NCBI GenBank assembly: GCA_030696105.1
Contig: JAUYNJ010000008.1
Span: 18,030 to 82,029, forward strand
Direction of reading: 5' to 3'
Length of the DNA stretch: 64,000 nucleotides
Source of the DNA: a bacterium
GTDB lineage: Bacteria; Patescibacteriota; Patescibacteriia; Patescibacteriales; UBA12465
Part shown: positions 1 through 64,000 of the stretch, piece after piece
How the letters are laid out: each line of letters starts with the position of its first letter
How positions within the stretch are numbered: position 1 is the stretch's first letter
The notes under the pieces: model-generated
Told to the model about the DNA's origin: nothing
Database searches by the model: none
The model's input: only the letters and a program-made list of their open reading frames with translations
Position numbers and translations under genes: made by a program

Positions 1-1
1 T

Positions 2-394
2 CCGGCTGGTATTAGTCACGGTGAAAGCATTAGGCTTTCTGGATACGGTGACGCTGGCGAAAAAGGCGCTTCAACTGGCGACCTATTCTTAAAGATTAGA
101 GTCGCTGCTCATGCCGAGATGAAGCGCGAGGGTGATGATATTTACTCACAAGCCGAAATATCAATGACGCAAGCGGCTTTAGGCGACACACTTGAGGTGA
201 CAACTGCTTACGGAAAAGTTAAATTGAAAATTCCAGCCGGCACGCAGCCACAAACCGTCTTTCGTTTAAAAGAGAAGGGTGCCCCTCGTATTCACAGCCG
301 TGGGCAGGGAGATCACTTTGTTAAAGTAAAGGTTATTATTCCCAAAAGCCTAAACAAGAAACAACGAGAAGCTTTGGAGAGTTTAGGATTGTAA
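2..394 (+). CDS. dnaJ: Chaperone DnaJ, C-terminal fragment (5' end lies upstream of window)
   Basis: The frame is open from nt 2. Translation PAGISHGESIRLSGYGDAGEKGASTGDLFLKIRVAAHAEMKREGDDIY...VKLKIPAGTQPQTVFRLKEKGAP...GDHFVKVKVIIPKSLNKKQREALE matches the DnaJ C-terminal substrate-binding/dimerisation domains. Confidence 0.9.
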   Translation, partial: PAGISHGESIRLSGYGDAGEKGASTGDLFLKIRVAAHAEMKREGDDIYSQAEISMTQAALGDTLEVTTAYGKVKLKIPAGTQPQTVFRLKEKGAPRIHSRGQGDHFVKVKVIIPKSLNKKQREALESLGL

Positions 395-404
395 CTATAA
401 ATAT

Positions 405-1025
405 ATGGAGAATATTCAAGTCTTATACATTCACGGCGGAGAGACTTTCAAAAATCATGATGACTACCTGATGTATTTGAAGACTAGAGAAATCACTCTT
501 GATAAACAGCCATCTTGGTCCGGTTCTTTAGCTGAGAATTTAGGCGATGATTTTAATTTTGCTCGCCTGAACATGCCGTTGAAGGAGAACGCTCAATACG
601 AAGATTGGAAAATAAATTTTGAAAGATATTTACCGTTCATTAAGGATAATGTTATCTTAGTTGGTTTTTCTTTGGGGGCGATTTTTTTAGTGCAGTATTT
701 GTCTGAGAATAAATTTCCAAAAAAGATTTTTGCTATCTATCTTGTGGCTACACCCTTTGACGGTGACTTGCCGGGCGCAGATTTAGCCGGTGGCTTCCGT
801 TTACAATCCGATTTGTCTTTAATGTCAGAAAATTGTAGCCGGATTAATTTTCTATTCTCTAAGAATGACGATGTTGTTCCAGTAAGTCACGCGGGGAAGT
901 TTGCAGAGAAATTGCCAGGCGCACGCATCACAATCTTGGATCACATAAATGGACACTTTTTTATACCTGAGTTTCCGGAGCTCATTGAGATGATTAAAGA
1001 AGATGTTGAAAATAGCAGAGAGTAA
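405..1025 (+). CDS. Alpha/beta-fold serine hydrolase (YdeN/RBBP9-like)
   Basis: 206 aa. It has the nucleophile elbow GFSLGA, then an acidic residue in SKNDDVVP and His in INGHFF, in catalytic-triad order. Size and layout resemble YdeN-type serine hydrolases. Confidence 0.6.
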   Translation: MENIQVLYIHGGETFKNHDDYLMYLKTREITLDKQPSWSGSLAENLGDDFNFARLNMPLKENAQYEDWKINFERYLPFIKDNVILVGFSLGAIFLVQYLSENKFPKKIFAIYLVATPFDGDLPGADLAGGFRLQSDLSLMSENCSRINFLFSKNDDVVPVSHAGKFAEKLPGARITILDHINGHFFIPEFPELIEMIKEDVENSRE

Positions 1026-1040
1026 TATTATTTAATACAT

Positions 1041-1427
1041 ATGGATATTTCAATTGATAAAATAGAAACACCAGAAGAGTTCTTCTTGGTATTTAATGGC
1101 CTCTGTAAATTAGCGGAGTCAGCCTTTGATAGTTTTGATGAAAAGGATTTTTCCGGGCTAGGGTCAAAAAGTATTGCGAAAGAAATGTCTTATCTTATGA
1201 GTATTACTTTAGTCATCATTGGCATGCGAGGAGGTTATGCTAGTTTCAGGCAAGGCGCCTTAGATGCTCCAATTTTTGCCACTATTAACGGTATAGAATA
1301 TGATCAGAAATATTTGTATAAAATGAATGATCATTTTACCGGACGGTTCGACGACGCGTTAAATAAAATAAAAAATCTAATTCCCGAAATGTACGAATCC
1401 TATAAAACTGTTTGGCAGAATTATTAG
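1041..1427 (+). CDS. Hypothetical protein
   Basis: 128-aa ORF in a tight array after the hydrolase, followed by a terminator hairpin. No motif recognised. Confidence 0.5.
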   Translation: MDISIDKIETPEEFFLVFNGLCKLAESAFDSFDEKDFSGLGSKSIAKEMSYLMSITLVIIGMRGGYASFRQGALDAPIFATINGIEYDQKYLYKMNDHFTGRFDDALNKIKNLIPEMYESYKTVWQNY

Positions 1428-1454
1428 TAAAGAATAAAAATTAATCGATCAAAA

Positions 1455-1478
1455 ATAAGGCTAATTGCCTTATTTTTT
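1455..1478 (+). terminator. Rho-independent terminator
   Basis: ATAAGGC-taatt-GCCTTAT hairpin followed by a T-run. Confidence 0.5.
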
Positions 1479-1506
1479 AATACGAAAGACCATTTAATCC
1501 CTAGCC

Positions 1507-1535
1507 TTTACAGGTGAACGATTGTTTACTATAAT
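1507..1535 (+). promoter_or_regulatory. Promoter TTTACA-N17-TATAAT with an embedded SOS-box-like operator GAACGATTGTTT (1516-1527)
   Basis: -35 TTTACA at 1507-1512 and -10 TATAAT at 1530-1535. The spacer contains GAAC-N4-GTTT, a near match to the Gram-positive-type LexA box core GAAC-N4-GTTC. It lies 21 nt upstream of the lexA-like start. Confidence 0.45.
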
Positions 1536-1555
1536 GATTTTGTAATAAGAAATAT

Positions 1556-2122
1556 ATGATTGAAAAATATAAAAAGCAGATCGTTGTCTTTTACCGAGTT
1601 AATCGGCGTATGCCTAATTATGCGGAAATAATGGCTCTGCTTGGCTATAAGTCGAAGAATGCCGTTTTTAAGCTCGTGCGCAAACTGCAAGCAGAAAATT
1701 TTTTGGATAAGGATAAGAAAGGTAAATTAATTCCGAAAAATATTTATGGCGAGTTAAAAGTACTGGGACGGGTAGAGGCTGGCTTTCCTTCTCCGGCCGA
1801 AGAAGAATTGGCCGATACAATGAGTTTGGACGATTTCTTAATTAAGAATAAAGAGGCGACCTATATGCTTAAGGTCAGCGGTGAGTCTATGATTGATGCC
1901 GGCATTATGCCGGGCGACATGGTTTTAGTTGATCGCAGTCTAAGCCCGGTTGACGGTAATATTGTCATTGCCGAAGTCGACAAACAGTGGACGGTAAAAT
2001 ATTTCCGTAAAAAAGGTAATGACATTTATCTTGAACCAGCAAATAAAAAGTTTCCAATAATACGGGCAAGTGATGAGTTAAGAGTCGCCGCGGTCGTTAA
2101 AGCCGTCATCCGCAAATACTAA
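1556..2122 (+). CDS. lexA: LexA-like repressor / S24 self-cleaving peptidase
   Basis: 188 aa with an N-terminal wHTH-like region. The S24 hallmarks are a cleavage-site-like VEAGFPSP, the Ser nucleophile in VSGESM, and Lys in TVKYFRKKG. Confidence 0.8.
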   Translation: MIEKYKKQIVVFYRVNRRMPNYAEIMALLGYKSKNAVFKLVRKLQAENFLDKDKKGKLIPKNIYGELKVLGRVEAGFPSPAEEELADTMSLDDFLIKNKEATYMLKVSGESMIDAGIMPGDMVLVDRSLSPVDGNIVIAEVDKQWTVKYFRKKGNDIYLEPANKKFPIIRASDELRVAAVVKAVIRKY

Positions 2123-2125
2123 AAT

Positions 2126-3430
2126 ATGCCTGTTTCAATTTCATCTTTTAAAAGAGCAATCCTGCACGTGGACGGTGATTGCTTTTTTGCTGCCTGCGAA
2201 ATCGCTCGCCGTCCCGAATTAAAAGGGAGGCCGGTGGTCACTGGTCTTGAGCGCGGTATTGTTTCCTCCCTTACCTATGAAGCGAAGGCGATGGGTATAA
2301 AGCGGGCGATGTCTTTTAGTGAAGTTAAAAAGATCTGTCCGCAAGTCGTATTTCTTCCCTCTGATTATGAGTCATACAGCTTATATTCTTTGCGCATGTA
2401 TAACATTGTTCGTCGCTTTACTCCTGATGTTGAAGAATATAGTATCGACGAATGTTTTGCCGACTTAACCGGCCTGCGTCGTCCTCTGCGCATGTCCTAT
2501 GAAAAGATAGCCGAGAAAATAAAGGAAACATTAGACAGTGAGCTCGGCTTCACTTTTTCAGTAGGTTTAGCGCCGACGAAGGTTTTAGCTAAAGTGGGCT
2601 CGAAGTGGAAAAAACCTTCCGGCCTTACTATCATCCCTGGTCGCGATATTGAATTATATCTCGCCAAACTCGACGTTGGTCAGGTCTGGGGCATTGGTCC
2701 ACAAACAACGGCGTTGTTAAATAAGTTTGGCGTGAGAACAGCGCTTGATTTTATCCGTCACGATATTGAATGGGTTAAAGTGCGCTTAACCAAGCCGCAA
2801 TTAGAAATTTGGCAGGAGTTGCGAGGCGAGATGGTATATCCCGTTGATACCGAGAAGAAGGATAGCTATCAATCAATTAGCAAAACAAAAACATTCACCC
2901 CACCATCAAGCAGCGAGATGCGTGTGTTTAGTCAATTATCAAAAAACGTAGAGAATGCTTGTATTAAATTACGTCGTCATCACTTAGCCGCGAAAAAAGT
3001 ATTTTTCTTTTTGAAAACGCAAGACTTTAAATATCACGGCTATGAATTTAAGTTAATGCGCCCGACTGATAATCCAATTGAAATTATCGCGATGGTGAAA
3101 CAGTATTTCAGTACAGTGTTCAAAGCCGCAAAGTTGTTTCGCGCGACCGGAGTAATATTAATGGATATATCCGAAAACGTTTGCCGCCAAGCCGACTTGT
3201 TTAATGAAGTCGCGCGGGCAGAAAAAATATCTAAAATATTTGGTAGCGTTGATGGTATGTCTCAGCGCTACGGAAAGCACGCGATATTTCTAGGCTCAAG
3301 CCTAGCGGCGATGACTGGCGCTCAGCATGAGGGGGCTCGCCAAACCACGCCGGACAGAAAAAGAGAGATATTTAAGGGGGAGACGGCGAGGAAAAGGCTA
3401 GCTATTCCATATTTGGGTGAGACTGGCTAA
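2126..3430 (+). CDS. Y-family (translesion) DNA polymerase, DinB/UmuC-like
   Basis: 434 aa. Motifs ILHVDGDCFFAACE, YSIDECFADLTG, VGLAPTKVLAKVGS and VWGIGPQT are those of the IMS/Y-family polymerases. It starts 4 nt after the lexA-like stop. Confidence 0.85.
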   Translation: MPVSISSFKRAILHVDGDCFFAACEIARRPELKGRPVVTGLERGIVSSLTYEAKAMGIKRAMSFSEVKKICPQVVFLPSDYESYSLYSLRMYNIVRRFTPDVEEYSIDECFADLTGLRRPLRMSYEKIAEKIKETLDSELGFTFSVGLAPTKVLAKVGSKWKKPSGLTIIPGRDIELYLAKLDVGQVWGIGPQTTALLNKFGVRTALDFIRHDIEWVKVRLTKPQLEIWQELRGEMVYPVDTEKKDSYQSISKTKTFTPPSSSEMRVFSQLSKNVENACIKLRRHHLAAKKVFFFLKTQDFKYHGYEFKLMRPTDNPIEIIAMVKQYFSTVFKAAKLFRATGVILMDISENVCRQADLFNEVARAEKISKIFGSVDGMSQRYGKHAIFLGSSLAAMTGAQHEGARQTTPDRKREIFKGETARKRLAIPYLGETG

Positions 3431-3518
3431 AATAGGCAATATTTAAGCATTTTCGTTGACTTTTTAAGGCTGGGTGATAAACTAAAGGTCAGGAGTTTAT
3501 AAAATAAACAAAGATATT

Positions 3519-3647
3519 ATGTGTAAATGTGCTTGGTTAAAGAAGTTGCTTGGTATTAAGAAGGAATGTTGCTGCAGTCATGCTCACGAAGAGGTTAAGA
3601 CCGAAACACCGCCTACAGTAGAAACTCCAGTGGTTAAGTCATATTAA
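3519..3647 (+). CDS. Candidate 42-aa Cys/His-rich small protein (below ORF-track cutoff)
   Basis: The ATG 3519 to TAA 3645-3647 frame encodes MCKCAWLKKLLGIKKECCCSHAHEEVKTETPPTVETPVVKSY. A promoter-like TTGACT (3456-3461) lies upstream. There is no homology evidence. Confidence 0.3.
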   Translation: MCKCAWLKKLLGIKKECCCSHAHEEVKTETPPTVETPVVKSY

Positions 3648-3698
3648 CGATTAGTGGAAAAACGCGTTCAGCGTTTTTTTACCACTATTATACGCACC

Positions 3699-4553
3699 AT
3701 GTTTATTGATACCCATGCCCATGTCAATTTTCGTGATTTTAAGGATGATGCCGACGAGGTAATCCGCCGGTCTTTGGATAACGACACCTGGATGGTGCTC
3801 GTTGGTTCGGAGTATAAAACCTCTAACCGCGCCTTAAATCATGCAAATCGTTATGAGCGTGGAGTATATGCGGCCGTTGGTCTGGACCCAATACATCTAG
3901 AAGAGCAAAAAGTTGAAGAAAACGACGATGATAACGGGGAATACAGCTTTACCACTCGGGCCGAAGAATTTAACTACGATACTTACGAAAAACTGGCGAA
4001 GTTTCAGAAAGTGGTCGCAATCGGTGAAATTGGTCTTGATTACTATCACCTTAATCCCACAAAAGATGTAAGCGCCGCGAAGCGCAAGCAGCAGGAAGTG
4101 TTCCTCAAACAGTTATTGCTCGCCCGTCACCTCGACCTGCCCGTTATTATTCACTGCCGACAGGCGCACGATGACCTGTATGCGATTTTACAGGATTTCC
4201 GCAAGGTATATTCCGACTTTATTCCCGCCGATCGTCCCTGGGGCGTGCTTCATTGCTTCTCCGGTGACGAGGACATGGCCTGGAAGTACTTCAAGCTCGG
4301 GCTGATTGTGTCTTTCACTGGCCTTATTACCTTCAGCAAGCAGTGGGACGATGTGTTACGTAAGATTCCTCTGGATAAGTTCATGATTGAGACCGACTCT
4401 CCCTATATGACACCGGAGCCCTACCGCGGTCGCCGTAATGAGCCGATTCTGGTACAATATGTGGCAGGGAGAATAGCTGAAATCCGCAATACAACGATTG
4501 AGAAAATTGCTGACGCAACGACTGACACTGCCCGAAGATTCTTTAAGATATAA
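3699..4553 (+). CDS. TatD-family metal-dependent hydrolase/DNase
   Basis: Motifs FIDTHAHVNF, GEIGLDY, VIIHCR, LHCFSG and ETDSPYM are the TatD metal-ligand motifs. I chose ATG 3699 as the start rather than the track's GTG at 3654. Confidence 0.85.
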   Translation: MFIDTHAHVNFRDFKDDADEVIRRSLDNDTWMVLVGSEYKTSNRALNHANRYERGVYAAVGLDPIHLEEQKVEENDDDNGEYSFTTRAEEFNYDTYEKLAKFQKVVAIGEIGLDYYHLNPTKDVSAAKRKQQEVFLKQLLLARHLDLPVIIHCRQAHDDLYAILQDFRKVYSDFIPADRPWGVLHCFSGDEDMAWKYFKLGLIVSFTGLITFSKQWDDVLRKIPLDKFMIETDSPYMTPEPYRGRRNEPILVQYVAGRIAEIRNTTIEKIADATTDTARRFFKI

Positions 4554-4602
4554 TTTAGCTTAAATTTAATAGAAAAGAGCGTAAAGTTGATTTTTATCAG
4601 AC

Positions 4603-4631
4603 TTGACTTTTTTTGTTGTCGGGTGTATATA
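4603..4631 (+). promoter_or_regulatory. Putative atp operon promoter
   Basis: TTGACT (4603-4608), a 17-nt spacer ending in TG, then TATATA (4626-4631). Confidence 0.5.
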
Positions 4632-4668
4632 ACTAGTGGTTTTGTTGAAATTTATCTAATTTAAGCGT

Positions 4669-4968
4669 ATGGATAAGCAATCGATGAGACAATTCTATAT
4701 TTCGAGTGCCGCCTATAGCTTATCTTCTATTATCGGACCATTATTAATGTTTGGCGTGCCAGCATATTTCCTCGATCAGTATTTAGGCACCAACCCCCTG
4801 TTATTGTTAGTTGCTGTTGGCATTTCCTTTGTAGTTACAAATGTGCTTTTATTTAGAAAAGTTAAGAAGATTAATCAGATGATTTCTTCATATATACCGA
4901 AGGATGATGATGATAAGAATGAGGATGGCACTGAGAAAGATTCAGACCTATCTGTAAAAAATAATTAA
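4669..4968 (+). CDS. Small membrane protein, AtpZ/AtpI-like (ATP synthase operon leader gene)
   Basis: 99 aa with two predicted TM helices and an acidic tail, placed immediately upstream of atpB where AtpI/AtpZ normally sits. The call rests on position, not sequence. Confidence 0.5.
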   Translation: MDKQSMRQFYISSAAYSLSSIIGPLLMFGVPAYFLDQYLGTNPLLLLVAVGISFVVTNVLLFRKVKKINQMISSYIPKDDDDKNEDGTEKDSDLSVKNN

Positions 4969-4970
4969 GT

Positions 4971-5717
4971 ATGAAATTAGATATTTCTTTAGCTCCGGAG
5001 ACTTTATTTTATATTGGTTCAGTAGCTATCTCAAATTCCTTCTTCTGGTTATTAGTGCTCACCTTTTTTATATTGGTCGGAGTCTTTTTCTTAAATAGAA
5101 GTTTAAAGATGCGACCAGGCAAAGTTCAAAATGTTTTTGAAATGTTGCTAGCCGGCGCCTTCGATTTTGTCGAAACTACCGTCGGAAGCAAGAGTCTGGC
5201 TCAGAAAACTTTCCCCTTAGTCTTTACCTTGTTTTTCTTCATTCTAGTCAGCAATCTCATCACTTTTATACCTGGACAAGCGGCTGTTACGATTGAAACA
5301 GCTGGTGGAGTTGTTCCTTTATTTCGCGCTATTATTGCTGATTATAGTTTAGTGTTTATGATGACCATGCTTTCGGTTCTGATTACTCAGATTGTGGCTA
5401 TCTACGTTGCTGGCCCCTTCCGTTATCTTGGTCGTTTTTTGAATTTTACCAGTCCTTTAAACTTTTTCTTAGGTTTGATGGATTTAATTGGTGAGGTGGC
5501 AAAAGTTATGTCCCTCTCCTTCCGTTTATTTGGTAATATTTTCGCCGGCGAAGTTTTGGGGGCGGTGATGCTATTTTTATTCCCATTTTTCTTACCCCTG
5601 CCTTTTGCATTTTTAGGTCTGCTAACTGCCGTTGTGCAGGCTTTCGTGTTTGCCGTTTTGACCCTAGTGTTTATCTCGATGGCGGCTACCGTTTCCGAGG
5701 AGTCTGAAGCAGCATAA
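4971..5717 (+). CDS. atpB: F-type ATP synthase Fo subunit a
   Basis: Polytopic protein with the essential-Arg motif SLSFRLFGNIFAGE, in the atp operon context. Confidence 0.9.
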   Translation: MKLDISLAPETLFYIGSVAISNSFFWLLVLTFFILVGVFFLNRSLKMRPGKVQNVFEMLLAGAFDFVETTVGSKSLAQKTFPLVFTLFFFILVSNLITFIPGQAAVTIETAGGVVPLFRAIIADYSLVFMMTMLSVLITQIVAIYVAGPFRYLGRFLNFTSPLNFFLGLMDLIGEVAKVMSLSFRLFGNIFAGEVLGAVMLFLFPFFLPLPFAFLGLLTAVVQAFVFAVLTLVFISMAATVSEESEAA

Positions 5718-5732
5718 TTTAAAAAAATATAA

Positions 5733-5984
<252 letters not shown>

Positions 5985-6053
5985 AAGACAGAAATTGTCC
6001 GCCTCTTGTTAAAAGCTAGCGGCGGATTATTTTGTTTTTTAATTTATTATTAT

Positions 6054-6551
6054 ATGGGTTTAATTGAAGCTCTTGGTCTTGATGGTCGCATTCTTTTAGC
6101 ACAATTTTTAAATTTTGCAGTTTTGTTGTTTGTGCTTTGGCGCTTTGCGTATAAGCCAATTTTTAAAATCTTAGAAGAACGACGCCTGAAAATTGATCAG
6201 GGCCTTGATGACGCTGACGCTGCTGCTAAAAGTTTACTTTTAACCGAAGAGGAAAATAAACAGTTACTGATTAAAGCTCGTCAGGAAGCTAGCCTTATTA
6301 TCGAAGCCGCACAGCAGCAGGCTGATGAGCGTCAGCGTGAAGTAGTGGCTAAGGCGGAAACAGAAATTAATGTCATTACTGAAAAGGAAAGAGCAAAGAT
6401 TGTCGCTGAAAAAGAAAAAATGATGTCTCAGTTGAAAGGCGAAGTATCAGCTCTTGTGCTTGCTGGTTTGCAGCAATTTTTGTCAGAAAATATGACCGAT
6501 AAACGTGATCAAGAAGTTATATCAAAGATTGTAACTAATTTAGAGAAATAA
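6054..6551 (+). CDS. atpF: F-type ATP synthase Fo subunit b
   Basis: One N-terminal TM helix followed by a long charged helix (EERRLKIDQGLDDAD...), in operon order. ATG 6054 is preferred over the track's TTG at 6006. Confidence 0.85.
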   Translation: MGLIEALGLDGRILLAQFLNFAVLLFVLWRFAYKPIFKILEERRLKIDQGLDDADAAAKSLLLTEEENKQLLIKARQEASLIIEAAQQQADERQREVVAKAETEINVITEKERAKIVAEKEKMMSQLKGEVSALVLAGLQQFLSENMTDKRDQEVISKIVTNLEK

Positions 6552-6561
6552 GTTTTTGTTT

Positions 6562-6963
6562 ATGAAAGCAAGTGTTAGACAATACGCACGCAGTGTCATG
6601 GAATTAGTGGCTGATAAATCAGAAGCAGAAGCGAAGGCTTTAATTGCTAAGTTTGTTGTATTTCTTCATGGGCGACAAGACTTAAATAAAGTTGAAGCTA
6701 TCACCGAAGAACTCGGTCGTTTATATGAAATTGAAAATGAGGAAATAAAAGCAGAATTAATTAGCGCTCGTCCTCTGCAAGAGGCCGCTAAGAAACAGCT
6801 TGTTGCTTATTTACAAAAGCGAGCTGGAGTCGACACTGTTAATTTACAGGAAAGCTTAAATCCAGATTTATTAGGAGGTTTTATTCTACGTTATAATGGC
6901 CTCGTTATTGATGGCAGTTTAAAGAACAATTTATTAAAATTTAAAAAACAGCTTAGTAATTAA
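6562..6963 (+). CDS. atpH: F-type ATP synthase F1 subunit delta (OSCP), short form
   Basis: Sits between atpF and atpA. The C-terminal LGGFILRYNGLVIDGSLKNNL is OSCP-like. It is about 133 aa from ATG 6562, shorter than the usual ~180 aa. Confidence 0.75.
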   Translation: MKASVRQYARSVMELVADKSEAEAKALIAKFVVFLHGRQDLNKVEAITEELGRLYEIENEEIKAELISARPLQEAAKKQLVAYLQKRAGVDTVNLQESLNPDLLGGFILRYNGLVIDGSLKNNLLKFKKQLSN

Positions 6964-6972
6964 CCAAACCAT

Positions 6973-8496
6973 ATGTCTAGCACCAAAGATTTTATTGTTG
7001 AGCAGATAAAGCGACAGATTGCCGACTTTAAGGCGGAAGTGGAAGAAAGCAGTGTCGGCCGCGTCTTGAAGATTTCTGACGGCATCGCTCTTGTCTCCGG
7101 CTTAACAGAAGCCATGATGAGCGAAATTTTGCTTTTCAAATCAGCTCACGGCGAAGTGGCCGGCGTTGCCTTAAACCTTGAAGAAAATTTAGTCGGAGCC
7201 ATCATTTTAGGCGAGTTTGCCAACATTAAAGAGGGTGATGAAGTCGTCTGCACTAAGCGCATTTTGAGCGTACCGGTGGGCGAGGCTTTGGTTGGACGTG
7301 TGGTTAATCCGCTCGGTGAAGCAATGGATGGTAAAGGTGCATTGAACACTACTGAGTTTTATCCAGTTGAAAAAATTGCTCCGGGTGTTATTACTCGCGC
7401 CTCTGTCAATCAGCCAGTTCAAACTGGTATTAAAGCAATTGACGCCATGGTGCCAATTGGACGCGGACAACGCGAACTTATCATTGGCGATCGTCAAATT
7501 GGTAAGACCGCGATTGCAATTGATGCCATCATGAACCAGAAAGGACAGAACATGAAGTGCGTCTATGTTGCTATCGGACAAAAAGAATCAAAGGTGGCTG
7601 AAATCGTACGTAAGCTCGAATTGGCGGGTGCGATGGAATATACTACTATCGTTTTAGCTGGCGCCTCCAGCCCAGCTTCACTGCTTTACATCGCTCCTTA
7701 TGCTGGTTGTGCGATGGCCGAATATTTCCTTGATAAGGGTGAAGACGTTTTGATTATTTACGATGATTTATCTAAGCACGCCGTTTCATATCGTGAAATT
7801 TCCTTATTACTTCGCCGTCCTCCGGGTCGCGAAGCCTTCCCTGGAGATGTTTTCTATCTTCACTCCCGCTTGCTCGAACGTGCTTGTAAGTTAAACGCCG
7901 AAAATGGCGGCGGTTCAATTACCGCCTTACCAATTATCGAAACCCAGGCTGGCGACATCTCTGCTTACATCCCAACTAACGTTATCTCTATTACTGATGG
8001 TCAGATTTTCTTAGAACCAGACATGTTCTATAAAGGTAATCGCCCAGCCGTTAATGCTGGTTTGTCTGTTTCTCGCGTCGGCTCTTCTGCGCAGATTAAG
8101 GCCATGAAAAAGGTAGCTGGTAAGATGCGTTTAGAAGCCGCTCAGTTCCGTGAGCTCGCTGCCTTCACTCAGTTCGGCTCCGATCTTGATGAAGAAACAG
8201 CTCGCAAATTAGAAAGAGGTAAGCGTTTATATGAAGTCTTTAAGCAGGATCAATATCAGCCTTTATCCGTGGATAAGCAGGTAGTTATCTACTACTCACT
8301 TATTAATGGTTTAGTTGATAACATTCCGGTGGAAAAAGTTCGTGAATTTGAAGCTGGTTTATATAAGTACATGGATTTAAACAGCGATGTCTCTAAACTG
8401 ATTATCGAAAAGAAGGAGCTTGATGCTGAAATCGAAGAGAAGATCAAAACTGTTGTTAATAATTTTAAAGAGACTCTCGACTACTTAATAAGCTAA
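6973..8496 (+). CDS. atpA: F-type ATP synthase F1 subunit alpha
   Basis: 507 aa with Walker A GDRQIGKT and conserved alpha-subunit sequence throughout. Confidence 0.97.
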
Positions 8497-8516
8497 GAGA
8501 AAAAAAGTAATTTACT

Positions 8517-9461
8517 ATGGCTAAGACCAAAGAAATATCACGTCGCATAAAATCCATTGGCAACACGAAGAAAATAACTCGTGCGATGGAGATGGTGGCG
8601 GCCGCAAAGATGAGAAAAGCGGTCGAGGCCGTTTTGCGTACGCGCACCTATGCGAATTTAAGCTGGGAAACAGTTATGCACTTGTCGACTATGGCTGATA
8701 GCAAGAGTGGACCAATGCACCCGCTTCTGACTAAGCGCCCGGAAACCAAGAAGGCGGCGATTATCTTAATTAGTTCCAACCGTGGTCTTTGCGGTGGTTA
8801 TAATACCAACATCTTAAATAAGGCAAAGGAGTCAATTAAGCGCCATCCTGATGTGCCGGTTGAATTTATTCTTGTTGGCAAAAAAGGGGCGGCCGTTTAT
8901 TCTCAGAATTACACTGTCGCGGCTGAGTTTCCGAAAAGCGACGTCTTAACTGATGCTAAGGAAGTTGTGCCGATTGTTAATATGGCGGTGACCGATTTTT
9001 TAAGTGGTCGCTATGATAAAGTTTTTGTTGCTTATACTGACTTTGTGAGCGCTGCTAAGCAGGTGCCACGTATTAAACAACTCTTGCCAGTTAACATGGA
9101 AGAGGATGAGTATCTTGGTATCGTGGCTGACCCGAAAATAAGTGTCACTAAACAAATAATTACCGAGAAGCGGGAAAAACATCTCCACGCTCAGGCTGGC
9201 TACGATTTCTTATTCGAGCCCAGTCCTTCTGAAGTTCTTGATAAGATTATTCCACGTTTACTTGAGGTCCAAGTATACCAAGCCATCCTTGAAGCTAACG
9301 CTTCTGAACATAGCGCCAGTATGAGCGCGATGCATCAAGCAACTGAAGCGGCGACTGATATGGTTAAAGAACTTACACTTTTTTACAATAAGGCGAGACA
9401 GGCCGGCATCACCGCGGAAATCGCGGAAATTAGTGCAGGTGCTAACGCTCTGCTTGATTAA
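8517..9461 (+). CDS. atpG: F-type ATP synthase F1 subunit gamma
   Basis: N-terminal ISRRIKSIGNTKKITRAMEMVAAAKMRKA and C-terminal ITAEIAEISAGANAL helices typical of gamma. Confidence 0.95.
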   Translation: MAKTKEISRRIKSIGNTKKITRAMEMVAAAKMRKAVEAVLRTRTYANLSWETVMHLSTMADSKSGPMHPLLTKRPETKKAAIILISSNRGLCGGYNTNILNKAKESIKRHPDVPVEFILVGKKGAAVYSQNYTVAAEFPKSDVLTDAKEVVPIVNMAVTDFLSGRYDKVFVAYTDFVSAAKQVPRIKQLLPVNMEEDEYLGIVADPKISVTKQIITEKREKHLHAQAGYDFLFEPSPSEVLDKIIPRLLEVQVYQAILEANASEHSASMSAMHQATEAATDMVKELTLFYNKARQAGITAEIAEISAGANALLD

Positions 9462-9472
9462 TTCGTTAATAA

Positions 9473-10876
<1,404 letters not shown>

Positions 10877-10902
10877 TTAACACTCCTTAACGCCAAATTA
10901 TT

Positions 10903-11352
10903 ATGGCTGAAAAGAAAAGCATCAGATTTGAAATTGCGACCCTTGAAAGAACCTTATTGAAACAAGAGGTTCTTCAGGCGACTATTCCGACGGAGTCAGG
11001 TGAAATTACCGTTCTACCCGAACACATCCCGCTCGTCTCCATCATCAAGCCTGGTGTTATTGAAATAAAAACTCTAGACGGCAATACCGAAATCATCGCG
11101 ATTTCCGGTGGCTTTGTCGAAGTTCTGCGTGAAAAAATTGTCATTCTCGCTGATACGGCTGAACGTGCGGAAGAACTTGATGAGTCTCGCATCATCGAGG
11201 CCCGTAAAACAGCGGAAGAAGCCAAGGTTGAAGCTCTTACTCAAGAGAATTATGATTTATCAGCTGTGGCCGCTCGCCTCGATTTCGAATTAGCTCGCGA
11301 TCGCGCCCTACACAAATGGCGCAAGTTGAAAAATATCAACCCTGGAAAATAG
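10903..11352 (+). CDS. atpC: F-type ATP synthase F1 subunit epsilon
   Basis: Last gene of the operon. It has an N-terminal beta-sandwich region and a C-terminal helical region (AEELDESRIIEARKTAEEAK). Confidence 0.9.
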   Translation: MAEKKSIRFEIATLERTLLKQEVLQATIPTESGEITVLPEHIPLVSIIKPGVIEIKTLDGNTEIIAISGGFVEVLREKIVILADTAERAEELDESRIIEARKTAEEAKVEALTQENYDLSAVAARLDFELARDRALHKWRKLKNINPGK

Positions 11353-11373
11353 TTTAGTTGTCAAAATAAAAAA

Positions 11374-11396
11374 CCTGCCGTTCGGCAGGTTTTTTT
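11374..11396. terminator. Bidirectional rho-independent terminator (atpC / uppP convergent)
   Basis: CCTGCC-gttc-GGCAGG hairpin flanked by an A-run and a T-run. Confidence 0.7.
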
Positions 11397-11406
11397 GGAT
11401 ATTAAG

Positions 11407-12186
11407 TTAGGAGAGAAGAATAAAGCTAAAGAGAATTATCCCTAAAGCAATGCGATACCAGCCGAAGGCTTGGAAGTCATGCTTTTGAATATAGCGTAGG
11501 AAGAATTTAATACCTAAGACGGCAGTAATGAAGGCGGTAATTAAGCCGATAATCCAAATCCATAAGTCATTACCTGCCAGAACGGGTGGCGTTTTATACA
11601 AATCGAGCACAGTGGCGCCGAGCATGGTTGGGAGCGCAAGTAGAAACGAGAATTCGACAATGTTCTTGCGGGATACACCCAGTGATAAGCCACCCATAAT
11701 GGTCGCGGCTGAACGCGATACCCCGGGCACGACCGCTAGTGTCTGAAAGATGCCGATGAGAGCGGCTTGACGATAAGTTATATCCTCAAGAGGAATTTCT
11801 GCCTGTACTTTTTTCTTCGCAAAATATCGCTCTAGTATAATTAAGATAATACCACCGACGAGCAGGGCTCCGGCGATAAGAGGAAGGCTGTCTAGTAAAT
11901 AGTTTTTTACCACCCCGTAAATCGCAAAGCCGATAATGGCGGTTGGGATAAAGGCGGCGATGATTTTTAATATAATCTTCGGATTTTGTAGAATTCTTTT
12001 CGCGTATAAGACTGCGACGGAGAGAATCGCGCCCAGCTGGATAGAAATGAGGAAGCTGCTAAGAAACTCGCTCTCAGGAAGGCGTAAGGCCTTTGAGGCG
12101 ATGATGAGGTGGGCGGTGGAGGAGATGGGTAGGAATTCGGTGATTCCTTCAATAAGGCCGAGAATAATGGAATGTAGATAAGTCAT
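11407..12186 (-). CDS. uppP: Undecaprenyl-diphosphate phosphatase
   Basis: Motif GLIEGITEFLPISSTAHL plus a polytopic BacA/UppP layout. ATG 12186 is preferred, because the track's longer start would overlap the groES promoter. Confidence 0.9.
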   Translation of the reverse strand: MTYLHSIILGLIEGITEFLPISSTAHLIIASKALRLPESEFLSSFLISIQLGAILSVAVLYAKRILQNPKIILKIIAAFIPTAIIGFAIYGVVKNYLLDSLPLIAGALLVGGIILIILERYFAKKKVQAEIPLEDITYRQAALIGIFQTLAVVPGVSRSAATIMGGLSLGVSRKNIVEFSFLLALPTMLGATVLDLYKTPPVLAGNDLWIWIIGLITAFITAVLGIKFFLRYIQKHDFQAFGWYRIALGIILFSFILLS

Positions 12187-12251
12187 AAATAATACATTGT
12201 TATTACTAACCTTGATTATATCGTAAAGGGGGTGAGTCTTCAAATGGATTC

Positions 12252-12280
12252 TTGACACTGGTCGGAAAATGCTCTAAAAT
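12252..12280 (+). promoter_or_regulatory. groESL promoter
   Basis: TTGACA (12252-12257), a 17-nt spacer, then TAAAAT (12275-12280). Confidence 0.6.
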
Positions 12281-12290
12281 AGGCTTAGGC

Positions 12291-12317
12291 TTAGCAGTCT
12301 ACAATTAAGACTGCTAA
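12291..12317 (+). promoter_or_regulatory. CIRCE operator (HrcA binding site)
   Basis: TTAGCAGTC-N9-GACTGCTAA is a perfect inverted repeat matching the CIRCE consensus TTAGCACTC-N9-GAGTGCTAA. It starts 10 nt after the -10 box. Confidence 0.8.
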
Positions 12318-12411
12318 AATAACAATAATAAAAAATATATTAATATTAGCAAATAATTAAAGATAAGTAATCGTAATAATTACTTTCTTGATTAATTTGC
12401 CCTTCTGATTT

Positions 12412-12702
12412 ATGAAACTGAGACCACTCTCAAATCACGTCATCGTGAAAGCTGCCGCCCAGGAGGAAATGACCAAGTCCGGCATCGTTTTACCTGGCGC
12501 CTCCGAAAAAGAAAGGCCGGAAAAGGGCGAGATCATTGCCGTTGGTCCGGGTAAACAACTTGAGAACGGACAGATTGCTCCAATGAATGTTAAAATCGGT
12601 GACCAGGTCGTCTTTAAAAAGTATTCACCGGACGAAATTAAGATTGATGGTGAGGAATATTTAATTCTCGAGGAAAGCGACATTGTCGCAATTATTGATT
12701 AA
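12412..12702 (+). CDS. groES: Co-chaperonin GroES
   Basis: 96 aa: LRPLSNHVIVK...KSGIVLPG...GEIIAVGPG. Confidence 0.95.
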   Translation: MKLRPLSNHVIVKAAAQEEMTKSGIVLPGASEKERPEKGEIIAVGPGKQLENGQIAPMNVKIGDQVVFKKYSPDEIKIDGEEYLILEESDIVAIID

Positions 12703-12708
12703 GCATAA

Positions 12709-14388
<1,680 letters not shown>

Positions 14389-14413
14389 GAATAATCTATA
14401 CTTTAGCCAAAAA

Positions 14414-14436
14414 GGGACTCGCGACAGTCCCTTTTT
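14414..14436 (+). terminator. Rho-independent terminator after groEL
   Basis: GGGACT-cgcgac-AGTCCC hairpin followed by TTTTT. Confidence 0.7.
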
Positions 14437-14510
14437 GTTTTGCTGTAATCAGCTTGGTTAGGAGCAATTATTTTGCTATAATATGATTATAAAAATAACA
14501 CTTTAAGTAT

Positions 14511-15005
14511 ATGAAACGCGTGTCTAAACTCAAAAAAGTAATTAAGAAGAAAGAGACTGTCGTCGCAGTTTCTGGTTATTTTAATCCGCTTCACGTCGGA
14601 CATCTCGAGATGATAAGATTGGCTAAGAGATTGGGGGATAAGCTCGTTGTTATTGTTAACAACGACAAGCAAGTTGCATTGAAAGGGCGCGTCTCATTTA
14701 TGCCAGAGCGTGATCGCGTCGAAATCATCAAAGCCTTGCGTGACGTTGACCGGGTTGTGTTAGCGGTTGACGATTATCGCTGGCCTGACGGGGAAATTCC
14801 GGTTATTAAAACACTCGCCAAGGTGAGACCAAACATTTTTGCTAATGGCGGTGACCGACACAACTTGGCCAATGTGCCTGAGTTTGAGGTGTGTCAAAAG
14901 TATAATATTAAGATGGTTGATGGTTTGGGTAAGAAAATTAGAGCTAGCTCGCAATTAATAGCTGCGGCGGCGATAAAAAAGGCAAAGCTAAAAGTAAAAA
15001 AATAA
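14511..15005 (+). CDS. Cytidylyltransferase-like nucleotidyltransferase (HxGH family; RfaE-II/TagD-like)
   Basis: 164 aa with VSGYFNPLHVGHLEM (HxGH motif). Promoter TTGGTT-N17-TATAAT lies at 14454-14482. Confidence 0.65.
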   Translation: MKRVSKLKKVIKKKETVVAVSGYFNPLHVGHLEMIRLAKRLGDKLVVIVNNDKQVALKGRVSFMPERDRVEIIKALRDVDRVVLAVDDYRWPDGEIPVIKTLAKVRPNIFANGGDRHNLANVPEFEVCQKYNIKMVDGLGKKIRASSQLIAAAAIKKAKLKVKK

Positions 15006-15009
15006 GAAA

Positions 15010-15909
15010 ATGAAATATTTACGTTACACAATTTATACAGCGATTGTCCTGCTGGTCGTGATATCGATATTGAATGTTATTACCGGCGGCAGGGTTTCTG
15101 CGCGCCTGGAGCGATTATTTGCAAAGGAAGAACCGGCAACAATAGCACTGCGTGAAGAGAAAACGGTGCGCTTTATTGAGGGCTGGACAAACAAAGAGAT
15201 GTCGCAGTATCTTGAGGGTCAAGGCTTGTGGCAGAGTGAAGAAGTGCTGGCAGTAATTGGTTTTCCGCAAGTAGACTATAGTCGTGAAACTGAATTGCCC
15301 GCACCTCTCGATCTTTCCGAGCGTTACGATTTCTTAAAAGATAAACCAACGAATCGCGGACTTGAAGGATATTTATATCCCGACACCTACCGCGTTTTTG
15401 CGGCTAGTTCGACGCCGGCTGAGTTAGTGATAAAAATGTTGGATAATCTTAATCGACGTTTGACGCCGCAGATGCGTGAAGATATTGCTAGTCAAGGAAG
15501 GACAGTTTATGAAATTATGACGATGGCTTCGATTTTAGAAAGAGAAGCACCGATTAATTATGCGACTTCTGATAATAAAGATGCGCGCATTATTTCTGGT
15601 ATATTTTGGGATCGCATTAAAGTCGGTCAAGCTTTACAGTCCTGTGCCTCACTTGCCTATATTCTTGGTGTGAATAAACCTCAGTATAGCGCGGAAGATA
15701 CTATGATTGAGTCTCCTTACAATACCTATAAATATCGCGGTCTGCCTCCAGGTCCAATTAGTAATCCTGGCATCTTGGCAATTGAAGCAGCAATTTATCC
15801 GACAAAAACAAATTATAATTATTTCCTGACACCGGCTGGCACAAGTGATATTATTTACGCTGCTACCTATCAAGAACACTTGAACAACAAGTATAAATAT
15901 TTGCCATAA
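15010..15909 (+). CDS. mltG: Endolytic murein transglycosylase MltG (YceG-like)
   Basis: N-terminal TM helix plus YceG motifs LEGYLYPDTY, ASILEREA and YNTYKYRGLPPGPISNPG. Confidence 0.85.
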   Translation: MKYLRYTIYTAIVLLVVISILNVITGGRVSARLERLFAKEEPATIALREEKTVRFIEGWTNKEMSQYLEGQGLWQSEEVLAVIGFPQVDYSRETELPAPLDLSERYDFLKDKPTNRGLEGYLYPDTYRVFAASSTPAELVIKMLDNLNRRLTPQMREDIASQGRTVYEIMTMASILEREAPINYATSDNKDARIISGIFWDRIKVGQALQSCASLAYILGVNKPQYSAEDTMIESPYNTYKYRGLPPGPISNPGILAIEAAIYPTKTNYNYFLTPAGTSDIIYAATYQEHLNNKYKYLP

Positions 15910-15913
15910 TATT

Positions 15914-18298
15914 ATGTTCGAACAGACTGATCTAAACGGAAAGACAGGGGAGAAGCCCGTTAGTGGGGCAAATAATTTTATTGACCCAGCCGGCGCGCGA
16001 GATATACCAGGCGATGGGATTGATAATAAAAAAAGGAAGCTACTCGTAATTGGCACCATCTTTGTCTTAATTGTTATTGCCTTTGCTACCTGGTTTTTGG
16101 TGCGTAGTTTTAGGATTGCGACTCATGACCCGTCAGACGATGTGACGGCAACTACAACTGAGCCAACGTATCTTGGCGGACTACAGCCAGAAGGAGATGA
16201 TGGCGACTTGGATGAGGATGGCGTTGCGGGCGAGGGCAATGAGGTTGAGTACATGTCATTCGCTGACTTTTATCAGCAACCAGCCGAACGTGTGAATGCG
16301 GACTCATACGCTACTTACGACTTGCCGCTCAATGTTAAAGTTGACGTGGCAAACTATTATGAACTTTCACGTAAACTAAATCTCGAGGGTGGACTAACTG
16401 CTTTGAATAATCAGGGCTTTGTAGTTATAGATAACCCTTTTGCTAAGGAGGCCCCGGATTTTTATGCGCTGACATCACTGCTTGATCAGAAACAAATACC
16501 GCTATATGTGAGCGCTGACTTTATTTCCTATTATTATCAAAATGCCCTTAAGGCAGCTTTTAAGGACGTGGAAGAAGGCGTCTTTTTTGATAGTCTTTGG
16601 CAGATCAGTAAGGCATTATATGATAGTTCCCGCGCCCGTTACGAGGCGCACTTCTCCGAAGTTGGCACCCGTAACGACCGTATTTTAGAAGGCGAGCGTT
16701 TACAAACAGCCTTCTTTGCCGTCGCTCTCGAGCTGCTCAAACCACAAGTTGACCAAGTCGACACGGAGAATAAATTCAATGCGGGTAAGTTCAGTGTGCA
16801 AGAAAAACAGCGCCTCGATTTCACTGTCCCGTCTTATTTACGCGATGATGTGATAAAAGAGCTTGAACTAATTCGTTCTTCGAGAGAAAAAAAGAAGTCT
16901 CCTGTTTTGCTTTACGATCGTGATTACAAAGATTTCCTGGTGCCGGCGGAGTATAAAGATAATGCCCGCTTAAATAATTTCTATTTAGCGGCCGCTTGGT
17001 TAAATTCAGTTTTTCCTCTCAACTACCGCGACGAAACTTGTGCCGACTGTCTACTAGACCGCGATGACTGGCGCATTAATTTTACAGCCGCCTCTTTAAT
17101 CGCGCAGGACTTTGCAAAGAATCAGGAATTAAAAAATGAATGGGCCCGTGTCTATAAGACGATGTCATTCTTTAAGGGTCTGCGTGATACTTGGGATTAT
17201 GTCGGCTATCGTGACAGCGCTAAAAATTTGTTTGGTGAAGATTATGACATTGCTCTTGTCTTCGCGGAGGACGCGCCTGAGGGTGAAGAGAACATGCAAA
17301 AATTAAGACGTGAACTGCTTGCGCGTACAGTGGTACCGATGCAGGGCGGCTTGAGCTTGCAAACAATGGAAGGTTATAAGCGGGCTGGCTTTCAATTTTT
17401 AGCAGATTTTTACTGGCCAAATGAATTTATTTTTGGTCGCGTGAGCTATCCCACGGTTGGGGTCTATCAGGGCGGAGACAGGCCAGCTGGCGGCAATGTA
17501 ACTGCATGTATGTTTGATAGACGTAATCAGCGCTGCCAAGGTTCGGGGCAAGATATTTTGAAAATGATTTATCCTGACTGGACTAGCACTGCATATTTAG
17601 AAAATTCTAACTACGCCAATTATAACACAGCGATGTCTGCTTTGCGCCCGCAAGCGAACGAGGCCATGAAGGGACAATTAAACAATTACTGGTCGTCATT
17701 ATTTATTTGGCAAAATCATCTCAATGCGGCTTCTGAGAATTTACCACCATATTTGCGCACCACGGCCTGGACAGAGCGAAAGGCGATTAGTGCCCTCGGT
17801 GCCTGGACAGACATGCAGTTACCAGCCGATAAACTGACTTTACGGAAACAAGATTATACCACCGGCTTAGCGATATTGAGCGATGCTCCTGATTTTGCTT
17901 TAGTTGAGCCCTCTGTCGTCTTCTACGATCGCTTGCTTGCACATAACCGCATGATTTTAGAGATGTTTCAGGCGCTTGGTTTGGGTGAAAGATCAACGCT
18001 TGCGACTAACAGATTGCGTGACTCCTATCGTCAGCTTGAAAACTTGCGCACCATCGCGGAAAAGCAGTCAAAGGGCGAAAAACTCGTAGCTGAAGATACG
18101 CAAGTCATTCGTGAATTTGCACGTATGCAAACGGTAGAGAAGGCGGGTAGTAAAATATTGTCTTGGAGTAATGGCTTCCTCGGCGCAACCCTAAAAGAAA
18201 GACTCCACTTGCCCTCACTGATGGTTATTGCGCATAAAGCGGGTGAGGAAATAGTTTTCGCCGTCGGCCCAGTCTTTAATTATCAGGAGAGTAAATAA
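15914..18298 (+). CDS. Large membrane-anchored extracytoplasmic protein of unknown function (possibly DUF3160-like; unverified)
   Basis: 794 aa with one TM helix (LLVIGTIFVLIVIAFATWFLV), an acidic linker and a ~650-aa domain. The family assignment is from memory only. Confidence 0.6.
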   Translation: MFEQTDLNGKTGEKPVSGANNFIDPAGARDIPGDGIDNKKRKLLVIGTIFVLIVIAFATWFLVRSFRIATHDPSDDVTATTTEPTYLGGLQPEGDDGDLDEDGVAGEGNEVEYMSFADFYQQPAERVNADSYATYDLPLNVKVDVANYYELSRKLNLEGGLTALNNQGFVVIDNPFAKEAPDFYALTSLLDQKQIPLYVSADFISYYYQNALKAAFKDVEEGVFFDSLWQISKALYDSSRARYEAHFSEVGTRNDRILEGERLQTAFFAVALELLKPQVDQVDTENKFNAGKFSVQEKQRLDFTVPSYLRDDVIKELELIRSSREKKKSPVLLYDRDYKDFLVPAEYKDNARLNNFYLAAAWLNSVFPLNYRDETCADCLLDRDDWRINFTAASLIAQDFAKNQELKNEWARVYKTMSFFKGLRDTWDYVGYRDSAKNLFGEDYDIALVFAEDAPEGEENMQKLRRELLARTVVPMQGGLSLQTMEGYKRAGFQFLADFYWPNEFIFGRVSYPTVGVYQGGDRPAGGNVTACMFDRRNQRCQGSGQDILKMIYPDWTSTAYLENSNYANYNTAMSALRPQANEAMKGQLNNYWSSLFIWQNHLNAASENLPPYLRTTAWTERKAISALGAWTDMQLPADKLTLRKQDYTTGLAILSDAPDFALVEPSVVFYDRLLAHNRMILEMFQALGLGERSTLATNRLRDSYRQLENLRTIAEKQSKGEKLVAEDTQVIREFARMQTVEKAGSKILSWSNGFLGATLKERLHLPSLMVIAHKAGEEIVFAVGPVFNYQESK

Positions 18299-18318
18299 AT
18301 AATCTAGAGAATTATAAA

Positions 18319-18345
18319 AGCACCTGTCACCAGGTGCTTTTTTTG
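18319..18345. terminator. Rho-independent terminator
   Basis: AGCACCTG-tcac-CAGGTGCT hairpin followed by a T-run, between convergent genes. Confidence 0.7.
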
Positions 18346-18365
18346 ATTTCGATTAATAATTAATG

Positions 18366-20282
18366 CTACCTAATATACTCAAACACATGCACGTCGCCCT
18401 GGTTTAGTCTTTGCCAGCTATCGGCGCTTAGTTTGGCTTCGGCAATGATCTTGTCACTGGCCCACCAATAACGGTTGATAATTAAGAAAGACCTATCAAC
18501 GCCAACCATCGTCATCGCTCTTGTCATCGTTTCGCGGTCAGCTTTGATATAGACCATGTCTAAAAAGTATTGATACAAAGGACCGCCGGTGGGAATGGGA
18601 TAGAAATACATTTCGTCGCCATTAACTTGCAGGTAGCGCTCGCGAAAGCCGAACTCTCGCAAAGCGGCAGCGCTCACTTGTTGATTAGTGAGCACGATGT
18701 ATTTCTCGCCCGCAGAGAGCTCTTCTGCGGCCCGTACAGCCGCCACATCAGCGGCACTGGTTGAATAGCCACGAGAGTTATGATAGTTATCGAAGCGCGG
18801 ATAGGAGGCGTAGACAGCGACGAGCAGGAGTAAAGATAATCCTATCGCTGTCGATATCTTCGCGGGGCGAGAGAGGGCGAGAGCACGATGAGATGCTTGA
18901 TAAAAGAATTCCCAAAACAAGGGGATGACAATAATTAAGGCAATCACCGGGAGTCTGGCGGCGTAATCATCTTGTTCGTAGGCGATGAGGCCTTCGAAAT
19001 GAAAGCCGCGACTAATTAAGTAAGCAATCATGGCGGCTAGAGCGGAGAGTGCAAGCACTTTAGCAACGCGAAAACTATTACTCTCTTCATTTGGCCACAA
19101 TCGTCTTCTTCCAAAGAAAATTAAAACAAGGGTGGTCAATAATAACCAGAAGTAATTTTTGATGAGGAAGTAAGCTAAGTCTAAGGCGTATGTTTCCTGG
19201 TTGGTTAACACCGGCATCAATAAATCGAGATTGTAACTTTGCAGTTGTAATGGTCCAAAGCCGGCAATCGCCCAGATAGATAAACTAAAGGCGACAATGG
19301 CTGCCCCTAAAATATAGGCAGGCTTGCGGTATACGCGCCATTTACTAATGTGCGGAAGAACTCGAGGCGCTAGTATCCAGGCACTTAAAAAAATGGCAGG
19401 AAGACCAGCGAGCGGATGAACCGCAAAGGCCGCGACGGCAGTTGTGACTGACAATGACCAGGGGGCATTTTTATAGAGAAAGATGATGGTGATGAGCAGT
19501 AGTAGGTAGCTAAAGTTCTGCGGCGTCGTCATGATCAACGGTGAGAAGCCGATGAAGAGCAGGCTGAGACTTGCGAGCCAAGTTGCCGCCTTATCACGGC
19601 GGCCGCGGTGTAAATAGGGAAGTATCAATGCCAGCGAGAGCGCGCTTAAAAGCGGGAGGAGCCACTGATTCACGTAGAAGACGCTAAGGCCAATTTTATC
19701 TAAGAAGGTGACCAGGCTATATTGACCAAGGTAGTATGGAGTTTTTGGGGAAATGAAACCGTAGCGACTGATTTCGGCCATGGCCGCTTGATGAATAAAG
19801 GGGTCAAAGCCATAGCAGAGGCGATAGACAATCGCGGCCACACAAAAAATGCTGACGAAGAAGGAAAATAGTAACACCTTTTTAAATGTCGCGGAAATAT
19901 TACGGCTTAAAGCCAAGATGAGCGCTAAAGCGCTTAAGCTAAGAGCCACAAAGAACCAAGCGCTAACTTCCGTCCAGGGGGTGATTATAGCGCTATCGGT
20001 ACGGGCCTGAAAAGCGATGATAATCGCTGTGATGGCGAGACCGAGGCTAAGAAAGCCGTAAATGAGCCCGCTTATGCTTTTCTCCTCTTGTTCTGATGAG
20101 GGTTTTATTTGGCGAAGAGAGGGGCGGAGAGCGTAATACATGAAGCCGGTGATGAGCAAACTCGCAGCGATGCCAAGCCAATCAAGGGCGTAAAAATAAT
20201 AAACCAGAGCTCCAGCGCTTAAATAAAGCATGAGCAGGATCCAAAAGTCGTAAAAATTGAAGACGAAACGATTGATTTTCAT
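18366..20282 (-). CDS. Polytopic membrane protein with C-terminal soluble domain (GT-C-like glycosyltransferase candidate)
   Basis: 638 aa, with more than 12 hydrophobic segments followed by a ~150-aa hydrophilic C-terminus. It is divergent from another GT-C-like gene. Function is inferred from topology and context only. Confidence 0.5.
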   Translation of the reverse strand: MKINRFVFNFYDFWILLMLYLSAGALVYYFYALDWLGIAASLLITGFMYYALRPSLRQIKPSSEQEEKSISGLIYGFLSLGLAITAIIIAFQARTDSAIITPWTEVSAWFFVALSLSALALILALSRNISATFKKVLLFSFFVSIFCVAAIVYRLCYGFDPFIHQAAMAEISRYGFISPKTPYYLGQYSLVTFLDKIGLSVFYVNQWLLPLLSALSLALILPYLHRGRRDKAATWLASLSLLFIGFSPLIMTTPQNFSYLLLLITIIFLYKNAPWSLSVTTAVAAFAVHPLAGLPAIFLSAWILAPRVLPHISKWRVYRKPAYILGAAIVAFSLSIWAIAGFGPLQLQSYNLDLLMPVLTNQETYALDLAYFLIKNYFWLLLTTLVLIFFGRRRLWPNEESNSFRVAKVLALSALAAMIAYLISRGFHFEGLIAYEQDDYAARLPVIALIIVIPLFWEFFYQASHRALALSRPAKISTAIGLSLLLLVAVYASYPRFDNYHNSRGYSTSAADVAAVRAAEELSAGEKYIVLTNQQVSAAALREFGFRERYLQVNGDEMYFYPIPTGGPLYQYFLDMVYIKADRETMTRAMTMVGVDRSFLIINRYWWASDKIIAEAKLSADSWQRLNQGDVHVFEYIR

Positions 20283-20365
20283 ATTACTAATATCATAGCA
20301 AATTCTTGCTAATTCGGGTAATTTTGGCTACTATAAGAATGTGAGTTATTAAGGCCGTATTACCT

Positions 20366-22150
20366 ATGAAATTACGCTGGTTTTGGCAAAAATTAGACTA
20401 TATTATCCTCGCTCTGCTCGTGGTCGGTTTTTTTGTCGCGAGCTCCCTGTTTAATTACTATACTCAAGAGCCAGGTTATGTTAAATTTCTGTCTCCCGAT
20501 GAAACAGCGAACTATTTTTTTGCACGTCACTATGCGGAGTCGGGCGTAATCTCGGTTTTTGAACCTGCAAACCTTATCGCGGAAGAAGTGGTACAGCCAC
20601 GTAGCATCCGCAGCGATCACGGCTGGTTAAAACCGGTTAGCTTCCTCGGCATTATTTTAGTATATGGCAAAATCGCCTCGGTTTTTGGAACGGGCGTAAT
20701 TCCATATTTAACACCCTTCTTTGCCTCGCTAGGAATACTATTTTTCTATGGCTTCGTGCGCAAGCTGTTTGGTCGACAAGCAGCCATCATCGCCGCGAGT
20801 CTATTGGCTGCTTTCCCGGTATATTTTTTCTACACCACGCGCAGCATGTTTCACAATATTATCTTCACCTTCTTTTTGCTGGGAGGGGCTTTCTTTTTAG
20901 TGTACAGCGTTGGTCCAAAGGAGAATGAGAAGACGAAGTTTCTTAGCTTTAAATTAAAAGCGAGTCAGTGGTGGATGTTTTTGTGGTCATTTCTCGCGGG
21001 TATATGTTTTGGTGGTGCTGCCGGAGCGCGCTCATCTGAATTACTTTGGCTTGCACCGGTTTTATTTATCGCCTGGCTATTTTATGCCCGCCGTCTCGGT
21101 CTTACCCGTCTTGTACTAATGGCGAGCGGGATTATTCTAGCCTTATTACCAATATTTTATTGGAATCAAATTTTATACTCCTCTCCTTTTTACGGCGGCT
21201 ACGGGGAAATGAATCAGTCGATATCGCAAATTACAAAGGCGAGCAGCAACCTAGTGCAATCAACGGTCAAAGGTAACTTTTCTCAGTATCGCGCGGTCGC
21301 TGATACTTTAATGGAGAATATTTTTTACTTTGGTTATCAGCCTTATCAATCACTGAAGATGTTTTATTATTACGTCGTTGTGATGTTTCCGATTTTGGTC
21401 GGACTGGCTTTCGTTGGGGGCATTGTCTTTCTGACGCGACTGCGCCGAAAATCAATACGACCGGCGATGCTTTATATTGTTTCTTGGATTGTATTGTCTG
21501 TGATTCTTGTATTTTACTACGGTTCCTGGAAATTTAATGATAATCCTGACCCTAGTCGCTTCACCATTGGTAATTCCTATACACGCTACTGGCTACCGAT
21601 GTATATTATGGCACTTCCGTTCGCGGCTTTAGCAATAAGTTTTTTTGCGCGCCTGTTGTCTAAGATTGTCTGGCTTAAACCAGGCGTCGAATGGCGCACG
21701 CGTTCTCGTCGGCTAATTGCCGATGGGTCCGCCTTCATGATGACCGGCTTAGTGATGTTTTTCTTCTTCATTTTTACCGTTTTTGGCTCCGAAGAAGGGC
21801 TGATTAATTTGTATTATAATCACGCGATTGATAAGGCTAACGCTGAGGCAATATTGGAAATAACTCCTGAAAATGCTATAATAATGACCCAGTATCATGA
21901 TAAGCAGTTATTTCCCGATCGTAAGGTTATTAATGCCTTACTGACAAACGATACAGTGAATGCGAGCGTGGGTAAAATTCTGGAACATTATCCGGTATAT
22001 TATTTCAATTTTGCTTTTCCCGAAAAAGATCTCATATATTTAAATGAAAGGCGCCTACCAAACTTCGGCTTTACCCTTGAGTTACTGATGAGGCGTGGCC
22101 GTTTTGGCCTGTATGAGTTAAAAGCAATTGAAGAGCTGCCGGCTCAGTAA
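20366..22150 (+). CDS. GT-C family glycosyltransferase (ArnT/PMT, GT39/83-like)
   Basis: 594 aa and polytopic. The N-terminal loop SPDETANYFFARHYAESG resembles the Asp/Glu-containing first periplasmic loop of ArnT/PMT_2 enzymes. Confidence 0.6.
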   Translation: MKLRWFWQKLDYIILALLVVGFFVASSLFNYYTQEPGYVKFLSPDETANYFFARHYAESGVISVFEPANLIAEEVVQPRSIRSDHGWLKPVSFLGIILVYGKIASVFGTGVIPYLTPFFASLGILFFYGFVRKLFGRQAAIIAASLLAAFPVYFFYTTRSMFHNIIFTFFLLGGAFFLVYSVGPKENEKTKFLSFKLKASQWWMFLWSFLAGICFGGAAGARSSELLWLAPVLFIAWLFYARRLGLTRLVLMASGIILALLPIFYWNQILYSSPFYGGYGEMNQSISQITKASSNLVQSTVKGNFSQYRAVADTLMENIFYFGYQPYQSLKMFYYYVVVMFPILVGLAFVGGIVFLTRLRRKSIRPAMLYIVSWIVLSVILVFYYGSWKFNDNPDPSRFTIGNSYTRYWLPMYIMALPFAALAISFFARLLSKIVWLKPGVEWRTRSRRLIADGSAFMMTGLVMFFFFIFTVFGSEEGLINLYYNHAIDKANAEAILEITPENAIIMTQYHDKQLFPDRKVINALLTNDTVNASVGKILEHYPVYYFNFAFPEKDLIYLNERRLPNFGFTLELLMRRGRFGLYELKAIEELPAQ

Positions 22151-22162
22151 AAACTTTACTCT

Positions 22163-23473
22163 ATGCAATACCATATTATAACTATCGGGTGCCAGATGAA
22201 TAAAGCAGACAGCGAACGTGTGTCCGCTTTTTTGGAGTCACACGGCTATGCCAACAAAAAAGATTGGCTTGGCGCTGACTTGGTTATTCTCACGACTTGT
22301 GGCATTCGTCAGTCCGCTGAGGATAGGGTGTACGGACTTGTAAATCAAATACGTAAAAATAATCCTAAAGCCTCACTGATTATTACCGGTTGTTTGGCTA
22401 AGCGCGAAGACGTGAAGCGACGTCTTAAGGGAAGGGTTGATTTGTTTATGCCTATAAATGAGTTACCTAATATTTTTGCTTTACTAAAAAGTTGTAAGCA
22501 GGACGGCACTTTAAGCTCTGAGGAGGTGCGGGCGCTCAGTGGTGAAAAATATTTAACGATTACCCCGCGCTATGAAAGTGATTTTAGCGCTTATGTGCCA
22601 ATAGGCAATGGTTGTAATAATTTTTGTTCATATTGCGTTGTGCCTTATGCACGTGGACGCGAAGTCTATCGACCAGCCGCCGATATTATTTCGGAGGTGA
22701 AAGCCTTAGTAAAAAAAGGATTTAAAGAAATTACCCTTATCGCGCAAAACGTAAATAGCTACAAGAGCGCTCGCACCGATTTCCCAAAACTGCTCAGTCG
22801 CCTCAGCGTGATTCCCGGTGAATTCTGGATACGTTTTTCTTCAAGTCATCCGAAGGATTTGTCTGATGAGTTAATTAAAGTTATAGCCTCGTCGGAGAAT
22901 ATTTGTAATCACTTGCACGTCGCGGTGCAATCTGGCGATGATAAAATACTCGAAGCGATGAATCGCAAATATACCGCCGTCCACTTTGTTAGCCTTATTA
23001 AGAAAATCAGAGAAGCGAGACCGGGAATTGCGATAACAACCGACGCTATTGTCGGTTTTCCTGGAGAGACGCACCAGCAATTTCTTAAAACCGCAAAATT
23101 ATTCCGTGAGCTTGAGTTTGATATGGCCTATACCGCGCGCTATAGCCCGCGCCCGGGAACTGTGTCTTGGAAAATGAAAGACAATGTGAGTCGCGAAGAC
23201 AAACGCATGCGCGAAGAAACGCTGACAAAAATATTAGCTAAAACCGGACTCAAGGCAAACAAGGCATATTTGAAAAAAGAGATTACCGTTCTCGCTGAAG
23301 GCAAGAATCGCAAGGGTAATTACTACGGCAAGACTTCAAGTTTTAAGACGGTTATTTTCAATGTGCCACCTGCTCTTAAGGCGCAAGAGGTGGTCGGAAA
23401 TTTTGTACAGGTAAAAATAAACCGAGTTCACGACTTCGGTTTGGAAGGAGAATATGTCAAAACAGGTAAATAA
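22163..23473 (+). CDS. miaB: tRNA-i6A37 methylthiotransferase MiaB (radical SAM)
   Basis: Motif ITIGCQMNKADSE, the radical-SAM cluster CNNFCSYCVVPYARG, and a TRAM-like C-terminus. Confidence 0.9.
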   Translation: MQYHIITIGCQMNKADSERVSAFLESHGYANKKDWLGADLVILTTCGIRQSAEDRVYGLVNQIRKNNPKASLIITGCLAKREDVKRRLKGRVDLFMPINELPNIFALLKSCKQDGTLSSEEVRALSGEKYLTITPRYESDFSAYVPIGNGCNNFCSYCVVPYARGREVYRPAADIISEVKALVKKGFKEITLIAQNVNSYKSARTDFPKLLSRLSVIPGEFWIRFSSSHPKDLSDELIKVIASSENICNHLHVAVQSGDDKILEAMNRKYTAVHFVSLIKKIREARPGIAITTDAIVGFPGETHQQFLKTAKLFRELEFDMAYTARYSPRPGTVSWKMKDNVSREDKRMREETLTKILAKTGLKANKAYLKKEITVLAEGKNRKGNYYGKTSSFKTVIFNVPPALKAQEVVGNFVQVKINRVHDFGLEGEYVKTGK

Positions 23474-24392
23474 GCAGATAAATAAACCGCTAGTTTTAGT
23501 CATTCTCGGGCCAACTGCCTCTGGAAAGACGTCTTTAGGTGTCCGTCTTGCTTTTGAACGAAACGGAGAAATTATCTCTGCCGACAGTCGTCAGGTGTAT
23601 AAAGGAATGGACGTCGGCACCGGCAAGGACTTAGTTGAATATGAGATTAATGGCAAAAAAATACCATATCATTTAATTGATGTCGTTTATCCTAATGATG
23701 ACTTTAATTTGGCTAAATACCAAACAATGGCGGTCGCGGCGATCGACGATATCCTTGCTCGCGGCCGCTTACCCATAATCGTCGGCGGCTCTGGTTTATA
23801 CTTGCAAGCAGTGATTGATAACTACGCTTTAAGTGCGGCTAAACCTGATCTAAAAAATCGTATCGCTCTGGAAGCACTTGGCCGCGAAGAATTGTTTGCA
23901 CGACTAGAAAAATTGAAACCTGAATTTGCCGGCAAACTTAATAACAGTGAAAAAAATAACGCTCGTCGCCTGGCGCGCTATATAGAAATTTTTGAACATG
24001 AAGGCGCGTCGGTTGAAAGCAAGAAGGAGTCTCCCTATGACTTCTTAATACTCGGCTTAGATATCTCAGACGAAGAAATGCGTGAGCGCATACAGGCGCG
24101 CATAATCAAACGCTTAGATAATGAAGATATGCTTGGTGAGGTTCAGCGCCTTAATGACGAAGGAGTGGATTGGAAGAGATTAATTTCTTTTGGTTTAGAA
24201 TATAAATTTATCTCCTATTACTTACTAGAGAAGCTCGAATACGATGACATGATTGAGAAACTGACTGATGCCTCTTATCGTTTTGCTAAGCGTCAGAAAA
24301 CCTGGTTTAAACGCTGGGAAAAGCAGGGAAGGAAGATACACTGGATAAAGGACGCGGGGGAAGCAAATGATTTAATAGCTGCTCAAATATAA
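23454..24392 (+). CDS. miaA: tRNA dimethylallyltransferase MiaA
   Basis: P-loop GPTASGKT and ISADSRQVYKGMDVGTGK. It overlaps the miaB 3' end by 20 nt. Confidence 0.9.
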   Translation: MSKQVNKQINKPLVLVILGPTASGKTSLGVRLAFERNGEIISADSRQVYKGMDVGTGKDLVEYEINGKKIPYHLIDVVYPNDDFNLAKYQTMAVAAIDDILARGRLPIIVGGSGLYLQAVIDNYALSAAKPDLKNRIALEALGREELFARLEKLKPEFAGKLNNSEKNNARRLARYIEIFEHEGASVESKKESPYDFLILGLDISDEEMRERIQARIIKRLDNEDMLGEVQRLNDEGVDWKRLISFGLEYKFISYYLLEKLEYDDMIEKLTDASYRFAKRQKTWFKRWEKQGRKIHWIKDAGEANDLIAAQI

Positions 24393-24404
24393 ACAAAAGA
24401 AAAA

Positions 24405-24427
24405 AGCACCTTTGTGGGGTGCTTTTT
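24405..24427. terminator. Bidirectional rho-independent terminator
   Basis: AGCACC-tttgtgg-GGTGCT hairpin with a flanking A-run and T-run. Confidence 0.65.
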
Positions 24428-24587
24428 CATTCACTAAATCGGTCGCGGAATTAACTCTTAATCAATAAGCTTTTTTTCATAAGGCATTTCCTCCTGAAGG
24501 TTTAGTTAGTTAATAGCCCACTTTTCATGGGCTTGAATTGTCGAAATAACTATCTAAATGATAACAAATACGTAAGCGAAGTCAAGA

Positions 24588-26096
24588 TTATTCAAGCAAC
24601 ATCTTCTCTAACATTGGTCTCACTTTTTCAGGGTTAGCTTTGCCCTTCGTTTCGGCCATAACTTTGCCGACAAAGAATTGGATTAAGGGGAATTTACCTT
24701 TGCGGTATTCGTTAGCTTGCTGAGGGTTAGCAGATATTACCGTTTTAACAGCTGTTTCAAGCTCTTCGTCGCCATCAAGTTGTTCTAGGCCGAGGCGGTC
24801 CATGATATCAGTTGGGTCGCCACCTTCCCAGTACATAATCTCTAAAATACGTTGACCGGTGTTAGAATTAATTTTACTTTGCCAAATAAGGGCCATCAGC
24901 TCAGCAAAATTTTCGGCGGTCATTTTTAAACTGTCCGCACTTCTTTTATCGGTATTCAAATTTTTTAACAATTCACCTGTGACCCAATTTGCGGCCATTT
25001 GCGCAGCGTTTTTGTCTTGTCTTTCAAAGTCGTCGCCATTAGCTTCAATCCAAGCGCCCATTTCCGAAACAACATTTTCAAAGAAAGAAGACAGCTCTTT
25101 GTTATTCGCAATTGTTTCAGCGCTTTCTATTTTTAATCCATACTGACGAGTGAAACGTTTCGCTTTAGCAGCCGGTAATTCGACTAAGTGCTGTCTCAGC
25201 TCTTCCAGCCAGGCATCATCAATTTTAATGGGGGGAATATCGGGTTCAGGGAAGTAGCGATAGTCAGCGGCCGTCTCTTTTATTCTCTGTGCCACTGTTT
25301 GGTTTTTCTTTTCATCCCAACCTCTGGTTTCAGGTAGAATTTCTTCTTTATTCTCAAGCGCCTTTTCTTGGCGCGCGATTTCGTAAGTAATAGCTTTTTC
25401 CACGGCGCGGAAAGAGTTGAGATTTTTGACCTCAACTTTAGCATTTAATTCTTTTTTGCCAGTCGGCAGGATAAGTCCGTCCTCATACTTCCAGTTACCT
25501 TTTTTCTGTAAGCTGATATTAGCTTCACAGCGCATTTCACCTTTTTCCATCTCGGCATTACTTACTTTCAAAAAACGGAGAATGCGTTGATAGGCTTGGC
25601 AGAAGCGTTTCGCTTCTTCAGCACTCGCAATGACTGGTTCGGTAACTAATTCTACCAGCGGCGTGCCGGCACGGTTGAAATCAATTAAGGTGTCATTACT
25701 ACTCGTACGGTGAAAGGACTTGCCGGTATCTTCTTCGAGATGAATACGAGTGATATCTATTTCTTTCTTACCAATATCAAGTTTACCATTTTTGCAAAAG
25801 GGCTGGTCATACTGAGAAATCTGGTAACCCTTGGGCAGGTCGGGGTAGAAGTAATTTTTGCGGTCGAACTTAGAGTCTCGGTTAATTTCGCAATCTAAAG
25901 CGAGGCCGAGCAGTAGCGTCCAGTCGATTGCTTGTTTGTTCGGCACTGGTAGCGTTCCGGGGTGACCGAGACAAATCGGACAAACAAGGGTGTTTGGCGC
26001 CTTGCCTTCACTGTTATTATCACAGGCGCAGAACATTTTACTCTTTGTTTTTAGTTCGGCGTGGATTTCCAGGCCGATGATGACATCATATTTCAT
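24588..26096 (-). CDS. gatB: Asp/Glu-tRNA amidotransferase subunit B
   Basis: 502 aa with YDVIIGLEIHAEL, CPICLGHPGTLP, and a YqeY-like GatB C-terminal domain. Confidence 0.93.
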   Translation of the reverse strand: MKYDVIIGLEIHAELKTKSKMFCACDNNSEGKAPNTLVCPICLGHPGTLPVPNKQAIDWTLLLGLALDCEINRDSKFDRKNYFYPDLPKGYQISQYDQPFCKNGKLDIGKKEIDITRIHLEEDTGKSFHRTSSNDTLIDFNRAGTPLVELVTEPVIASAEEAKRFCQAYQRILRFLKVSNAEMEKGEMRCEANISLQKKGNWKYEDGLILPTGKKELNAKVEVKNLNSFRAVEKAITYEIARQEKALENKEEILPETRGWDEKKNQTVAQRIKETAADYRYFPEPDIPPIKIDDAWLEELRQHLVELPAAKAKRFTRQYGLKIESAETIANNKELSSFFENVVSEMGAWIEANGDDFERQDKNAAQMAANWVTGELLKNLNTDKRSADSLKMTAENFAELMALIWQSKINSNTGQRILEIMYWEGGDPTDIMDRLGLEQLDGDEELETAVKTVISANPQQANEYRKGKFPLIQFFVGKVMAETKGKANPEKVRPMLEKMLLE

Positions 26097-26178
26097 ATAC
26101 CTATATTTTAACGGAAAAAGCGCTTAGTGGAAAGGAGGCGACAAAAGTAAGAAAAAAAGCCCGTCAAGGGCTCTTTTT

Positions 26179-27573
26179 TTAGTTTAATCCAGTGCTGCCG
26201 AAGCCTTTTTCGCCTCGTCCATCGCCCACGTCAATTGGGCCCTCCTCGACGCTCGGTGTTTCAATCTTCTGGATGAGTAGTTGCGCAATCTTTTGGCCCG
26301 CTTGCACGTGATATATATCTTCACTTAAATTCTTAAATACAACTTTTATCTCGCCGCGATAGCTAGCATCAATCACGCCGCCCATAGTTTTAAAGCCCTG
26401 GCTAGCGAGGCCGCTTTTATCCCAAATGAGGCCGACATAGCCCTCCGGGATTGAAAAGCGCAATCCTGTGGCAATAGCATCTTGCCCATAGGCTGGTATC
26501 GAACAGTCTTCACAGGCAAACAAATCTAAGCCGGCGTCACTCGCGTGGGCTCTCACTGGAAGTTTGGCTTCGGGACGAAGACGTTCGAAGCGAATTGAGC
26601 GCAGAGTGGGCTCTGCTGGTGTATGTGCTTGCGCAAGCGCTGGCTCGTCACCCTGATTGCTCGTGGTCGGAGCGGTGGTCGCCCCTTCTTCGTTTTCGTC
26701 TTCAGGATGAGCGGGAATACCACGAAGGGAACTATTGATATTGGAATGAATTGGAGTGTCTTGTTCTGGATTTATGGTCATAGAGGCTCGAGGAGCATTC
26801 ATTAGTTCTGGCAGATTAGGGGTAACACGACCCTTCTTTACTAAAATATCGCTCACGGCTTGGAAGTCTGGTATTTTTTTGATGCCACCAATACTTAAAA
26901 TGCGGTTAGCATAGAGCCAGACAAGATAATGAATATCCTCGCGACTCATCACTTCGCCATTGCGGGTACATTTAATCAGTCGGAAATCAGGCATGGTCTG
27001 AGCAATTTCAAGATACACTTGCTCCGCTTTTTTCAGATGATCAAGATTTTCTTCGTGAATGTCCTTAGTTTTGCCTTTCCAGTCCTCACGGCCGCGATCT
27101 TTCGCCATTTTTTGCGCGACCTCAGCTTCAACGTGCAGGATTAGGTATAAGTCAGGTTTAGGGATGTTAAATATTTTATATTCAATTTCACTGAGCCAGT
27201 TAAAGAATAGTTTGCGTTCAAGGGCATTAGGAATTTTGCCTCCTTGGTGGGCGAAGCTAGCGGAAACATAGCGGTTACAGACAACGACCTTGCCTTGTTT
27301 CAACCATTCACGAATTTGAAAACTGGCATCAAAACGGTCGGTAGCGTAAAGAATCGAAGCTGCGTAGGGGTTCACATCATCAGCGCCGCCATATTTGCCA
27401 GACAGATATTCTTCCACCATGCCGGCGGACTTGCTGTTATATTGGGGGAAGTCAGCGATTTGGACATCATAACCTTCGGCTTGAAGTTTTCCAACCAAAA
27501 GCTGCAACTGGGTAGTTTTGCCACTGCCATCGGTGCCGTCAATTACGATGAATTTTCCCAAGTATTCCGCCAT
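26179..27573 (-). CDS. Fusion protein: dTMP kinase (N-terminal) + dUTP diphosphatase (C-terminal)
   Basis: The N-terminal ~230 aa carry the Tmk P-loop IDGTDGSGKTTQ and TDRF. A ~100-aa low-complexity linker follows. The C-terminus carries all five dUTPase motifs: SDAGLDL, DKSGLA, GGVIDASYRGEI, GQKIAQLL and RGEKGFGSTG. Confidence 0.85.
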   Translation of the reverse strand: MAEYLGKFIVIDGTDGSGKTTQLQLLVGKLQAEGYDVQIADFPQYNSKSAGMVEEYLSGKYGGADDVNPYAASILYATDRFDASFQIREWLKQGKVVVCNRYVSASFAHQGGKIPNALERKLFFNWLSEIEYKIFNIPKPDLYLILHVEAEVAQKMAKDRGREDWKGKTKDIHEENLDHLKKAEQVYLEIAQTMPDFRLIKCTRNGEVMSREDIHYLVWLYANRILSIGGIKKIPDFQAVSDILVKKGRVTPNLPELMNAPRASMTINPEQDTPIHSNINSSLRGIPAHPEDENEEGATTAPTTSNQGDEPALAQAHTPAEPTLRSIRFERLRPEAKLPVRAHASDAGLDLFACEDCSIPAYGQDAIATGLRFSIPEGYVGLIWDKSGLASQGFKTMGGVIDASYRGEIKVVFKNLSEDIYHVQAGQKIAQLLIQKIETPSVEEGPIDVGDGRGEKGFGSTGLN

Positions 27574-27644
27574 AGTGATGAGAATTTAGATAAGAAAAGA
27601 GCGCCCGGCTTGTGAGCCTTGCACTCCTCCTATTTATGTTCAAC

Positions 27645-28199
27645 TTAATATTGTATCTTAGCGATCAATTTGTCAATCTGGTCGTATAAATCTTGAAGTG
27701 TACCCTCGTTACTTAGGTGATGGGTGGCCGCTGCCATAGTTTCTGGTATTTGTTGTTCGGCCTCGCGCTCACTATCTTCGACAAACTGTTCAAACGTCTT
27801 ATCAGCATCACCAGCGTTTTCATTTCTCTTTTTCATGCGCTCGTACCTTGTCTCTGGCGATGCATCAATGCTAATTAGATGAAATCCAGGCAAGTCTTTG
27901 AGGCTGACAATATCATCTAAACGCCTCACACCGTCAACTACTACAATATCCTTGTCGCTATTTTTTACATCCTCGGCAATAACTTGCGCTAAGATGTCGC
28001 TGCCAAAGCGATTACGTAAATCAAGCGAAAGGTTTTGCATGTTCTCTCTGGAAATTGGCTGATATATTCGGCCTAAAATATCACGCAGGCAGGTTGAAAA
28101 TTTTGTAGTATCCGCATTATGCTTTTCCGTGATATAACGCTGGCAGACATCCTTGCCACTAGCGAGCTTACCGACGAAACCAAGAATTAGTTTGGGCAT
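27645..28199 (-). CDS. P-loop nucleotide/nucleoside kinase-like protein (specificity unknown)
   Basis: 184 aa with Walker A GFVGKLASGKDV, an SGKD-type loop as in dNMP-kinase and dephospho-CoA-kinase-like proteins. It is embedded in the thymidylate operon. Confidence 0.55.
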   Translation of the reverse strand: MPKLILGFVGKLASGKDVCQRYITEKHNADTTKFSTCLRDILGRIYQPISRENMQNLSLDLRNRFGSDILAQVIAEDVKNSDKDIVVVDGVRRLDDIVSLKDLPGFHLISIDASPETRYERMKKRNENAGDADKTFEQFVEDSEREAEQQIPETMAAATHHLSNEGTLQDLYDQIDKLIAKIQY

Positions 28200-28203
28200 A
28201 AGC

Positions 28204-29499
28204 TTACTGTTGTTTCATTACAATGTCATGTGTGCCACGGCGAACGTCCCAGTCATCAAGATCAAGGTCACAATGAAGTTTCACTTCAGGTAGATTTTCC
28301 TGCATAGCGTGAAACATTTTATGGGCAACACGTCTAAGGCTAGGGTGAACTGTTTTACCAGAGCGAAGCTCGGTGACATAAACAACGGAGGTAAGAGGAT
28401 TAGTGATATGACAGAAAACATTGAAACCCATAGCAGTATAATATTGCTTGGTTTCAGCGCTAGCTTCAAGGCTATCAATCATCTCTTTTTGCTTTGCGAT
28501 GAGAGTCTCCGCTTCAACCCTGAGGCTTTCTGGCAGCTGCTCTAAATACCAAGACTGGAAACCGAGCTCAGTGGTAAGCAGTGGAGTGCGGGAGATGGCG
28601 CTACGATGGCGTTGAATATCCCGGTAGGAACCGTAGTCGAGTAGAAATTCAAAACGACAACTACCGAGATCGCTCACGAAATAGGGGAGGTTTGTTTTAA
28701 TGGGACGAGTGTCTAATGCCTCAGAATATTTTTTAAGCTCTTCACGGTTAATGTCATGGGAGAAAGCGAATTCTTTTGGATTCTCTGGAGCAAAGTATGA
28801 GTATTTGGCCGTCATTTCGTGGCGATATGCTTCTTGTTCCGGATATTGGGGGTGAGAGAAGCTATTCTCGTACTTACTGCGCAGTTGATTTAAAATTTGG
28901 TCAGCTAATTCACGCATTTCTGCCAGGGGATGATGTCGAAGCAGGGAAAGCTTATCCCAAGCCTGGCGCAGATTTGTATGCCAACTCAATTGAGTGGTAA
29001 CGCCGGCTGGTAAAAAGCCACGCATGATATCAAAAGCACGAGCGTTAATGGCTTTGTCGTAAATTTTTTCATCTTCTTCTTCGCGACGGGGATATTTTTC
29101 CTTTAAAAATGGCTTTAAGGTTTCTTGACCGGAAACATAAAAATCCATCCAATTTTTTAAAATAAGTTTTGACTGATCTGTCGCGATTGGATCAATTATT
29201 GCCTGGCTGGCCATGTCGATATAGCGAGTACTGGTTTCTTGCCCGCTATACAAAGGCCAGTCTTGGATAGCCTTATCAGCCAGAATGCTCAATCCTTCAA
29301 TGAAAATAGTGGTGCTTCCGCAATCAGCAATTGAGGAGTGACCGTAGCCCACGTAAAAGGTGGACATAAACTTACCGCTGCCGCTCTGTCGGACCTTCTC
29401 CACATGTTCTTCAACACTTTTAGGACTACGCGAATAAAGCGCCTGCATCATCGCTGTATCTTCTGGGCTGAATTCGTCGTAAATAAAAACTTTAGCCAT
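28204..29499 (-). CDS. thyX: ThyX-like flavin-dependent thymidylate synthase, double-domain (431 aa)
   Basis: The N-half has GHSSIADCG...GLSILA...SGQETSTRY, a ThyX-like S-x-RY without RHR. The C-half has DIQRHRSAISRT, with RHR present. It sits between a dCMP deaminase gene and kinase genes. Confidence 0.7.
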   Translation of the reverse strand: MAKVFIYDEFSPEDTAMMQALYSRSPKSVEEHVEKVRQSGSGKFMSTFYVGYGHSSIADCGSTTIFIEGLSILADKAIQDWPLYSGQETSTRYIDMASQAIIDPIATDQSKLILKNWMDFYVSGQETLKPFLKEKYPRREEEDEKIYDKAINARAFDIMRGFLPAGVTTQLSWHTNLRQAWDKLSLLRHHPLAEMRELADQILNQLRSKYENSFSHPQYPEQEAYRHEMTAKYSYFAPENPKEFAFSHDINREELKKYSEALDTRPIKTNLPYFVSDLGSCRFEFLLDYGSYRDIQRHRSAISRTPLLTTELGFQSWYLEQLPESLRVEAETLIAKQKEMIDSLEASAETKQYYTAMGFNVFCHITNPLTSVVYVTELRSGKTVHPSLRRVAHKMFHAMQENLPEVKLHCDLDLDDWDVRRGTHDIVMKQQ

Positions 29500-29503
29500 A
29501 AAA

Positions 29504-30001
29504 TTATTTCATATCTTTATAAATAACAAATTCCTGCGAGAGCAGGGCGAACTCGACCTTTGCGTCAGCGAAAATTTCTTTGCTGCGTGTACCAGTGTGA
29601 TAATCCTGGGCACAAACAACGCGTTTAATACCAGCATTGATAATCATTTTGGCGCAGGTATAACAGGGAGTCATCTTGCAATATAAAGTGCCACCATCAA
29701 GCGAGATGCCCATACGGGCGGCTTCACAAATTGCATTTTGTTCGGCGTGGGTGGTGCGAATGCAATGGCGGCTAGTTGTGCCGTCTTCATGCGTGACGGT
29801 ATGCATTTCGTGTCCAACTTCATCACAGTGGGGTGCTCCGACAGGCGAGCCGACGTAGCCGGTAGCGACGATGCGACGGTCACGAGTAATGACACAGCCA
29901 GCGCGACCGCGGTCACAAGTACCACGAGTGCCAACCATCTCAGCGATCTTGATAAAATACTCATCCCAGGTGGGACGAACGTAAGTCGTTTCCTCACTCA
30001 T
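29504..30001 (-). CDS. dCMP deaminase (ComEB-type cytidine/deoxycytidylate deaminase)
   Basis: 165 aa with the zinc motifs HAEQNAI and PCYTCAKMI. Confidence 0.88.
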   Translation of the reverse strand: MSEETTYVRPTWDEYFIKIAEMVGTRGTCDRGRAGCVITRDRRIVATGYVGSPVGAPHCDEVGHEMHTVTHEDGTTSRHCIRTTHAEQNAICEAARMGISLDGGTLYCKMTPCYTCAKMIINAGIKRVVCAQDYHTGTRSKEIFADAKVEFALLSQEFVIYKDMK

Positions 30002-30173
30002 ATGATTATATTTAACGAGATTATAATAGTAGTTACATTGTAGTATAGAAAACTGAATTATTAAATATTGACAATACGACCTTATTCTTCTTAACGTTGA
30101 TTTTTTCCTTTAAACAAGCTAAACTAGGAATAAGAATTTAGTTGATTATTCGTTGAAAATTAGTGATAAATTT

Positions 30174-31412
30174 ATGAAATATTGGCAATATATCGTGATT
30201 ACCGTCTGTCTGGTCTTTGTCCTTAAAGCACCTACTACCGAGGCAGCGGGTATGGCCTCTAAACTGGCTGGTCGGATTGTTTTAAGTGTGCAGGAAAACG
30301 GTGAGGCTTGGTATATAAATCCAGTTGATTCTCGTCGTTATTTCCTAGGACGTCCCGCCGATGCTTTTAAAGTAATGCGGGAGCTCGGACTGGGTATTAA
30401 TGAGATGCAATTTCAAGAAATTGCTCAGGCCGGTATGCCCGTTGAGGGCAACAAAGATTTGGCCGCGCGTTTGTCTGGTCGCATCATTTTGCAAGTCGAG
30501 AAAAACGGTGAAGCTTGGTATGTAAATCCAGTTGATTTGAAAAAATATTACCTTGGTCGCCCTGATGATGCTTTCCGTATTATGCGAGAGCTCGGACTTG
30601 GTATTACTCAGGCCGATCTGGCATTAATTCATAGGCCAGGTTTAAGTGAGAGTATTAATGAATATAGTTCGTATGAGTATAAGAAGATAATGACGGAGAG
30701 AGGTGAGTTTGGCGCTGATGTGATGAAAATAAGTTTGAAGAATCCGTCTTTGAAAATTATGAGTCTCACGGCGAGTGGGGCTGATTGTAAGGCTGGTCCG
30801 TGTCCGGGGAAAGGTCTTGCTTCTTACGTGTTTCCCAATAAAGGCTTCGCTGGTGTAAATGGCAGTTATTTCTGTTCCGGTAGTAATTGCGGTGGAGCGA
30901 ATTACTTTTTCTTTCCGGTCTATGATAGCCTTAGCGGCGTGATGATTAATCAAGATCAACTTAAATATTGGACGACCGGCCCGCTGATTGTTTTTGACAC
31001 TCAGAATAAGTTCTACTACTTCAAAGATTCACGTGAGTTTAAATCTGTCTCTGATTTTGAAAGTACTCATGGTGTAAACATCCAGGCGGCGATGGGGAAT
31101 AAGCCTAGGCTCGTCGAAAACAAGATGAATGTTCTCATTGAATGGGAGCTAGATAAAGGACAGACTAGCGGCAAGTTTTGGCGCAACGCCATAGGCTATA
31201 AAGAAGACCATGCAAATCCTGGTAAAGGTGATCTATATATCGTTATTGCTCGCGCGGCAACGGTGGATGACTTAGCCGTCATCATGAAGGCGATGGATAT
31301 GGATTACGCTTTAAACCTTGATGGTGGCAATTCTTCAGCAATGATATATAACGGTGAATATATGGTCGGGCCCGGTCGCAACATTCCTAACGCCTTAGTG
31401 TTTGCACAGTAA
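30174..31412 (+). CDS. Secreted protein: two tandem ~60-aa repeats + phosphodiester glycosidase (DUF2233/NAGPA-like) domain
   Basis: It has a signal/TM segment. The repeats are LAGRIVLSVQENGEAWYINPVDSRRYFLGRPADAFKVMRELGLGI and LSGRIILQVEKNGEAWYVNPVDLKKYYLGRPDDAFRIMRELGLGI. The C-terminal ALNLDGGNSSAM motif marks the glycosidase domain. ATG 30174 is preferred over TTG 30153. Confidence 0.7.
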   Translation: MKYWQYIVITVCLVFVLKAPTTEAAGMASKLAGRIVLSVQENGEAWYINPVDSRRYFLGRPADAFKVMRELGLGINEMQFQEIAQAGMPVEGNKDLAARLSGRIILQVEKNGEAWYVNPVDLKKYYLGRPDDAFRIMRELGLGITQADLALIHRPGLSESINEYSSYEYKKIMTERGEFGADVMKISLKNPSLKIMSLTASGADCKAGPCPGKGLASYVFPNKGFAGVNGSYFCSGSNCGGANYFFFPVYDSLSGVMINQDQLKYWTTGPLIVFDTQNKFYYFKDSREFKSVSDFESTHGVNIQAAMGNKPRLVENKMNVLIEWELDKGQTSGKFWRNAIGYKEDHANPGKGDLYIVIARAATVDDLAVIMKAMDMDYALNLDGGNSSAMIYNGEYMVGPGRNIPNALVFAQ

Positions 31413-31420
31413 AAACAATT

Positions 31421-31696
31421 ATGAATATTGAAGATATAAAACAGAATTTAATAGATAAGGGCAAAGTATCTTTTCACGTTAAGGTATCGCCCGGCGCTGA
31501 TAAGACCGAGTGGCAAGAATCGCTGGCGGACGGCACCTTGCGTTTGAAAGTGAAATCTGCGCCGGAAAGAGGCAAGGCTAACGCCGAGGTGGTGGAGTTT
31601 GTGGCAGTCTGTCTTGGCATCAGTAAAAAATTAGTGGAAATAACCGCCGGAGGCGGCGGTCGCTTAAAACGGATTAAAGCTAAGAACTCACGTTAG
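31421..31696 (+). CDS. DUF167 (YggU-like) protein
   Basis: 91 aa: VKVSPGADKTEW...LRLKVKSAPERGKANAEVVEF. Confidence 0.7.
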   Translation: MNIEDIKQNLIDKGKVSFHVKVSPGADKTEWQESLADGTLRLKVKSAPERGKANAEVVEFVAVCLGISKKLVEITAGGGGRLKRIKAKNSR

Positions 31697-31705
31697 TAGC
31701 AATAT

Positions 31706-32551
31706 ATGGACATTTCTGTCATTATCGTTTCCTGGAAAGTAAAAGAAAAGTTGAGAGCAAATTTACTCGCTCTACAGCCAGCTTTAAGCGCATTAGAATC
31801 TGAAGTTTTTGTCGTAGACAACAACTCAGGGGATGGGAGCGCGGAAATGGTAAAGACAGAATTCCGAGATGTACATTTAATTGCGAATGATAAAAATATA
31901 GGTTTTGCCGCCGCTAACAATCAGGCAATAAAGCGGGCGACTGGTGACTTCATTCTCCTGCTTAACCCTGATATGCGTGTCTTTCCGGAAACAATAAGCC
32001 GTATGATCGTCTGGGCAGGCGCACATCCACAAGCAGTCGTTTCTGGGTGTAAGCTGGTAACTGAAGTGGGAGAACTCTTGCCGCATGTTCGTCGTTTTCC
32101 CCGTTTAAGCGATCAGTTGGCGGTTGTATTAAAGCTACCACATCTTTTCCCGCGAATTTTAAACGTGTATTTGCAAAAAGATTTCAATTATGAAAATGAG
32201 GCGAAGGTTGATTCTATTCGGGGCGCCTTCTTCTTAATTAATCGTCAGTCCTGGAAAAATATCAGTGGCGAGGAAAAACCATATCTTGATGAACGCTATT
32301 TTATCTGGTTTGAAGAAGTTGACTTTTGCCGCCAGGTGTATAAAAATGGCGGGGAAGTCTGGTATACGCCAGCAGCGGTCTGTGTTGATTATGTTGGTCA
32401 GAGCTTTAATCAGGTTGGCGTTAATTTCAAGCAGCAATATTTTCAGAACTCAATGCTAGCCTATTTTAGAAAATGGGAGCCAGGAACGCAAGCACACATC
32501 CTGCATGCAGTCTGGCCACTCGGACGAATGCTTGCAAAAATTTTTTCTTGA
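31706..32551 (+). CDS. Family 2 glycosyltransferase
   Basis: ISVIIVSW...VVDNNSGDGS...GFAAANNQ...LLLNPDM is the GT-A DxD-type layout. Confidence 0.8.
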   Translation: MDISVIIVSWKVKEKLRANLLALQPALSALESEVFVVDNNSGDGSAEMVKTEFRDVHLIANDKNIGFAAANNQAIKRATGDFILLLNPDMRVFPETISRMIVWAGAHPQAVVSGCKLVTEVGELLPHVRRFPRLSDQLAVVLKLPHLFPRILNVYLQKDFNYENEAKVDSIRGAFFLINRQSWKNISGEEKPYLDERYFIWFEEVDFCRQVYKNGGEVWYTPAAVCVDYVGQSFNQVGVNFKQQYFQNSMLAYFRKWEPGTQAHILHAVWPLGRMLAKIFS

Positions 32552-32552
32552 T

Positions 32553-33611
32553 ATGAAAATCGGTATCGTCCTCGTCAATTATAAAGACTACGCGGAAAGG
32601 TTTTTAGCGCCTTGCTTAGAATCAATTCGCACCCTTGATACCGAAATAAAGCCGGATATTTTTATTGTTGATAATGCGAGTACTGCGGAGAGCATGGCTT
32701 ATTTACAAGCAGCCGCCCCTGAGGCCAGACTTATTTTAAATATTAATAACGACGGCTTTGCTAAGGGTAATAATGATGCTATGCGCGTGATGCTGGAAGA
32801 GGGATATGACTATATCCTGCTACTCAACATGGATGCTTCGCTTGCACCCAACGCTCTAGTTGAGCTTGTAAGCGTGGCTGAGAATATTCAAAAGGCGGGC
32901 GCGATTCAAGCACGTCTGATGCTTGATCCTGAGCGCAAGCTCATTAACAGCGTTGGTAACGCCACCCATTTTCTCGGCTTTGGCTATTGTCTCCGTTATC
33001 GCGAAAAATACGATGAGGTCTTAGCTGAGTCAGTTGATATTGCCTATCCCTCAGGCGCTTGCGTGCTGTTACGTTCATCGGCACTCAAAACTGTTGGCTT
33101 GTTTGATGAAGAATTCTGGATGTATAATGAGGATCAGGACTTAGGTTGGCGTTTGTGGCTCGCTGGTTATACTTGCCTGATGGCGCCCTCGGCGGTTGCC
33201 TATCATCAATATGAATTCAGTCGCTCGCAGAGTAAATATTATTGGATGGAACGCAATCGTTTAATTGCTGCTTGGAAAAATTACTCTGCGCTTTCACTTC
33301 TTCTTTTCTTTCCGGCTTTATTAGCAATGGAAATTGGGATGAGCTTTTTCTCAATTCGCTCTGGCTGGTTTAAGGAAAAGTTTAAGGCCTGGTTGTATCT
33401 ATTTAATCCTCAGCACTGGCCCTATTTACGAGAAGCGCGTAAAAGCGCTCAGACAGTGCGCCAAGTGCCCGATTACAAAATTTTGCCTCTTTTCTCAGGG
33501 AGAATATGGTATCAAGAAATTGACCACCCCTTATTACGCTACGCGGCTAACCCAATATTCTCCGCCTATTTTTCGATTGGTAAAATGATAATTAAAGCGC
33601 TGAAGCAATAA
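32553..33611 (+). CDS. Family 2 glycosyltransferase with C-terminal membrane segment
   Basis: IGIVLVNYKDY...VDNAST...GFAKGNN...LLLNMDA, then a hydrophobic C-terminal region. ATG 32553 directly abuts the previous stop. Confidence 0.8.
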   Translation: MKIGIVLVNYKDYAERFLAPCLESIRTLDTEIKPDIFIVDNASTAESMAYLQAAAPEARLILNINNDGFAKGNNDAMRVMLEEGYDYILLLNMDASLAPNALVELVSVAENIQKAGAIQARLMLDPERKLINSVGNATHFLGFGYCLRYREKYDEVLAESVDIAYPSGACVLLRSSALKTVGLFDEEFWMYNEDQDLGWRLWLAGYTCLMAPSAVAYHQYEFSRSQSKYYWMERNRLIAAWKNYSALSLLLFFPALLAMEIGMSFFSIRSGWFKEKFKAWLYLFNPQHWPYLREARKSAQTVRQVPDYKILPLFSGRIWYQEIDHPLLRYAANPIFSAYFSIGKMIIKALKQ

Positions 33612-33612
33612 T

Positions 33613-34440
33613 ATGGATCTCTCGATAATCATTGTAAATTATAAGAGCAAAGATAAGTTGGCAAATTGCCTGCGCTCTTTGGTGTCGGCGGACTTAAGTG
33701 GCATTGAATATGAAACGGTGATTGTTGAAAACGCTTCGGGTGATGATTTGTCAGATTTATTGAGTCTGTACCCTCAGGTGAGGTTGATAAATAGCCCAGC
33801 TAATCTTGGTATGGGCGGAGGTAATAATATTGGCATTCGCGAAACAAGCGGCGCGTATATTTTAGTTGCTAATCCTGATATTGTTTTTACGCCAGACTCG
33901 ATTAAGCAGATTTACGAATATATTAAGGTGACACCCGAAGCAGCGATTGTGGGGCCGAAGTTATTGAATCCCAATGGGAGCCTGCAATATTCTTGTGCGC
34001 GCTTCCCAAATTTTTTCCTGCCGGTATTAAGACGTACGCGTCTCGGTCGTTATTTACCCAGTGTAATTGATCACTATTTAATGAAGTCGACTAATCATAA
34101 TGAGATTAAAGCGGTCGATTGGATTATGGGTGCCTGCTTCGTGCTGCGGCGCGACGAATTATTTATTGAAGGTAAATTGTTTGATGAGCGCTTTTTCATG
34201 TATTTTGAAGATGTCGATTTATGCCGCCGGGCGCGAGCAGCCGGGAAAAGCACTATTTATTATCCGGAGGCCATTGTTACACATGATCATCAGCGTGACA
34301 GTGCCAGATTGCCCTGGTATCACGCGCTAGTAAGTGATAAGCTTGCCAAAGAACATCTTAAATCTTGGTGGAAATATTTTATGAAATGGGGTTTGCGTAG
34401 CGCCCCTGTTTTAAACAATAAACATTATGCAAAAGATTAG
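33613..34440 (+). CDS. Family 2 glycosyltransferase
   Basis: LSIIIVNYKS...VENASGDD...GMGGGNN...VANPDIVF...YFEDVDLCRR. Confidence 0.8.
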   Translation: MDLSIIIVNYKSKDKLANCLRSLVSADLSGIEYETVIVENASGDDLSDLLSLYPQVRLINSPANLGMGGGNNIGIRETSGAYILVANPDIVFTPDSIKQIYEYIKVTPEAAIVGPKLLNPNGSLQYSCARFPNFFLPVLRRTRLGRYLPSVIDHYLMKSTNHNEIKAVDWIMGACFVLRRDELFIEGKLFDERFFMYFEDVDLCRRARAAGKSTIYYPEAIVTHDHQRDSARLPWYHALVSDKLAKEHLKSWWKYFMKWGLRSAPVLNNKHYAKD

Positions 34441-35305
34441 AAAAGCAATCTTACCTGTGGCTGGTTTCGGTACGCGTTTTTTGCCGGCGACAAAAGCACA
34501 GCCAAAAGAAATGTTGCCGGTCGTTGATAAACCAGTTATTCAGTATTTAGTGGAGGAGGCGGTCGCCGCTGGTATCGAGGAAATTATATTTGTGACTGGT
34601 CGCGGTAAGCGCGCGATTGAAGATCATTTTGATTACTCTTTTGAGCTATCAAAAACTTTAGTCGAAAAGAATAAGTTGGATTTAATTAAGAAGGTGCAGG
34701 CGATTGAGAGTCTCGCCAAATTTTCATATGTTCGTCAGTCGATTCCCTTAGGCGATGGGCATGCTATCAGCTGCGCCGCCCACCTGGTTCGCGATGATGA
34801 GCCAGTGCTTATTATGTTCGGTGACACTTTATACGATTCCAAGGTTTCTCCAGCTAAGCAGGTTATTGAAACCTTTGAAAAATACGGTGATCCAGTTGTT
34901 GGTCTATCGCAGGTGGCGGCAGAGGATGTAAATAAATTTGGTGTTATTGATGGACTTGATTTGGGTGAAGGGAATTTTGAGATTAAGAAGTTTGTGGAAA
35001 AACCGCCGATTGGTGAAGCTCCGTCTAATCTCGCTGCGGTAGGTATTTATGCGATTACGCCAGAGGTGCTGCAGATATTAAAAAAAATGGAGAACGGTAA
35101 ATCTGGCGAAATTCGTCTTGCTGATGCCTTTGATTTAATGCTCGCCGATGGTCGCCCGCTTTACGGCAAGCAATTAGAAGGCGAGTGGCTTGATACCGGC
35201 AATAAATTTAATCTCATTAAAGCCAATATAAAGTTAGGCCTGAAAGACGAGGAGATTGGCGAAGATCTAAAAGAGTTTTTGAAGGGCATGGTTAGTCAAT
35301 TCTAA
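34427..35305 (+). CDS. galU: UTP--glucose-1-phosphate uridylyltransferase
   Basis: KAILPVAGFGTRFLPATKAQPKEMLPVVDKP is the signature GalU N-terminus. Confidence 0.92.
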   Translation: MQKIRKAILPVAGFGTRFLPATKAQPKEMLPVVDKPVIQYLVEEAVAAGIEEIIFVTGRGKRAIEDHFDYSFELSKTLVEKNKLDLIKKVQAIESLAKFSYVRQSIPLGDGHAISCAAHLVRDDEPVLIMFGDTLYDSKVSPAKQVIETFEKYGDPVVGLSQVAAEDVNKFGVIDGLDLGEGNFEIKKFVEKPPIGEAPSNLAAVGIYAITPEVLQILKKMENGKSGEIRLADAFDLMLADGRPLYGKQLEGEWLDTGNKFNLIKANIKLGLKDEEIGEDLKEFLKGMVSQF

Positions 35306-35320
35306 AAAAGTGTATAAAAA

Positions 35321-35346
35321 AAGACGCTGGTGAAAGCGTCTTTTTT
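35321..35346. terminator. Bidirectional rho-independent terminator
   Basis: AAGACGCT-ggtgaa-AGCGTCTT hairpin with a flanking A-run and T-run, between convergent genes. Confidence 0.7.
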
Positions 35347-35353
35347 GTATTGA

Positions 35354-36688
35354 TTATTGTAACTGCAATTTATACACGCCGGACTCCTCACCTATTTTTG
35401 CGTAGAAGTAGATAATCTGATTACGCTCATCGAGCGAGAGGTTGCTGATATTTTCGGCTTGAGTCAGGGTGATTGGTGTTTTGACTTCGAGGTTTAAGTT
35501 TACGATTTGAATTTGATTGGCGCTACTGTAAATTAAGTAATTCTTGGAACGGTTCCAGGCTAGTCCCGTTAACTCTTCACTCACCCGGATAAGCAGGTCT
35601 TGTCGGCCGCTATCCATATCAAGTGAATATATCTCATAACCATTGTGCCAGATTAGGAACTTCGCGCTCAGCCATTGCCAGGAGCTTACCGGCTTTATTT
35701 GCTTCGCGATGGGTTGAAGGGCATAGTCGCTTAGAGCATATAAAGCTTGCTGTCGCCTGTCGTATAAATCAAGATTAGTTTCAGTCTGGCGGAAGATATA
35801 ATCGCCGGCAGGCAAGTCAGAGCTCGAGCGCAGGGTGGAGGTGTTAGCGTCATAGACTCGCAGGAAAATTCTATCGGCTTCATTTTCAATGGTGTAGAGT
35901 AGACCCCCGCGAACAGTGTAGGCGACGTAGGTGCCGCCGCTTATAACCGTGCTAGCTACCTGTTCATCGGTGATAATACAGTTGATGGCGCCTCCAGACT
36001 GATAGTATATCTTCTTTGAAGATTCGTCCCAAAAGAAATTTGTGGCACCATCACCCAGAGAACTCAAGTCATAATTTGTGTTGCCGCTGTTTAAATTAAT
36101 GAGCTTATCACTAAACAATATTTGCGTTCCGTTTTGTGACCACTGTACCGGCATCGCTCCTTTGTCAGTCAGAGTGCTGCTGGTTTCAGTTTTGAGATTA
36201 ATAACAAGACCATCATTAGGTAGGACTAAATAAGTCTTTTTTTCTGGCCCAAAAGAAATGTCTTGCGGTGCACAGATGGCGATATTAGAGGGAGTGGTGC
36301 GTCGGAAGAGAATGAAATCTTCGGCGAATGTCGCCTGACCGGACTCAATTTTAATCTTCTTTTCAAGTGGCCAGTATCCTTCTTTTTCAAGGCGTAAAGT
36401 GTATTCACCTGGAACTAGATTTTTGATTTTTGTGGGTGTGGTAATTTCATCACGACCAAGATCAAGCAACCAAGAACGGCGTTGCTTTTCGCCATTAAGA
36501 AAAATCGCTGATCCGTCCGGCTCACTATCAAGCAGGAGCATTCCGGTTCTTTCCACTAATTGTCCAAAGCGTGGCGGCCAGCTGCGACGAATAGAATAAC
36601 CAGCGGCGTACAGCGAAACAAGCAAGGTGGTTATCACGAATATAATAATAAACAATATAAAAAGACTGTCGCGAATTCGTTTATTCAT
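35354..36688 (-). CDS. Membrane-anchored PEGA-domain protein with beta-propeller-like C-terminal region
   Basis: N-terminal TM helix. The PEGA-like segment is LLLDSEPDGSAIFLNGEK...TPTKIKNLVPGEYTLRLEKEGYWP. The repetitive C-terminal ~300 aa resemble TolB/WD40 blades. Confidence 0.65.
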   Translation of the reverse strand: MNKRIRDSLFILFIIIFVITTLLVSLYAAGYSIRRSWPPRFGQLVERTGMLLLDSEPDGSAIFLNGEKQRRSWLLDLGRDEITTPTKIKNLVPGEYTLRLEKEGYWPLEKKIKIESGQATFAEDFILFRRTTPSNIAICAPQDISFGPEKKTYLVLPNDGLVINLKTETSSTLTDKGAMPVQWSQNGTQILFSDKLINLNSGNTNYDLSSLGDGATNFFWDESSKKIYYQSGGAINCIITDEQVASTVISGGTYVAYTVRGGLLYTIENEADRIFLRVYDANTSTLRSSSDLPAGDYIFRQTETNLDLYDRRQQALYALSDYALQPIAKQIKPVSSWQWLSAKFLIWHNGYEIYSLDMDSGRQDLLIRVSEELTGLAWNRSKNYLIYSSANQIQIVNLNLEVKTPITLTQAENISNLSLDERNQIIYFYAKIGEESGVYKLQLQ

Positions 36689-36696
36689 AATTATTA

Positions 36697-37956
36697 TTAT
36701 TCAACGCGTTCAATATCCGCACCAAGCCCGCGGAGGCGTTCTTCCAGTTTTTCGTAGCCACGGTCGATTTGGTAGATGTTGTCTATTTCGGTTGTGCCTT
36801 CAGCAATGAGCCCAGCAATAACTAACGCGATGCCAGCTCGGACATCAGGACTGATGAGCCGTTTACCGATGAGGCGGCAGCCGCCTTGAATTACAATCCG
36901 ATGCGGGTCGCACATGGTAATTTTTGCCCCCATCTGCGAAAGCATGTCAGTCCAAATCAAGCGACGATCATAGATTAATTCTTGTACGAGTGCTGTGCCC
37001 TCGGCTTGAGTCATTAAGATAACATAAGGAGACTGCAAGTCAGTTGGGAATCCTGGGTATTCATGAGTTTTTATATCCTTTGATTTAATTTGCTCTGACT
37101 TAAAAATCTTTAACCAGTTATCTCCAGCTTCATATTTGACTCCGATTTTGTCAAAGATATCAAGTAAACTTTGTAAGTGTTTCGGTTCGCAGTCTAAAAC
37201 TGTTATTTCTGCTTTTGCAGCCGCAGCGAGCAAGGCGAATGAACCCGCCTCGATGCGGTCAGGAATAATATGGCAGTCGCCGCCACCTAAAGCATCAACC
37301 CCTTCGATAGTAATTGTTGGACTACCCGCTCCAGTGATTTTCGCTCCTTGGGCATTAAGATAATCTGCAAGCGCTTCGATTTCTGGCTCCATTGCGCAAT
37401 TTCGCAGTGTGGTTGTGCCGGCAGCCAGACAGGCAGTCATCATTAAGCTTTGAGTACCAGTCACACTGACAACGCTGAAGAAGAAATCGCAGGCCTGTAG
37501 CTTTTTAGCAGTGATGTGATAAAAGCGTTCGCCGTTTTTCACGCTCGCGCCCATCTTCTTAAAACCCTCAAGAAATAAATCAATTGGTCTTCCGGCTGCG
37601 CCAATGACGCAACCCCCTGGATGAGGGAAGCTGACTTCACCAAAACGGGCGAGAAGTGGGCCGACAAACATCACTGAGGTTCTAAACTTATCGGCAATCT
37701 TGCCATCTAATTCTGTTTTTGTGACTGCAGACGGATCTAATTCAACCGTATTACCATCTCGCTTAATCTTTACACCAAGATCTTCTAGTAATTCTAAAGA
37801 CTTTTCGACACCGTCGATGAGCGGAATGTTGGAGAGGCGCATTGTCTCGCTTGATAAAAGACAAGCCGGGAGCATAATCTGTGCGTTGTTCTTCGCACCC
37901 CCGACTTTAACCTGACCACCTAAAGGGCGACCACCGTTTATAATGAATTTGGGCAT
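36697..37956 (-). CDS. murA: UDP-N-acetylglucosamine 1-carboxyvinyltransferase
   Basis: 419 aa of the EPSP-synthase-fold family. It begins FIINGGRPLGGQVKVGGAKNNA. The active-site loop has Asp in place of Cys (...FRTSVMFVGPLLAR...). Overall similarity to MurA is clear. Confidence 0.9.
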   Translation of the reverse strand: MPKFIINGGRPLGGQVKVGGAKNNAQIMLPACLLSSETMRLSNIPLIDGVEKSLELLEDLGVKIKRDGNTVELDPSAVTKTELDGKIADKFRTSVMFVGPLLARFGEVSFPHPGGCVIGAAGRPIDLFLEGFKKMGASVKNGERFYHITAKKLQACDFFFSVVSVTGTQSLMMTACLAAGTTTLRNCAMEPEIEALADYLNAQGAKITGAGSPTITIEGVDALGGGDCHIIPDRIEAGSFALLAAAAKAEITVLDCEPKHLQSLLDIFDKIGVKYEAGDNWLKIFKSEQIKSKDIKTHEYPGFPTDLQSPYVILMTQAEGTALVQELIYDRRLIWTDMLSQMGAKITMCDPHRIVIQGGCRLIGKRLISPDVRAGIALVIAGLIAEGTTEIDNIYQIDRGYEKLEERLRGLGADIERVE

Positions 37957-38000
37957 AGAGAGTAAATCTGTTTAATTATAATCTCATCTTAGACCATTTA

Positions 38001-38029
38001 TTGACTTTTTGCAATGATTTAGATAATAT
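38001..38029 (+). promoter_or_regulatory. rplU promoter
   Basis: TTGACT (38001-38006), a 17-nt spacer, then TAATAT (38024-38029). Confidence 0.55.
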
Positions 38030-38087
38030 GAATGAGTAAATAGGCGCAAGCCTGATTTTTTCTAATAATTTTGCTAATATTACAAGT

Positions 38088-38402
38088 ATGGCGAGAATCG
38101 CAGTAATTGCCGCCGGAGGCAAACAATATAAGGTCAAGGAAGGCGAAACCATTAAAGTGGAAAAACTGGATTTGGCTGCCGGAGAGAAGGTTACTTTTGA
38201 TACCCTTTTAATTGCAGAAACCGACGGCAGCGCTGTTTCGGTTGGCACCCCTTCATTAGGTGCTAAGGTTAGTGCTGAAGTTGTAAAAACTGAGAAGCAG
38301 GACAAGGTGACCGTCGTAAAGTATAAGAGTAAGACTCGTTACAAGAAGACCGTTGGTCATCGTCAGCTCATGACTTCTGTTAAGATTTTAAGCATCGCTT
38401 AA
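38088..38402 (+). CDS. rplU: 50S ribosomal protein L21
   Basis: 104 aa: ARIAVIAAGGKQYKVKEGETIKVEKL...KVTVVKYKSKTRYKKTVGHRQ. Confidence 0.93.
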   Translation: MARIAVIAAGGKQYKVKEGETIKVEKLDLAAGEKVTFDTLLIAETDGSAVSVGTPSLGAKVSAEVVKTEKQDKVTVVKYKSKTRYKKTVGHRQLMTSVKILSIA

Positions 38403-38430
38403 TTTTAATCAAATAGTTTATATATAGAAA

Positions 38431-38455
38431 ATCCACTCATTCAAGTGGATTTTTT
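38431..38455 (+). terminator. Rho-independent terminator after rplU
   Basis: ATCCACT-cattca-AGTGGAT hairpin followed by TTTTT. Confidence 0.7.
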
Positions 38456-38641
38456 AGTGAAGAAAAAGTTTCTGAACGAGGCTGTTCGTTTGCGCCACTT
38501 GGTTGTTGAGTGGCGGAGTGGCGAAACTATTTTTGATAGTTTCCTTAAAATTGGAAACTTATAACGTGGCTTAATTTTTATGGCCACGAGCAATATCAAC
38601 CTGACAACAAGCAGGGTAAGCAACGTAGCCGTAAGCATCAT
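38441..38641 (-). CDS. Candidate small membrane protein (66 aa)
   Basis: Begins MMLTATLLTLLVVRLILLVAI (one TM helix) and has a basic tail. It is preceded by AAAGGAGG, one of very few strong SD sequences in the window, directly after the recR stop. The 3' end overlaps the rplU terminator. Confidence 0.35.
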   Translation of the reverse strand: MMLTATLLTLLVVRLILLVAIKIKPRYKFPILRKLSKIVSPLRHSTTKWRKRTASFRNFFFTKKST

Positions 38642-38656
38642 GACCTCCTTTTTTAT

Positions 38657-39247
38657 TTACAAATTATTACGATACTTTAAAGCATTAGCAAGGGTTAACT
38701 CATCCGCATATTCTAAATCTGAGCCAGCTGGTAAGCCTCGTGCAAGACGGGTTATCTTTAAGTCGGGGAATATTTTTTTGAGATATAAAGCGGTGCTCTC
38801 GCCTTCAAGCGTAAAGTTCAGTGCGAGAATTAATTCCTTTACGGAATTCTTTTTAATAAGTGCGCGCAGGGCATTAATAGGCAGTTGGTCGGGGCCGACA
38901 TCTTCTATGGTGTTGAGCAGGCGACCGAGTAAAAAATAGCGCCCGGAAAACTGTTTGGTATTTTCAATAACCGCCATGTCTTGGCTATTTAATACAATGC
39001 AGAGTATATCAGTCGACCGGTTAGTGTCGGCGCAAAGACTGCAGGGCTCAGCTTCGCTGTAAGCGCCACACTGTGAGCAACGCTTAGCTTTGAAGGGTAA
39101 TTCTGCTAAGGCCGTAGACAGGGCTTGTAGGTCCGCTGGTGATTGCTGGAGTAAGTAAAAGACATAACGTTCAGCCGCTTTCGGACCGACGCTAGGAAAT
39201 TGCGAAAAACGCCTGATCAGTTCTTGAATGTAATCAGGGTATTTCAT
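38657..39247 (-). CDS. recR: Recombination protein RecR
   Basis: HhH N-terminus, zinc finger CSQCGAYSEAEPCSLC, and a Toprim domain. Confidence 0.92.
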   Translation of the reverse strand: MKYPDYIQELIRRFSQFPSVGPKAAERYVFYLLQQSPADLQALSTALAELPFKAKRCSQCGAYSEAEPCSLCADTNRSTDILCIVLNSQDMAVIENTKQFSGRYFLLGRLLNTIEDVGPDQLPINALRALIKKNSVKELILALNFTLEGESTALYLKKIFPDLKITRLARGLPAGSDLEYADELTLANALKYRNNL

Positions 39248-39248
39248 T

Positions 39249-39524
39249 TTAGTTTAAGCCTGGGAGGCCGCCCATTTCCTGCATCTTCTTGGCCATTAGG
39301 CGTTGAGCGCGTTTGATAGCGTCATTGAAGCAAGACTTAACAGCACTTGCTTGAGCCTCGGCGTTCAATTCTGGGTTAAGGGTTAATTCCATTATTTCTA
39401 AATTGCCGTTTAGAGTTAACTTTACGCCATTTTTTTCTTCAGTGACAGATTCCTGAGCAAGGGCGCTTTGCATGGTTTTTGCCTGGCTACGTAAATCTTT
39501 AAATTGTTTGAGTTTGTTGAACAT
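39249..39524 (-). CDS. ybaB: Nucleoid-associated protein YbaB/EbfC
   Basis: 91 aa in the conserved ybaB-recR pairing. It ends MQEMGGLPGLN. Confidence 0.85.
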   Translation of the reverse strand: MFNKLKQFKDLRSQAKTMQSALAQESVTEEKNGVKLTLNGNLEIMELTLNPELNAEAQASAVKSCFNDAIKRAQRLMAKKMQEMGGLPGLN

Positions 39525-39543
39525 ATTTTTATATTTAGATTAC

Positions 39544-40947
39544 TTAATTGTTGCTCGGATTATTTTGATGTGTTAAATTGCGGAAACTCGCGGTATTTTC
39601 ATCAAAGAATAAATCGATTTTGCCGGTTGGGCCGTTACGATGCTTGGCGATATATACTTCCGCTTTATATCTTTCATCCATCGGCAAATCGTTCGGATTG
39701 TAGGAACGGTCGGCGGCTTTGCGGTATAGAAACATTACAATGTCGGCATCCTGCTCAATGGAGCCGGAGTCACGCAGATGGGAGAGCTTAGGAATAGCGG
39801 GGCTAGTCGCTTCGACGGCACGGGAAAGCTGAGCAAGGGCAAGGACAGGGATATTTAATTCACGGGCGATACCTTTAAGTCCACGACTAATTTCACCAAT
39901 TTCCTGTACGCGGTTATCGCTATATTTACCGCGCCCTTCCATCAACTGTAAGTAATCAATAACGATAAGTCCTAATCCTTTTTCCATCTGTAAGCGGCGG
40001 CACTTGGCGCGAATTTCCATTACCGAGAGCGTGCTGGAATCATCAATATAAATGGGAGCATCCGCTAATTCACCCATGGCTTTGCCAATTTTTGTGAAGT
40101 CATTATCTTCGTCCTTATCGGATAAATTACCAGTTCTCATTTTCCAAAGATTGACGTTCGCTTGAGCGCAAAGCATGCGATCTACTAATTGCTCCTTGCC
40201 CATTTCCAGCGAGAAGATGCCGACCCCCGCTTTGTTGCGGATAGCAGCTTGGCGAGCGATATCAAGCGCGAGTGAAGTTTTACCGACACTGGGGCGGGCC
40301 GCAAGAATCACGAGGTCAGATTTCTGCAGACCGGCGAGCAGAGCATCAAGGTCAGTAAAACCCGTTGAGAGACCACGTAGTTTGCCGCCACCGCGTTTGT
40401 GTAATTCGTCGATGCGCTCAAAAGCGTCAGTGAGCAAACTATCGAGAGGCAAGAAGGCGTTCTTTAGAAATTTACGGGAGACGCCGAATATTTTTTTTTC
40501 AGTTTCATCAAGCAAGACATCAATATCTTTTTCTTCATCAAAGCTAGAGCTCGTAATTTCTGCGGCAGCTTGTTGCAAGCGACGCAGCGTTGCCTTTTTT
40601 TGAATGATGCTTGCATACTGCGCAATATTTCCAGCCGTGGCCACTGTGTTTGAGAGTTTAGCGAGATATGTACGTCCACCGATATCAGAAAGTTGTTTCT
40701 TGTCTTCTAATTTATTGGCGAGCGTAATAATATCTATTGGCTCTTGGCTGTTATATAACTCTTGTATTGATTCGTAAATCTTTTGATTGGCGTGACGATA
40801 GAAATCCTGAGGAAGGATCATGTCGACAATCTTAATAATGGCGTCCTTATCGATTAAGAGGCAGCCTATAAGCGACTCTTCAGCTTCAAGGCTGTGAGGC
40901 GGTATTTTTTCCAAAAGTGTCTTGTCTGTAGATACGAGTGTCGCCAT
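39544..40947 (-). CDS. dnaB: Replicative DNA helicase DnaB
   Basis: 467 aa with PPHSLEAEESLIGCLL, Walker A AARPSVGKT, and SIEQDADIVMFLYR. Confidence 0.95.
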   Translation of the reverse strand: MATLVSTDKTLLEKIPPHSLEAEESLIGCLLIDKDAIIKIVDMILPQDFYRHANQKIYESIQELYNSQEPIDIITLANKLEDKKQLSDIGGRTYLAKLSNTVATAGNIAQYASIIQKKATLRRLQQAAAEITSSSFDEEKDIDVLLDETEKKIFGVSRKFLKNAFLPLDSLLTDAFERIDELHKRGGGKLRGLSTGFTDLDALLAGLQKSDLVILAARPSVGKTSLALDIARQAAIRNKAGVGIFSLEMGKEQLVDRMLCAQANVNLWKMRTGNLSDKDEDNDFTKIGKAMGELADAPIYIDDSSTLSVMEIRAKCRRLQMEKGLGLIVIDYLQLMEGRGKYSDNRVQEIGEISRGLKGIARELNIPVLALAQLSRAVEATSPAIPKLSHLRDSGSIEQDADIVMFLYRKAADRSYNPNDLPMDERYKAEVYIAKHRNGPTGKIDLFFDENTASFRNLTHQNNPSNN

Positions 40948-41021
40948 ATATTTGCACCTTATTTTAGTGCTTATATCTTATCGTATAATCACAAAGCGAA
41001 CAAGACAAGTTTATTAACTAT

Positions 41022-41050
41022 TTATGCACGCTTTATACACGTTTTATCAC
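41022..41050. repeat. Three phased TTTATNCAC(G) direct repeats (DnaA-box-like), 11-bp period
   Basis: TTATGCACG (41022-41030), TTATACACG (41033-41041) and TTATCAC (41044-41050). Each matches the DnaA box TTATCCACA at most positions. Confidence 0.4.
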
Positions 41051-41130
41051 TTTATTATTACCGAAAATACGTTCAATTGACAATAACATAACATTATTTT
41101 AAAGTAGTGACAACTAACAACGGAGGGAAA

Positions 41131-41646
41131 ATGAACGACAATAGTTTTTTAACAATTCTCGGTCTGGAATACATGGACCTGCGTAAGGTTGTGCCTGAGT
41201 TCCACACTCTGGAGCCTGACGTTACCTATTACCGCAAAGGTAAGCTAAATCGCTTTGAGCGAGAATTATTCCTAGCGGAAATTGAGCTGTGTGACCGAGT
41301 CAGCGATCTCACCATTGATTCAATGGATGTTCAAGTAGAGTTGACGGAAGAGGCGCCGGACAATATGATTATCGACAGTGATCATTTAGAAGCTGTTCGG
41401 TATATGACCGAGCGAGCAACGGCAAACTATATTCCCATGGCGGAAGAAGTCGCTAGTCTTGAATTCCATCGTCGCCTCTGCTGGGACTTTCTCGAAAAAA
41501 AAATTCGCGAAAGATTCAAAATTCCTTGGGCACAAGGGTTTGTAATAACGGAAGACTACATTGTCTATTGGTATTACCATGATGATTTGGAAAAATCTCA
41601 AGGTGCTTATGCCGATGATGACGACGACGATAACGATGATTGGTAA
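41131..41646 (+). CDS. Hypothetical acidic protein with poly-Asp C-terminal tail
   Basis: About 171 aa from ATG 41131, which is preceded by GGAGGG. It ends AYADDDDDDNDDW. No recognised domain. Confidence 0.55.
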   Translation: MNDNSFLTILGLEYMDLRKVVPEFHTLEPDVTYYRKGKLNRFERELFLAEIELCDRVSDLTIDSMDVQVELTEEAPDNMIIDSDHLEAVRYMTERATANYIPMAEEVASLEFHRRLCWDFLEKKIRERFKIPWAQGFVITEDYIVYWYYHDDLEKSQGAYADDDDDDNDDW

Positions 41647-41688
41647 TAAAAAAAATCACCCCAAAAAGGGTGGTTTTTCATTTATGGG

Positions 41689-41762
41689 AGCCGCCTGTCG
41701 GATTCGAACCCACGACCTGCTGTTTACAAAACAGCTGCTCTAACCAACTGAGCTAAGGCGGC
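41689..41762 (-). tRNA. tRNA-Thr (anticodon UGU)
   Basis: The reverse complement folds as GCCGCCT-TA-GCTC-AGTTGGTTA-GAGC-A-GCTGT-TTTGTAA-ACAGC-AGGTC-GTGGG-TTCGAAT-CCGAC-AGGCGGC-T. It is 74 nt with one G-G mismatch in the T-stem and no encoded CCA. Confidence 0.85.
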
Positions 41763-41795
41763 GATGTATCTATTTAGTTGTGATAACAACTACTG

Positions 41796-41868
41796 TGCGC
41801 CCAACAGGACTCGAACCTGTGACCTTATCCTTAAAAGGGATCTGCTCTACCAACTGAGCTATGAGCGC
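41796..41868 (-). tRNA. tRNA-Lys (anticodon UUU)
   Basis: The reverse complement folds as GCGCTCA-TA-GCTC-AGTTGGTA-GAGC-A-GATCC-CTTTTAA-GGATA-AGGTC-ACAGG-TTCGAGT-CCTGT-TGGGCGC-A. It is 73 nt. Confidence 0.88.
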
Positions 41869-41932
41869 GCTCAACTAAAAATAAGTCGTAATAGACTTAT
41901 ATTTGATTTGATATTATCAAAAAACTATTTTT

Positions 41933-41962
41933 TTGACAAGGGTTTGGGCAAATGCTTATAAT
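41933..41962 (+). promoter_or_regulatory. mtaB promoter
   Basis: TTGACA (41933-41938), an 18-nt spacer, then TATAAT (41957-41962). Confidence 0.55.
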
Positions 41963-41971
41963 ATCCATATT

Positions 41972-43246
41972 ATGAGTAATAATAAGCTGACATTCCTAAT
42001 AAGAGCTCTTGGCTGTAAGGTGTCGCAGTATGACGCGGCGGAATTAAGACGAGAACTCGAATCTCGGGGTCTTAGTATGGTTGAGAGTGACCCCTCGGCG
42101 GTAATTATTAACACCTGCGCCGTTACCCATGCTGCTATGCGTAAGGATAGACAATTGGCGCGGAAGCTTAAAGCGACTTATCCCGAGACCCTACTCGTCG
42201 TCATGGGTTGCTGGCCGCAAACTAACGAGATGATGGCAAAAACTGACTTAGGGGATGAGTCGATATTATTCTGGGGAGTAGGTAAGATTAAGGAGCTAGC
42301 AGAAACTATTTGTGTTAGATTGCAGTTGCCTGTGCAGTCCGTAACAAGCAATAGCGGTTTAGTGGTTAGTTCGGAAAAGTCGCGCTACATTCTTAAAGTC
42401 GGCGATGGCTGTAATCAGTTCTGTTCCTATTGTCTAATTCCTTTCGCCCGCGGTCGTCTGCAGAGCAGAAAAAAAGAAGCAATCTTAGCGGAGGCTAAGG
42501 CGGCAATTGAGTCTGGTTATGATGAAATTATCTTAAGCGGTATCCATCTTGGTTTATATGGTACCGATTTAAATAAGAATTACGGTCTAAACAATTTATT
42601 AATTGAACTTCTACAACTTTCTGAAACAACTCGTTTTCGTTTAAGCTCAATTGAAATAACTGAAGTTGATGATGATTTAATGTCGCTAATAGCCAACAGT
42701 GAGGGGCGTCTTTGTCGGCATTTACACATATCATTACAGTCAGGGAGCGACAAAATTCTGTCCGCTATGAAACGTCCATATAACACGGCCTACTTTCTTG
42801 ATCGGCTTAAGACGATACGAGCAGTTATGCCAGAGATTGGTATCACGACCGACGTCATTGTCGGTTTTCCAGGAGAAAGCGATGAGGATTTTAATGATAC
42901 TCTGAGTTTTTTAAAGCAGTGCGACTTCGCCGGCATTCATGTTTTTCCTTTTTCGGCGCACGAGCAAACTGCAGCCTATAATCTTCCGGAGAAGGTGTCG
43001 CCCAAGCAGATAAAAGAGAGGGCTCTGACTTTGCGAGTTGTCTCAGAAGACGCGGCCTCATCGTATAGAGAAAATATATTAAAACGTTATGCGGGGAAGA
43101 TGCTTAAATTAGTATCAGAAAAGAAGGGTGGCGAATGCATTAAAGGGCACTCAGAATTTTATCCAGTTTTTTCGTTTCCGAAAATATTAGCACCCGGACT
43201 CAAAACAGGGAAGATGGTTGAAGTTGAGGTGAGGCATTTAAGTTAA
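41972..43246 (+). CDS. mtaB: tRNA t6A37 methylthiotransferase MtaB-like (radical SAM)
   Basis: ALGCKVSQYDAAEL, radical-SAM cluster CNQFCSYCLIPFARG, and a TRAM-like C-terminus. ATG 41972 is preferred because the track start overlaps the promoter. Confidence 0.85.
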   Translation: MSNNKLTFLIRALGCKVSQYDAAELRRELESRGLSMVESDPSAVIINTCAVTHAAMRKDRQLARKLKATYPETLLVVMGCWPQTNEMMAKTDLGDESILFWGVGKIKELAETICVRLQLPVQSVTSNSGLVVSSEKSRYILKVGDGCNQFCSYCLIPFARGRLQSRKKEAILAEAKAAIESGYDEIILSGIHLGLYGTDLNKNYGLNNLLIELLQLSETTRFRLSSIEITEVDDDLMSLIANSEGRLCRHLHISLQSGSDKILSAMKRPYNTAYFLDRLKTIRAVMPEIGITTDVIVGFPGESDEDFNDTLSFLKQCDFAGIHVFPFSAHEQTAAYNLPEKVSPKQIKERALTLRVVSEDAASSYRENILKRYAGKMLKLVSEKKGGECIKGHSEFYPVFSFPKILAPGLKTGKMVEVEVRHLS

Positions 43247-43279
43247 ATACAAAAAACACAATAAGTATAAGGTTAAATC

Positions 43280-43300
43280 GTCCGCTAAGGCGGACCTTTT
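43280..43300 (+). terminator. Rho-independent terminator after mtaB
   Basis: GTCCGC-taag-GCGGAC hairpin followed by CTTTTT. Confidence 0.65.
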
Positions 43301-43335
43301 TATTATACTGGCTCCTGTGGATAAGTGTGCACCCC

Positions 43336-43358
43336 ACTACCTTGCATAAAAAGGTAGT
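43336..43358 (+). promoter_or_regulatory. Perfect 8-bp inverted repeat overlapping the padR promoter (candidate PadR operator)
   Basis: ACTACCTT-N7-AAGGTAGT. It overlaps -35 TTGCAT (43342-43347) and the spacer of a TTGCAT-N17-TATATT promoter whose -10 is at 43365-43370. Confidence 0.5.
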
Positions 43359-43393
43359 ATGTGCTATATTAATAATAATCATTCAAAAAACAT

Positions 43394-43744
43394 ATGCCTA
43401 ACGAAAACAAAACAAGCCTTGAAAGCTCTCGGGCGCAAATGCGAAAAGGATTACTGGAATACTGTATTCTGCTCGTTATTTCCCGCAAGAAAGTATACGC
43501 CTCGGATATTATCTCTTCCTTACGCACTGCTGATTTGCTGGTTGTGGAGGGGACGATGTACCCTCTGCTTAGTCGCTTAAAGAATGACGGCCTACTCGAT
43601 TACCACTGGCAGGAGTCAAAAAGCGGACCGCCCCGCAAGTACTACGAATTAACCGGTCAGGGCAAAGCGATGCTCAAACAACTCGACCTTACATGGGAAA
43701 TGCTTCAATCATCAATAAATGCCTTGCGTACCGCAAAGGCCTAA
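43394..43744 (+). CDS. PadR-family transcriptional regulator
   Basis: 116 aa: LLEYCILLVISRKKVYASDIISSL...EGTMYPLLSRLKNDGLL...ESKSGPPRKYYELT. Confidence 0.9.
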   Translation: MPNENKTSLESSRAQMRKGLLEYCILLVISRKKVYASDIISSLRTADLLVVEGTMYPLLSRLKNDGLLDYHWQESKSGPPRKYYELTGQGKAMLKQLDLTWEMLQSSINALRTAKA

Positions 43745-43748
43745 CTAT

Positions 43749-45560
43749 ATGAAAAAAACAATTTCAATCAATCTCGGCGGCACCCTCTTCTACGCAGAAG
43801 ACGATGCCTTCGCCCGCCTAGACTCGTACTTGCGGGAAGTGGAGCGCTACTTTAGCGCTAAGGGTGATGACAGCGCTGAAATTTTGCGCGACATCGAAAC
43901 CAGTCTCGCTGAACATTTCAATGCCGCTGGCGCTGGTGAATTAAAAAGAGCCGTCACTTTACCTGAAGTTGAAGATGCCTTAAAAAATATGGGCACCATC
44001 AATGATTTTTCCGACGAGGAAAAAGTCGCTGGCAAAACATTCACAAAGACGGAAAGCGACGGGCCAAGACGTTTCTATCGTGATGGCGATAGCGCCGTTA
44101 TCGGCGGTGTCTGTGCTGGTCTCGGTCATTACTTTGGTATTGATCCAGTCTGGATTCGCCTGCTCTTCGCCCTCTCCTTATTCCTCTGGGGCTTTGGTGT
44201 GATTATTTACTTCTTACTCTGGATTGCCGCTCCTGAAGCTAAAACTGCGGCCGAAAAGTTGGTGATGCAGGGTGCTGCCGTTAATTTATCGTCACTCACA
44301 GCACAGATGAAAGAAAATATTAATTCAGAGAAAATTAAAGATACAAGCAATGCCGCTGCCGACTCCTTTACTCGTTTCTTTAAGCGCCTGTTTGCGTTAA
44401 TTGGTCGCGTTTTTCAGGGCTTTGGTCCATTAATTAGAATATTCTTCGGCCTTTTATTTGGGCTGGTCGCGTTGACCGGGTTTTGTGCGATTACGCTTGT
44501 AGGACTGATCGCCACTTTAAACGGTCCTCAATATTTAGAACCAGGATTTATCACTGCAATCGGTTGGTCGTATCCCTGGTTAGTGAGCGCTCTAACGCTT
44601 GTTGCTGCTATTCCATTTCTAGTTGTTTTGTTTGCTTCAATTTCACTTCTCATCAACCGTAAGTTAATATCTGGTTTAGTGTGGCTCTTAATGTTACTCT
44701 TGTGGTTTGCCGGTATTTTGTCTCTTGGCACTTTAGGGTCTGACGCCTATACCCGCGTTCATCCGTATCTGTCAGAAAGCCGCCTGGAAAATATCACTAT
44801 TAATGAAGAGGTTAAATCGATATCAGTTGACGCACCTTATTATCTAACAGTTATTGTTGGTAATGAAGTTAAGCTGAGAGCGGAGGGACATCCGGCTGAT
44901 CTTAGCCGCATAGAAACCTCAGTCACAAATGGAGTCTTGCAAATTGAAGCGCAGCGTCTCGACACCCGTATTTGTATTACTTGTGGACGTTCAATTAATT
45001 TAGTCCTTGAAATGCCAACCTCAACCTTACAGAATATTACTATGAATGGTGGTAGCGTACTCAATATGAAGAATTGGCAGTCAGATAAGCTTGCGCTTGC
45101 TTTCTATGGATACAGTGGTGGCAATCTGAGCGTGGATGTAACAACGTTACAACTACAAACAACGGATTTTGCTGATGTTGATTTTCTTGAAGGCGAGATT
45201 GATGAACTAGCGGCAAGCTTCCAGGGTTGGAGTCGCATAAATACAAGGCCTACAAAAATATCAAGGGCCGCCATAACTCTCGGAGGCTCAGCTCGGGGTA
45301 CGGTTGAAATCAGTGAGTTATTGAAATTACAAGTTTTACCAAACAGCTCCTCAGCCCGTCTATTCTATAATCCCGATGTTAAATTAATTGAAGCGGATAT
45401 TTCCGCGCAGAATAATTTGCGTCTTATCGGACAGGAAAGAGACAATACAGATATGTGGGTAGTTGAAGATTCGGTTGAGGAAAACCTGATCCGCCTGGAA
45501 CGACTTGAAGATGAATACCAGGATTATGAAAATGACGTATATCGCTATCAGGTGAGATAA
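43749..45560 (+). CDS. Membrane sensor-like protein: HAAS/DUF1700-like N-terminus + PspC domain + multi-TM + GIN (DUF2807)-like C-terminal domain
   Basis: The PspC motif is RFYRDGDSAVIGGVCAGLGHYFGIDPVWIRLLFAL. Several TM helices follow. The C-terminus (ISVDAPYYLTVIVGNEVKLRAEG...TNGVLQIEAQ) resembles GIN domains. ATG 43749 is preferred. Confidence 0.75.
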   Translation: MKKTISINLGGTLFYAEDDAFARLDSYLREVERYFSAKGDDSAEILRDIETSLAEHFNAAGAGELKRAVTLPEVEDALKNMGTINDFSDEEKVAGKTFTKTESDGPRRFYRDGDSAVIGGVCAGLGHYFGIDPVWIRLLFALSLFLWGFGVIIYFLLWIAAPEAKTAAEKLVMQGAAVNLSSLTAQMKENINSEKIKDTSNAAADSFTRFFKRLFALIGRVFQGFGPLIRIFFGLLFGLVALTGFCAITLVGLIATLNGPQYLEPGFITAIGWSYPWLVSALTLVAAIPFLVVLFASISLLINRKLISGLVWLLMLLLWFAGILSLGTLGSDAYTRVHPYLSESRLENITINEEVKSISVDAPYYLTVIVGNEVKLRAEGHPADLSRIETSVTNGVLQIEAQRLDTRICITCGRSINLVLEMPTSTLQNITMNGGSVLNMKNWQSDKLALAFYGYSGGNLSVDVTTLQLQTTDFADVDFLEGEIDELAASFQGWSRINTRPTKISRAAITLGGSARGTVEISELLKLQVLPNSSSARLFYNPDVKLIEADISAQNNLRLIGQERDNTDMWVVEDSVEENLIRLERLEDEYQDYENDVYRYQVR

Positions 45561-45577
45561 GTTACAAAACACATGAA

Positions 45578-45608
45578 AAGCTTGCCTCGGAATCGGCAAG
45601 CTTTTTTT
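45578..45608 (+). terminator. Rho-independent terminator
   Basis: AAGCTTGCC-tcggaatc-GGCAAGCTT hairpin followed by a T-run. Confidence 0.75.
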
Positions 45609-45654
45609 GTTACTTTTTCTTTGTGCTAGCGTTTGATATAATGGAATCAAGAAT

Positions 45655-46245
45655 ATGGCCAAAATCTTAGATGACCAATTAGAAGCGGAGATGATCATCG
45701 CCGCCAAAGACAGAAATGCCGAAGCCTTCGGGAGTCTTTATGACGCTTATATTAAGAAAATTTACAATTTCGTATATTACAAAACATTGAATAAGGAAAA
45801 CGCTGAGGATATAACGAGCGTAGTATTCATTAAAGCCTGGGAGAAGTTACCGCAGTTTAAGGAGGGAAGCTTTGGTGCCTGGTTGTATACAATTGCCCGC
45901 AACGCCGTTATTGACCATTACCGTCGCGAGAAGTCGACCGTTGATATTGAAGATTGCTGGGACTTAAGCGATGGCACGGACTTTCTGGCAAATATCGATC
46001 GTGGTCTGAATTTAGAAAAGATTAAAGAAGCGATGTCAGAGCTTTCAGTCCAAGATCGCGAAATCCTCATTATGCGTTTTTGGCAAGACTTATCCTTTCA
46101 GGAAATTGCCGACCAGCTTGGTAAGAAAGAAGGGGCGATTAAAATGGCTTGTGGTCGCGCTCTTAAATCCTTAAAAACTAAAATTCCCTTTGCCCTGTTT
46201 CTTCTACTGCCGGGAATTATGCAAATATGCAAGAAAATGAATTAA
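45655..46245 (+). CDS. ECF-type RNA polymerase sigma-70 family factor
   Basis: Region 2 is FGAWLYTIARNAVIDHYRRE and region 4 is REILIMRFWQDLSFQEIADQLGKKEGAIKMACGRALKSL. Confidence 0.88.
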   Translation: MAKILDDQLEAEMIIAAKDRNAEAFGSLYDAYIKKIYNFVYYKTLNKENAEDITSVVFIKAWEKLPQFKEGSFGAWLYTIARNAVIDHYRREKSTVDIEDCWDLSDGTDFLANIDRGLNLEKIKEAMSELSVQDREILIMRFWQDLSFQEIADQLGKKEGAIKMACGRALKSLKTKIPFALFLLLPGIMQICKKMN

Positions 46246-47819
46246 ACATTATGTTGGCGGAGCTATACCGCGTCGATCCAACTCTGCGTGAATATGAGGA
46301 GCAACTTAAGCACCTTATTACTCAGATGACGGATTTGCGCCCAGATTCACAATTTACTCCCGCTTTAGCGGCGCGCCTAAAGGAGGAGGTAATGAAAACG
46401 GTGCAACAAAATAATCATCTCCAAGAAAACAATTTTAACTTTAACTTTATGAACAAGAAATTTTATTACTTTGCCGCCCCCGCTTTAGTGCTTGGTGTCG
46501 TAGCGGTCATCGTGCTATTGAATCCAGTGGTACGCACTGGGGACGTGGCCAGAACTGGTGTCTTCAACAACAAGGCATCTGATGAAGGTGTCAGCCGCTT
46601 AGCGGCGAATGCTTTCGGTGTTTTGAGTGGAGCGAGTAGTTCGGCTGTACAAAATGAAGCCGCTCCTCTCGCTGCTCGTAGCGTTGACTCGACTTTAAGT
46701 GGTGAGTTGGCAAGCGTTTCAAGTGATGGCGATATGGCTGTTACTTCGGGCGTGGCGACTGCACCTGGTTTTGCTTTAGGACTCGGTGGTGGTGGCGCCA
46801 TGGACGGCAAGATGATAATGCCGTATTTCGACTTTAAGTACGTTTATACTGGCGATCCAATTGTCTTAGAAGAAGGTAGCTCTGACGTCTATCGTCGTTT
46901 GAAGGGAGGCTCAACTGCTGCACGCTCCTTGGCCTCAATGGTTGGCAATCTTGATCTTAGTGGCGTCAAATTGAGCAAGTTTAGCAACCTCAGCGCTACA
47001 AACTTAACCTTAACTGAAGAAAAAGAAAAAGGTTTAATGATAACCTTAGACTTCATGGAGGATAGTATCTATATTTCTGAAAACTGGCAGCGCTGGATCT
47101 TAGCAGAAAGAGACGCTTGTGGTCAGGATGAGGCTTGCTGGGCTCGTTTCCGTCTAAGTATCAATGATGTACCGGCTGACTCAGAACTCATCGCCATGAC
47201 TAATAAATTCATGTCTGATCATGAAATTGATCTTCAAAACTACGGCACCCCAGAAGTCGATAACAACTGGCGCCTTGGTTACGACATTGCTGAGGATAAG
47301 AACAACTTCTATATCCCGGAATATGCGAGCGTCGTTTACCCACTCTTAATTAACAATGAACCGGTTCGCGATCAGGGTGGTAACTATGCTGGTATTCGTG
47401 TTAATATCAACTTATTACAGAAGGGCGTAACCGGTCTTTACGGCCTAACGCCATTCCGCTACGAAGCCTCAGCCTATGCTCTTGAAACTTCAGCGGAGAG
47501 AATTATTCGCATCGCTGAGAATGGTGGACAGGGCGGCATGTTCTTCAATGGCAGTGAAACTGGTACTACCGAAATACAACTTGGCACTCCGACAAAGTCA
47601 TATGTGCAGACTTATCGCTATCAGAATAACCGCAGTGAAGAATTACTCGTGCCTGCGCTCGTCTTCCCAATTTTGAATCCTGAAGCCTTCGGTTTCTACG
47701 GACAACGCTCAGTAATCGTACCGCTTGTACAGGAGATGTTGGGCGAGCTGGAAGCTAGAAATGTGCCTGGCGATGGTGGTATCGGTATCATGCCAGTAAT
47801 AATGGAAGCTAGACAGTAA
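46227..47819 (+). CDS. Single-pass membrane protein, putative cognate anti-sigma factor with large extracytoplasmic domain
   Basis: It overlaps the sigma gene by 19 nt. A ~80-aa cytoplasmic N-terminus is followed by one TM helix (YYFAAPALVLGVVAVIVLL) and a ~430-aa outside domain. There is no ZAS motif, so the function is inferred from context. Confidence 0.5.
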   Translation: MQENELNIMLAELYRVDPTLREYEEQLKHLITQMTDLRPDSQFTPALAARLKEEVMKTVQQNNHLQENNFNFNFMNKKFYYFAAPALVLGVVAVIVLLNPVVRTGDVARTGVFNNKASDEGVSRLAANAFGVLSGASSSAVQNEAAPLAARSVDSTLSGELASVSSDGDMAVTSGVATAPGFALGLGGGGAMDGKMIMPYFDFKYVYTGDPIVLEEGSSDVYRRLKGGSTAARSLASMVGNLDLSGVKLSKFSNLSATNLTLTEEKEKGLMITLDFMEDSIYISENWQRWILAERDACGQDEACWARFRLSINDVPADSELIAMTNKFMSDHEIDLQNYGTPEVDNNWRLGYDIAEDKNNFYIPEYASVVYPLLINNEPVRDQGGNYAGIRVNINLLQKGVTGLYGLTPFRYEASAYALETSAERIIRIAENGGQGGMFFNGSETGTTEIQLGTPTKSYVQTYRYQNNRSEELLVPALVFPILNPEAFGFYGQRSVIVPLVQEMLGELEARNVPGDGGIGIMPVIMEARQ

Positions 47820-47883
47820 GAAAATATTGAATGAAATAAAAAAAGGTCACGTGTAAACGTGTCCTTTTTGTTTTTAGTGATGA

Positions 47884-48204
47884 TTAAAAAATAACCAAAA
47901 TAACTCCGATGACGAATAAGGTGGTAAAAATGATCTTATTATAGCGCGCGAGATACTGGGGGAGGTAGATATCGAAATTATCTCGTCTGTCTTCGGTATA
48001 CTTGCCAGCAACGGCTGTTAGCGGGCAGCTCCATTTATTAATAAGTAAGACGAGGCCTTCAAATACAATGAGTCCAATACAAAACCACAGTAGAGGAGTG
48101 AGCTTGTTTGTGTAGCCACTATAGACAATATACAAAGTAGCAGCTGCCATTACAGCCCAAATAATTGTGTGAGTGGTTTTAATTAAAACTAGCTTGCTTA
48201 TCAT
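47884..48204 (-). CDS. Small polytopic membrane protein (DUF2784-like, CPLT motif)
   Basis: 106 aa with 3-4 hydrophobic segments and the motif NKWSCPLTAV. Its start overlaps the upstream 57-aa ORF in an ATGA junction. Confidence 0.6.
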   Translation of the reverse strand: MISKLVLIKTTHTIIWAVMAAATLYIVYSGYTNKLTPLLWFCIGLIVFEGLVLLINKWSCPLTAVAGKYTEDRRDNFDIYLPQYLARYNKIIFTTLFVIGVILVIF

Positions 48205-48374
48205 AATTGAAAGTATTCAAACAGTTTATGAATAAGAAAAGCCGGCCAGACCAGTGCTTTCAGAAAACCGACGACGCCCATCAAGAGGGAGGTCGCGTTC
48301 TGGATGTAATAGATGAGTGCACCGATGAAAGCGAGGCCGTAGATGCCGCTGCCTACGCCATTGTTTTTGTTCAT
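48201..48374 (-). CDS. Unlisted 57-aa two-TM small membrane protein
   Basis: The ATG 48374 to TGA 48201-48203 frame encodes MNKNNGVGSGIYGLAFIGALIYYIQNATSLLMGVVGFLKALVWPAFLIHKLFEYFQL. Its stop overlaps the start of the next gene (ATGA). It falls below the 60-aa track cutoff. Confidence 0.55.
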   Translation of the reverse strand: MNKNNGVGSGIYGLAFIGALIYYIQNATSLLMGVVGFLKALVWPAFLIHKLFEYFQL

Positions 48375-48479
48375 ATAATTAAAGTTTAATTGGATATATT
48401 AATTATATCAATGGAACATATTTTTGTTAAGAATCGTGCGCCTTGAGGCATATTTGACCAAGCGTAGTAAAAGTACTAC

Positions 48480-48501
48480 TATATCAATATAAATTGATAT
48501 A
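48480..48501 (+). promoter_or_regulatory. 9-4-9 perfect inverted repeat, candidate ArsR/SmtB operator
   Basis: TATATCAAT-ataa-ATTGATATA overlaps the -10 (TACTAT, 48477-48482) of a TTGACC-N17 promoter. It ends 5 nt before the arsR-like ATG. Confidence 0.55.
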
Positions 48502-48506
48502 ACGAT

Positions 48507-48821
48507 ATGGAAAGAAAGTGTTGTGAAGACAATAAGTTAACCGAAGAATATGCGAATTTAGCAAAATTCTTGAGAATTGTTGGCGATGACAATCGTCTGC
48601 GTATTTTGTGTTTATTAAAGGGAGGAGAAAAGTGCGTCTGCGAAATATCGCCAACTCTTAACATGGCTCAAAATTTAACGTCGAGTCACCTAAAAGTGAT
48701 GCTTGATTTCGGACTGGTTAATCTAAGGCAAGACTGGAATAGAAACTACTATTCAATAAACCGTCCCATGTTTAAAAAATATAATTTTTTAATAAAAATA
48801 TTTCTAAAAAATTATGAATAA
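48507..48821 (+). CDS. ArsR/SmtB-family metalloregulator
   Basis: 104 aa: LAKFLRIVGDDNRLRILCLLKGGEKCVCEI, i.e. an HTH plus a CVC metal(loid)-site-like motif. Confidence 0.85.
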   Translation: MERKCCEDNKLTEEYANLAKFLRIVGDDNRLRILCLLKGGEKCVCEISPTLNMAQNLTSSHLKVMLDFGLVNLRQDWNRNYYSINRPMFKKYNFLIKIFLKNYE

Positions 48822-49110
48822 GGAAATGAAGGTGCAAATTTTAGGTTCCGGTTGTCCCAACTGTAGAAAGTTATATGAGACCACTAAAAAGGTGGCTGTA
48901 GATTTAGGCCTTAAAGCTAAAGTCGAATATATTGATGACATTACAAAGATAATTGAGCTCGGCATCATGACCAGTCCTGTCTTAGTTATTGACGGTAAAG
49001 TAATCTTAACAGGAAGTGCTCATTCTGAAGGAGATATTGCGAATGCTTTGAAAAATAATAATACGAATGACTCCGCCGATAGTGGTTGCTGCTGCGGTCA
49101 TCAGCATTAA
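48814..49110 (+). CDS. Thioredoxin-fold small redox protein (redox-active disulfide protein 2-like) with Cys3-His2 tail
   Basis: VQILGSGCPNCRKLYE (CxxC motif), and the C-terminus ends SGCCCGHQH. Confidence 0.8.
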   Translation: MNKEMKVQILGSGCPNCRKLYETTKKVAVDLGLKAKVEYIDDITKIIELGIMTSPVLVIDGKVILTGSAHSEGDIANALKNNNTNDSADSGCCCGHQH

Positions 49111-49112
49111 TT

Positions 49113-50081
49113 ATGTTTTATCCTTTACAGGTTTTGGCAGATTGGATGTCTTTCGGATTAATTGGCTTAATGAAAGGCTCACGCTTGGGCGAAGCTGTAA
49201 ACTATTTTATCTTTGATTCGTTGAAGATTCTCATACTGCTTTTCATCGTTAATTTATTAATGGCGGTCATACGTCATTATTTGCCTATAGAAAAACTCCG
49301 TGACTTCCTAGCCTCTCGCAAATGGTATGGGTTAGATTATTTGTTTGCGGCTCTGTTTGGCACAATTACACCATTTTGTTCTTGCTCCTCCATTCCACTA
49401 TTCATCGGTTTCCTGAAAGCGGGCATTCCTTTAGGTGTGACTTTGTCTTATTTAATTGTTTCGCCGCTTGTTAATCAAGTCGCGGTCGTGCTCTTTGCCG
49501 GTTTATTTGGCTGGAAAATTACCTTGCTATATGTTGCGTCGGCAGTTTTACTGGGCATGGTCGGCGGGTATATTCTCAATAAATTAATGCTTGAGAAAGA
49601 GGTTGCTGATTATATTTGGAAAATACAAAGTGAAAATGCGAAGTTAGTAACAATAAAGAATTCAAGCAAGGCTTTGCTCTTAAAATTTATACGAGAGGGC
49701 TTATCGTTAACTAAAAAAATTACCCCATACGTTTTAATCGGGATTGCCGTCGGCGCCGCGATTCACGGTTTTGTTCCGGCGGGGTACTTTGAAAATCTCA
49801 TCAGTACCGACAACTTATTAGCGGTTCCGCTGGCTGTTATTGCGGCCGTACCATTATATGCAAACGCTGTTGGTGTAATTCCTATCATGGAATCGCTCGT
49901 CGCGAAGGGTATACCTTTAGGCACCGCTATGGCCTTCATGATGGCGGTTGTTGGCCTGTCATTACCAGAGGCGCTTATTCTAAAACGAGTCATGAAGATG
50001 AAATTGCTTATTTATTTTTTCGGCATTACTACGATTAATATTATTATCATTGGCTATTTGTTTAACTTCTTTGTGAAATAA
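49113..50081 (+). CDS. DUF318/ArsP-like permease
   Basis: Polytopic protein with the vicinal-Cys motif GTITPFCSCSSIPLF, as in ArsP organoarsenical efflux permeases. It is in the known ArsR-Trx-permease gene order. ATG 49113 is preferred. Confidence 0.7.
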   Translation: MFYPLQVLADWMSFGLIGLMKGSRLGEAVNYFIFDSLKILILLFIVNLLMAVIRHYLPIEKLRDFLASRKWYGLDYLFAALFGTITPFCSCSSIPLFIGFLKAGIPLGVTLSYLIVSPLVNQVAVVLFAGLFGWKITLLYVASAVLLGMVGGYILNKLMLEKEVADYIWKIQSENAKLVTIKNSSKALLLKFIREGLSLTKKITPYVLIGIAVGAAIHGFVPAGYFENLISTDNLLAVPLAVIAAVPLYANAVGVIPIMESLVAKGIPLGTAMAFMMAVVGLSLPEALILKRVMKMKLLIYFFGITTINIIIIGYLFNFFVK

Positions 50082-50115
50082 CGCGGCCCTCTATTTTAAC
50101 AGGACAAAGAAAAAA

Positions 50116-50140
50116 AGCTGCAATTGGAATTGCAGCTTTT
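50116..50140. terminator. Rho-independent terminator
   Basis: AGCTGCAATT-gg-AATTGCAGCT palindrome followed by TTTT, between convergent genes. Confidence 0.65.
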
Positions 50141-50163
50141 GCGTTTTTAGAGACGCGAGAACA

Positions 50164-51174
50164 TTAGAACTTTATAATGGTGTACGCACTGAAGGCGTGA
50201 TATACCATGTCATATCTCAGTTCGAGGATGAGGCGTCCGTAATCCGTTTTGAAGTCTTTATAGACTTCAAACGATGGAGCGAGCCTGAGAGTTGATCCCT
50301 CATGCACGCTATTAATTCCGACGGCGGCGGCAAAGTTTCTGTGGCCAATTTTTTTGCTCATTATGAGTTCATGGGTGGAACAGGCGCCACTCCTCTTACT
50401 ATCAAATTTCACCGCATAGGTACCTTTGGTACTGATGGGTGAAAAGTGTTTGTAAAAGAATATTGGCACTACCATGTAACTGGTAGCTTCAATATAGAGG
50501 TCCTGCGAGAAGAAACCTTGGTTGATTTCCCCAAACCCGGCTTGTGTCCGGAACCAATAATTCCCGTTCTGTTGCCAGTTCAGAAACGTAAAGGAACCGA
50601 AGTGTTTCAAATTCTTAGTACCGGCAAATGCCCAGTACTGATCATCCGAAACCCCCACCGATACGAAAGCGTGTTTTGGGTGAAAAGCCACCCATGCCAT
50701 GATCGCATCATCTTTACTCCACTCCTCATTAAAGGAGTGATAACCGAGAGCGTAAACCTCGGCGGTGAAAAGATGATTGGCGATGCGTGTTCCGGCGTAA
50801 TCCCAAGGGACTGCCGAGGGGCTAATCATACGGCCGATCTCCAGTAAGACATTATAGTTGCCATACTGCTTGGTGGCCCAGGCATCAAAGACGTACTGGT
50901 CGTTTTGGTCATGGTCACCCATTTTTACCACCATCGCACTGAGTGTGGTGGTGGAATCTGAGTAGAGGTTTACACCGAGACCCAATACGTCGACGGCGTA
51001 TTTCTTATAATCGTATTTCAGGTTCCACTTTTCAGTGGAAATCTCTACGCGCTGAACGGATACTTCCGAAACGGCGGTATCCATTTTAATGGTGCTTTCC
51101 AGATTAACATTCTGTCCGAAAGCTGCAATAATCATAGTCATGGCTACGGTAATCACAAATGCTACTTTTTTCAT
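50164..51174 (-). CDS. Secreted protein with beta-barrel-like features (unknown function)
   Basis: Signal peptide MKKVAFVITVAMTMIIAAFG. The sequence is aromatic- and Gly-rich with alternating hydrophobicity, and the C-terminus ...HAFSAYTIIKF ends in Phe. Confidence 0.6.
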   Translation of the reverse strand: MKKVAFVITVAMTMIIAAFGQNVNLESTIKMDTAVSEVSVQRVEISTEKWNLKYDYKKYAVDVLGLGVNLYSDSTTTLSAMVVKMGDHDQNDQYVFDAWATKQYGNYNVLLEIGRMISPSAVPWDYAGTRIANHLFTAEVYALGYHSFNEEWSKDDAIMAWVAFHPKHAFVSVGVSDDQYWAFAGTKNLKHFGSFTFLNWQQNGNYWFRTQAGFGEINQGFFSQDLYIEATSYMVVPIFFYKHFSPISTKGTYAVKFDSKRSGACSTHELIMSKKIGHRNFAAAVGINSVHEGSTLRLAPSFEVYKDFKTDYGRLILELRYDMVYHAFSAYTIIKF

Positions 51175-51337
51175 TTAATGTACATTATTTGTTGTTATTG
51201 TTATTTCTGCGCCTTTTCACGGGCATTTTTCTCAGAAATAGCAACCGCTTATCGTAACCTAATTATTTACATTTGTCAAGCTCACTGTTTAAAAAAGGCG
51301 ACCCAAATAGGCCGCCGTGAACTGTGTGCTAATTCAC

Positions 51338-51739
51338 CTAGAGTAAGTCTTTTAAAAATTCCCAGCGCAAAGGAAGCTTAACAGCCTCTTCCGGACTGAG
51401 CCATCTTATATCTAAAGCCTGCTCGTCCTTAGTTAATTCGCCGGCAGTGATATTGCCGTCAAATATAACTAGCTCAATAATGTCCTCATCGCGTCGCGCA
51501 CCCTTGTATTCTTCTTTAGAAATATGAGATTGGAATATAATAGGTCCGAGGCTGATTTGATAACCACTTTCTTCCTGCGCCTCTCTAGCTGCAGCTTGTT
51601 CAAATGATTCGCCTTCATCGACGTGCCCTCCCGGGAAGCACCATAAACCCATAGCGAGCCGCCCACCTTCTTGTAGTAACAATACTTTATTTTCCTGGCG
51701 TAGCCTGACGAAGGCGACTTTAGTTGTAGCTTGAGTCAT
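51338..51739 (-). CDS. Nudix hydrolase
   Basis: Nudix box GGHVDEGESFEQAAAREAQEESGY. Confidence 0.85.
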   Translation of the reverse strand: MTQATTKVAFVRLRQENKVLLLQEGGRLAMGLWCFPGGHVDEGESFEQAAAREAQEESGYQISLGPIIFQSHISKEEYKGARRDEDIIELVIFDGNITAGELTKDEQALDIRWLSPEEAVKLPLRWEFLKDLL

Positions 51740-51810
51740 ATAAGTATGATAAATTATTCATCCATAATAATATATCAGTCACGATTTAAAAGCACAACAA
51801 GCAATATAAG

Positions 51811-51838
51811 TTGACATATATATGCTTAGTGCTAAAAT
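51811..51838 (+). promoter_or_regulatory. Orphan strong promoter
   Basis: TTGACA (51811-51816), a 16-nt spacer, then TAAAAT (51833-51838). No downstream same-strand CDS. Confidence 0.55.
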
Positions 51839-51844
51839 TTTAAT

Positions 51845-51983
51845 AATCTCAATCGCTCTCTTATTACTAAATAGAGAAGGAATCTGAGCGTCCCGCCATT
51901 TCGAATGCCGGGAAGGCGCCTAATTGACGGCGTCAAACATGGGTAACATGAGTCTGGGGTCCTATTTTCTGGACCCCTTTTTT
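51845..51983 (+). ncRNA. Candidate ~140-nt small RNA (family unknown)
   Basis: The region between the orphan promoter and a strong terminator (GGGGTCC-tattttct-GGACCCC plus T6, 51956-51983) contains three more hairpins: TCTCT/AGAGA, CCCGCCA-tttcgaa-TGCCGGG and GGCGCC-taattgac-GGCGTC. The longest ORF here is 13 codons. Confidence 0.45.
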
Positions 51984-52090
51984 ATTAAATCTGTATCACC
52001 ATCAAGCAAAATTGGTTTAATGCCGTATATTTCTTGTCTATTCTACAATTTAATGGGGATTTTTAGAGAAATAGAGAGACGGGTGAAATT

Positions 52091-52600
52091 TTAGATTGCT
52101 GAAAAGAGTTTGTAATATTCATTCATCCTGGGCAAGAATTTTTCAGGTTGCATTTGCAGTTCCGCTTTTAATTCCTGAGGACTAAACCATTTCACCTCCT
52201 CAACTTCATTTTCTTATATCTTTAGATCATTAATATCTATATCTACCTTTGCGGTAAACCATTGGGTGAAATAATGATGCTTGCCAGTTATTTCTATTTT
52301 TGGGCCAAGTGTCGGCTTAATGTTTTTTAATCCAATTTCTTCCTCAGTTTCTTTTGTTATATTGCTCTCATAAGTTTCCCCCTCTTCGACCGTGCCAGCG
52401 ACAGCCGGCCCCCACATATTAGGGTTATTCAATTTAGTATGATGACGTTTCGCTAAAAGAATATCTCCTTGAGAATTAATAATCCATAGAGCAGAGACCC
52501 GATAAATATCATCTTCACTAACAGCGGCCCTGATTTTGTAGCCAATAATTTCATCATCTGAATTTACAATCGTAGTTTTTGGCTGATTTGTTTTATTCAT
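52091..52600 (-). pseudogene. Nudix hydrolase interrupted by one in-frame TAA (52214-52216)
   Basis: The Nudix box is GTVEEGETYESNITKETEEEIGL. After the TAA the same frame continues for 40 sense codons, ENEVEEVKWFSPQELKAELQMQPEKFLPRMNEYYKLFSAI, to TAA 52091-52093. That continuation resembles a normal Nudix C-terminus. Confidence 0.65.
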
Positions 52601-52672
52601 ATTAAATATTCTAACTTCTTATTAATTATACCAATAAACCAAATAACCCGCCATAATTTGTTGATTATAGAA

Positions 52673-52846
52673 CGCGTAGCCATAGGGGAATTATCGCGTT
52701 CGCCACGTTTTACGTGGCTCACTTGTCCAGGGTTGGCGTCCGATATGCCGCCCGGCATATCGTCCGACGCTCGATTACTCGTCTCGTCTTCCGTCTCGAC
52801 TCGTATCTCGCTTCCAACCAGTTCGATTCCCCCGACTAGCGTCGGC
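52673..52846. other. GC-rich hairpin-dense element composed of tRNA-Glu-like fragments (degenerate tRNA-derived repeat / att scar / structured RNA)
   Basis: About 56% GC by hand count, against ~23% in the 70 nt to its left. The left end CGTAGCCATAGGGGAAT is a direct near-copy of the tRNA-Glu 3' end. The right end GTTCGATTCCCCCGACTAGCG is an inverted near-copy. Several perfect internal hairpins are present. Confidence 0.5.
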
Positions 52847-52851
52847 ATAAT

Positions 52852-52883
52852 AAAAATACTCCAACTTTGTTGGAGTATTTTTA
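52852..52883. terminator. Bidirectional rho-independent terminator downstream of tRNA-Glu
   Basis: ATACTCCAAC-ttt-GTTGGAGTAT is a 10-bp stem flanked by an A-run and a T-run. Confidence 0.7.
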
Positions 52884-52888
52884 TTACG

Positions 52889-52960
52889 TAGTCCCTAGGG
52901 GAATCGAACCCCTGTTACCAGGATGAGAACCTGGCGTCCTAACCGTTAGACGAAGGGACC
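52889..52960 (-). tRNA. tRNA-Glu (anticodon CUC)
   Basis: The reverse complement folds as GGTCCCT-TC-GTCT-AACGGTTA-GGAC-G-CCAGG-TTCTCAT-CCTGG-TAAC-AGGGG-TTCGATT-CCCCT-AGGGACT-A. It is 72 nt with no encoded CCA. Confidence 0.9.
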
Positions 52961-52966
52961 TTTTTG

Positions 52967-53938
52967 TTATTCTTCAATTAAAGGCGTGTCTGATTTCACG
53001 ACTTGGCCAATGATTTCAGTCGCTCCTTTTAAAAAGTCGGAGACGTCAAGAGCGTTCCGATTTTCACGCTGTAATTTTAGTATACGTAAAGAATTTTGTC
53101 TACAGGCAAGGAAAAGCTCGTTATTTTCTGTATATATTTCACCAACCGGGCGATTATGGTCTCTTTCGTCAACTTCAGCTTTAAGAACCTTTATATGTTC
53201 ACCGCCAGGCAATTCAAGATATGTACTTGGCCAAGGATTTAAAGCACGTACGCGGCGCTCAAGCTCGGTGGCAGCGCGCATGGGCGTCAGTCGACCATTT
53301 TCCTTGGTCATTAAACCAATATAAGTAGCTTGAGTTTCGTCTTGTGGTTCCGGAATAATTCCCCCTTCACAATATAAGCGAAGAGTCGGTACAAGCACCT
53401 CAGCTCCAAGCTGTGAAAGTGAGTCGTGAAGATCACTTAAAGTTTCATCACCTTTCAGGTCAATTTTATCTTGTCGTAAAATCGGACCAGTATCAAGGCC
53501 GGCGTCCATACGCATAATTGTGACGCCAGTTTCGTTCTCACCTTTAAGGATTGGCGCTTGCAGACAAGACGCGCCCCGGTGACGTGGCAGCAGGGAAGCG
53601 TGGACATTAATGCAGCCATACTGTGGGATATCGAGAATCACTTGCGGAATAATTTTACCGTAGGCAATAACAACAATGAGGTCTGGTTTGAGGGCGGCGA
53701 TGTTATCAATTTCAGCTTTTATTTTTTCAGGCTGAATGACCGGAATACCCGCCTCTAAGGCAACTTTTTTAACTGGCGGCGCACTCAAGGTCTGTTTGCG
53801 GCCAACCGGTTTGTCCGGTTGAGTAATAATAGCAACAAGCTCAAAATCAGCGGCTGCAATTAAGGCCTTTAATCCGGGCGCGGCGAAATCGGGAGTACCC
53901 ATGAATATTGTGCGAATCTGCTTAGTCATATGCTTCAT
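52967..53938 (-). CDS. fmt: Methionyl-tRNA formyltransferase
   Basis: IRTIFMGTPDFAAPGL, HASLLPRHRGASCLQ, and a C-terminal Fmt domain. The start is ambiguous between ATG 53938 and ATG 53929; the track's TTG at 53965 is unlikely. Confidence 0.9.
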   Translation of the reverse strand: MKHMTKQIRTIFMGTPDFAAPGLKALIAAADFELVAIITQPDKPVGRKQTLSAPPVKKVALEAGIPVIQPEKIKAEIDNIAALKPDLIVVIAYGKIIPQVILDIPQYGCINVHASLLPRHRGASCLQAPILKGENETGVTIMRMDAGLDTGPILRQDKIDLKGDETLSDLHDSLSQLGAEVLVPTLRLYCEGGIIPEPQDETQATYIGLMTKENGRLTPMRAATELERRVRALNPWPSTYLELPGGEHIKVLKAEVDERDHNRPVGEIYTENNELFLACRQNSLRILKLQRENRNALDVSDFLKGATEIIGQVVKSDTPLIEE

Positions 53939-54039
53939 TTTAATGTATTTTGAGCCTAAAAGCAAGGTGCGGCTAATTGAGTTTTTTTGAATATATTGTA
54001 TAATGTGAGGGCCTTTATCTTAGGCTGATTTATTTATCT

Positions 54040-54663
54040 ATGTTGATTACTCTAGTTGATGCCTTACTTAATTTCGCCCAAGAAATTGGTTATTGGGGAG
54101 TTGTTTTTTTAATGGCCATTGAAAGTTCGCTGATTCCATTTCCTTCTGAGTTGGTCGTTCCGCCGGCTGCTTATTTAGCCGCGCAAGGCACTTTAAATAT
54201 TTGGTTGGTGATTGGGGCGAGCGTACTTGGTAGTTTAATTGGAGCCCTTTTTAATTATTTTCTCGCCTTTTATCTCGGACGCCCAGTGATATATCGTTTA
54301 GCTTCTTCTAAATTTGCCCGCTATCTCTTAATTAAGCCCGAGCAAATTACTAGAGCCGAATTGTATTTTGAGAAATATGACAGCACCTCAACCTTCTTTG
54401 GCCGACTGATTCCTGTTATTCGACAACTAATTTCATTGCCGGCCGGATTTGTGCGCATGCCTCTATATAAATTCATTTTCTATACTTTCCTTGGCTCTTT
54501 GCTTTGGACACTTGTCTTGGCTGGGTTAGGCTATTTTTTTGGTGCGAATGAGACTCTCTGGAAAACATACTACGCCGAACTTACTTGGGGCATAATTGCT
54601 GCCGTAGTGATAGTTCTAGGAATACTTATTTGGAAGCAAAGAAAGAAAGGGATTATAAAATAA
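54040..54663 (+). CDS. dedA: DedA-family membrane protein
   Basis: 207 aa: GYWGVVFLMAIESSLIPFPSELVVPPAAY...GRLIPVIRQLISLPAG. Confidence 0.88.
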   Translation: MLITLVDALLNFAQEIGYWGVVFLMAIESSLIPFPSELVVPPAAYLAAQGTLNIWLVIGASVLGSLIGALFNYFLAFYLGRPVIYRLASSKFARYLLIKPEQITRAELYFEKYDSTSTFFGRLIPVIRQLISLPAGFVRMPLYKFIFYTFLGSLLWTLVLAGLGYFFGANETLWKTYYAELTWGIIAAVVIVLGILIWKQRKKGIIK

Positions 54664-54686
54664 GAATATCAAAGTACTATATAAAA

Positions 54687-54713
54687 ATACCGGCTAGTGA
54701 GCCGGTATTTTTT
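54687..54713. terminator. Bidirectional rho-independent terminator (dedA / def convergent)
   Basis: ATACCGGC-tagtga-GCCGGTAT hairpin with a flanking A-run and T-run. Confidence 0.7.
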
Positions 54714-55188
54714 AATTGATTAAGTGGTCAATGAAGAGGATGCCGTTTAGATGATCAATCTCATGCTGCAGAACGCGAGCGAGATGCTCATCGGCTTGAA
54801 TCTTTTTTTTCTTGCCCTGAGGATCGTAGTATTGGACGGTAATATTTTTATGACGCTCAACTTGTCCGTATATAATTTTACCACGAGAGTCGACGACCGA
54901 TAGACAGCCTTCTTCACCAATAACTTTGCCCCAGGATTTACGTGTGATTGAGGGATTAATTAGAAATGTGCTTTTCCCGTTACGGTTGCCAATGACAAAT
55001 ACTCGTTGACTAACTTCTATTTGCGGGGCAGCGAGTCCGGCCCCGTCCTTTTCTTTCATCGTAGCATCCATGTCGGCTAAGAATTGCTTGAATTCAGGAG
55101 TGTTGAGCAAATTCAAAGCAAGCGGTTCTGACACTTGGCGCAGAATCGGATTGGGGTGAATTAAAATTGGCTTTATTTCTCCTTTCAT
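54712..55188 (-). CDS. def: Peptide deformylase
   Basis: Motifs GAGLAAPQIEV, EGCLSV and QHEIDHLNG. Confidence 0.93.
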   Translation of the reverse strand: MKGEIKPILIHPNPILRQVSEPLALNLLNTPEFKQFLADMDATMKEKDGAGLAAPQIEVSQRVFVIGNRNGKSTFLINPSITRKSWGKVIGEEGCLSVVDSRGKIIYGQVERHKNITVQYYDPQGKKKKIQADEHLARVLQHEIDHLNGILFIDHLIN

Positions 55189-55493
55189 AAATCAATGCTA
55201 GTTTGTTTAGATTTCTTTTCTTTTTTTATTGGGGCCTCTCTCTTCGGCATATACTGATCGGCAATTTTGAAAAAATATTTCCAGGCGGCCCCAGTCTGGC
55301 AGAGTTCTTTAGTGTCGTTCATTGCACGTTCCACCTGAGTGGTCGACAATTCTTTGCAGACTTTAAATACGGCGCCGCGTTTGAAATTTGGGATACTGAG
55401 TTGCGTAATAACGCGCAAAGCCAAGTCCTGCCAAGGGTAGGCTGGGGCTTTCTTAGCTTGTCTAGATTTTAATAAATCAGCAAGGTTGTCCAT
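55185..55493 (-). CDS. Hypothetical basic protein
   Basis: 102-aa ORF coupled to def by a 4-nt overlap. No recognised domain. Confidence 0.5.
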   Translation of the reverse strand: MDNLADLLKSRQAKKAPAYPWQDLALRVITQLSIPNFKRGAVFKVCKELSTTQVERAMNDTKELCQTGAAWKYFFKIADQYMPKREAPIKKEKKSKQTSIDL

Positions 55494-55494
55494 A

Positions 55495-56304
55495 CTAAAT
55501 CGGTGCGACTTTAAGATTAAAATTTACACTGAGATAACCGACACCAAAGTCGGTTTGATAGGCAAGAATTTCTGGTTCGTAGGTGTCACCAATAATTCCG
55601 AGTAGAATTGCCAGTTGTTTTAAGCCACCCTCAAGTACTTCCTCCGTCAACTTCTCATCAATTGACAGCAACTTCTCACGACCATCGGCCGCCTCACCCA
55701 AATATTCAATTACGCGATTATCAAAACGAGCGCCTTTGGGGGTGTAGCCTGCTGGTGACTTTTTCTTTAGGCGGTGAGAGAGATCGCCAGCGGCGATTAC
55801 GGCTATTTTTTCCGGACGAGCTCTTAGAACGGTGCCAATTTCTTGTCCGATAAGGTAATGAGTGCGCCTATCTAAATTTTCAGCGGGGAAGAGCGGCAGT
55901 ATTTTGATGGCTTTAAGATTTTCAGTTAGCAGCTGTAGGGGCACGGCTGTGCCGTAATCAAGCTCGCGCTGACTAATAAAATTAAGCGCTTGCTCGCGTC
56001 CAAGCTGAGCTTTTAAATCATCTGCCAAACTTAGGGCTGGCAGGAATGATTTGATAGTCGCGAGGTAGCCAAATTCTTGAAAACTGAGATTAAGCGTCGG
56101 CCCGATATTTAAAGAGAGGCCATCAGGACGAGTCGGTCCGTTTGGCGAAATAACAAGAATGATATCAACCTCCTCCGCCTTTAATATATCCGCCACGGCT
56201 TGGTATGCTTGGGTGGTTTTCTTTAAGAGGCGATGATTTTGCTTACCGATTTCGGGGATAAGGAGGGGCGAGGGAGGCAAGAAGGCACTGGCGATAATAG
56301 GCAT
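55495..56304 (-). CDS. LigB/Memo-like (class III extradiol dioxygenase subunit B family) protein
   Basis: 269 aa: IIASAFLPPSPLLIPE...VISPNGP...AVIAAGDLSHRL. This pattern is typical of the LigB/AmmeMemoRadiSam-B fold family. Confidence 0.6.
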   Translation of the reverse strand: MPIIASAFLPPSPLLIPEIGKQNHRLLKKTTQAYQAVADILKAEEVDIILVISPNGPTRPDGLSLNIGPTLNLSFQEFGYLATIKSFLPALSLADDLKAQLGREQALNFISQRELDYGTAVPLQLLTENLKAIKILPLFPAENLDRRTHYLIGQEIGTVLRARPEKIAVIAAGDLSHRLKKKSPAGYTPKGARFDNRVIEYLGEAADGREKLLSIDEKLTEEVLEGGLKQLAILLGIIGDTYEPEILAYQTDFGVGYLSVNFNLKVAPI

Positions 56305-56433
56305 AAATTATAGTGCTAGAGAGACTTAATTATATAATATTTACAGAGGTTTATAAATATTGACACATATTATTAATAATGGCAAGAATGCAAAAACTCC
56401 CGCGGTTTGAGGCGGGAGTTTGAGGAGACTTTT

Positions 56434-57918
56434 TTATTGAGCGACGTCGTAGGTGATAGGAGCGCCGAGAGGGTATAGATACAGCAATTGCGGGCTAACG
56501 GTGATGACATTTGACCAGTTATATCCTAAGCGCTCGAAGTCATTACCACTTACAAAAGGTCGTTTCTCACCGTGCACGATTAGATAAACAGCCGGTGCAT
56601 TTGGTGACTTAAGTAGTTCGCCGTCATCAAATAAGACTGGCGAAACCTTGGTGTACTGTGCGAGCTCTGCGGCAGTGGGCTTAAGAATTGTTTTACCTTT
56701 GAACTTAGTGCTTAATAAAACCTTATCGATAATTGGGGCTTTGATACCGTCTTGGGCGAAATAGACACCACCACTGTCGGGATCACGGAGTAGGGCGCCG
56801 GTCGGATAGACGGATGTTGCCTTGAGCATTGTGCCCTCGCGGTAGTAGCTCAAATCTTGAGTAGTGGCAGGGATAATCTCTTCGGGGTTAAAGCCAAATT
56901 TCTTAAAGGCATCAAGATTTTCGAACTTGCGCTTCTCGTCACCGACGATTAAATAAAGGCTGGCATCAGAGGCACGGACGATGGAATAATTAGGCAGACT
57001 GATGGGCTGTCCTTTTTCGTAGCCTTCTAGCTCAACCTTATCAACTGAAATAATCTTATCGAGGCTATAGCGGGAAACGAGGGCGCTCTTACTAGTGAAG
57101 GGGCGCTTCATACCATCTCGGATGAGCCATACTCCGACCTCACCTTTTGCCTGCAGGAGGGAGCCGTCAGCATAGCGAGATGAGCTTTTTGGGAAATAAC
57201 GTTCGTATAAGCGGTATACATTATAATTACCGTCGAAGACGTGGGGCGTATAGTTGTATAGTGCAGCCGTCGCTTTGTTTTGAGGAGTGACGACCATGGT
57301 TTCGTTCGAAATTGTACCGTAGGGATTACTGAAAGTATAAGTTTGCCCAGCCTTATAGCTGTAGCGGTGCTGTTCGTTCATGTAGGCAAGAAATTGCAGG
57401 GAAGCGCTGTTTACTTGTTTACCGAAGCCTTTGTAATAAGGGTTGCAGGTCCAACCATCAGGGCAGCCATATCCCGTCGCCCAGTCAAGTCGTGCCTGCG
57501 CCGGATTTACCTCTTCAACAACGCTCGATTCTTTTTGTAAAAGCACAAGGAGAAACTTAGGACTAACTGTGGTGATGCGGCGACACTTTAATTGCTTTTC
57601 AGCTTCAGTCGGAGCGTCGGAAAGAGTGACGCCGGCGCAATCAAAGTTGCTTTTAGCGGCTTCGTAGATGATTTCTGCGGCAGTCTTTAAAGTGCCATGA
57701 GCGTTCAGTGTTTTATAGGTGGCGAGGTAACTATTTTTATTCTGTAAAAAATTCTGAATTTGCTCCAGCGTCATGCTATCAGCATTCATTAAATCATCAT
57801 CGCTGATAATTAAATTGGGATTGAAGTTGGGGTCTATGGTTTGAGCATTTGTGCTCGAAAATGGTGCAGACAGGAGGATGATAGCAGCTAACGCCGCTAG
57901 ACCGAATGATTTATACAT
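56434..57918 (-). CDS. Secreted protein with lysozyme/transglycosylase-like N-domain (tentative) and four C-terminal ~55-aa repeats
   Basis: It has a signal peptide. The segment LLVLLQKESSVVEE...ATGYGCPDGW may contain a Glu-Ser catalytic-like motif. Four modules carry the core motifs VWLIRDGMKRPF, LYLIVGDEKRKF, VYFAQDGIKAPI and VYLIVHGEKRPF. Confidence 0.55.
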   Translation of the reverse strand: MYKSFGLAALAAIILLSAPFSSTNAQTIDPNFNPNLIISDDDLMNADSMTLEQIQNFLQNKNSYLATYKTLNAHGTLKTAAEIIYEAAKSNFDCAGVTLSDAPTEAEKQLKCRRITTVSPKFLLVLLQKESSVVEEVNPAQARLDWATGYGCPDGWTCNPYYKGFGKQVNSASLQFLAYMNEQHRYSYKAGQTYTFSNPYGTISNETMVVTPQNKATAALYNYTPHVFDGNYNVYRLYERYFPKSSSRYADGSLLQAKGEVGVWLIRDGMKRPFTSKSALVSRYSLDKIISVDKVELEGYEKGQPISLPNYSIVRASDASLYLIVGDEKRKFENLDAFKKFGFNPEEIIPATTQDLSYYREGTMLKATSVYPTGALLRDPDSGGVYFAQDGIKAPIIDKVLLSTKFKGKTILKPTAAELAQYTKVSPVLFDDGELLKSPNAPAVYLIVHGEKRPFVSGNDFERLGYNWSNVITVSPQLLYLYPLGAPITYDVAQ

Positions 57919-58083
57919 AGGGAGTTTTTATTAATCTTATAATATCAAAAAGCCTCTTCATTATAATATATTTTAACGAGGAAACCAAGCAAAAAGTCAC
58001 GAGCTTTAAACTGTTCGCTAATAATAAGTAGTAGTTGTAACAAAAAAAGCCGCCAGGAGATTTGGCGGCTTTTTACTAAATGT

Positions 58084-60738
58084 TTATTTTCTAACTCTTG
58101 TTACGGCACGATCAACTGTAATTACGTCTTTACCACTGACATCAATCACAACTTTATCCCCCTCTTGCACTTTATTCTCAATAATACGCATGGCGAGTTC
58201 ATCAAGAATTAGATTTTGAATTATTCTCTTTAAAGGCCTGGCCCCATAGGTATTGTCGTAACCCTTCTCAGCTAAAACTTTTTTTACTTTCGCGCCGATG
58301 CGTAGAGTAATGTTCTTCGCATTAAGGCGTTTCTCAACTTTTTCTAGTTCGAGAGCGACAATTTTTTCAAGATCAACGGGTGAGAGGCTTTGGAAGAGTA
58401 CGATTTCATCAATACGATTTAAGAATTCAAGCTTGAAGTGCTCCTTTAGAATCTTATCAACCTTCTCACTCATTTCTTTGGTGCGCGCGCTATCCTTTTT
58501 TATTTGCTCACTCTCACCACCGAAACCGATGGAGTATTGTTTGATTACTTCATTACCAAGGTTGGAGGTCATAATAATAACCGTATTCTTGAAATTAACA
58601 GTGCGACCCTTCGAATCAGTTAAACGACCATCATCAAGAATTTGTAGGAGCATATTAAACATGTCGGGATGCGCTTTTTCGATTTCATCAAGTAAAATAA
58701 CACTGTAGGGATGGCGACGAACACGTTCTGTGAGCTGCCCGCCTTCGTCGTAGCCAATATAGCCAGGAGGGGAGCCAATTAATTTAGCAGCCGAATGTTT
58801 TTCCATGTATTCACTCATGTCTAAACGGATGAGTGAACTTTCATCATCAAAGAGGAATCGGGACAGAGCTTTAGCGAGTTCAGTTTTGCCGACACCGGTC
58901 GGCCCAATGAAAAGGAAAGATCCAATCGGTCTTTTTTCTTCATTGATGCTTGCTCTCGATCGGCGAATGGCGCGGGCGACGGCGGCAATGGCACTGTCTT
59001 GTCCGACCACTTCTTTTTGCAATTCCTGTTCGGTATTAACGAGTTTTAATAAGTCGTCAGCTAACATTTTATTAACGGGTATACCAGTCCAGCGGGCCAC
59101 AACTTTCGCAATATCTTCTTCACCAACTTCTTCTTTTAAGATGCGTTGTCCTTTTTTCTGAATTTTAATGAGGCTGTCCTGGAGATTATTAATTTTAGTG
59201 TCTAACTCGGGGATAAGAGCATACTTTATTTTAGCGACTTCAGTTAAATCGGCTCCCTGTCGTTGTGAAATTTCCGCTTTAATTTTTAATTCATCGATTT
59301 CACGTTTATGGTCACGAATGCCGGAAATAATATTTTTTTCATTATTCCAGTGTAGCTCAAGTTGATTTGCCTTTTCTTTTAATTTGGCGAGCTCGACGTT
59401 AATGCCGCGAAGTTTCGGTGATTTTTTATCGGATGACATTAAAGCGGCCTTGTTAATTTCCAGTTGTTTAATGCTGCGTTTAAGTTGATCAAGTTCATCA
59501 GGCATCGAATCAATTTCCATGCGCAGGGAAGAGGTTGCTTCGTCAATGAGGTCGACTGCCTTATCCGGCAAGAAGCGATCACTGATATAGCGATTTGATA
59601 ATTTCGCGGCCGCGGTTAAAGCATCATCGGTAATACGAACACCGTGGTGTACTTCATATTTTTCTTTCAAACCACGAAGCATGTTGATAGTGTCTTCAAC
59701 ACTAGGTTCATTTACCATGATTGGCTGGAAGCGGCGCTCAAGGGCGGCGTCTTTTTCAATATACTTCTGATATTCCTTAGTGGTAGTGGCGCCGATAGTG
59801 CGCAACTCGCCACGAGCGAGAGCTGGTTTTAACATGTTTGAGGCATCCATTGAGCCTTCAGAAGAACCAGCGCCGATGAGGGTGTGCAGTTCGTCGATGA
59901 AAATAATGATGCGACCCTGCTGACTTTTTACTTCTTTTAATACCGCTTTCAAGCGGTCTTCGAATTCACCGCGGAATTTAGCGCCCGCGACTAACATGCC
60001 GAGGTCGAGGGTGATAATTTCTTTATTCTTTAAATTTTCTGGCACATCACCAGCAACGATGCGCTGAGCTAAGCCTTCGACAATTGCAGTCTTGCCAGTT
60101 CCAGCCTCACCAATGAGTACGGGATTATTTTTGGTGCGGCGCAGTAAAACTTGCATCACGCGACGGACTTCGGTGTCGCGGCCAACAACCGGGTCAAGTT
60201 TTTCTTGACGAGCAAGTTCTGTGAGATTGGTTGTATATTTTTCTAACACCTTAAAGCGACCTTCAGGAGACGCGTCCGTAATACGCTCGTTGCCTCGCAG
60301 CTCTTGGAGGATAGCGGAAACTTTCACGTGTTCAACGCTAAAGCTCAGTAAAATATTTTGAGCTGGTGAGGGGATGCCGATAAGAGCCAATAAGATGTGC
60401 TCAGTGGAAATAAACTCATCGCCCATGCCATCAGCTTCTTTTTTAGAGCGCTCAAGAATTAAGGCTGTTTCATTAGTGCCGGAAACAGCTTGAATAGGTC
60501 CGCTCTGCATGTCGATTTTTGTTTTTGGCAGTTTCTTGATTTCGCCAACGGTGTAATTTTCTAGAGTCTCAGGATCAATAGCGAGTTTTTCCAGCACTGG
60601 TTTTACCAAGCTTTCTGGCTGCTGGAGCAGGGATAATAATATATGTATGCCCTCAATATTTGGTTGTCCAAAATTGGCGGCAATAGCCTGAGCATTGATA
60701 ATCGCCTCCTGAGATTTTTCTGTAAATTTATTGAACAT
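58084..60738 (-). CDS. clpB: ATP-dependent disaggregase ClpB
   Basis: 884 aa with Clp_N repeats, the Walker A motifs GEAGTGKT and GPTGVGKT, and a long middle coiled-coil between the two AAA+ modules. Confidence 0.95.
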
Positions 60739-60781
60739 ATATGTATTTTGATTAATTATATTTGAAGTATTTTATACGTAT

Positions 60782-60808
60782 TTAGCACTCTTTTGAGATG
60801 ACTGCTAA
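60782..60808 (-). promoter_or_regulatory. CIRCE operator downstream of the clpB promoter
   Basis: TTAGCACTC-N9-GACTGCTAA, with one arm mismatch. On the clpB strand it follows the TTGACT (60853-60848)-N17-TATCAT (60830-60825) promoter by 16 nt. Confidence 0.75.
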
Positions 60809-60969
60809 CGCAAGCACTAGATATATGATACTACAGCAAGAGGTAAAAGTCAATAATTATCTCGGTGGAATAAAATTAAAAAAATGATTGTTTCAAATAA
60901 TAAAATTAAATGGTATACTATATATAATGAATAATAAATAAATTTTTTTTGAGTCTATTTTTTCCTAAT

Positions 60970-63900
60970 ATGTTAAAAACTAAGAGAATGAAAATCTGGC
61001 ACACGCTTGTGTATTTGTTATTTTTTGCTATCGGCGCTTTGTTTTACGGTCATTTGGCGCAAGCAGCCGCGACCAGCGTATCAATTCAAACTCCCGATTC
61101 TATAAATAAGGCTTACGCTAAGCCAAATAGCACTATCCCTGTATTATATTATGTAACTGCCGACCCGCCCGGCTTTTCCGCGTTTTACGGCATAAATCTT
61201 ATAAAAGATGGTGCATCCTACTCATATAATCAGTTTAACAGAACTTTTTTAGAGGGAAGTCAGGGTTATGGAGATGATTTTAATGTTGGCACTCCCGGCG
61301 ATGGTCTTTATGATCTGTATATTAATATCCTCGGTGCTCATGATACTAATTTATCTTCAGTCGTAGTTGATGGCACCGCACCGACTGTTCCTACCGTTAT
61401 TTATCCCAGTGCGTCCGGTATATATTTAAAACCAAGCAATCCTGTTTTGATTAGATGGACTGCTTCTACAGATGCTAATTTCGGTGCGACGCCAATTAGA
61501 GTTGTTTATTCTCTGACTGGAACATTTTTGGATGGCGTGACAATTGTTAATTTGCCTGCCACCGCTACGTCGACGACCTGGTATCCACCAGCAGTGAATG
61601 TTAACACTGCTAAAGTCGCAGTTATTGCGACTGATTTAGCGGGTAACACAATCAATGATGTTTCTAATTATGCATTTACAATTGATAATACAGCACCTGT
61701 TATTAAAGCTGGCGCATATGTTGTTTTAAGTTCACCGGCGACGCCGGGGGCGACTGCAACCGATAATTACACAAGCGGAGCTAACTTAACTTATGCTTGG
61801 TCACAAGTTTCTGGTCCTGGAAGTATATCTTTTTCAAATAATGCAATTTTAAATCCAGTTATTTCCGCTAGCGTCAGTGGCACCTATGTAGCTAGTTTAA
61901 CTGTGACCGATCAGGCGGGAAATCAGTCTACCGATACTTTCTCTTTCCTTTGGGATGGTAACCCAGGAGCATTTAATATAACTGCCCCGACAATCGGACA
62001 AATCATTCGCGGCTCAAGTAATACAAGCGTGGCATGGACCCTTCCTCCCGATTCTGATTTGAGTCACTTTGATATTCATTACTCGACTAATAACGGGGGG
62101 GATTGGACGCTTGTGACATCAAACCTAGCTTCAACTACGACCTCTTATTCCTGGGCGGTGCCAGCTGCAAACTCTGATCAGAGTGTAGTGCGTGTTACCG
62201 CTTATGATGTTGACGGAAATAACACTCCTTCTGTTTCTGATAGTTTTATTATTGATAGCACTGCTCCAAGCATCACCATCACTAGCCCAAATCTAGGGAT
62301 TATCAACACCCCCACCGCTTCTGGCGCTTCCGCTACTGATGTAAACGGTATCGCATCTTATGCTTGGACAAAATTTTCTGGTCCTGGCACAATTACCTTT
62401 GCTACTTCGTCAACCATCGCTAACCCCACCATGGCTGCTGATGCTGACGGTGCTTATGTTGCTCGTCTAACCGTGACAGATAATGCTGGAAATACGAGTA
62501 CGTCCGATGTTAGTTTTACTTGGGACACTACTGGGCCAGATATTACTATAGCGAACGCTAACTTAGGTGCTATCAATACTCCAACAGCCTCAGGCGCTTC
62601 CGCTACTGATGCAAACGGCGTCGCTTCCTATGCTTGGACAAAAGTTTCTGGACCAGGCACAATTACTTTCGCTCCTTCAGCGACAAGTACTGACCCAGTC
62701 ATGTCCGCTAGTGAAGATGGCGCTTACGTCGCGCGTTTCACCGTGACAGATACTGTTGGTAACAGCAGTACATCCGATGTAAATTTCACTTGGGACACCA
62801 CTGCTCCAAATATCACAATAACAAATTCAAATTTAGGCGCTATAAGAGTAGCAACTGCTTCCGGCGCTTCCGCCTCTGATACAAACGGTATCGCTTCCTA
62901 TGCTTGGACAAAAGTTTCTGGCACTGGCACCATCACCTTTAGTTCCTCGGCAACGATAGCTAATCCCACCATGGCTGCTAACACTGACGGTGCTTACGTT
63001 GCGCGTTTAACCGTGACAGATAATGCTGGAAATACGAGCACGTCGGATGTTAGTTTTATCTGGGACACTACTGGGCCAGATATTACAATAACGAATGCTA
63101 GCTTAGGGGCTATTAATACTCCAACAGCCTCAGGTGCATCCGCGACTGATGCAAACGGCGTCGCTTCCTATGCTTGGACCAAAGTCTCTGGTCCTGGCAC
63201 CATCACCTTCGCCGCCTCCGCCGCGATTGCTAATCCAACTATGGCTGCTAATACCAATGGCGTTTATGTTGCTCGTCTTACTGTGACTGATATGGCCGGT
63301 AACACTAATACTTCTGATGTTAACTTCATTTGGGATACTATCGCGCCGACTATTACAATAACAAATTCAAATTTAGGCGCCATTAGAGTCGCAACTGCTT
63401 CCGGTGCTTCCGCCTCTGATACAAATGGCATTGCCTCTTATTCCTGGGCTAAATTTTCAGGTCCTGGTACCATCACCTTCGCTTCTTCCGCGACTATAGC
63501 TAACCCGACAATGTCCGCTGATGCTGACGGTGCTTATGTTGCTCGTTTAACTGTCACTGACAATGCCGGCAATACTAATAATGCTAATGTTAATTTCACC
63601 TGGGACAGCACTGCTCCTGTCATTACCATTAATCCCATCACTCCTGACCCAACCGGTGACTCCACTCCTACCTTCACCGGCAACGCCACTGACGCACTAA
63701 ACAATATCAGCGGCGTCGAATATCAAGTTGATGGCGGCGGCAGCTGGATTGCTTGCACAGCGGCTGATGGTAGTTTCAATTCAAGCAATGAAAACTATAC
63801 TTGCACCATTTCTCCCGCCCTCATTGAAGATGTGCATATCGTCAATGTCAGGTCCACCGATGCAATCGGCAATACTTCTGACGGCTCCGTCTCTGATACT

Positions 63901-64000
63901 TTCACGGTTAATCTCTCTGGTCCTAGTATTACACCCATGAGCGATAGGGCAGAGAAAGTTCAATTTAATCAGGATGCTACTACTGTTAATGCGACGTCTT
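60970..64000 (+). CDS. Very large secreted/surface protein with tandem PKD/Ig-like domains (3' end beyond window)
   Basis: From ATG 60970 the frame stays open to the window end (>1010 codons). It is absent from the ORF track because it has no stop. It has the signal peptide MKIWHTLVYLLFFAIGALFYGHLAQAAA and repeated Y(A/S)W(T/A)K(V/F)SGPGTITF...GAYVARLTVTD.AGN modules. Confidence 0.85.
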   Translation, partial: MLKTKRMKIWHTLVYLLFFAIGALFYGHLAQAAATSVSIQTPDSINKAYAKPNSTIPVLYYVTADPPGFSAFYGINLIKDGASYSYNQFNRTFLEGSQGYGDDFNVGTPGDGLYDLYINILGAHDTNLSSVVVDGTAPTVPTVIYPSASGIYLKPSNPVLIRWTASTDANFGATPIRVVYSLTGTFLDGVTIVNLPATATSTTWYPPAVNVNTAKVAVIATDLAGNTINDVSNYAFTIDNTAPVIKAGAYVVLSSPATPGATATDNYTSGANLTYAWSQVSGPGSISFSNNAILNPVISASVSGTYVASLTVTDQAGNQSTDTFSFLWDGNPGAFNITAPTIGQIIRGSSNTSVAWTLPPDSDLSHFDIHYSTNNGGDWTLVTSNLASTTTSYSWAVPAANSDQSVVRVTAYDVDGNNTPSVSDSFIIDSTAPSITITSPNLGIINTPTASGASATDVNGIASYAWTKFSGPGTITFATSSTIANPTMAADADGAYVARLTVTDNAGNTSTSDVSFTWDTTGPDITIANANLGAINTPTASGASATDANGVASYAWTKVSGPGTITFAPSATSTDPVMSASEDGAYVARFTVTDTVGNSSTSDVNFTWDTTAPNITITNSNLGAIRVATASGASASDTNGIASYAWTKVSGTGTITFSSSATIANPTMAANTDGAYVARLTVTDNAGNTSTSDVSFIWDTTGPDITITNASLGAINTPTASGASATDANGVASYAWTKVSGPGTITFAASAAIANPTMAANTNGVYVARLTVTDMAGNTNTSDVNFIWDTIAPTITITNSNLGAIRVATASGASASDTNGIASYSWAKFSGPGTITFASSATIANPTMSADADGAYVARLTVTDNAGNTNNANVNFTWDSTAPVITINPITPDPTGDSTPTFTGNATDALNNISGVEYQVDGGGSWIACTAADGSFNSSNENYTCTISPALIEDVHIVNVRSTDAIGNTSDGSVSDTFTVNLSGPSITPMSDRAEKVQFNQDATTVNATS
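62251..63600 (+). repeat. Five in-frame 270-bp tandem repeats (units start at 62251, 62521, 62791, 63061, 63331) with an alternating A/B 540-bp super-period
   Basis: Unit boundaries TGGGA(C/T)AC recur exactly every 270 nt. Units 2 and 4 share their 5' halves, as do units 3 and 5, and the 3' ends of units 1 and 3 are near-identical. Confidence 0.9.

Follow-up and report, generated by a model that had tools for sequence, protein, structure and literature searches.

A conserved single gene joins dTMP kinase and dUTPase domains in Patescibacteria

The window (the whole 64-kb stretch of DNA analysed here) carries an operon in the order dCMP deaminase, thymidylate synthase, P-loop kinase, Tmk::Dut and terminator, which is kept in 61 loci (Table 1). 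Its surroundings, beside gatB, miaA and miaB, are those of a bacterial housekeeping operon. The thymidylate synthase is a divergent ThyX-like protein of 431 aa, in which the Pfam Thy1 match covers the N-terminal half only and TIGR02170 scores 31 bits (below its cut-off of 87.9); a sequence search for a solved-structure match to this protein found none. In almost every related locus, the gene for the 184-aa P-loop kinase immediately precedes tmk. At the other end of the fused gene, a hairpin with an 11-bp stem (4 GC pairs), a loop of 5 and a T-run probably marks the end of the operon, judging from its match to the terminator consensus. The minus-strand orientation of the fused gene was missing from the original prediction.

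Table 1. Features of the tmk::dut operon, with positions in the window and the basis of each assignment.
Feature	Position	Strand	Basis
First operon gene, dCMP deaminase (ComEB-like)	29504..30001	minus	dCMP_cyt_deam_1 82.3 bits vs 25; position conserved
Promoter-like site	30064..30037	minus	consensus match only
Divergent ThyX-like thymidylate synthase, 431 aa	28204..29499	minus	Pfam Thy1 71.3 bits vs 24.8
P-loop kinase (UPF0200/AdkA-like), 184 aa	27645..28199	minus	profiles; upstream neighbour of tmk
tmk::dut ORF, 464 aa	26179..27573	minus	ATG to stop; stop codon 26179-26181 (ORF list)
dTMP kinase (Tmk) domain, aa 1-229	26887..27573	minus	profiles, invariant motifs, AF2 fold
Inter-domain linker, aa 230-325, predicted intrinsically disordered	26599..26886	minus	AF2, homologue alignment
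Conserved proximal-linker motif, aa 232-258, K..DFQAVSDIL..K.R...N	26800..26880	minus	163 fused proteins
Clade-specific distal-linker island AHPED, aa 288-292	26698..26712	minus	30 closest relatives
Homotrimeric-type dUTPase (Dut) domain, aa 326-464, motifs I-V	26182..26598	minus	profiles, motifs, AF2
Terminator-like hairpin + T-run, directly after stop codon	26152..26178	minus	consensus match only

That one polypeptide here combines a dTMP kinase and a dUTPase, as had been predicted, is borne out, since both domains are complete and score above their Pfam and NCBIfam cut-offs; the motif strings quoted in support of that claim were all located in the 464-aa translation. In the N-terminal domain, Pfam Thymidylate_kin (PF02223) matches aa 11-205 with 93.2 bits (cut-off 27) and NCBIfam TIGR00041 scores 92.1 (cut-off 83.25). 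The string IDGTDGSGKTTQ occupies aa 11-22 and TDRF aa 78-81, and the features by which a Tmk is recognized are all present, namely a P-loop of the form GxxGxGK(S/T)T (G13-T21), a DR(Y/F/H) motif (D79-R80), the second arginine motif NRY (N100-R101-Y102) and the lid arginines (R160/R162), together with FPQY at aa 42-45. G13, D15, G16, G18, K19, T20 and T21 are invariant in 28 homologues (to 55% identity), as are the FPQY residues, D79, R80, N100, R101, Y102, R160 and R162. The best solved relative is the Tmk of M. tuberculosis (1g3u/4unp, 78 bits), and NF005923, the equivalog for the actinobacterial/M. tuberculosis-type dTMP kinase, scores 120.6 bits (below its cut-off of 193); judged by these profiles, the domain resembles the M. 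tuberculosis type without being a member of that equivalog. The AF2 model gives a confident Tmk fold, closed by a helix at aa 211-229.

The C-terminal domain matches Pfam dUTPase (PF00692) over aa 335-462 with 96.2 bits (cut-off 22), and exceeds the cut-offs of NCBIfam TIGR00576 (118.6 vs 102.55) and NF001862 (104 vs 103). The quoted strings lie at aa 345-351 (SDAGLDL), 385-390 (DKSGLA), 398-409 (GGVIDASYRGEI), 426-433 (GQKIAQLL) and 453-462 (RGEKGFGSTG). They contain all five motifs required of homotrimeric dUTPases, that is AGLDL (347-351), KSG (386-388), GVIDASYRGE (399-408, motif III, with its catalytic Asp and sugar-discriminating Tyr), GQKIAQ (426-431) and the P-loop-like C-terminal motif V, RGEKGFGSTG. 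Among the same 28 homologues, A347, G348, D350, S387, G398, G399, D402, E408 and Q431 are invariant, and Y405, R406, G407, R453, F458, G459, S460 and G462 are present in at least 90%. Solved structures that match it are chain 3c3i with 95.7 bits and, with 89.8 bits, human DUT (2hqu), and the AF2 monomer model gives a confident beta fold. Pfam DCD overlaps the domain as a weak match of 21.8 bits (below its cut-off of 27). One homologue (P0097) ends before motif V.

The two domains are joined by a linker of 96 aa (12 Pro, 10 Ala, 9 Thr, 8 Glu and one aromatic residue, with a net charge of -5), of which the string quoted earlier covers aa 266-322. It had been described as a low-complexity linker of about 100 aa; the length holds, and low complexity is a mild overstatement, because the entropy of the linker (3.90 bits) is only moderately under that of the domains (4.0-4.15). 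It is better described as rich in Pro, Ala, Thr and Glu, with a conserved motif in its proximal third. In the AF2 monomer, pLDDT is below 50 at aa 230-244 and 248-321, and the pTM is 0.49. Across 163 fused proteins the linker ranges from 45 to 115 aa, and the mean pairwise identity of its distal part is 8%, compared with 73% for Tmk and 66% for Dut. The same holds at short range: in L001, a relative of 90% identity, the domains match at 96-97% and the distal linker tract is unalignable, a tract of about 85 nt having no nucleotide similarity in the DNA alignment. Divergence of this tract through compensated frameshifts was considered and rejected, replacement or indel turnover being what the alignment indicates.

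Set against this variability are a few short islands. The proximal motif of about 27 aa retains F237 in 145, I243 in 134 and N253 in 127 of the 163 fused proteins; it is specific to them, being absent from the unfused Tmk of two relatives (L070 and L071), and its family form reads K..FQAISDI..N.QI..N. Further along, the linkers of the 30 closest relatives are only 15-37% identical around AHPE[DE], which is itself present in 26 of them. YQP is another clade-specific island of the distal linker. From their conservation, such islands could be docking motifs, which would hint at something beyond passive tethering.

Relatives of the gene show how the fusion may have arisen. In two of them (L070 and L073) tmk and dut are separate and adjacent, in the same order and place (kinase, tmk, dut, gatB); these loci share the domains, motifs and operon position of the fused ones and differ in that the two genes, read in different frames, abut almost without a spacer and lack the linker and its proximal motif. 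Other loci, with an unfused tmk and no dut found, have a MazG-like gene beside the tmk. Related uncultured bacteria also carry Tmk::Tdk, Dut::Tmk and Tmk::ThyX-like fusions, in which the same M. tuberculosis-like Tmk subfamily is joined to another thymidine-nucleotide enzyme with a different partner or order. The ThyX-like tails, which were assessed by profile-profile comparison with the ThyX-like protein of the window among 88 long Tmk proteins, have no obvious RHR motif and may be inactive. In a simple NJ tree (without support values) the unfused forms fall inside the fused clade, so that fission as well as fusion is possible.

Taken together, we think it probable that Tmk::Dut is a bifunctional enzyme whose domains act as independent modules on a disordered, fast-evolving spacer, and that it was fused from tmk and dut at the end of an operon, with co-expression as the benefit. 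The N-terminal domain would convert dTMP and ATP to dTDP and the C-terminal domain would hydrolyse dUTP to dUMP and PPi; we infer both catalytic activities, as well as trimerization of Dut. The conserved operon, which serves dTTP supply, would originally have run dCMP deaminase, thymidylate synthase, P-loop kinase, tmk and dut, and the last two genes, neighbours at its 3' end, would then have fused. The main benefit would probably be obligatory equimolar co-expression and co-localization in a very small genome, bringing dTDP synthesis together with dUTP clean-up, although this selective reason is itself inferred. The order Tmk-then-Dut fits the mechanics of dUTPase, because the C-terminal motif-V arm needs freedom, which it would keep here to close over the active site of the neighbouring subunit, and the N-terminus of Dut would point outward. 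Many Tmks phosphorylate dUMP too and, speculatively, a dUTPase tied to Tmk would counter the dUTP fed by this side reaction.

The original prediction had gone further, proposing that the fusion physically brackets ThyX and suggests channeling or co-assembly, which our comparison does not support. Between the Dut and Tmk reactions comes that of thymidylate synthase (dUMP to dTMP), which has a gene of its own, so the two activities on this chain are not consecutive. Among the fused loci, the thymidylate-synthase slot holds a ThyX-like gene in 20 and ThyA + DHFR in about 41 (about two thirds), and L001 has ThyA/DHFR where the window has its ThyX-like gene. As the two types swap in the same slot, the fusion is indifferent to the type of thymidylate synthase, and this swap, the floppy and variable linker and the non-consecutive reactions together argue against a ThyX-specific channeling assembly; coupling specific to ThyX was rejected on the proportion of ThyA + DHFR loci. 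Nor does the monomer prediction give a fixed inter-domain geometry (an interface that depends on the oligomer being possible). Direct substrate channeling by Tmk::Dut is therefore unlikely. The conserved operon, the linker motifs and the Tmk::Tdk and Tmk::ThyX-like fusions of relatives weakly suggest a looser functional association.

A more general form of the same idea is a thymidylate metabolon, in which a Dut trimer would form the core, the tethered Tmk domains would dimerize within or between trimers, and the linker motifs would recruit the thymidylate synthase or some other partner, so that the whole route from dUTP through dUMP and dTMP to dTDP would run in one assembly. The conserved operon holds all steps of the pathway, the linker has a fusion-specific motif and clade-specific islands within an otherwise unconstrained sequence, and the same Tmk family occurs in Rosetta-stone-type fusions with Tdk, with a ThyX-like domain and with Dut in reverse order. 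If selection favoured physical coupling within the pathway, Tmk should also turn up fused to Tdk or a ThyX-like domain, and to that extent these fusions count against a plain tether. On the other hand, close relatives keep the fusion whether their operon has ThyX or the unrelated ThyA(+DHFR), AF2 docks the linker motif on neither domain (pLDDT <50), the length of the linker varies 2.5-fold, and some relatives have separate genes or a MazG-type gene in place of Dut. On balance, we regard a metabolon as unlikely. We would give quite a low chance to its more specific version, that the linker islands are docking peptides and that a Dut trimer with three tethered Tmk domains is a hub of dTTP synthesis in Patescibacteria. 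Such a hub, if real, would draw in the thymidylate synthase of either type, or else the 184-aa kinase, the dCMP deaminase or the replisome, and would be in keeping with the Tmk::Tdk and Tmk::ThyX-like fusions that recur in related lineages.

It is very unlikely that one of the domains is dead or repurposed, for example as a dUTP- or dUMP-sensing dUTPase module that regulates the kinase, in the manner of signalling phage dUTPases. Nothing specific speaks for this beyond a partial dUTPase match in some distant shorter fusions (37.5 bits in P0124 and 26.2 bits in P0131), and against it, this protein and its clade show little or no variation in the five dUTPase motifs and the nucleotide-binding motifs of Tmk. 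Loss of catalytic residues, which had been named as grounds for abandoning the prediction, was not seen, the catalytic motifs being invariant across the family. Moreover, no second tmk or dut was found within the 64-kb window, nor any mazG, tdk or thyA.

The single frame is a property of the family and not of one assembly. Both Pfam domains occur in all 120 of the best database clusters (52-100% identity; at least 120 clusters in all), which include an identical protein at NCBI (P0001). Among 80 loci, these being the best-matching species representatives of the 277 genomes that encode a relative, Tmk and Dut lie in one ORF in 66, and a single frame is retained in the 163 distinct fused homologues, with in-frame linkers of many lengths. 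Several loci carry the MAG labels 'uncultured Gammaproteobacteria' and 'Bacillota'; since the operon of these loci is the same, the labels were set aside as products of bulk submission. The notion that separate genes were joined by a sequencing or assembly error, or that a stop in the linker was overlooked, for which one could cite a locus with the two domains in different frames (L067) and another with a 929-aa read-through into gatB (L059), is effectively refuted by the uninterrupted frame in the window and by the same ORF in 66 independent genomes and 163 distinct proteins, a conservation that also disposes of a stop or frameshift in the linker as a reason to withdraw the claim. Tmk::Dut is a real, conserved single gene in Patescibacteria, and the two-enzyme fusion was already known from baculoviruses.

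Whether the architecture had been catalogued, on which the original prediction did not commit itself, can thus be answered: it has, both in the TMK-dUTPase fusions of baculoviruses (pelu112 of PeluSNPV, erel005 of ErelGV and op031 of OpMNPV; Sci Rep 2016, PMC4895240) and in many NCBI and JGI entries named after one half. The viral proteins likewise have an N-terminal Tmk and a C-terminal trimeric-type dUTPase in one ORF, with the active-site motifs of both, and the authors describe the N-terminus of dUTPase as projecting outward (PMC4895240). A Foldseek search of BFVD with the AF2 model aligned OpMNPV O10287 over both domains at 15% identity. However, O10287 is compact, with 317 aa compared with 464 aa in the bacterial protein, and is without a long disordered linker; the viral tmk clusters with the cp016-type genes of baculoviruses (PMC4895240), whereas the bacterial Tmk comes nearest to the M. 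tuberculosis type; and the former are auxiliary genes of viruses, while the latter belongs to a chromosomal housekeeping operon. The bacterial and baculovirus fusions are likely to be of independent origin. A phage origin and counterparts in phages were considered and rejected: when 50,697 phage records were searched by tblastn, 1,214 single-domain matches came up, and no single place matched 80% or more of the query. In the open-access literature we found the baculovirus work and no paper on a bacterial Tmk::Dut family, which is not proof that the family is undescribed.

Two other known systems help to place the fusion. DCD-DUT of Methanocaldococcus jannaschii and Mycobacterium tuberculosis is a bifunctional enzyme of dUMP and dTTP supply on the dUTPase fold, which carries out two reactions in one domain with one active site; Tmk::Dut, in contrast, tethers two unrelated folds, and its DCD match is below threshold. 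Protozoan DHFR-TS, the classic channeling fusion, catalyses consecutive reactions in a fixed geometry. Tmk::Dut resembles it in placing two enzymes of the thymidylate cycle in one chain, and differs in that its reactions are non-consecutive and its linker disordered and variable.

The family opens neither a new mechanism nor a long-standing question, and is in this sense a tidy and fairly ordinary case. Its database names cover one function each ('dUTP diphosphatase' at NCBI, where the identical protein carries this name, and 'dTMP kinase' at JGI), so that a metabolic reconstruction of Patescibacteria can report tmk or dut as absent in error. Provided that both halves are active, this would be a large family of bacterial proteins corresponding to the baculovirus TMK-dUTPase. 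To ask what streamlined genomes gain from fusion, one can turn to the natural series that the family provides, which ranges over unfused genes, linkers both short and long, fusions in reversed order or with other partners, and the exchange of ThyX and ThyA within a fixed operon.

The fusion of dTMP kinase (Tmk) N-terminal to a trimeric-type dUTPase (Dut), tmk::dut, is the last of four co-directional, closely spaced genes on the minus strand, a strand left unstated in the original prediction. The wider neighbourhood is of a housekeeping type (miaA, miaB, glycosyltransferases, murA-like), with gatB beyond the terminator-like hairpin that directly follows tmk::dut. Both halves of the one frame exceeded the Pfam cut-offs (Thymidylate_kin, aa 11-205, 93.2 bits, cut-off 27; dUTPase, aa 335-462, 96.2 bits, cut-off 22) and the curated equivalog and superfamily cut-offs of NCBIfam (Tmk half, TIGR00041, 92.1 vs 83.25; Dut half, TIGR00576, 118.6 vs 102.55, and NF001862, 104 vs 103), confirming that the two enzymes share a single polypeptide. 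By sequence search, the nearest solved structures were Mycobacterium tuberculosis thymidylate kinase for aa 8-192 (1g3u and 4unp, 78 bits) and trimeric dUTPases for aa 326-463 (chain 3c3i, 95.7 bits; human DUT 2hqu, 89.8 bits).

Features of the tmk::dut operon and its fusion protein
Feature	Position	Strand	Remark
dCMP deaminase	29504-30001	-	first of four genes
ThyX-like protein, 431 aa	28204-29499	-	second of four genes
P-loop kinase, 184 aa	27645-28199	-	third, directly upstream of tmk::dut
tmk::dut ORF	26179..27573	-	single uninterrupted frame, ATG to TAA, 464 aa
Inter-domain linker of tmk::dut	aa 230-325		predicted to be disordered
Terminator-like hairpin	26178..26152	-	directly 3' of tmk::dut, followed by gatB

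A stop or frameshift hidden in the linker, which would have made two genes of one, is excluded by conservation. The 120 best-matching database clusters, which are 52-100% identical and belong to MAGs of Falkowbacteria, Parcubacteria and Patescibacteria, carry both Pfam domains without exception. Scanning a single genome for each GTDB species turned up relatives in 277 genomes, and in 66 of the 80 best loci one stop-to-stop frame spans both domains. The linker is in frame in all 163 distinct fused proteins despite their differing linker lengths. NCBI lists an identical protein (P0001) as 'dUTP diphosphatase', its name for these fusions, and JGI uses 'dTMP kinase'; either label describes just one half of the protein. 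Two loci are odd: L059 has a 929-aa stop-to-stop frame (5938-8727) running from Tmk through a truncated Dut into GatB from its residue 64, and L067 has its Tmk and Dut parts in different frames; both probably reflect misassembly or a deletion in the respective MAGs. The Patescibacteria-type operon was also seen in many MAG records titled 'uncultured Gammaproteobacteria bacterium', 'Bacillota bacterium' or 'Nanoarchaeota archaeon' (e.g., L005, L006, L007, L012), the titles of which look unreliable as taxonomy.

The active-site motifs predicted for both halves are intact, and every quoted peptide string was found in the protein where expected. In an alignment of 28 sequences (55-91% identity), the invariant Tmk residues include the P-loop (G13, D15, G16, G18, K19, T20, T21), FPQY (42-45), D79-R80, N100-R101-Y102 and the lid arginines R160 and R162. 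On the Dut side, A347, G348, D350, S387, G398, G399, D402, E408 and Q431 are invariant, and conservation reaches 90% or more at Y405, R406, G407, R453, F458, G459, S460 and G462, so all five motifs are kept, the catalytic Asp and the C-terminal arm among them. AlphaFold2, run on the same alignment, predicted two confident domains (Tmk up to helix 211-229, Dut strands from 328); confidence below 50 at aa 230-244 and 248-321, together with a pTM of 0.49, leaves the relative orientation of the domains undefined in the model.

The linker measures 45-115 aa (median 69) in the 163 fused proteins and is rich in N, P, E, K, T and S, with almost no W, Y or C. Mean pairwise identity is 8% in the distal linker, compared with 73% in Tmk and 66% in Dut. 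In the comparison with the relative of 90% identity (protein P0002, locus L001), the Tmk domain, proximal linker and Dut domain are 96-98% identical and the distal linker 37%, with 14 gap columns; a tract of ~85 nt (window 26599-26690, minus strand; L001 ~2565-2650) lacks any nucleotide similarity between flanks that are ~90% identical on both sides, which is abrupt replacement and not gradual divergence. A proximal island (aa 232-258, K..FQA(I/V)S(D/E)I(I/L)..N.Q(I/L)..N) is kept family-wide (F237 in 145, I243 in 134 and N253 in 127 of the 163 fused proteins) and is absent from unfused relatives. Short islands in the distal part are restricted to particular clades: 26 of the 30 closest proteins have AHPE[DE], 50 of 68 in the next group have (N)YQP, and NLPx occurs in 12 of 59.

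The architecture itself has a viral precedent. A 2016 study described Tmk followed by a C-terminal dUTPase of the trimeric type in three baculoviruses (pelu112, erel005 and op031); when the fusion was expressed, AcMNPV replicated its DNA faster and occlusion-body yield rose 2.5-fold (PMC4895240). In a viral structure library, the AlphaFold2 model of tmk::dut matched OpMNPV O10287 (317 aa) over both domains, at only 15% identity. The N-to-C order is identical; however, the viral proteins are compact, without the long bacterial spacer, and their tmk is of another lineage and in a viral context, so the bacterial family is probably a separate, independent case of a known architecture. No phage record had both domains in one place, and a search of open-access papers and bioRxiv found no description of the fusion in Patescibacteria, where it is already in databases but annotated by halves only.

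Relatives show that this Tmk has had several partners. In L070 and L073, separate tmk (228 aa) and dut (~150 aa) genes keep the same place and order, in different frames with almost no spacer. In L071, L075 and L078, tmk is unfused, a 109-aa MazG-type pyrophosphohydrolase gene lies between the kinase and tmk (L071, 5605-5934), and these loci yielded no trimeric dut; the MazG-type gene is a suspected non-homologous dUTPase/dCTPase substitute. In L072 (5974-7314), L077 and P0125, this Tmk type is joined to thymidine kinase (Pfam TK 94 bits; 442-446 aa), and this Tmk::Tdk, unlike Tmk::Dut, couples consecutive salvage steps. Just upstream of it in L072 is an unannotated 328-aa ORF (4995-5981) with no Pfam match. 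When 1.84 billion representatives clustered at 50% identity were searched exhaustively with phmmer, the close tmk::dut clade formed one entry, and the matches listed included 15 further Tmk::Dut with shorter spacers (334-446 aa), one reverse-order Dut::Tmk (P0135, 376 aa), one Tmk::Tdk and 42 plain Tmks. Of the 150 best representatives, 87 are ~550-780 aa long, with this Tmk type N-terminal to a long tail (e.g., P0144, P0148, P0161, P0167). In hhalign, their profile matched the ThyX-like protein of the window (probability 90.8%, E = 1.2e-6), and two members matched Thy1/ThyX directly; the tail consensus shows 'PRNELDL' and 'TPRYGY' but no evident RHR motif of ThyX. These may be Tmk::ThyX-like fusions whose second domain is altered or inactive. 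P0232 (518 aa) and P0238 (477 aa) carry three tandem dUTPase domains per chain, a single-chain pseudo-trimer. In a simple neighbour-joining tree of Tmk domains, without support values, unfused forms nest inside the fused clade, which is compatible with fission and with repeated fusion alike.

By Pfam identities, the order dCMP deaminase-ThyA-DHFR-like-kinase-Tmk-Dut-GatB occurs in 39 loci and dCMP deaminase-ThyX-like-kinase-Tmk-Dut-GatB in 22; counting fused genes only, ~41 adjoin ThyA and DHFR and 20 a ThyX-like gene. The synthase slot is fixed (window 28204-29499, minus strand, compared with L007 4028-5362 and L001) and holds either the ThyX-like gene or ThyA with a DHFR/RibD_C-like gene, the latter being the case even in L001, which looks like recent in-situ non-orthologous displacement. 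The window's ThyX-like protein is divergent: Pfam Thy1 covers aa 17-208 only (71 bits), TIGR02170 scores 31 bits, below its cut-off of 87.9, and a sequence search against solved structures gave no match. Its C-terminal half has an RHR-containing stretch (QRHRSAISR), and the protein is roughly double the length typical of ThyX, which may reflect duplication or extension. The 184-aa kinase, which immediately precedes tmk in almost every related locus, best matches uncharacterised archaeal UPF0200/AdkA-like proteins (SSO1041, 3h0k/3lw7, 46 bits), with PRK08356 under its cut-off at 77.5 bits; from gene position, we would guess at a putative (d)NMP kinase.

The main rival to two independently acting modules is a scaffolded metabolon with the linker motifs as docking sites, to which the conserved motifs and the repeated fusion of this Tmk to other pathway enzymes could point, but which we consider improbable; that these motifs make tmk::dut the hub of a dTTP-synthesis assembly seems slightly less probable still. 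The original prediction had the fusion physically bracketing ThyX for channeling or co-assembly. The fusion and its active sites stand, but direct channeling between Tmk and Dut is not expected, because the thymidylate synthase step separates their reactions, the tether appears disordered and is highly variable in length, and the fusion is retained beside either unrelated synthase, more often ThyA.

The best-supported reading is a bifunctional enzyme with two modules acting independently, in which Tmk would convert dTMP to dTDP and Dut would remove dUTP and return dUMP. Thymidylate kinases commonly phosphorylate dUMP too, so a further, speculative rationale is that the tethered dUTPase polices the dUTP fed by this side reaction. 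The Tmk-then-Dut order would leave the C-terminal motif-V arm of the dUTPase free, and the baculovirus study made the same structural argument, the dUTPase N-terminus facing outward (PMC4895240). The flexible tether would ensure equimolar co-expression and co-localisation of the two activities at the end of a dTTP-supply operon.

Follow-up and report, generated by a model that had tools for sequence, protein, structure and literature searches.

A tandem ThyX of Patescibacteria, Acidobacteria and large phages, likely a flavin-dependent thymidylate synthase with its catalytic residues divided between two diverged domains

The window analyzed here, a 64,000-nucleotide stretch of bacterial DNA, contains a gene for a long ThyX protein whose product we consider likely to be a genuine flavin-dependent thymidylate synthase, in which two ThyX domains, fused and diverged, divide the catalytic residues between them. 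Proteins of this type are not the oddity of one genome: they make up a very large family that is spread over Patescibacteria and Acidobacteria and also occurs in several large phages. The long ThyX is a widespread architectural variant of a well-known enzyme whose design has apparently gone undescribed so far; we judge its function to be ordinary and its interest to lie in the design.

The initial annotation of this DNA had described a protein of about double the canonical ThyX length, and the open reading frame bears this out; both peptides quoted there are present in it, GHSSIADCGSTTIFIEGLSILADKAIQDWPLYSGQETSTRY as residues 53-93 and CRFEFLLDYGSYRDIQRHRSAISRTP as residues 281-306. The gene and its two halves are as follows.

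28204..29499, minus strand: tandem (double-domain) ThyX gene, an open reading frame with an ATG start, 431 amino acids
28855..29499, minus strand: N-half ThyX domain, residues 1-215, with the substrate loop and second-subunit flavin contacts kept and without RHR
28207..28854, minus strand: linker helix and C-half ThyX domain, residues 216-431, with RHR and the R174 equivalent kept and the GHxS segment and SxRY loop deleted

The AF2 model of the full-length protein had a pLDDT of 82.6 and a pTM of 0.84. Compared with PDB folds, it matched ThyX-family proteins in all 50 of the matches listed, each a single-domain chain superposed with high rmsd. No solved tandem ThyX structure was found among these listed fold matches, in which all chains have 270 residues or fewer. 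Against TIGR02170, the curated thyX equivalog model, the whole protein scored 31 bits, which is below the cutoff of 87.9. Residues were mapped with hhalign onto a small alignment of the canonical ThyX proteins of T. maritima (Tm), M. tuberculosis (Mtb), C. glutamicum and PBCV-1; the sequence used for Tm numbering, when compared with PDB chain 1kq4_A, was identical save for one C-terminal residue. Conservation was measured in two samples, namely 137 representatives with 38-55% identity to the query and 120 listed members of a clade of the Acidobacteria type with proteins of about 520 amino acids.

The N-half is readily recognized as ThyX. Pfam Thy1 (PF02511) matched residues 17-208 with an E-value of 1.2e-19 over profile positions 16-187 of 191, and the N-half profile aligned to canonical ThyX by hhalign with a probability of 96.8% and an E-value of 3e-10. 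These results uphold the view of the initial annotation that the N-half is a ThyX core that keeps S-T-R-Y and has DWP where RHR should be. The motif positions of this half are listed below, with counts for the 137 representatives and for the Acidobacteria-type clade.

29332..29340, minus strand: H54-S55-S56, the GHxS segment (H54/S56 = Tm H53/T55); H54 in 134/137, S56 in 137/137, both in 120/120 of the Acidobacteria-type clade
29254..29262, minus strand: D80-W81-P82, degenerate, at the canonical RHR site (Tm R78-H79-R80) by hhalign
29221..29238, minus strand: E88-T-S90-T-R92-Y93, the substrate loop (Tm E86/S88/R90/Y91); S90 and R92 in 137/137, Y93 in 131/137, E88 in 133/137, all in 120/120 of the Acidobacteria-type clade
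29020..29022, minus strand: R160, equivalent to the dUMP phosphate ligand Tm R147 by HMMER and hhalign; 130/137, and 120/120 of the Acidobacteria-type clade
28966..28974, minus strand: N176-L-R178, equivalent to Tm N163/R165 by HMMER and hhalign; R178 in 110/137, and 120/120 of the Acidobacteria-type clade

None of the 137 representatives has RHR at the N-half RHR site. Position 81 is occupied by N, S, W, T or H, D80 is found in 111 of the 137, and the Acidobacteria-type clade has D-E-Q at this position. The N-half equivalent of Tm R174 is not firm, as HMMER places it at R188 and hhalign at L186; an arginine is kept at neither position, and just 36 of the 137 representatives have R at position 188. 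By hhalign, H190/E194 of the N-half correspond to Tm H178/E182. The position of Mtb R87 (residue 72 of the N-half) is I or M and offers no arginine counterpart. It is possible that the conserved K76 (134/137) stands in for Mtb Arg87 in the CPR clade; the same position is I in the Acidobacteria-type clade.

On the C-half, Pfam and NCBIfam gave no match to residues 216-431 of this protein, and a profile built from 20 C-halves found no ThyX match among PDB sequences. Pfam Thy1 matched these 20 C-halves weakly, in 11 members, with a best E-value of 0.0016. The AlphaFold model of residues 216-431 alone had a pLDDT of 87.5, and a Foldseek search with it against the PDB returned 156 matches at E ≤ 0.001, of which all 50 listed were ThyX-family, including one PolB paralogue; the best was PBCV-1 ThyX (4fzb_D, E 6e-7), and TM scores were 0.56-0.63. 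When the C-half profile of the 137 diverse members was aligned to the canonical ThyX alignment by hhalign, the E-value was 4.6e-5, with RHR and R174 in register. Two segments stand out for their conservation.

28603..28623, minus strand: R293-D294-I-Q-R297-H298-R299, equivalent to Tm R74-Q75-W-F-R78-H79-R80; R293, D294, R297 and R299 in 137/137, H298 in 121/137, and 120/120 of the Acidobacteria-type clade
28345..28365, minus strand: R379 to H385, R379 being equivalent to the uracil N3/O4 ligand Tm R174 by hhalign mapping; R379 and H385 in 137/137 and in 120/120 of the Acidobacteria-type clade

Relative to canonical ThyX, the C-half lacks 8 residues at GHxS..EH and 12 residues at the S-x-R-Y loop in the hhalign alignment, and has a tyrosine, Y353, at the position of Tm R147 (conserved in 127/137). 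The proposal that this half keeps RHR and lacks S-x-RY thus agrees with both the hhalign register and the 12-residue deletion. Examined separately, by hhalign for both halves and by Foldseek for the C-half, neither half proved to be unrelated to ThyX. Because structure models of the full protein and of the C-half match ThyX folds, and because the motifs fall in register by hhalign, the protein consists of two ThyX domains in tandem with a helical linker between them. Direct profile alignment of the N-half to the C-half gave E-values of 0.039-0.33 with 30 close sequences and of 0.007 with the 137 diverse ones, which is not significant; the duplication therefore rests on the fold and on the match of each half to canonical ThyX.

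The ThyX signature, RHR-x7-S with S-x-R-Y, is present in neither domain alone and is complete only across both halves. When the ligand set of Tm ThyX (H53, R78-R80, E86, S88, R90, Y91, R147, R165 and R174) is taken as the reference, each chain carries one full set of FAD and dUMP ligands, to which the N-half contributes H54, S56, E88, S90, R92, Y93, R160 and R178 and the C-half R297-R299 and R379. The split goes beyond chance, since motif residues such as S56, S90, R92, R297 and R299 do not vary in either sample (137/137 and 120/120). In the 120 listed members of the Acidobacteria-type clade, the split signature is kept in all at H54, S56, E88, S90, R92, Y93, R160, R178, R293, D294, R297-R299, R379 and H385. 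A tandem pseudo-dimer with complementary half-motifs, as had been suggested from the first inspection of the sequence, is therefore a well-supported description of the protein, both halves having the ThyX fold and the split being strongly conserved.

According to reviews, canonical ThyX assembles as a homotetramer whose four active sites are identical and are each built by three subunits. The first subunit contributes RHR (Mtb 95-97) and Arg199 (Tm R174), which contact the FAD phosphate/ribityl moiety, the isoalloxazine and dUMP; the second contributes Ser71 of GHxS and Arg190 of NxR to the FAD phosphates; and the third contributes Arg87, Ser105, Arg107 and Tyr108 of the SxRY loop, which bind dUMP and close over the reacting atoms C5/N5 (PMC6514825). 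The GHxS serine and the NxR arginine of the long form correspond to these FAD contacts from the second subunit, Mtb S71, a phosphate contact, and Mtb R190, respectively (PMC6514825). Mapped onto this scheme, the C-half would keep the first-subunit role alone, and the N-half would keep the second and third roles and have lost the first. We take Tm R147 to belong with the third subunit; its assignment to a subunit and that of R74/Q75 rest in part on UniProt/HAMAP annotation.

In a tetramer with 222 symmetry, every subunit would play each of the three roles once. Site(A) would take its RHR role from A, its GHxS/NxR role from B and its SxRY role from C; site(B) would take them from B, A and D, site(C) from C, D and A, and site(D) from D, C and B, respectively. 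If the diagonal positions A and D were occupied by C-halves and B and C by N-halves, site(A) and site(D) would be complete and the other two would be dead. Each C-half would thus complete one site together with both N-halves, and the sites that need RHR from an N-half would be dead. A dimer of the 431-residue chain would then be a pseudo-tetramer of about 100 kDa that binds two FAD and has two active sites, compared with four subunits of 25 kDa with four sites in the canonical enzyme, and the predicted reaction is dUMP + CH2-THF + NADPH -> dTMP. Because it is obtained by mapping the residue split of the two halves onto the published three-subunit site, we infer with some force that the number of active sites is halved, to two instead of four. 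The ThyX fold of both halves, the conserved residue split and the genomic context are direct observations, whereas the way the chains assemble, how many sites they form and the catalytic activity are inferences. All patterns of conservation and deletion that were seen fit the two-site model. Against it stands one dUMP ligand of the third subunit, Mtb Arg87, for which the N-half offers no arginine. At the N-half positions on which the dead sites would depend, namely RHR and R174, conservation is relaxed, and the C-half segments that the model would leave unused, GHxS and the SxRY loop, are physically deleted in the hhalign alignment.

The genes that surround the tandem ThyX gene belong to nucleotide metabolism.

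29504..30001, minus strand: dCMP deaminase, a producer of dUMP, upstream of the ThyX gene with a gap of 4 bases; Pfam dCMP_cyt_deam_1, E 2.6e-23
27645..28199, minus strand: 184-residue P-loop (deoxy)nucleotide kinase-like protein, downstream of the ThyX gene with a gap of 4 bases; AAA_17, weak DNMK
26179..27573, minus strand: thymidylate kinase-dUTPase fusion of 464 residues; Pfam Thymidylate_kin, E 2.1e-26, and dUTPase, E 1.6e-27

The 184-residue protein also matched PRK08356 with an E-value of 1e-21, which is under the cutoff of that model. As annotated, the cluster would supply dUMP and use dTMP. Among GTDB species-representative genomes there were 229 confirmed matches to the long ThyX, and the best 80 of these loci, from 80 different assemblies, were used as a context sample. 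Within 6 kb of the long ThyX gene, dCMP deaminase was found in 67, a kinase in 71, Tmk in 64 and Dut in 48 of the 80 related species. ThyA was not found in the 64-kb window, and in the 80 related loci the search for it returned just one truncated fragment, at a single locus. The window also encodes Fmt and Def, and the presence of Fmt (with Def) indicates that the organism uses folates. The remainder of the window is an ordinary bacterial chromosome with genes for ATP synthase, GroEL, DnaB, RecR, MurA, ClpB, GatB, MiaA and MiaB.

A COG-based table in a 2018 review from the laboratory that first described ThyX lists ThyX in six of six Acidobacteria genomes and ThyA in none of the six. The ThyX homologues that we retrieved under Acidobacteria names are of the long type. 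Because of these two observations taken together, the comparison suggests that the tandem form is the sole thymidylate synthase in Acidobacteria and hence a working one. Many Patescibacteria and Acidobacteria probably depend on the long ThyX alone for making dTMP.

The family to which the protein belongs comprises 504 clusters at 50% identity (E<1e-30). When clustered at 90% identity it falls into more than 4160 groups; those listed, 120 in number, are 428-441 residues long, and the named ones are all from Patescibacteria. The Acidobacteria-type clade, which was found by a search with the protein of Tunturiibacter phage Tunturi_5, is itself very large, with proteins of about 515-530 residues. 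Its named members are from Terriglobales, Acidobacteriia or Terriglobia, with contigs of megabase scale among those that carry the gene. In phage genomes, tblastn detected full-length homologues in jumbo phages of Vibrio that are phiKZ-like: one in vB_VmeM-Yong (97% coverage, 33% identity, E 1e-60) and another, ORF269, in BONAISHI. Further homologues were detected in Microcystis phage Mvi-JY20 and in Tunturi_5. The authors of the BONAISHI genome reported the best match of ORF269 in Parcubacteria. The Tunturi_5 homologue adjoins a dCMP deaminase gene and has a dUTPase gene near it. The split signature is kept in all four phage homologues, and the residues of the RHR motif are invariant in them. 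In BFVD, a viral model of 461 residues matched the whole tandem with a TM score of 0.78 and an E-value of 3e-24.

The initial annotation had also raised a changed function, for instance as a hydroxymethylase, and the evidence does not favor it. A neofunctionalized paralogue that carries out another reaction, such as dUMP/dCMP hydroxymethylation, PolB-like UMP methylation or another pyrimidine modification, would account for a score under the TIGR02170 cutoff, has a precedent within the ThyX family in PolB (4p5a, among the C-half fold matches), and would suit the occurrence of the long form in large phages, some of which have modified DNA. However, the protein retains the complete dUMP/FAD residue set, in which R379, the reader of uracil, and the S90/R92/Y93 loop are included, and its gene keeps its place in a cluster together with those for dCMP deaminase, Tmk and Dut. 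We consider a changed function unlikely because each chain carries that full set and because this dTTP-synthesis cluster is conserved. The lack of ThyA in the window, with a truncated remnant in only one of the 80 related loci, also speaks against it, as do the Acidobacteria, which have ThyX and no ThyA and whose named homologues are of the long type; in addition, the BONAISHI authors found no DNA-modification genes. We therefore assign neofunctionalization a low probability. A further reading takes the C-half as a non-catalytic scaffold or regulatory domain with a chance RHR-like string, catalysis being left to the N-halves alone or to a separate partner. In its favor, the C-half is all but missed when Pfam and PDB sequences are searched, but the N-half lacks both RHR and a conserved R174 equivalent and for that reason could not hold FAD and dUMP in the way known for ThyX. 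Moreover, R293, D294, R297, R299, R379 and H385 are the same in all sequences of both samples (137/137 and 120/120), as catalytic residues would be, and the counterparts of Tm R74/Q75/R78/R80/R174 among them are in register, which makes the scaffold very improbable.

The two-site model leaves two pockets without a catalytic role, and one may ask whether all four pockets are in use, two of them canonical and catalytic and two degenerate ones retooled for NADPH, folate or an allosteric nucleotide. Residues specific to the long form are conserved near the degenerate positions (K76 in 134/137, D80 in 111/137, Y353 in 127/137, and W317/Y318), and ThyX has no dedicated NADPH-binding domain (PMC3498832). 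In the Acidobacteria type, however, K76 is replaced by I and W317/Y318 by A/G, and these differences between the clades argue for structural and not ligand-binding roles, so that use of all four pockets seems quite unlikely to us. That the enzyme is obligatorily asymmetric, with two catalytic pockets and two degenerate ones retooled in this manner (e.g., for NADPH, folate or an allosteric nucleotide), is likewise a long shot, if one worth keeping in sight. If it were true, CPR bacteria, Acidobacteria and large phages would have a regulated thymidylate synthase with a mechanism unseen in homotetrameric ThyX.

The preferred reading, a thymidylate synthase built from two specialized ThyX domains, can be set against the enzymes already known. 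Canonical ThyX/FDTS, as represented by T. maritima TM0449 (1kq4/1o26), M. tuberculosis Rv2754c (2af6/3gwc) and PBCV-1 A674R (2cfa/4fzb), shares its fold with both halves, has the same set of catalytic residues once the two halves are pooled, and follows the same metabolic neighborhood logic. It differs in being a chain of about 220-250 residues that carries all motifs and forms a homotetramer with four identical sites, whereas the present protein has 431 residues in two specialized domains, with two sites predicted. The longer or atypical ThyX proteins T. thermophilus Thy1 (6j61) and C. glutamicum ThyX (3fnn/3ge9) were among the fold and sequence matches; in both, the ThyX domain is complete, unlike either half here, and the PDB title of 6j61 names an additional C-terminal domain, borne by a ThyX chain that is complete in other respects (239-270 residues). 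PolB (4p5a), the polyoxin UMP/dUMP methylase, is a ThyX-fold paralogue and illustrates that the family is able to change substrate; according to a review, it is the product of a second thyX gene in Streptomyces that serves polyoxin biosynthesis. PolB is a single-domain chain of 239 residues, and the present gene lies instead in a dTTP-synthesis cluster. A methylase of the PolB type was considered and rejected, since the window has no nucleoside-antibiotic biosynthetic cluster around the gene, whose neighbors are housekeeping genes of the dTTP pathway and of translation (GatB, MiaA and MiaB).

In the literature, we found no description of a tandem, duplicated, pseudo-dimeric, two-domain or split-motif ThyX, including in work on the ThyX of CPR/Patescibacteria and on chlamydial ThyX, nor did we find a report of the activity of the long form. 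The possibility that the long form is already a well-characterized ThyX subclass with proven activity, which the initial annotation had held against its own proposal, was thus given no support by the literature search. Chlamydial ThyX has been reported to be too divergent for inclusion in ThyX phylogenies (PMC6171736). With a length of about 529 residues, it matches the clade of about 520 residues, a comparison made by length only, and chlamydial ThyX may belong to this clade. The C. trachomatis protein, CT632, is a ThyX of about 529 residues that is reportedly active in biochemical assays. If it does belong to the clade, the activity of the long form would already be proven, and the tandem split-motif architecture would still be undescribed.

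Two further systems offer parallels for the division of labor between the halves. In H. pylori ThyX, subunits that have been inactivated in different ways reportedly regain activity when mixed, the sites being shared between subunits. The fused protein can be likened to a natural and fixed version of this inter-subunit complementation, with the difference that the H. pylori case is an engineered heteromer of full-length subunits and ours would be an evolved single chain with deletions. The monomeric dUTPase of herpesviruses is a duplicated fold of nucleotide metabolism in which the motifs are spread over two fused copies and there are fewer sites per fold unit; in fold and chemistry it is unrelated to the long ThyX.

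ThyX is a target for antibacterial drugs. With its three roles distributed over two specialized domains of one chain, this widespread form would put the model of a site shared by three subunits to a natural test, and for mechanistic work it would provide an asymmetric enzyme with two sites and two FAD per approximately 100 kDa. Large phages have acquired the long ThyX too. For annotation, Pfam and NCBIfam do not see the second domain, and these long proteins are currently filed as ThyX with an unexplained tail of 220 residues and score far under the thyX equivalog cutoff.

The gene for the long, two-domain ThyX is accompanied in the window by two genes for nucleotide-type enzymes:

Window 26179-27573, (-) strand: thymidylate kinase-dUTPase fusion, 464 aa
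Window 27645-28199, (-) strand: P-loop kinase, 184 aa, directly downstream of the ThyX gene

In the fusion, thymidylate kinase (Tmk) occupies residues 8-205 and dUTPase (Dut) residues ~327-462, with ~110 residues of low-complexity linker between the two. Many related loci have Tmk and Dut matches in the same order and with the same spacing, so this lineage may often carry the fusion. The P-loop kinase recurs within 6 kb of the long ThyX in 71 of the 80 species compared (the best 80 of 229 GTDB species-representative matches). Its top match, which at E 1e-21 falls below the cutoff, is NCBIfam PRK08356 "hypothetical protein"; it is also weakly similar to dNMP kinase and to the kinase portion of an anti-phage dCTP deaminase.

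At one related locus (L044), from a single Patescibacteria MAG, part of ThyA is also encoded:

L044 5456-5854 (reported with L044 3636-4112): ORF with ThyA N-terminal part, 132 aa, just upstream of long ThyX

In it, ~97 N-terminal ThyA residues (61% identity to E. coli ThyA) run into a stretch that exactly repeats the C-terminal ~50 residues of the dCMP deaminase encoded nearby. The ORF may represent a remnant of thyA, or else come from a rearrangement or a chimeric assembly.

Tandem ThyX is also encoded by four large phages, Yong and BONAISHI of Vibrio, Mvi-JY20 of Microcystis and Tunturi_5 of Tunturiibacter:

L081 5923-7308: phage tandem ThyX
L082 2899-4341: phage tandem ThyX
L083 2917-4335: phage tandem ThyX
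L084 2968-4524: phage tandem ThyX

Three of the four records annotate it as "hypothetical protein" or "thymidilate synthase-like protein", and the sequences nearest to the Vibrio phage proteins are from Patescibacteria.

Elsewhere in the window, a Pfam search of five large ORFs (336-638 aa) returned nothing at E<=1e-5:

Window 18366-20282, (-) strand: large ORF
Window 20366-22150, (+) strand: large ORF
Window 46227-47819, (+) strand: large ORF
Window 50164-51174, (-) strand: large ORF
Window 56434-57918, (-) strand: large ORF

Two further ORFs resemble an SOS-mutagenesis-type pair, here in a small CPR genome:

Window 1556-3430, (+) strand: pair made up of a LexA-like S24 peptidase ORF and, directly after it, a Y-family (ImpB/UmuC-type) DNA polymerase ORF

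Follow-up and report, generated by a model that had tools for sequence, protein, structure and literature searches.

A candidate structured RNA bounded by copies of the adjacent tRNA-Glu 3′ end in a Patescibacteria genome

Genomic islands that encode tyrosine integrases recombine within the T-loop of tRNA genes, so that they insert in the 3′ portion of the gene and leave att duplications behind. CIMEs are cis-mobilizable elements without an integrase, and they need a related integrase elsewhere in the genome. tRNA-like modules are also found at the ends of noncoding RNAs, as in the tRNA-like domain of tmRNA, YrlA, the 3′ end of MALAT1/mascRNA and viral tRNA-like structures. The bridge RNA of IS110/IS621 is a structured molecule of ~180 nt, with guides that address each of the two strands of its DNA target. 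Finally, the rationale of GC-IGR pipelines is that GC-rich intergenic islands in AT-rich genomes prove to be structured ncRNAs.

The locus described here resembles each of these systems in part. In the window, by which we mean the whole 64-kb stretch of DNA analyzed, a GC-rich element occupies 52673-52848 on the minus strand and, read in the direction of the tRNA, lies directly 3′ of tRNA-Glu(CUC) and a terminator hairpin. Its G+C content is 58%, as compared with 43% for the window. A hand count in the initial annotation had given about 56% for 52681-52850, and we measured 56.5%. The left flank is AT-rich, as had been stated, but the figure of 23% given for it was too low for 52611-52680 (31%) and close to the value for 52550-52649 (24%). 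We consider the chances somewhat better than even that the element is a structured ncRNA gene (~160 nt, minus strand) carried in a 213-bp module behind tRNA-Glu(CUC). That its RNA structure is under selection appears likely. The parts of the locus are as follows.

52888-52960, minus strand: tRNA-Glu(CUC), found by ARAGORN and by the Rfam tRNA model (62.5 bits).
52887-52904, minus strand: direct repeat copy 1, ATTCCCCTAGGGACTACG, comprising the 3′ part of the T-loop, the T-stem, the acceptor 3′ strand and the first trailer bases.
52850-52886, no strand assigned: AT-rich, bidirectional terminator-type hairpin (AAAAATACTCCAAC / GTTGGAGTATTTTT) between tRNA-Glu and the element.
52673-52848, minus strand: candidate structured RNA with a core running from 52836 to 52675, supported by G+C content, fold, the homolog L114 and covariance model R1.
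52821-52832, minus strand: 5′ end of the core, GGGGAAUCGAAC, the exact antisense of the tRNA T-loop and T-stem 3′ strand, identical in L114.
52675-52695, minus strand: 3′ strand of helix P1 (GAUAAUUCCCC) and copy 2 of the direct repeat (AUUCCCCUAUGGCUACG), which duplicates the tRNA 3′ end in sense orientation.
52601-52674, minus strand: AT-rich spacer that extends to the start codon of NUDIX, a cassette boundary outside the RNA.

The two ends of the element match the neighboring tRNA in opposite orientations. The direct near-copy that had been noticed from the letters alone (CGTAGCCATAGGGGAAT at 52675-52691 versus CGTAGTCCCTAGGGGAAT at 52887-52904) indeed shows 16 identical positions, a single mismatch and a single gap, and the proposed inverted copy, GTTCGATTCCCC at 52821-52832, is the exact 12-mer complement of 52898-52909. 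The segment copied runs from the T-loop to the 3′ end of tRNA-Glu(CUC), and is matched in 16/18 columns by the sense copy and in 12/12 by the antisense copy. Each match scores 24, a value reached in 5/2000 shuffles for the direct match, in 9/2000 for the inverted match, and in 0/719 other genomic windows; the two matches are not independent of each other, because the ends of the element pair together. In 64 kb the antisense 12-mer has two sites only (52821-52832 and 52898-52909), with 0.18 expected when one mismatch is allowed. The element's similarity to the tRNA thus exceeds that of the shuffled controls, a comparison that had been set beforehand. This similarity is confined to the ends. An internal “echo” of the tRNA, GGACGCCA...CCTGG, did not hold up: an 8-mer in common with the tRNA arises in 7% of shuffles, and the echo is missing from the homolog L114. 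The earlier description of the element as assembled from tRNA-Glu fragments is correct for the two ends and overstated for the interior, which has no significant tRNA similarity. The 3′ part of tRNA-Glu is, by comparison of the sequences, the source of both ends.

The minus strand is predicted to fold with a free energy of -72.4 kcal/mol (z = -3.8), and the plus strand has z = -1.8. The topology consists of a closing helix, P1 (GGGGAAU/AUUCCCC), in which GGGGAAU(C) forms the 5′ strand, followed by P2, which encloses hairpins P3 and P4, and by a third hairpin, P5. Inside P1, the predicted elements are these.

52814-52819, minus strand: P2 5′ strand, GGUUGG in the window fold.
52769-52811, minus strand: long hairpin P3, closed by a GGAA tetraloop and interrupted by three 2x2 loops of tandem G·A (CGAG repeats).
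52737-52766, minus strand: hairpin P4, CG[GA]CGAUAUGCC-GGGC-GGCAUAUCG[GA]CG in the window fold.
52731-52736, minus strand: P2 3′ strand CCAACC in the window fold.
52723-52730, minus strand: conserved junction CUGGACAA after the P2 3′ strand, which reads CGGGGCAA in L114.
52698-52722, minus strand: hairpin P5, GU[GA]GCCACGU-AAA-ACGUGGC[GA]AC in the window fold.

Pairings that had been picked out by eye reappear in this computed structure. The perfect 10-bp hairpin CGATATGCCG/CGGCATATCG at 52741-52762 lies inside P4, and both the GCCACG/CGTGGC hairpin and the long-range GGTTGG/CCAACC pair are recovered. The CGTCTCG repeats at 52780 and 52792 are the two strands of P3 in plus-strand reading. The imperfect terminal inverted repeats, for which pairing of GGGGAAT with ATTCCCC had been suggested, correspond to helix P1, and their core is common to L114; in the window fold the ends of the element pair over ~20 nt, as the terminal inverted repeats of a MITE would. 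P1 and its extension are predicted to form a coaxial helix of ~15 bp.

A second copy of the element is carried by L114, an unrelated and independently assembled Patescibacteria contig from the metagenome that holds Ga0172380_10050217. There, tRNA-Glu(CUC) at 49-121 is followed by a hairpin and then by the element at 171-338, which is 59-68% G+C in a locus of 35% overall. Both members start with the same 12-nt GGGGAATCGAAC, positioned 63 nt (L114) or 65 nt (window) past the T-arm, and core lengths in the two are 158 versus 161 nt. The distance from repeat copy 1 to copy 2, start to start, is 213 bp in each. At its end, the L114 element repeats 23 nt of the tRNA tail of its own locus perfectly (23/23); in the window the 3′ repeat is degenerate. 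In both members, a tRNA 3′ segment therefore bounds the module, as it does in tRNA-integrating islands and CIMEs.

The two members are ~64% identical, their alignment is collinear, and five helices are common to both. When P2 is enforced, the L114 fold lies 0.7 kcal/mol above the minimum free energy and its topology is that of the window. Among 44 pairs, both sides had changed in 9 and a single side in 0, with 93% of cells paired, in a structural alignment of n=2 members that was made by hand to suit the fold and so biases the pair counts; 0/500 shuffles were as good, and slid controls were all 0. Compensatory pairs number two in P2 (GUUG/CAAC versus GCAG/CUGC in L114), two in P4 and three in P5. 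Base pairs are thus kept through compensatory changes, as in a conserved structured RNA, to the extent that two sequences in a hand-fitted alignment can indicate it, and the covariation evidence from two members is thin. All of the compensatory changes are Watson-Crick to Watson-Crick, and alone they therefore decide neither the strand nor whether the molecule is RNA or folded single-stranded DNA. Other features are strand-specific. All five 2x2 internal loops of the window element and all three of L114 are tandem G·A (GA/GA; shuffle mean 0.10, maximum 2), and the opposite strand would give UC/UC. Some hairpins are capped by GGAA or UUCG tetraloops, which, like the tandem G·A loops, are confined to the tRNA-sense (minus) strand. 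The sense-strand fold is better than the antisense fold by 9-11 kcal/mol in both members. Of the three interpretations offered at the outset, this combination of a same-site homolog, five helices maintained by compensatory changes and RNA motifs on one strand most favors the structured RNA with a tRNA-like handle. None of the results named beforehand as refuting was obtained: the tRNA similarity is above that of shuffles, the overlapping 83-aa ORF is not conserved, and L114 is a homolog whose changes preserve structure.

Known RNA families do not account for the element. ARAGORN finds only tRNA-Glu (52888-52960), with no match in the element and the same result for L114, and the Rfam tRNA, tmRNA and mascRNA models leave the element unmatched, in agreement with the earlier statement that it folds into no functional tRNA or tmRNA. 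The check with Rfam and ARAGORN that had been recommended was run on both members and matched no family: searching Rfam 15 (4227 families) with 52550-53000 and with L114, at the gathering threshold and at E <= 10, gave over the element only chance matches at its edges or the terminator, and the best matches overlapping the element reached 16-22 bits against thresholds of 60-171 bits. SRP RNA, 6S RNA, RNase P RNA, group II domain V, integron attC and T-box leaders were also considered and rejected, their signature motifs being absent by eye and without an Rfam match. A literature search surfaced no described counterpart. Most likely, the element specifies an RNA of no described family.

Its distribution is sparse. 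No second copy is present in the 64-kb window, and in ~170 other loci the element was found once, in L114, at the same tRNA site. Covariance model R1, trained on the window and L114 elements, scores the window element at 148.9 bits, and when run against the window and ~90 loci it returned the two training sequences only. A genome scan based on fmt showed that L002, L004 and L005 keep the fmt-tRNA-Glu-terminator arrangement without the element. L120 keeps tRNA-Glu-terminator-NUDIX, also without it. These four loci belong to different species with different downstream DNA, and no exact empty site can be reconstructed from them; the DNA 3′ of tRNA-Glu varies even among close relatives. A possible decayed remnant in L002 (a GGGG...CCCC hairpin and AATAATTCCC) was set aside after nhmmer gave no significant match and a global alignment was unconvincing. 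Exact-protein look-up with fmt returned no strain variants, and with NUDIX it returned one independent Logan contig, which ends inside P4.

The terminator hairpin is the center of an imperfect palindrome with ~45 nt per arm, 30 nt of them 83% complementary, whose arms extend to the tRNA T-arm on one side and to the antisense T-arm copy on the other. A consensus terminator scan left the hairpin (52850-52886) unflagged because it has too few G-C pairs. The window terminator aligns with that of L002, and similar post-tRNA hairpins are found in L004, L005, L114 and L120. To judge from this comparison the terminator is ancestral, since it occurs 3′ of tRNA-Glu in relatives that lack the element.

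The model we favor combines an RNA with a mode of arrival, and its parts merit different degrees of confidence. The tRNA segment from T-loop to trailer is copied in antisense by the 5′ strand of P1 and in sense by the P1 3′ strand with the tail. The sense copy fits the local tRNA in each genome, so that a direct repeat of the tRNA 3′ end delimits the module. Arrival may have occurred by site-specific, att-type recombination in the T-loop-to-3′-end segment of tRNA-Glu, to which we assign a little less than an even chance. In the corresponding empty site, the tRNA-Glu 3′ end would be joined straight to ...CGTTCTATAATC. The homology of the terminator to that of L002 is easier to reconcile with insertion after an ancestral terminator than with a textbook crossover in the tRNA itself. 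The module could be a miniature integrative cassette that carries the RNA as cargo and has no recombinase of its own, or else the leftover of a larger integrative element; no further tRNA-tail repeats bounding a larger island were found in the window. Its mobility is suggested by the terminal repeats and patchy distribution only. The window copy may be decaying, because its 3′ repeat is degenerate and the adjoining NUDIX gene has a premature stop. Pfam searches (ORFs >= 140 aa in 42-64 kb, and shorter ORFs beside the element) found no recombinase, integrase, transposase or RT domains within ~10 kb of the element, in keeping with the earlier remark that no integrase is nearby. The integrase typically inside or adjacent to a tRNA-integrating island is thus missing from the 42-64 kb region, and the neighbors in the window and in L114 include neither an RT, as in retrons, nor a DEDD recombinase, as in IS110.

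Transcription of the RNA could start from a promoter that overlaps the downstream arm of the terminator; L114 has a clear version of it and the window a weak one. In L114, the sequence TTGTTA-17-TATAAT (142-170) ends ~5 nt ahead of P1; in the window, there is no consensus promoter upstream of the element and no clear terminator after it. The RNA might act through mimicry of tRNA ends, with P1 and the tail presenting a copy of the acceptor/T-arm 3′ strand, and a conserved single-stranded CGAAC could pair with the T-loop. Any particular molecular function is doubtful at best; our guess would be that it serves enzymes recognizing tRNA 3′ ends as a decoy or as a processing handle, rather than being a riboswitch.

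Among the alternatives, the one that survives best is a DNA-level scar without RNA function, in which a partial duplication of the tRNA-Glu 3′ end has decayed and been invaded later by GC-rich palindromes. Its proposed origin is an old integration and excision, or a snap-back duplication around the terminator. The direct and inverted copies of the tRNA end that flank the element, the extended palindrome centered on the terminator, the differences 3′ of tRNA-Glu in even close relatives and the nonsense codon in the adjoining NUDIX gene would all suit such a history. Neutral DNA in genomes of 35-43% G+C should, however, drift toward AT-richness, and both members are 58-61% G+C; furthermore, copies that are ~64% identical retain five helices, overall length, strand-specific tandem G·A loops and tetraloops. 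The att scar first proposed is partly supported, by the direct repeat that fits the local tRNA (23/23 in L114), the absence from closer relatives and the lack of an integrase within ~10 kb; a decaying scar, however, would not have a conserved interior structure. We regard a scar without RNA function as unlikely. In L121, a partial duplicate of tRNA-Ser has a T-loop into which a 20-nt GC palindrome is inserted; this can be counted in favor of a scar and is also a precedent for tRNA 3′-end duplications in such genomes.

A cis-acting leader of the downstream NUDIX operon, either riboswitch-like or a protein-binding 5′ UTR, is quite unlikely. In the window, the neighbors of the element are fmt, tRNA-Glu and NUDIX, and 72 nt separate its end from the NUDIX ATG on the same strand. 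In L114 the element is followed by a 131-aa ORF (361-753, no Pfam match), NUDIX (803-1306) and pterin dehydratase. Both members are accordingly upstream of a NUDIX gene of the same family on the same strand, the promoter-like site of L114 would drive the element, the 131-aa ORF and NUDIX, and tRNA-Glu is again adjacent to NUDIX in L120. Against this, the immediately following gene differs between the members (NUDIX in the window, the 131-aa ORF in L114), the element is absent from >80 loci with homologs of the window NUDIX, inspection of six NUDIX homolog contexts showed no copy, and neither a terminator/antiterminator nor an SD-sequestering platform is visible. The spacer holds an extended -10-like TGGTATAAT at 52625-52633, which places a promoter-like sequence between element and NUDIX in a stretch homologous to a terminator-plus-promoter region upstream of NUDIX elsewhere. 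NUDIX homologs in other genomes have an AT-rich repeat upstream, and the DNA after this repeat is homologous to the spacer from GGCTACGCG on (nhmmer E = 5e-6 versus L086). A leader would also leave the sense and antisense tRNA copies unexplained. We rejected the notion that the repeat ahead of the NUDIX homologs represents the whole element in AT-rich form, as only the last ~9 nt and beyond are homologous and the repeat has no consensus fold.

We would place little weight on a self-contained, RNA-centered mobile unit, in which the sense and antisense copies would, as in a bridge or guide RNA, direct a recombinase encoded elsewhere to the tRNA-Glu 3′ end, and the same class of site (…GACTAC ends) would bound NUDIX and other small AT-rich-repeat cassettes in related genomes; this is a long shot. 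If true, it would represent an integron-like, tRNA-anchored, RNA-specified cassette system in CPR bacteria. Another of the original interpretations, a transposable element of MITE/SINE type that derives from tRNA-Glu and is multicopy, is very improbable as far as the 64-kb window and ~170 other loci can show. Imperfect ~20-nt terminal inverted repeats (P1), flanking direct repeats and a patchy distribution are what such an element would show, but only its ends are tRNA-like, it is single-copy in the 64-kb window with one other copy, at the same tRNA site, in ~170 loci, and the 17-23-nt “duplication” is the tRNA tail rather than a short random target-site duplication; the many dispersed copies with short target-site duplications typical of MITEs were thus not seen in 64 kb and ~170 loci. 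Viral sequences gave no real match either: four DNA patterns of the element produced nothing, or chance matches in coding DNA, on viral contigs, the AT-rich repeat pattern had no match there, and phage blastn returned phage tRNA-Glu genes only. That the element is instead the coding sequence of an 83-aa ORF which overlies it (52848-52597, minus strand) has almost no credibility, since this ORF, publicly called a hypothetical protein and overlapping the NUDIX start codon with its stop in a coupling-like ATGA, has no homolog among 5.8 billion proteins except itself and no Pfam match, and is not conserved in L114, which lacks a corresponding ORF and aligns with gaps whose lengths are not divisible by three. 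The “hypothetical protein” of the public annotation is probably not a gene.

Should the structured ncRNA be confirmed, it would give the CPR/Patescibacteria, which are poorly charted, a new family of unusual design, in which the closing helix is made from sense and antisense copies of the 3′ end of a neighboring tRNA within att-like bounds. It might mean a new route by which an RNA borrows tRNA identity, for example for 3′-end processing, or a decoy for enzymes or toxins that recognize tRNA ends; it might also be the smallest cargo-carrying integrative module yet seen at a tRNA gene. Either meaning would bear on the exchange of small cassettes in streamlined genomes.

Set against the systems with which we began, the module has its repeat, like tRNA att duplications, across the T-loop, the tRNA 3′ end and a few trailer bases, and the repeat fits the local tRNA. 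As with tRNA-integrating elements, the tRNA gene is intact and presence or absence varies among relatives, and like a CIME the module has no recombinase of its own. Unlike tRNA-integrating elements, it is 213 bp rather than kilobases in size, has no integrase within 10 kb, and contains an extra antisense T-arm copy and RNA-type structure in place of genes; an upstream terminator that appears ancestral also separates it from a simple crossover inside the tRNA. The resemblance to bridge RNA, which we take as a lead only, lies in similar size, multiple helices and the presence of sense and antisense copies of adjoining sequence, but the element has no DEDD recombinase gene beside it and no Rfam match, and its two copies mostly pair in P1 instead of being placed in internal loops. 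It shares with GC-IGR ncRNAs a hairpin-dense, GC-rich island in an AT-rich genome, compensatory changes and GNRA/UNCG loops, and differs from them in matching 0/4227 Rfam families, in termini taken from the adjacent tRNA and in its direct-repeat bounds. Among ncRNAs with tRNA-like ends, it departs from the pattern in having no T-loop, D-arm analogue or encoded CCA, the acceptor-like tail of L114 is without a 5′ partner, and no Rsr/Ro or SmpB context was seen at the element. Nonetheless, the terminal helix of the predicted RNA copies acceptor/T-arm sequence as these ncRNAs do, and in the window P1 and its extension resemble an acceptor-T-arm minihelix from which the remaining RNA emerges at the position of the T-loop.

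The element lies on the minus strand behind tRNA-Glu(CUC), in the following order:

53965-52967, minus strand: fmt, first in minus-strand order
52960-52888, minus strand: tRNA-Glu(CUC), 3′ of fmt
52886-52850: AT-rich bidirectional terminator-type hairpin, between the tRNA and the element
52848-52673, in minus-strand order: GC-rich element
72 nt between the element and NUDIX: AT-rich spacer
52600-52214, minus strand: NUDIX gene

The host belongs to the Patescibacteria (CPR) and resembles Falkowbacteria; its fmt protein shares 87% identity with the one from Candidatus Falkowbacteria HGW-Falkowbacteria-2. G+C content is 58% in the element, as against 43% in the window overall and 24-31% in the flanks. 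Other 170-nt segments of the 64-kb window that are equally GC-rich all fall inside long ORFs, and the element occurs once within the 64 kb. The hairpins and repeats listed in the initial annotation were all recovered, and the inverted repeat around the terminator loop, at ~45 nt per side, proved longer than had been described. The earlier failure to fold the element as a tRNA or tmRNA was borne out by ARAGORN, which gave no match, and by Rfam, which gave none with either the gathering cutoff or a limit of E = 10; the reported lack of a nearby integrase extends to integrases, transposases and reverse transcriptases between 42 and 64 kb. Codon-level conservation of the overlapping 83-aa minus-strand ORF (NCBI MAG hypothetical protein Q8Q67_04045) had been named as an observation that would refute the proposal. 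This ORF has no Pfam match, and no relative but itself among 5.8 billion proteins.

Of 80 metagenomic loci with a homolog of the NUDIX protein next to the element, a single one, JGI contig Ga0172380_10050217 (L114), contained an nhmmer match to the element (E = 5e-5), so that the known members are two, the window and L114. Its features are:

L114, 49-121: tRNA-Glu(CUC), followed by an AT-rich hairpin
L114, 171-338: element, 59-68% G+C, in a locus with 35% G+C overall

The two elements align collinearly, with 64% identity over aligned columns. Both open with GGGGAATCGAAC, 63 nt past the T-arm in L114 and 65 nt in the window, and in each locus the two repeat copies start 213 bp apart. The L114 element ends in ATTCCCCTTGGGACTACTAATAA, a perfect 23-nt repeat of that locus's own tRNA tail and trailer. 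This repeat has TT, as does the L114 tRNA, where the window has TA, so the repeat follows the local tRNA and was not carried along with the element. The NUDIX proteins of the two loci are only ~60% identical, indicating that the hosts are distant. The public MAG contig is the sole continuous record of the element in the window organism, and the corresponding contig (L001, SRR13727540_6561) of the independent Logan assembly of the source run ends at ~52753, exactly in the loop of the palindrome that forms helix P4 of the predicted RNA. Despite this break, the window element is not an assembly chimera, since L114 comes from a separate assembly and matches it collinearly through P4.

In the MFE fold of the window minus strand, P1 closes the structure, P2 encloses hairpins P3 and P4, and P5 forms a separate hairpin. 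When a 4-bp P2 core is enforced, L114 adopts the window topology at only 0.7 kcal/mol above its MFE. The structural alignment was built by hand, with gaps written as N to hold columns. Over the 44 pairs counted, 93% of cells are paired, and nine pairs are changed on both sides (two each in P2, P3 and P4, and three in P5) with none changed on one side only, counts that carry serious caveats, as only two sequences are compared and the fold itself guided their alignment. None of 500 shuffles was as good, and slid controls yielded zero compensatory pairs.

Every compensatory change swaps one Watson-Crick pair for another, which leaves the strand undecided; three further features decide it. The 2×2 internal loops are 5′-GA/5′-GA in 5/5 cases in the window and 3/3 in L114 (shuffles: mean 0.10, maximum 2), and would read UC/UC on the opposite strand; RNA is commonly stabilised by tandem sheared G·A pairs. 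Hairpins are capped by GGAA in window P3 and L114 P5, and by UUCG in L114 P3. In window and L114 alike, the fold of the tRNA-sense strand is more stable than that of the antisense strand by 9-11 kcal/mol, and the window z-scores are -3.8 (tRNA-sense) versus -1.8 (antisense). A promoter-like TTGTTA-17-TATAAT (10/12) in L114 ends ~5 nt 5′ of P1; at the matching place the window has a weak TATTAT only, and the consensus promoter scan reported none at this site. No ORF common to the two elements was found. Taken together, the GA loops, tetraloops, strand bias in folding, L114 promoter-like site and lack of a shared ORF point to an RNA of ~160 nt, encoded by the element and transcribed in the tRNA direction.

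Both ends of this putative RNA resemble the tRNA. The 5′ strand of P1 is antisense to the T-loop and the 3′ strand of the T-stem, and the 3′ strand, together with its tail, copies the tRNA from T-loop to trailer in the sense orientation. The resemblance, proposed in the initial annotation, withstood comparison with controls: the score of the direct tail copy (ATTCCCCTATGG-CTACG vs ATTCCCCTAGGGACTACG) was matched by 5 of 2000 shuffles, that of the 12/12 antisense copy by 9 of 2000, and neither was equalled in 719 other windows of the genome, with the proviso that the two matches are not independent, since the element's ends pair with each other. A further internal 'echo' of the tRNA, GGACGCCA...CCTGG, did not hold, as 7% of shuffles do as well and it is missing from L114. 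In the predicted fold of the window, a helix of ~20 bp results from additional pairing between a 5′ extension (CGCUAGUC) and the acceptor-like tail. This extension is lacking in L114, where a transcript starting at the predicted site would have an unpaired tail. The antisense 12-mer can also pair with the tRNA's own T-arm in a read-through transcript, a pairing that appears in the whole-locus centroid fold.

The order fmt-tRNA-Glu(CUC)-terminator is kept in four relatives (L002-L005), from all of which the element is absent; the contig of one, the Parcubacteria MAG L003, stops 85 nt past the tRNA. The DNA beyond the terminator is different in each, and the window terminator is homologous to that of L002. 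Since these relatives keep the tRNA and terminator without it, the element is either an addition 3′ of an ancestral unit or has been repeatedly lost. Comparison of window 50164-52848 with L002:3563-5270 shows replacement of the tRNA-adjoining segment. In the window, the interval from tRNA-Glu to the conserved ArsP permease/thioredoxin genes contains the element, two NUDIX genes and a gene for a 336-aa protein that lacks a Pfam match; in L002, a close relative, three ORFs (105, 239 and 147 aa) unrelated to these take their place.

In the window NUDIX gene, an in-frame TAA (stop 52214-52216, minus strand) stands at the position of a Gln codon (CAA) shared by all close homologs. With this stop read through, the gene spans 52091-52600 (169 codons; homologs, 167-170 aa); the stop reflects either recent pseudogenisation or an error in sequencing. 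An extended -10-like TGGTATAAT at 52625-52633 (minus strand), between the element and the start codon, lies in a stretch homologous to the NUDIX upstream region in other genomes, and the gene probably has its own promoter, 3′ of the element. Members of this NUDIX family that are 59-67% identical to the protein of the window or of L114 include DPANN-type proteins (P0022, P0044, P0120, P0126, P0143, P0146 and P0151; Woesearchaeota, Pacearchaeota, Nanoarchaeia and Diapherotrites as named by the sources), which suggests cross-domain transfer of this small gene.

Genomes with the NUDIX closest to the window's contain an 80-nt AT-rich interspersed repeat (AAAATTTCCGCCCACYTCTCAATTTCTCCAATAATCCCGTCAAAATTTTGAGAAATTTCAGACTTTAAGACTAC, ending ...AAGACTAC), several per locus and always in one orientation; a decayed copy lies in the window and a half copy in L003:

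L082: 835-922, 3848-3935, 4506-4593
L084: 650-737, 1307-1394
L086: 34-121, 2301-2388, 3843-3930, 4510-4597
L089: 1065-1152
L090: 2898-2985
Window, 52045-52092, minus strand: decayed copy, after NUDIX
L003, 4025-4059: half copy (TTTTGAGAAATTTCAGATTTTAAGACTAC), 7 nt past tRNA-Glu(CUC), then terminator; the contig ends 44 nt beyond

The repeat sits between small genes, usually with a terminator-like hairpin next, and is found on both sides of NUDIX, with adjoining genes that vary between genomes. This arrangement is reminiscent of a cassette boundary. For the repeat, neither an Rfam match nor a consensus fold nor a conserved ORF was found. The window spacer, from the element's last bases (GGCTACGCG...), is homologous to post-repeat DNA upstream of NUDIX elsewhere (E = 5e-6). 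The last ~9 nt of the repeat resemble the tRNA-Glu 3′ end, and (G)(A)CTAC closes the tRNA tail, the element and the repeat alike, at a junction where gene content changes. This hints at, but does not prove, recombination at sites similar to the tail of tRNA-Glu.

In another compared locus (L121:159-396), tRNA-Ser(UGA) is followed by 74 nt with a hairpin and then by a partial copy, from anticodon loop to 3′ end, whose T-loop is broken by a perfect 20-nt GC palindrome (CCTGCCTGCCGGCAGGCAGG). This may be an att-type scar with a possible small mobile palindrome, and the copy shows that tRNA 3′-end duplications do occur in such genomes.

Given the anatomy, second member, compensatory changes and strand-specific motifs documented here, the element is best read as encoding a new structured RNA, within a module of 213 bp that has a direct repeat of the tRNA-Glu 3′ end at its borders. 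The module may have arrived by att-type recombination, the RNA would be transcribed from a promoter overlapping the terminator, and its function might exploit tRNA-end mimicry. Such an RNA accounts jointly for the conserved helices and length, the retained G+C and the ends derived from the tRNA, and does so better than a leader of the NUDIX operon, a scar without function, a MITE or a small protein would.
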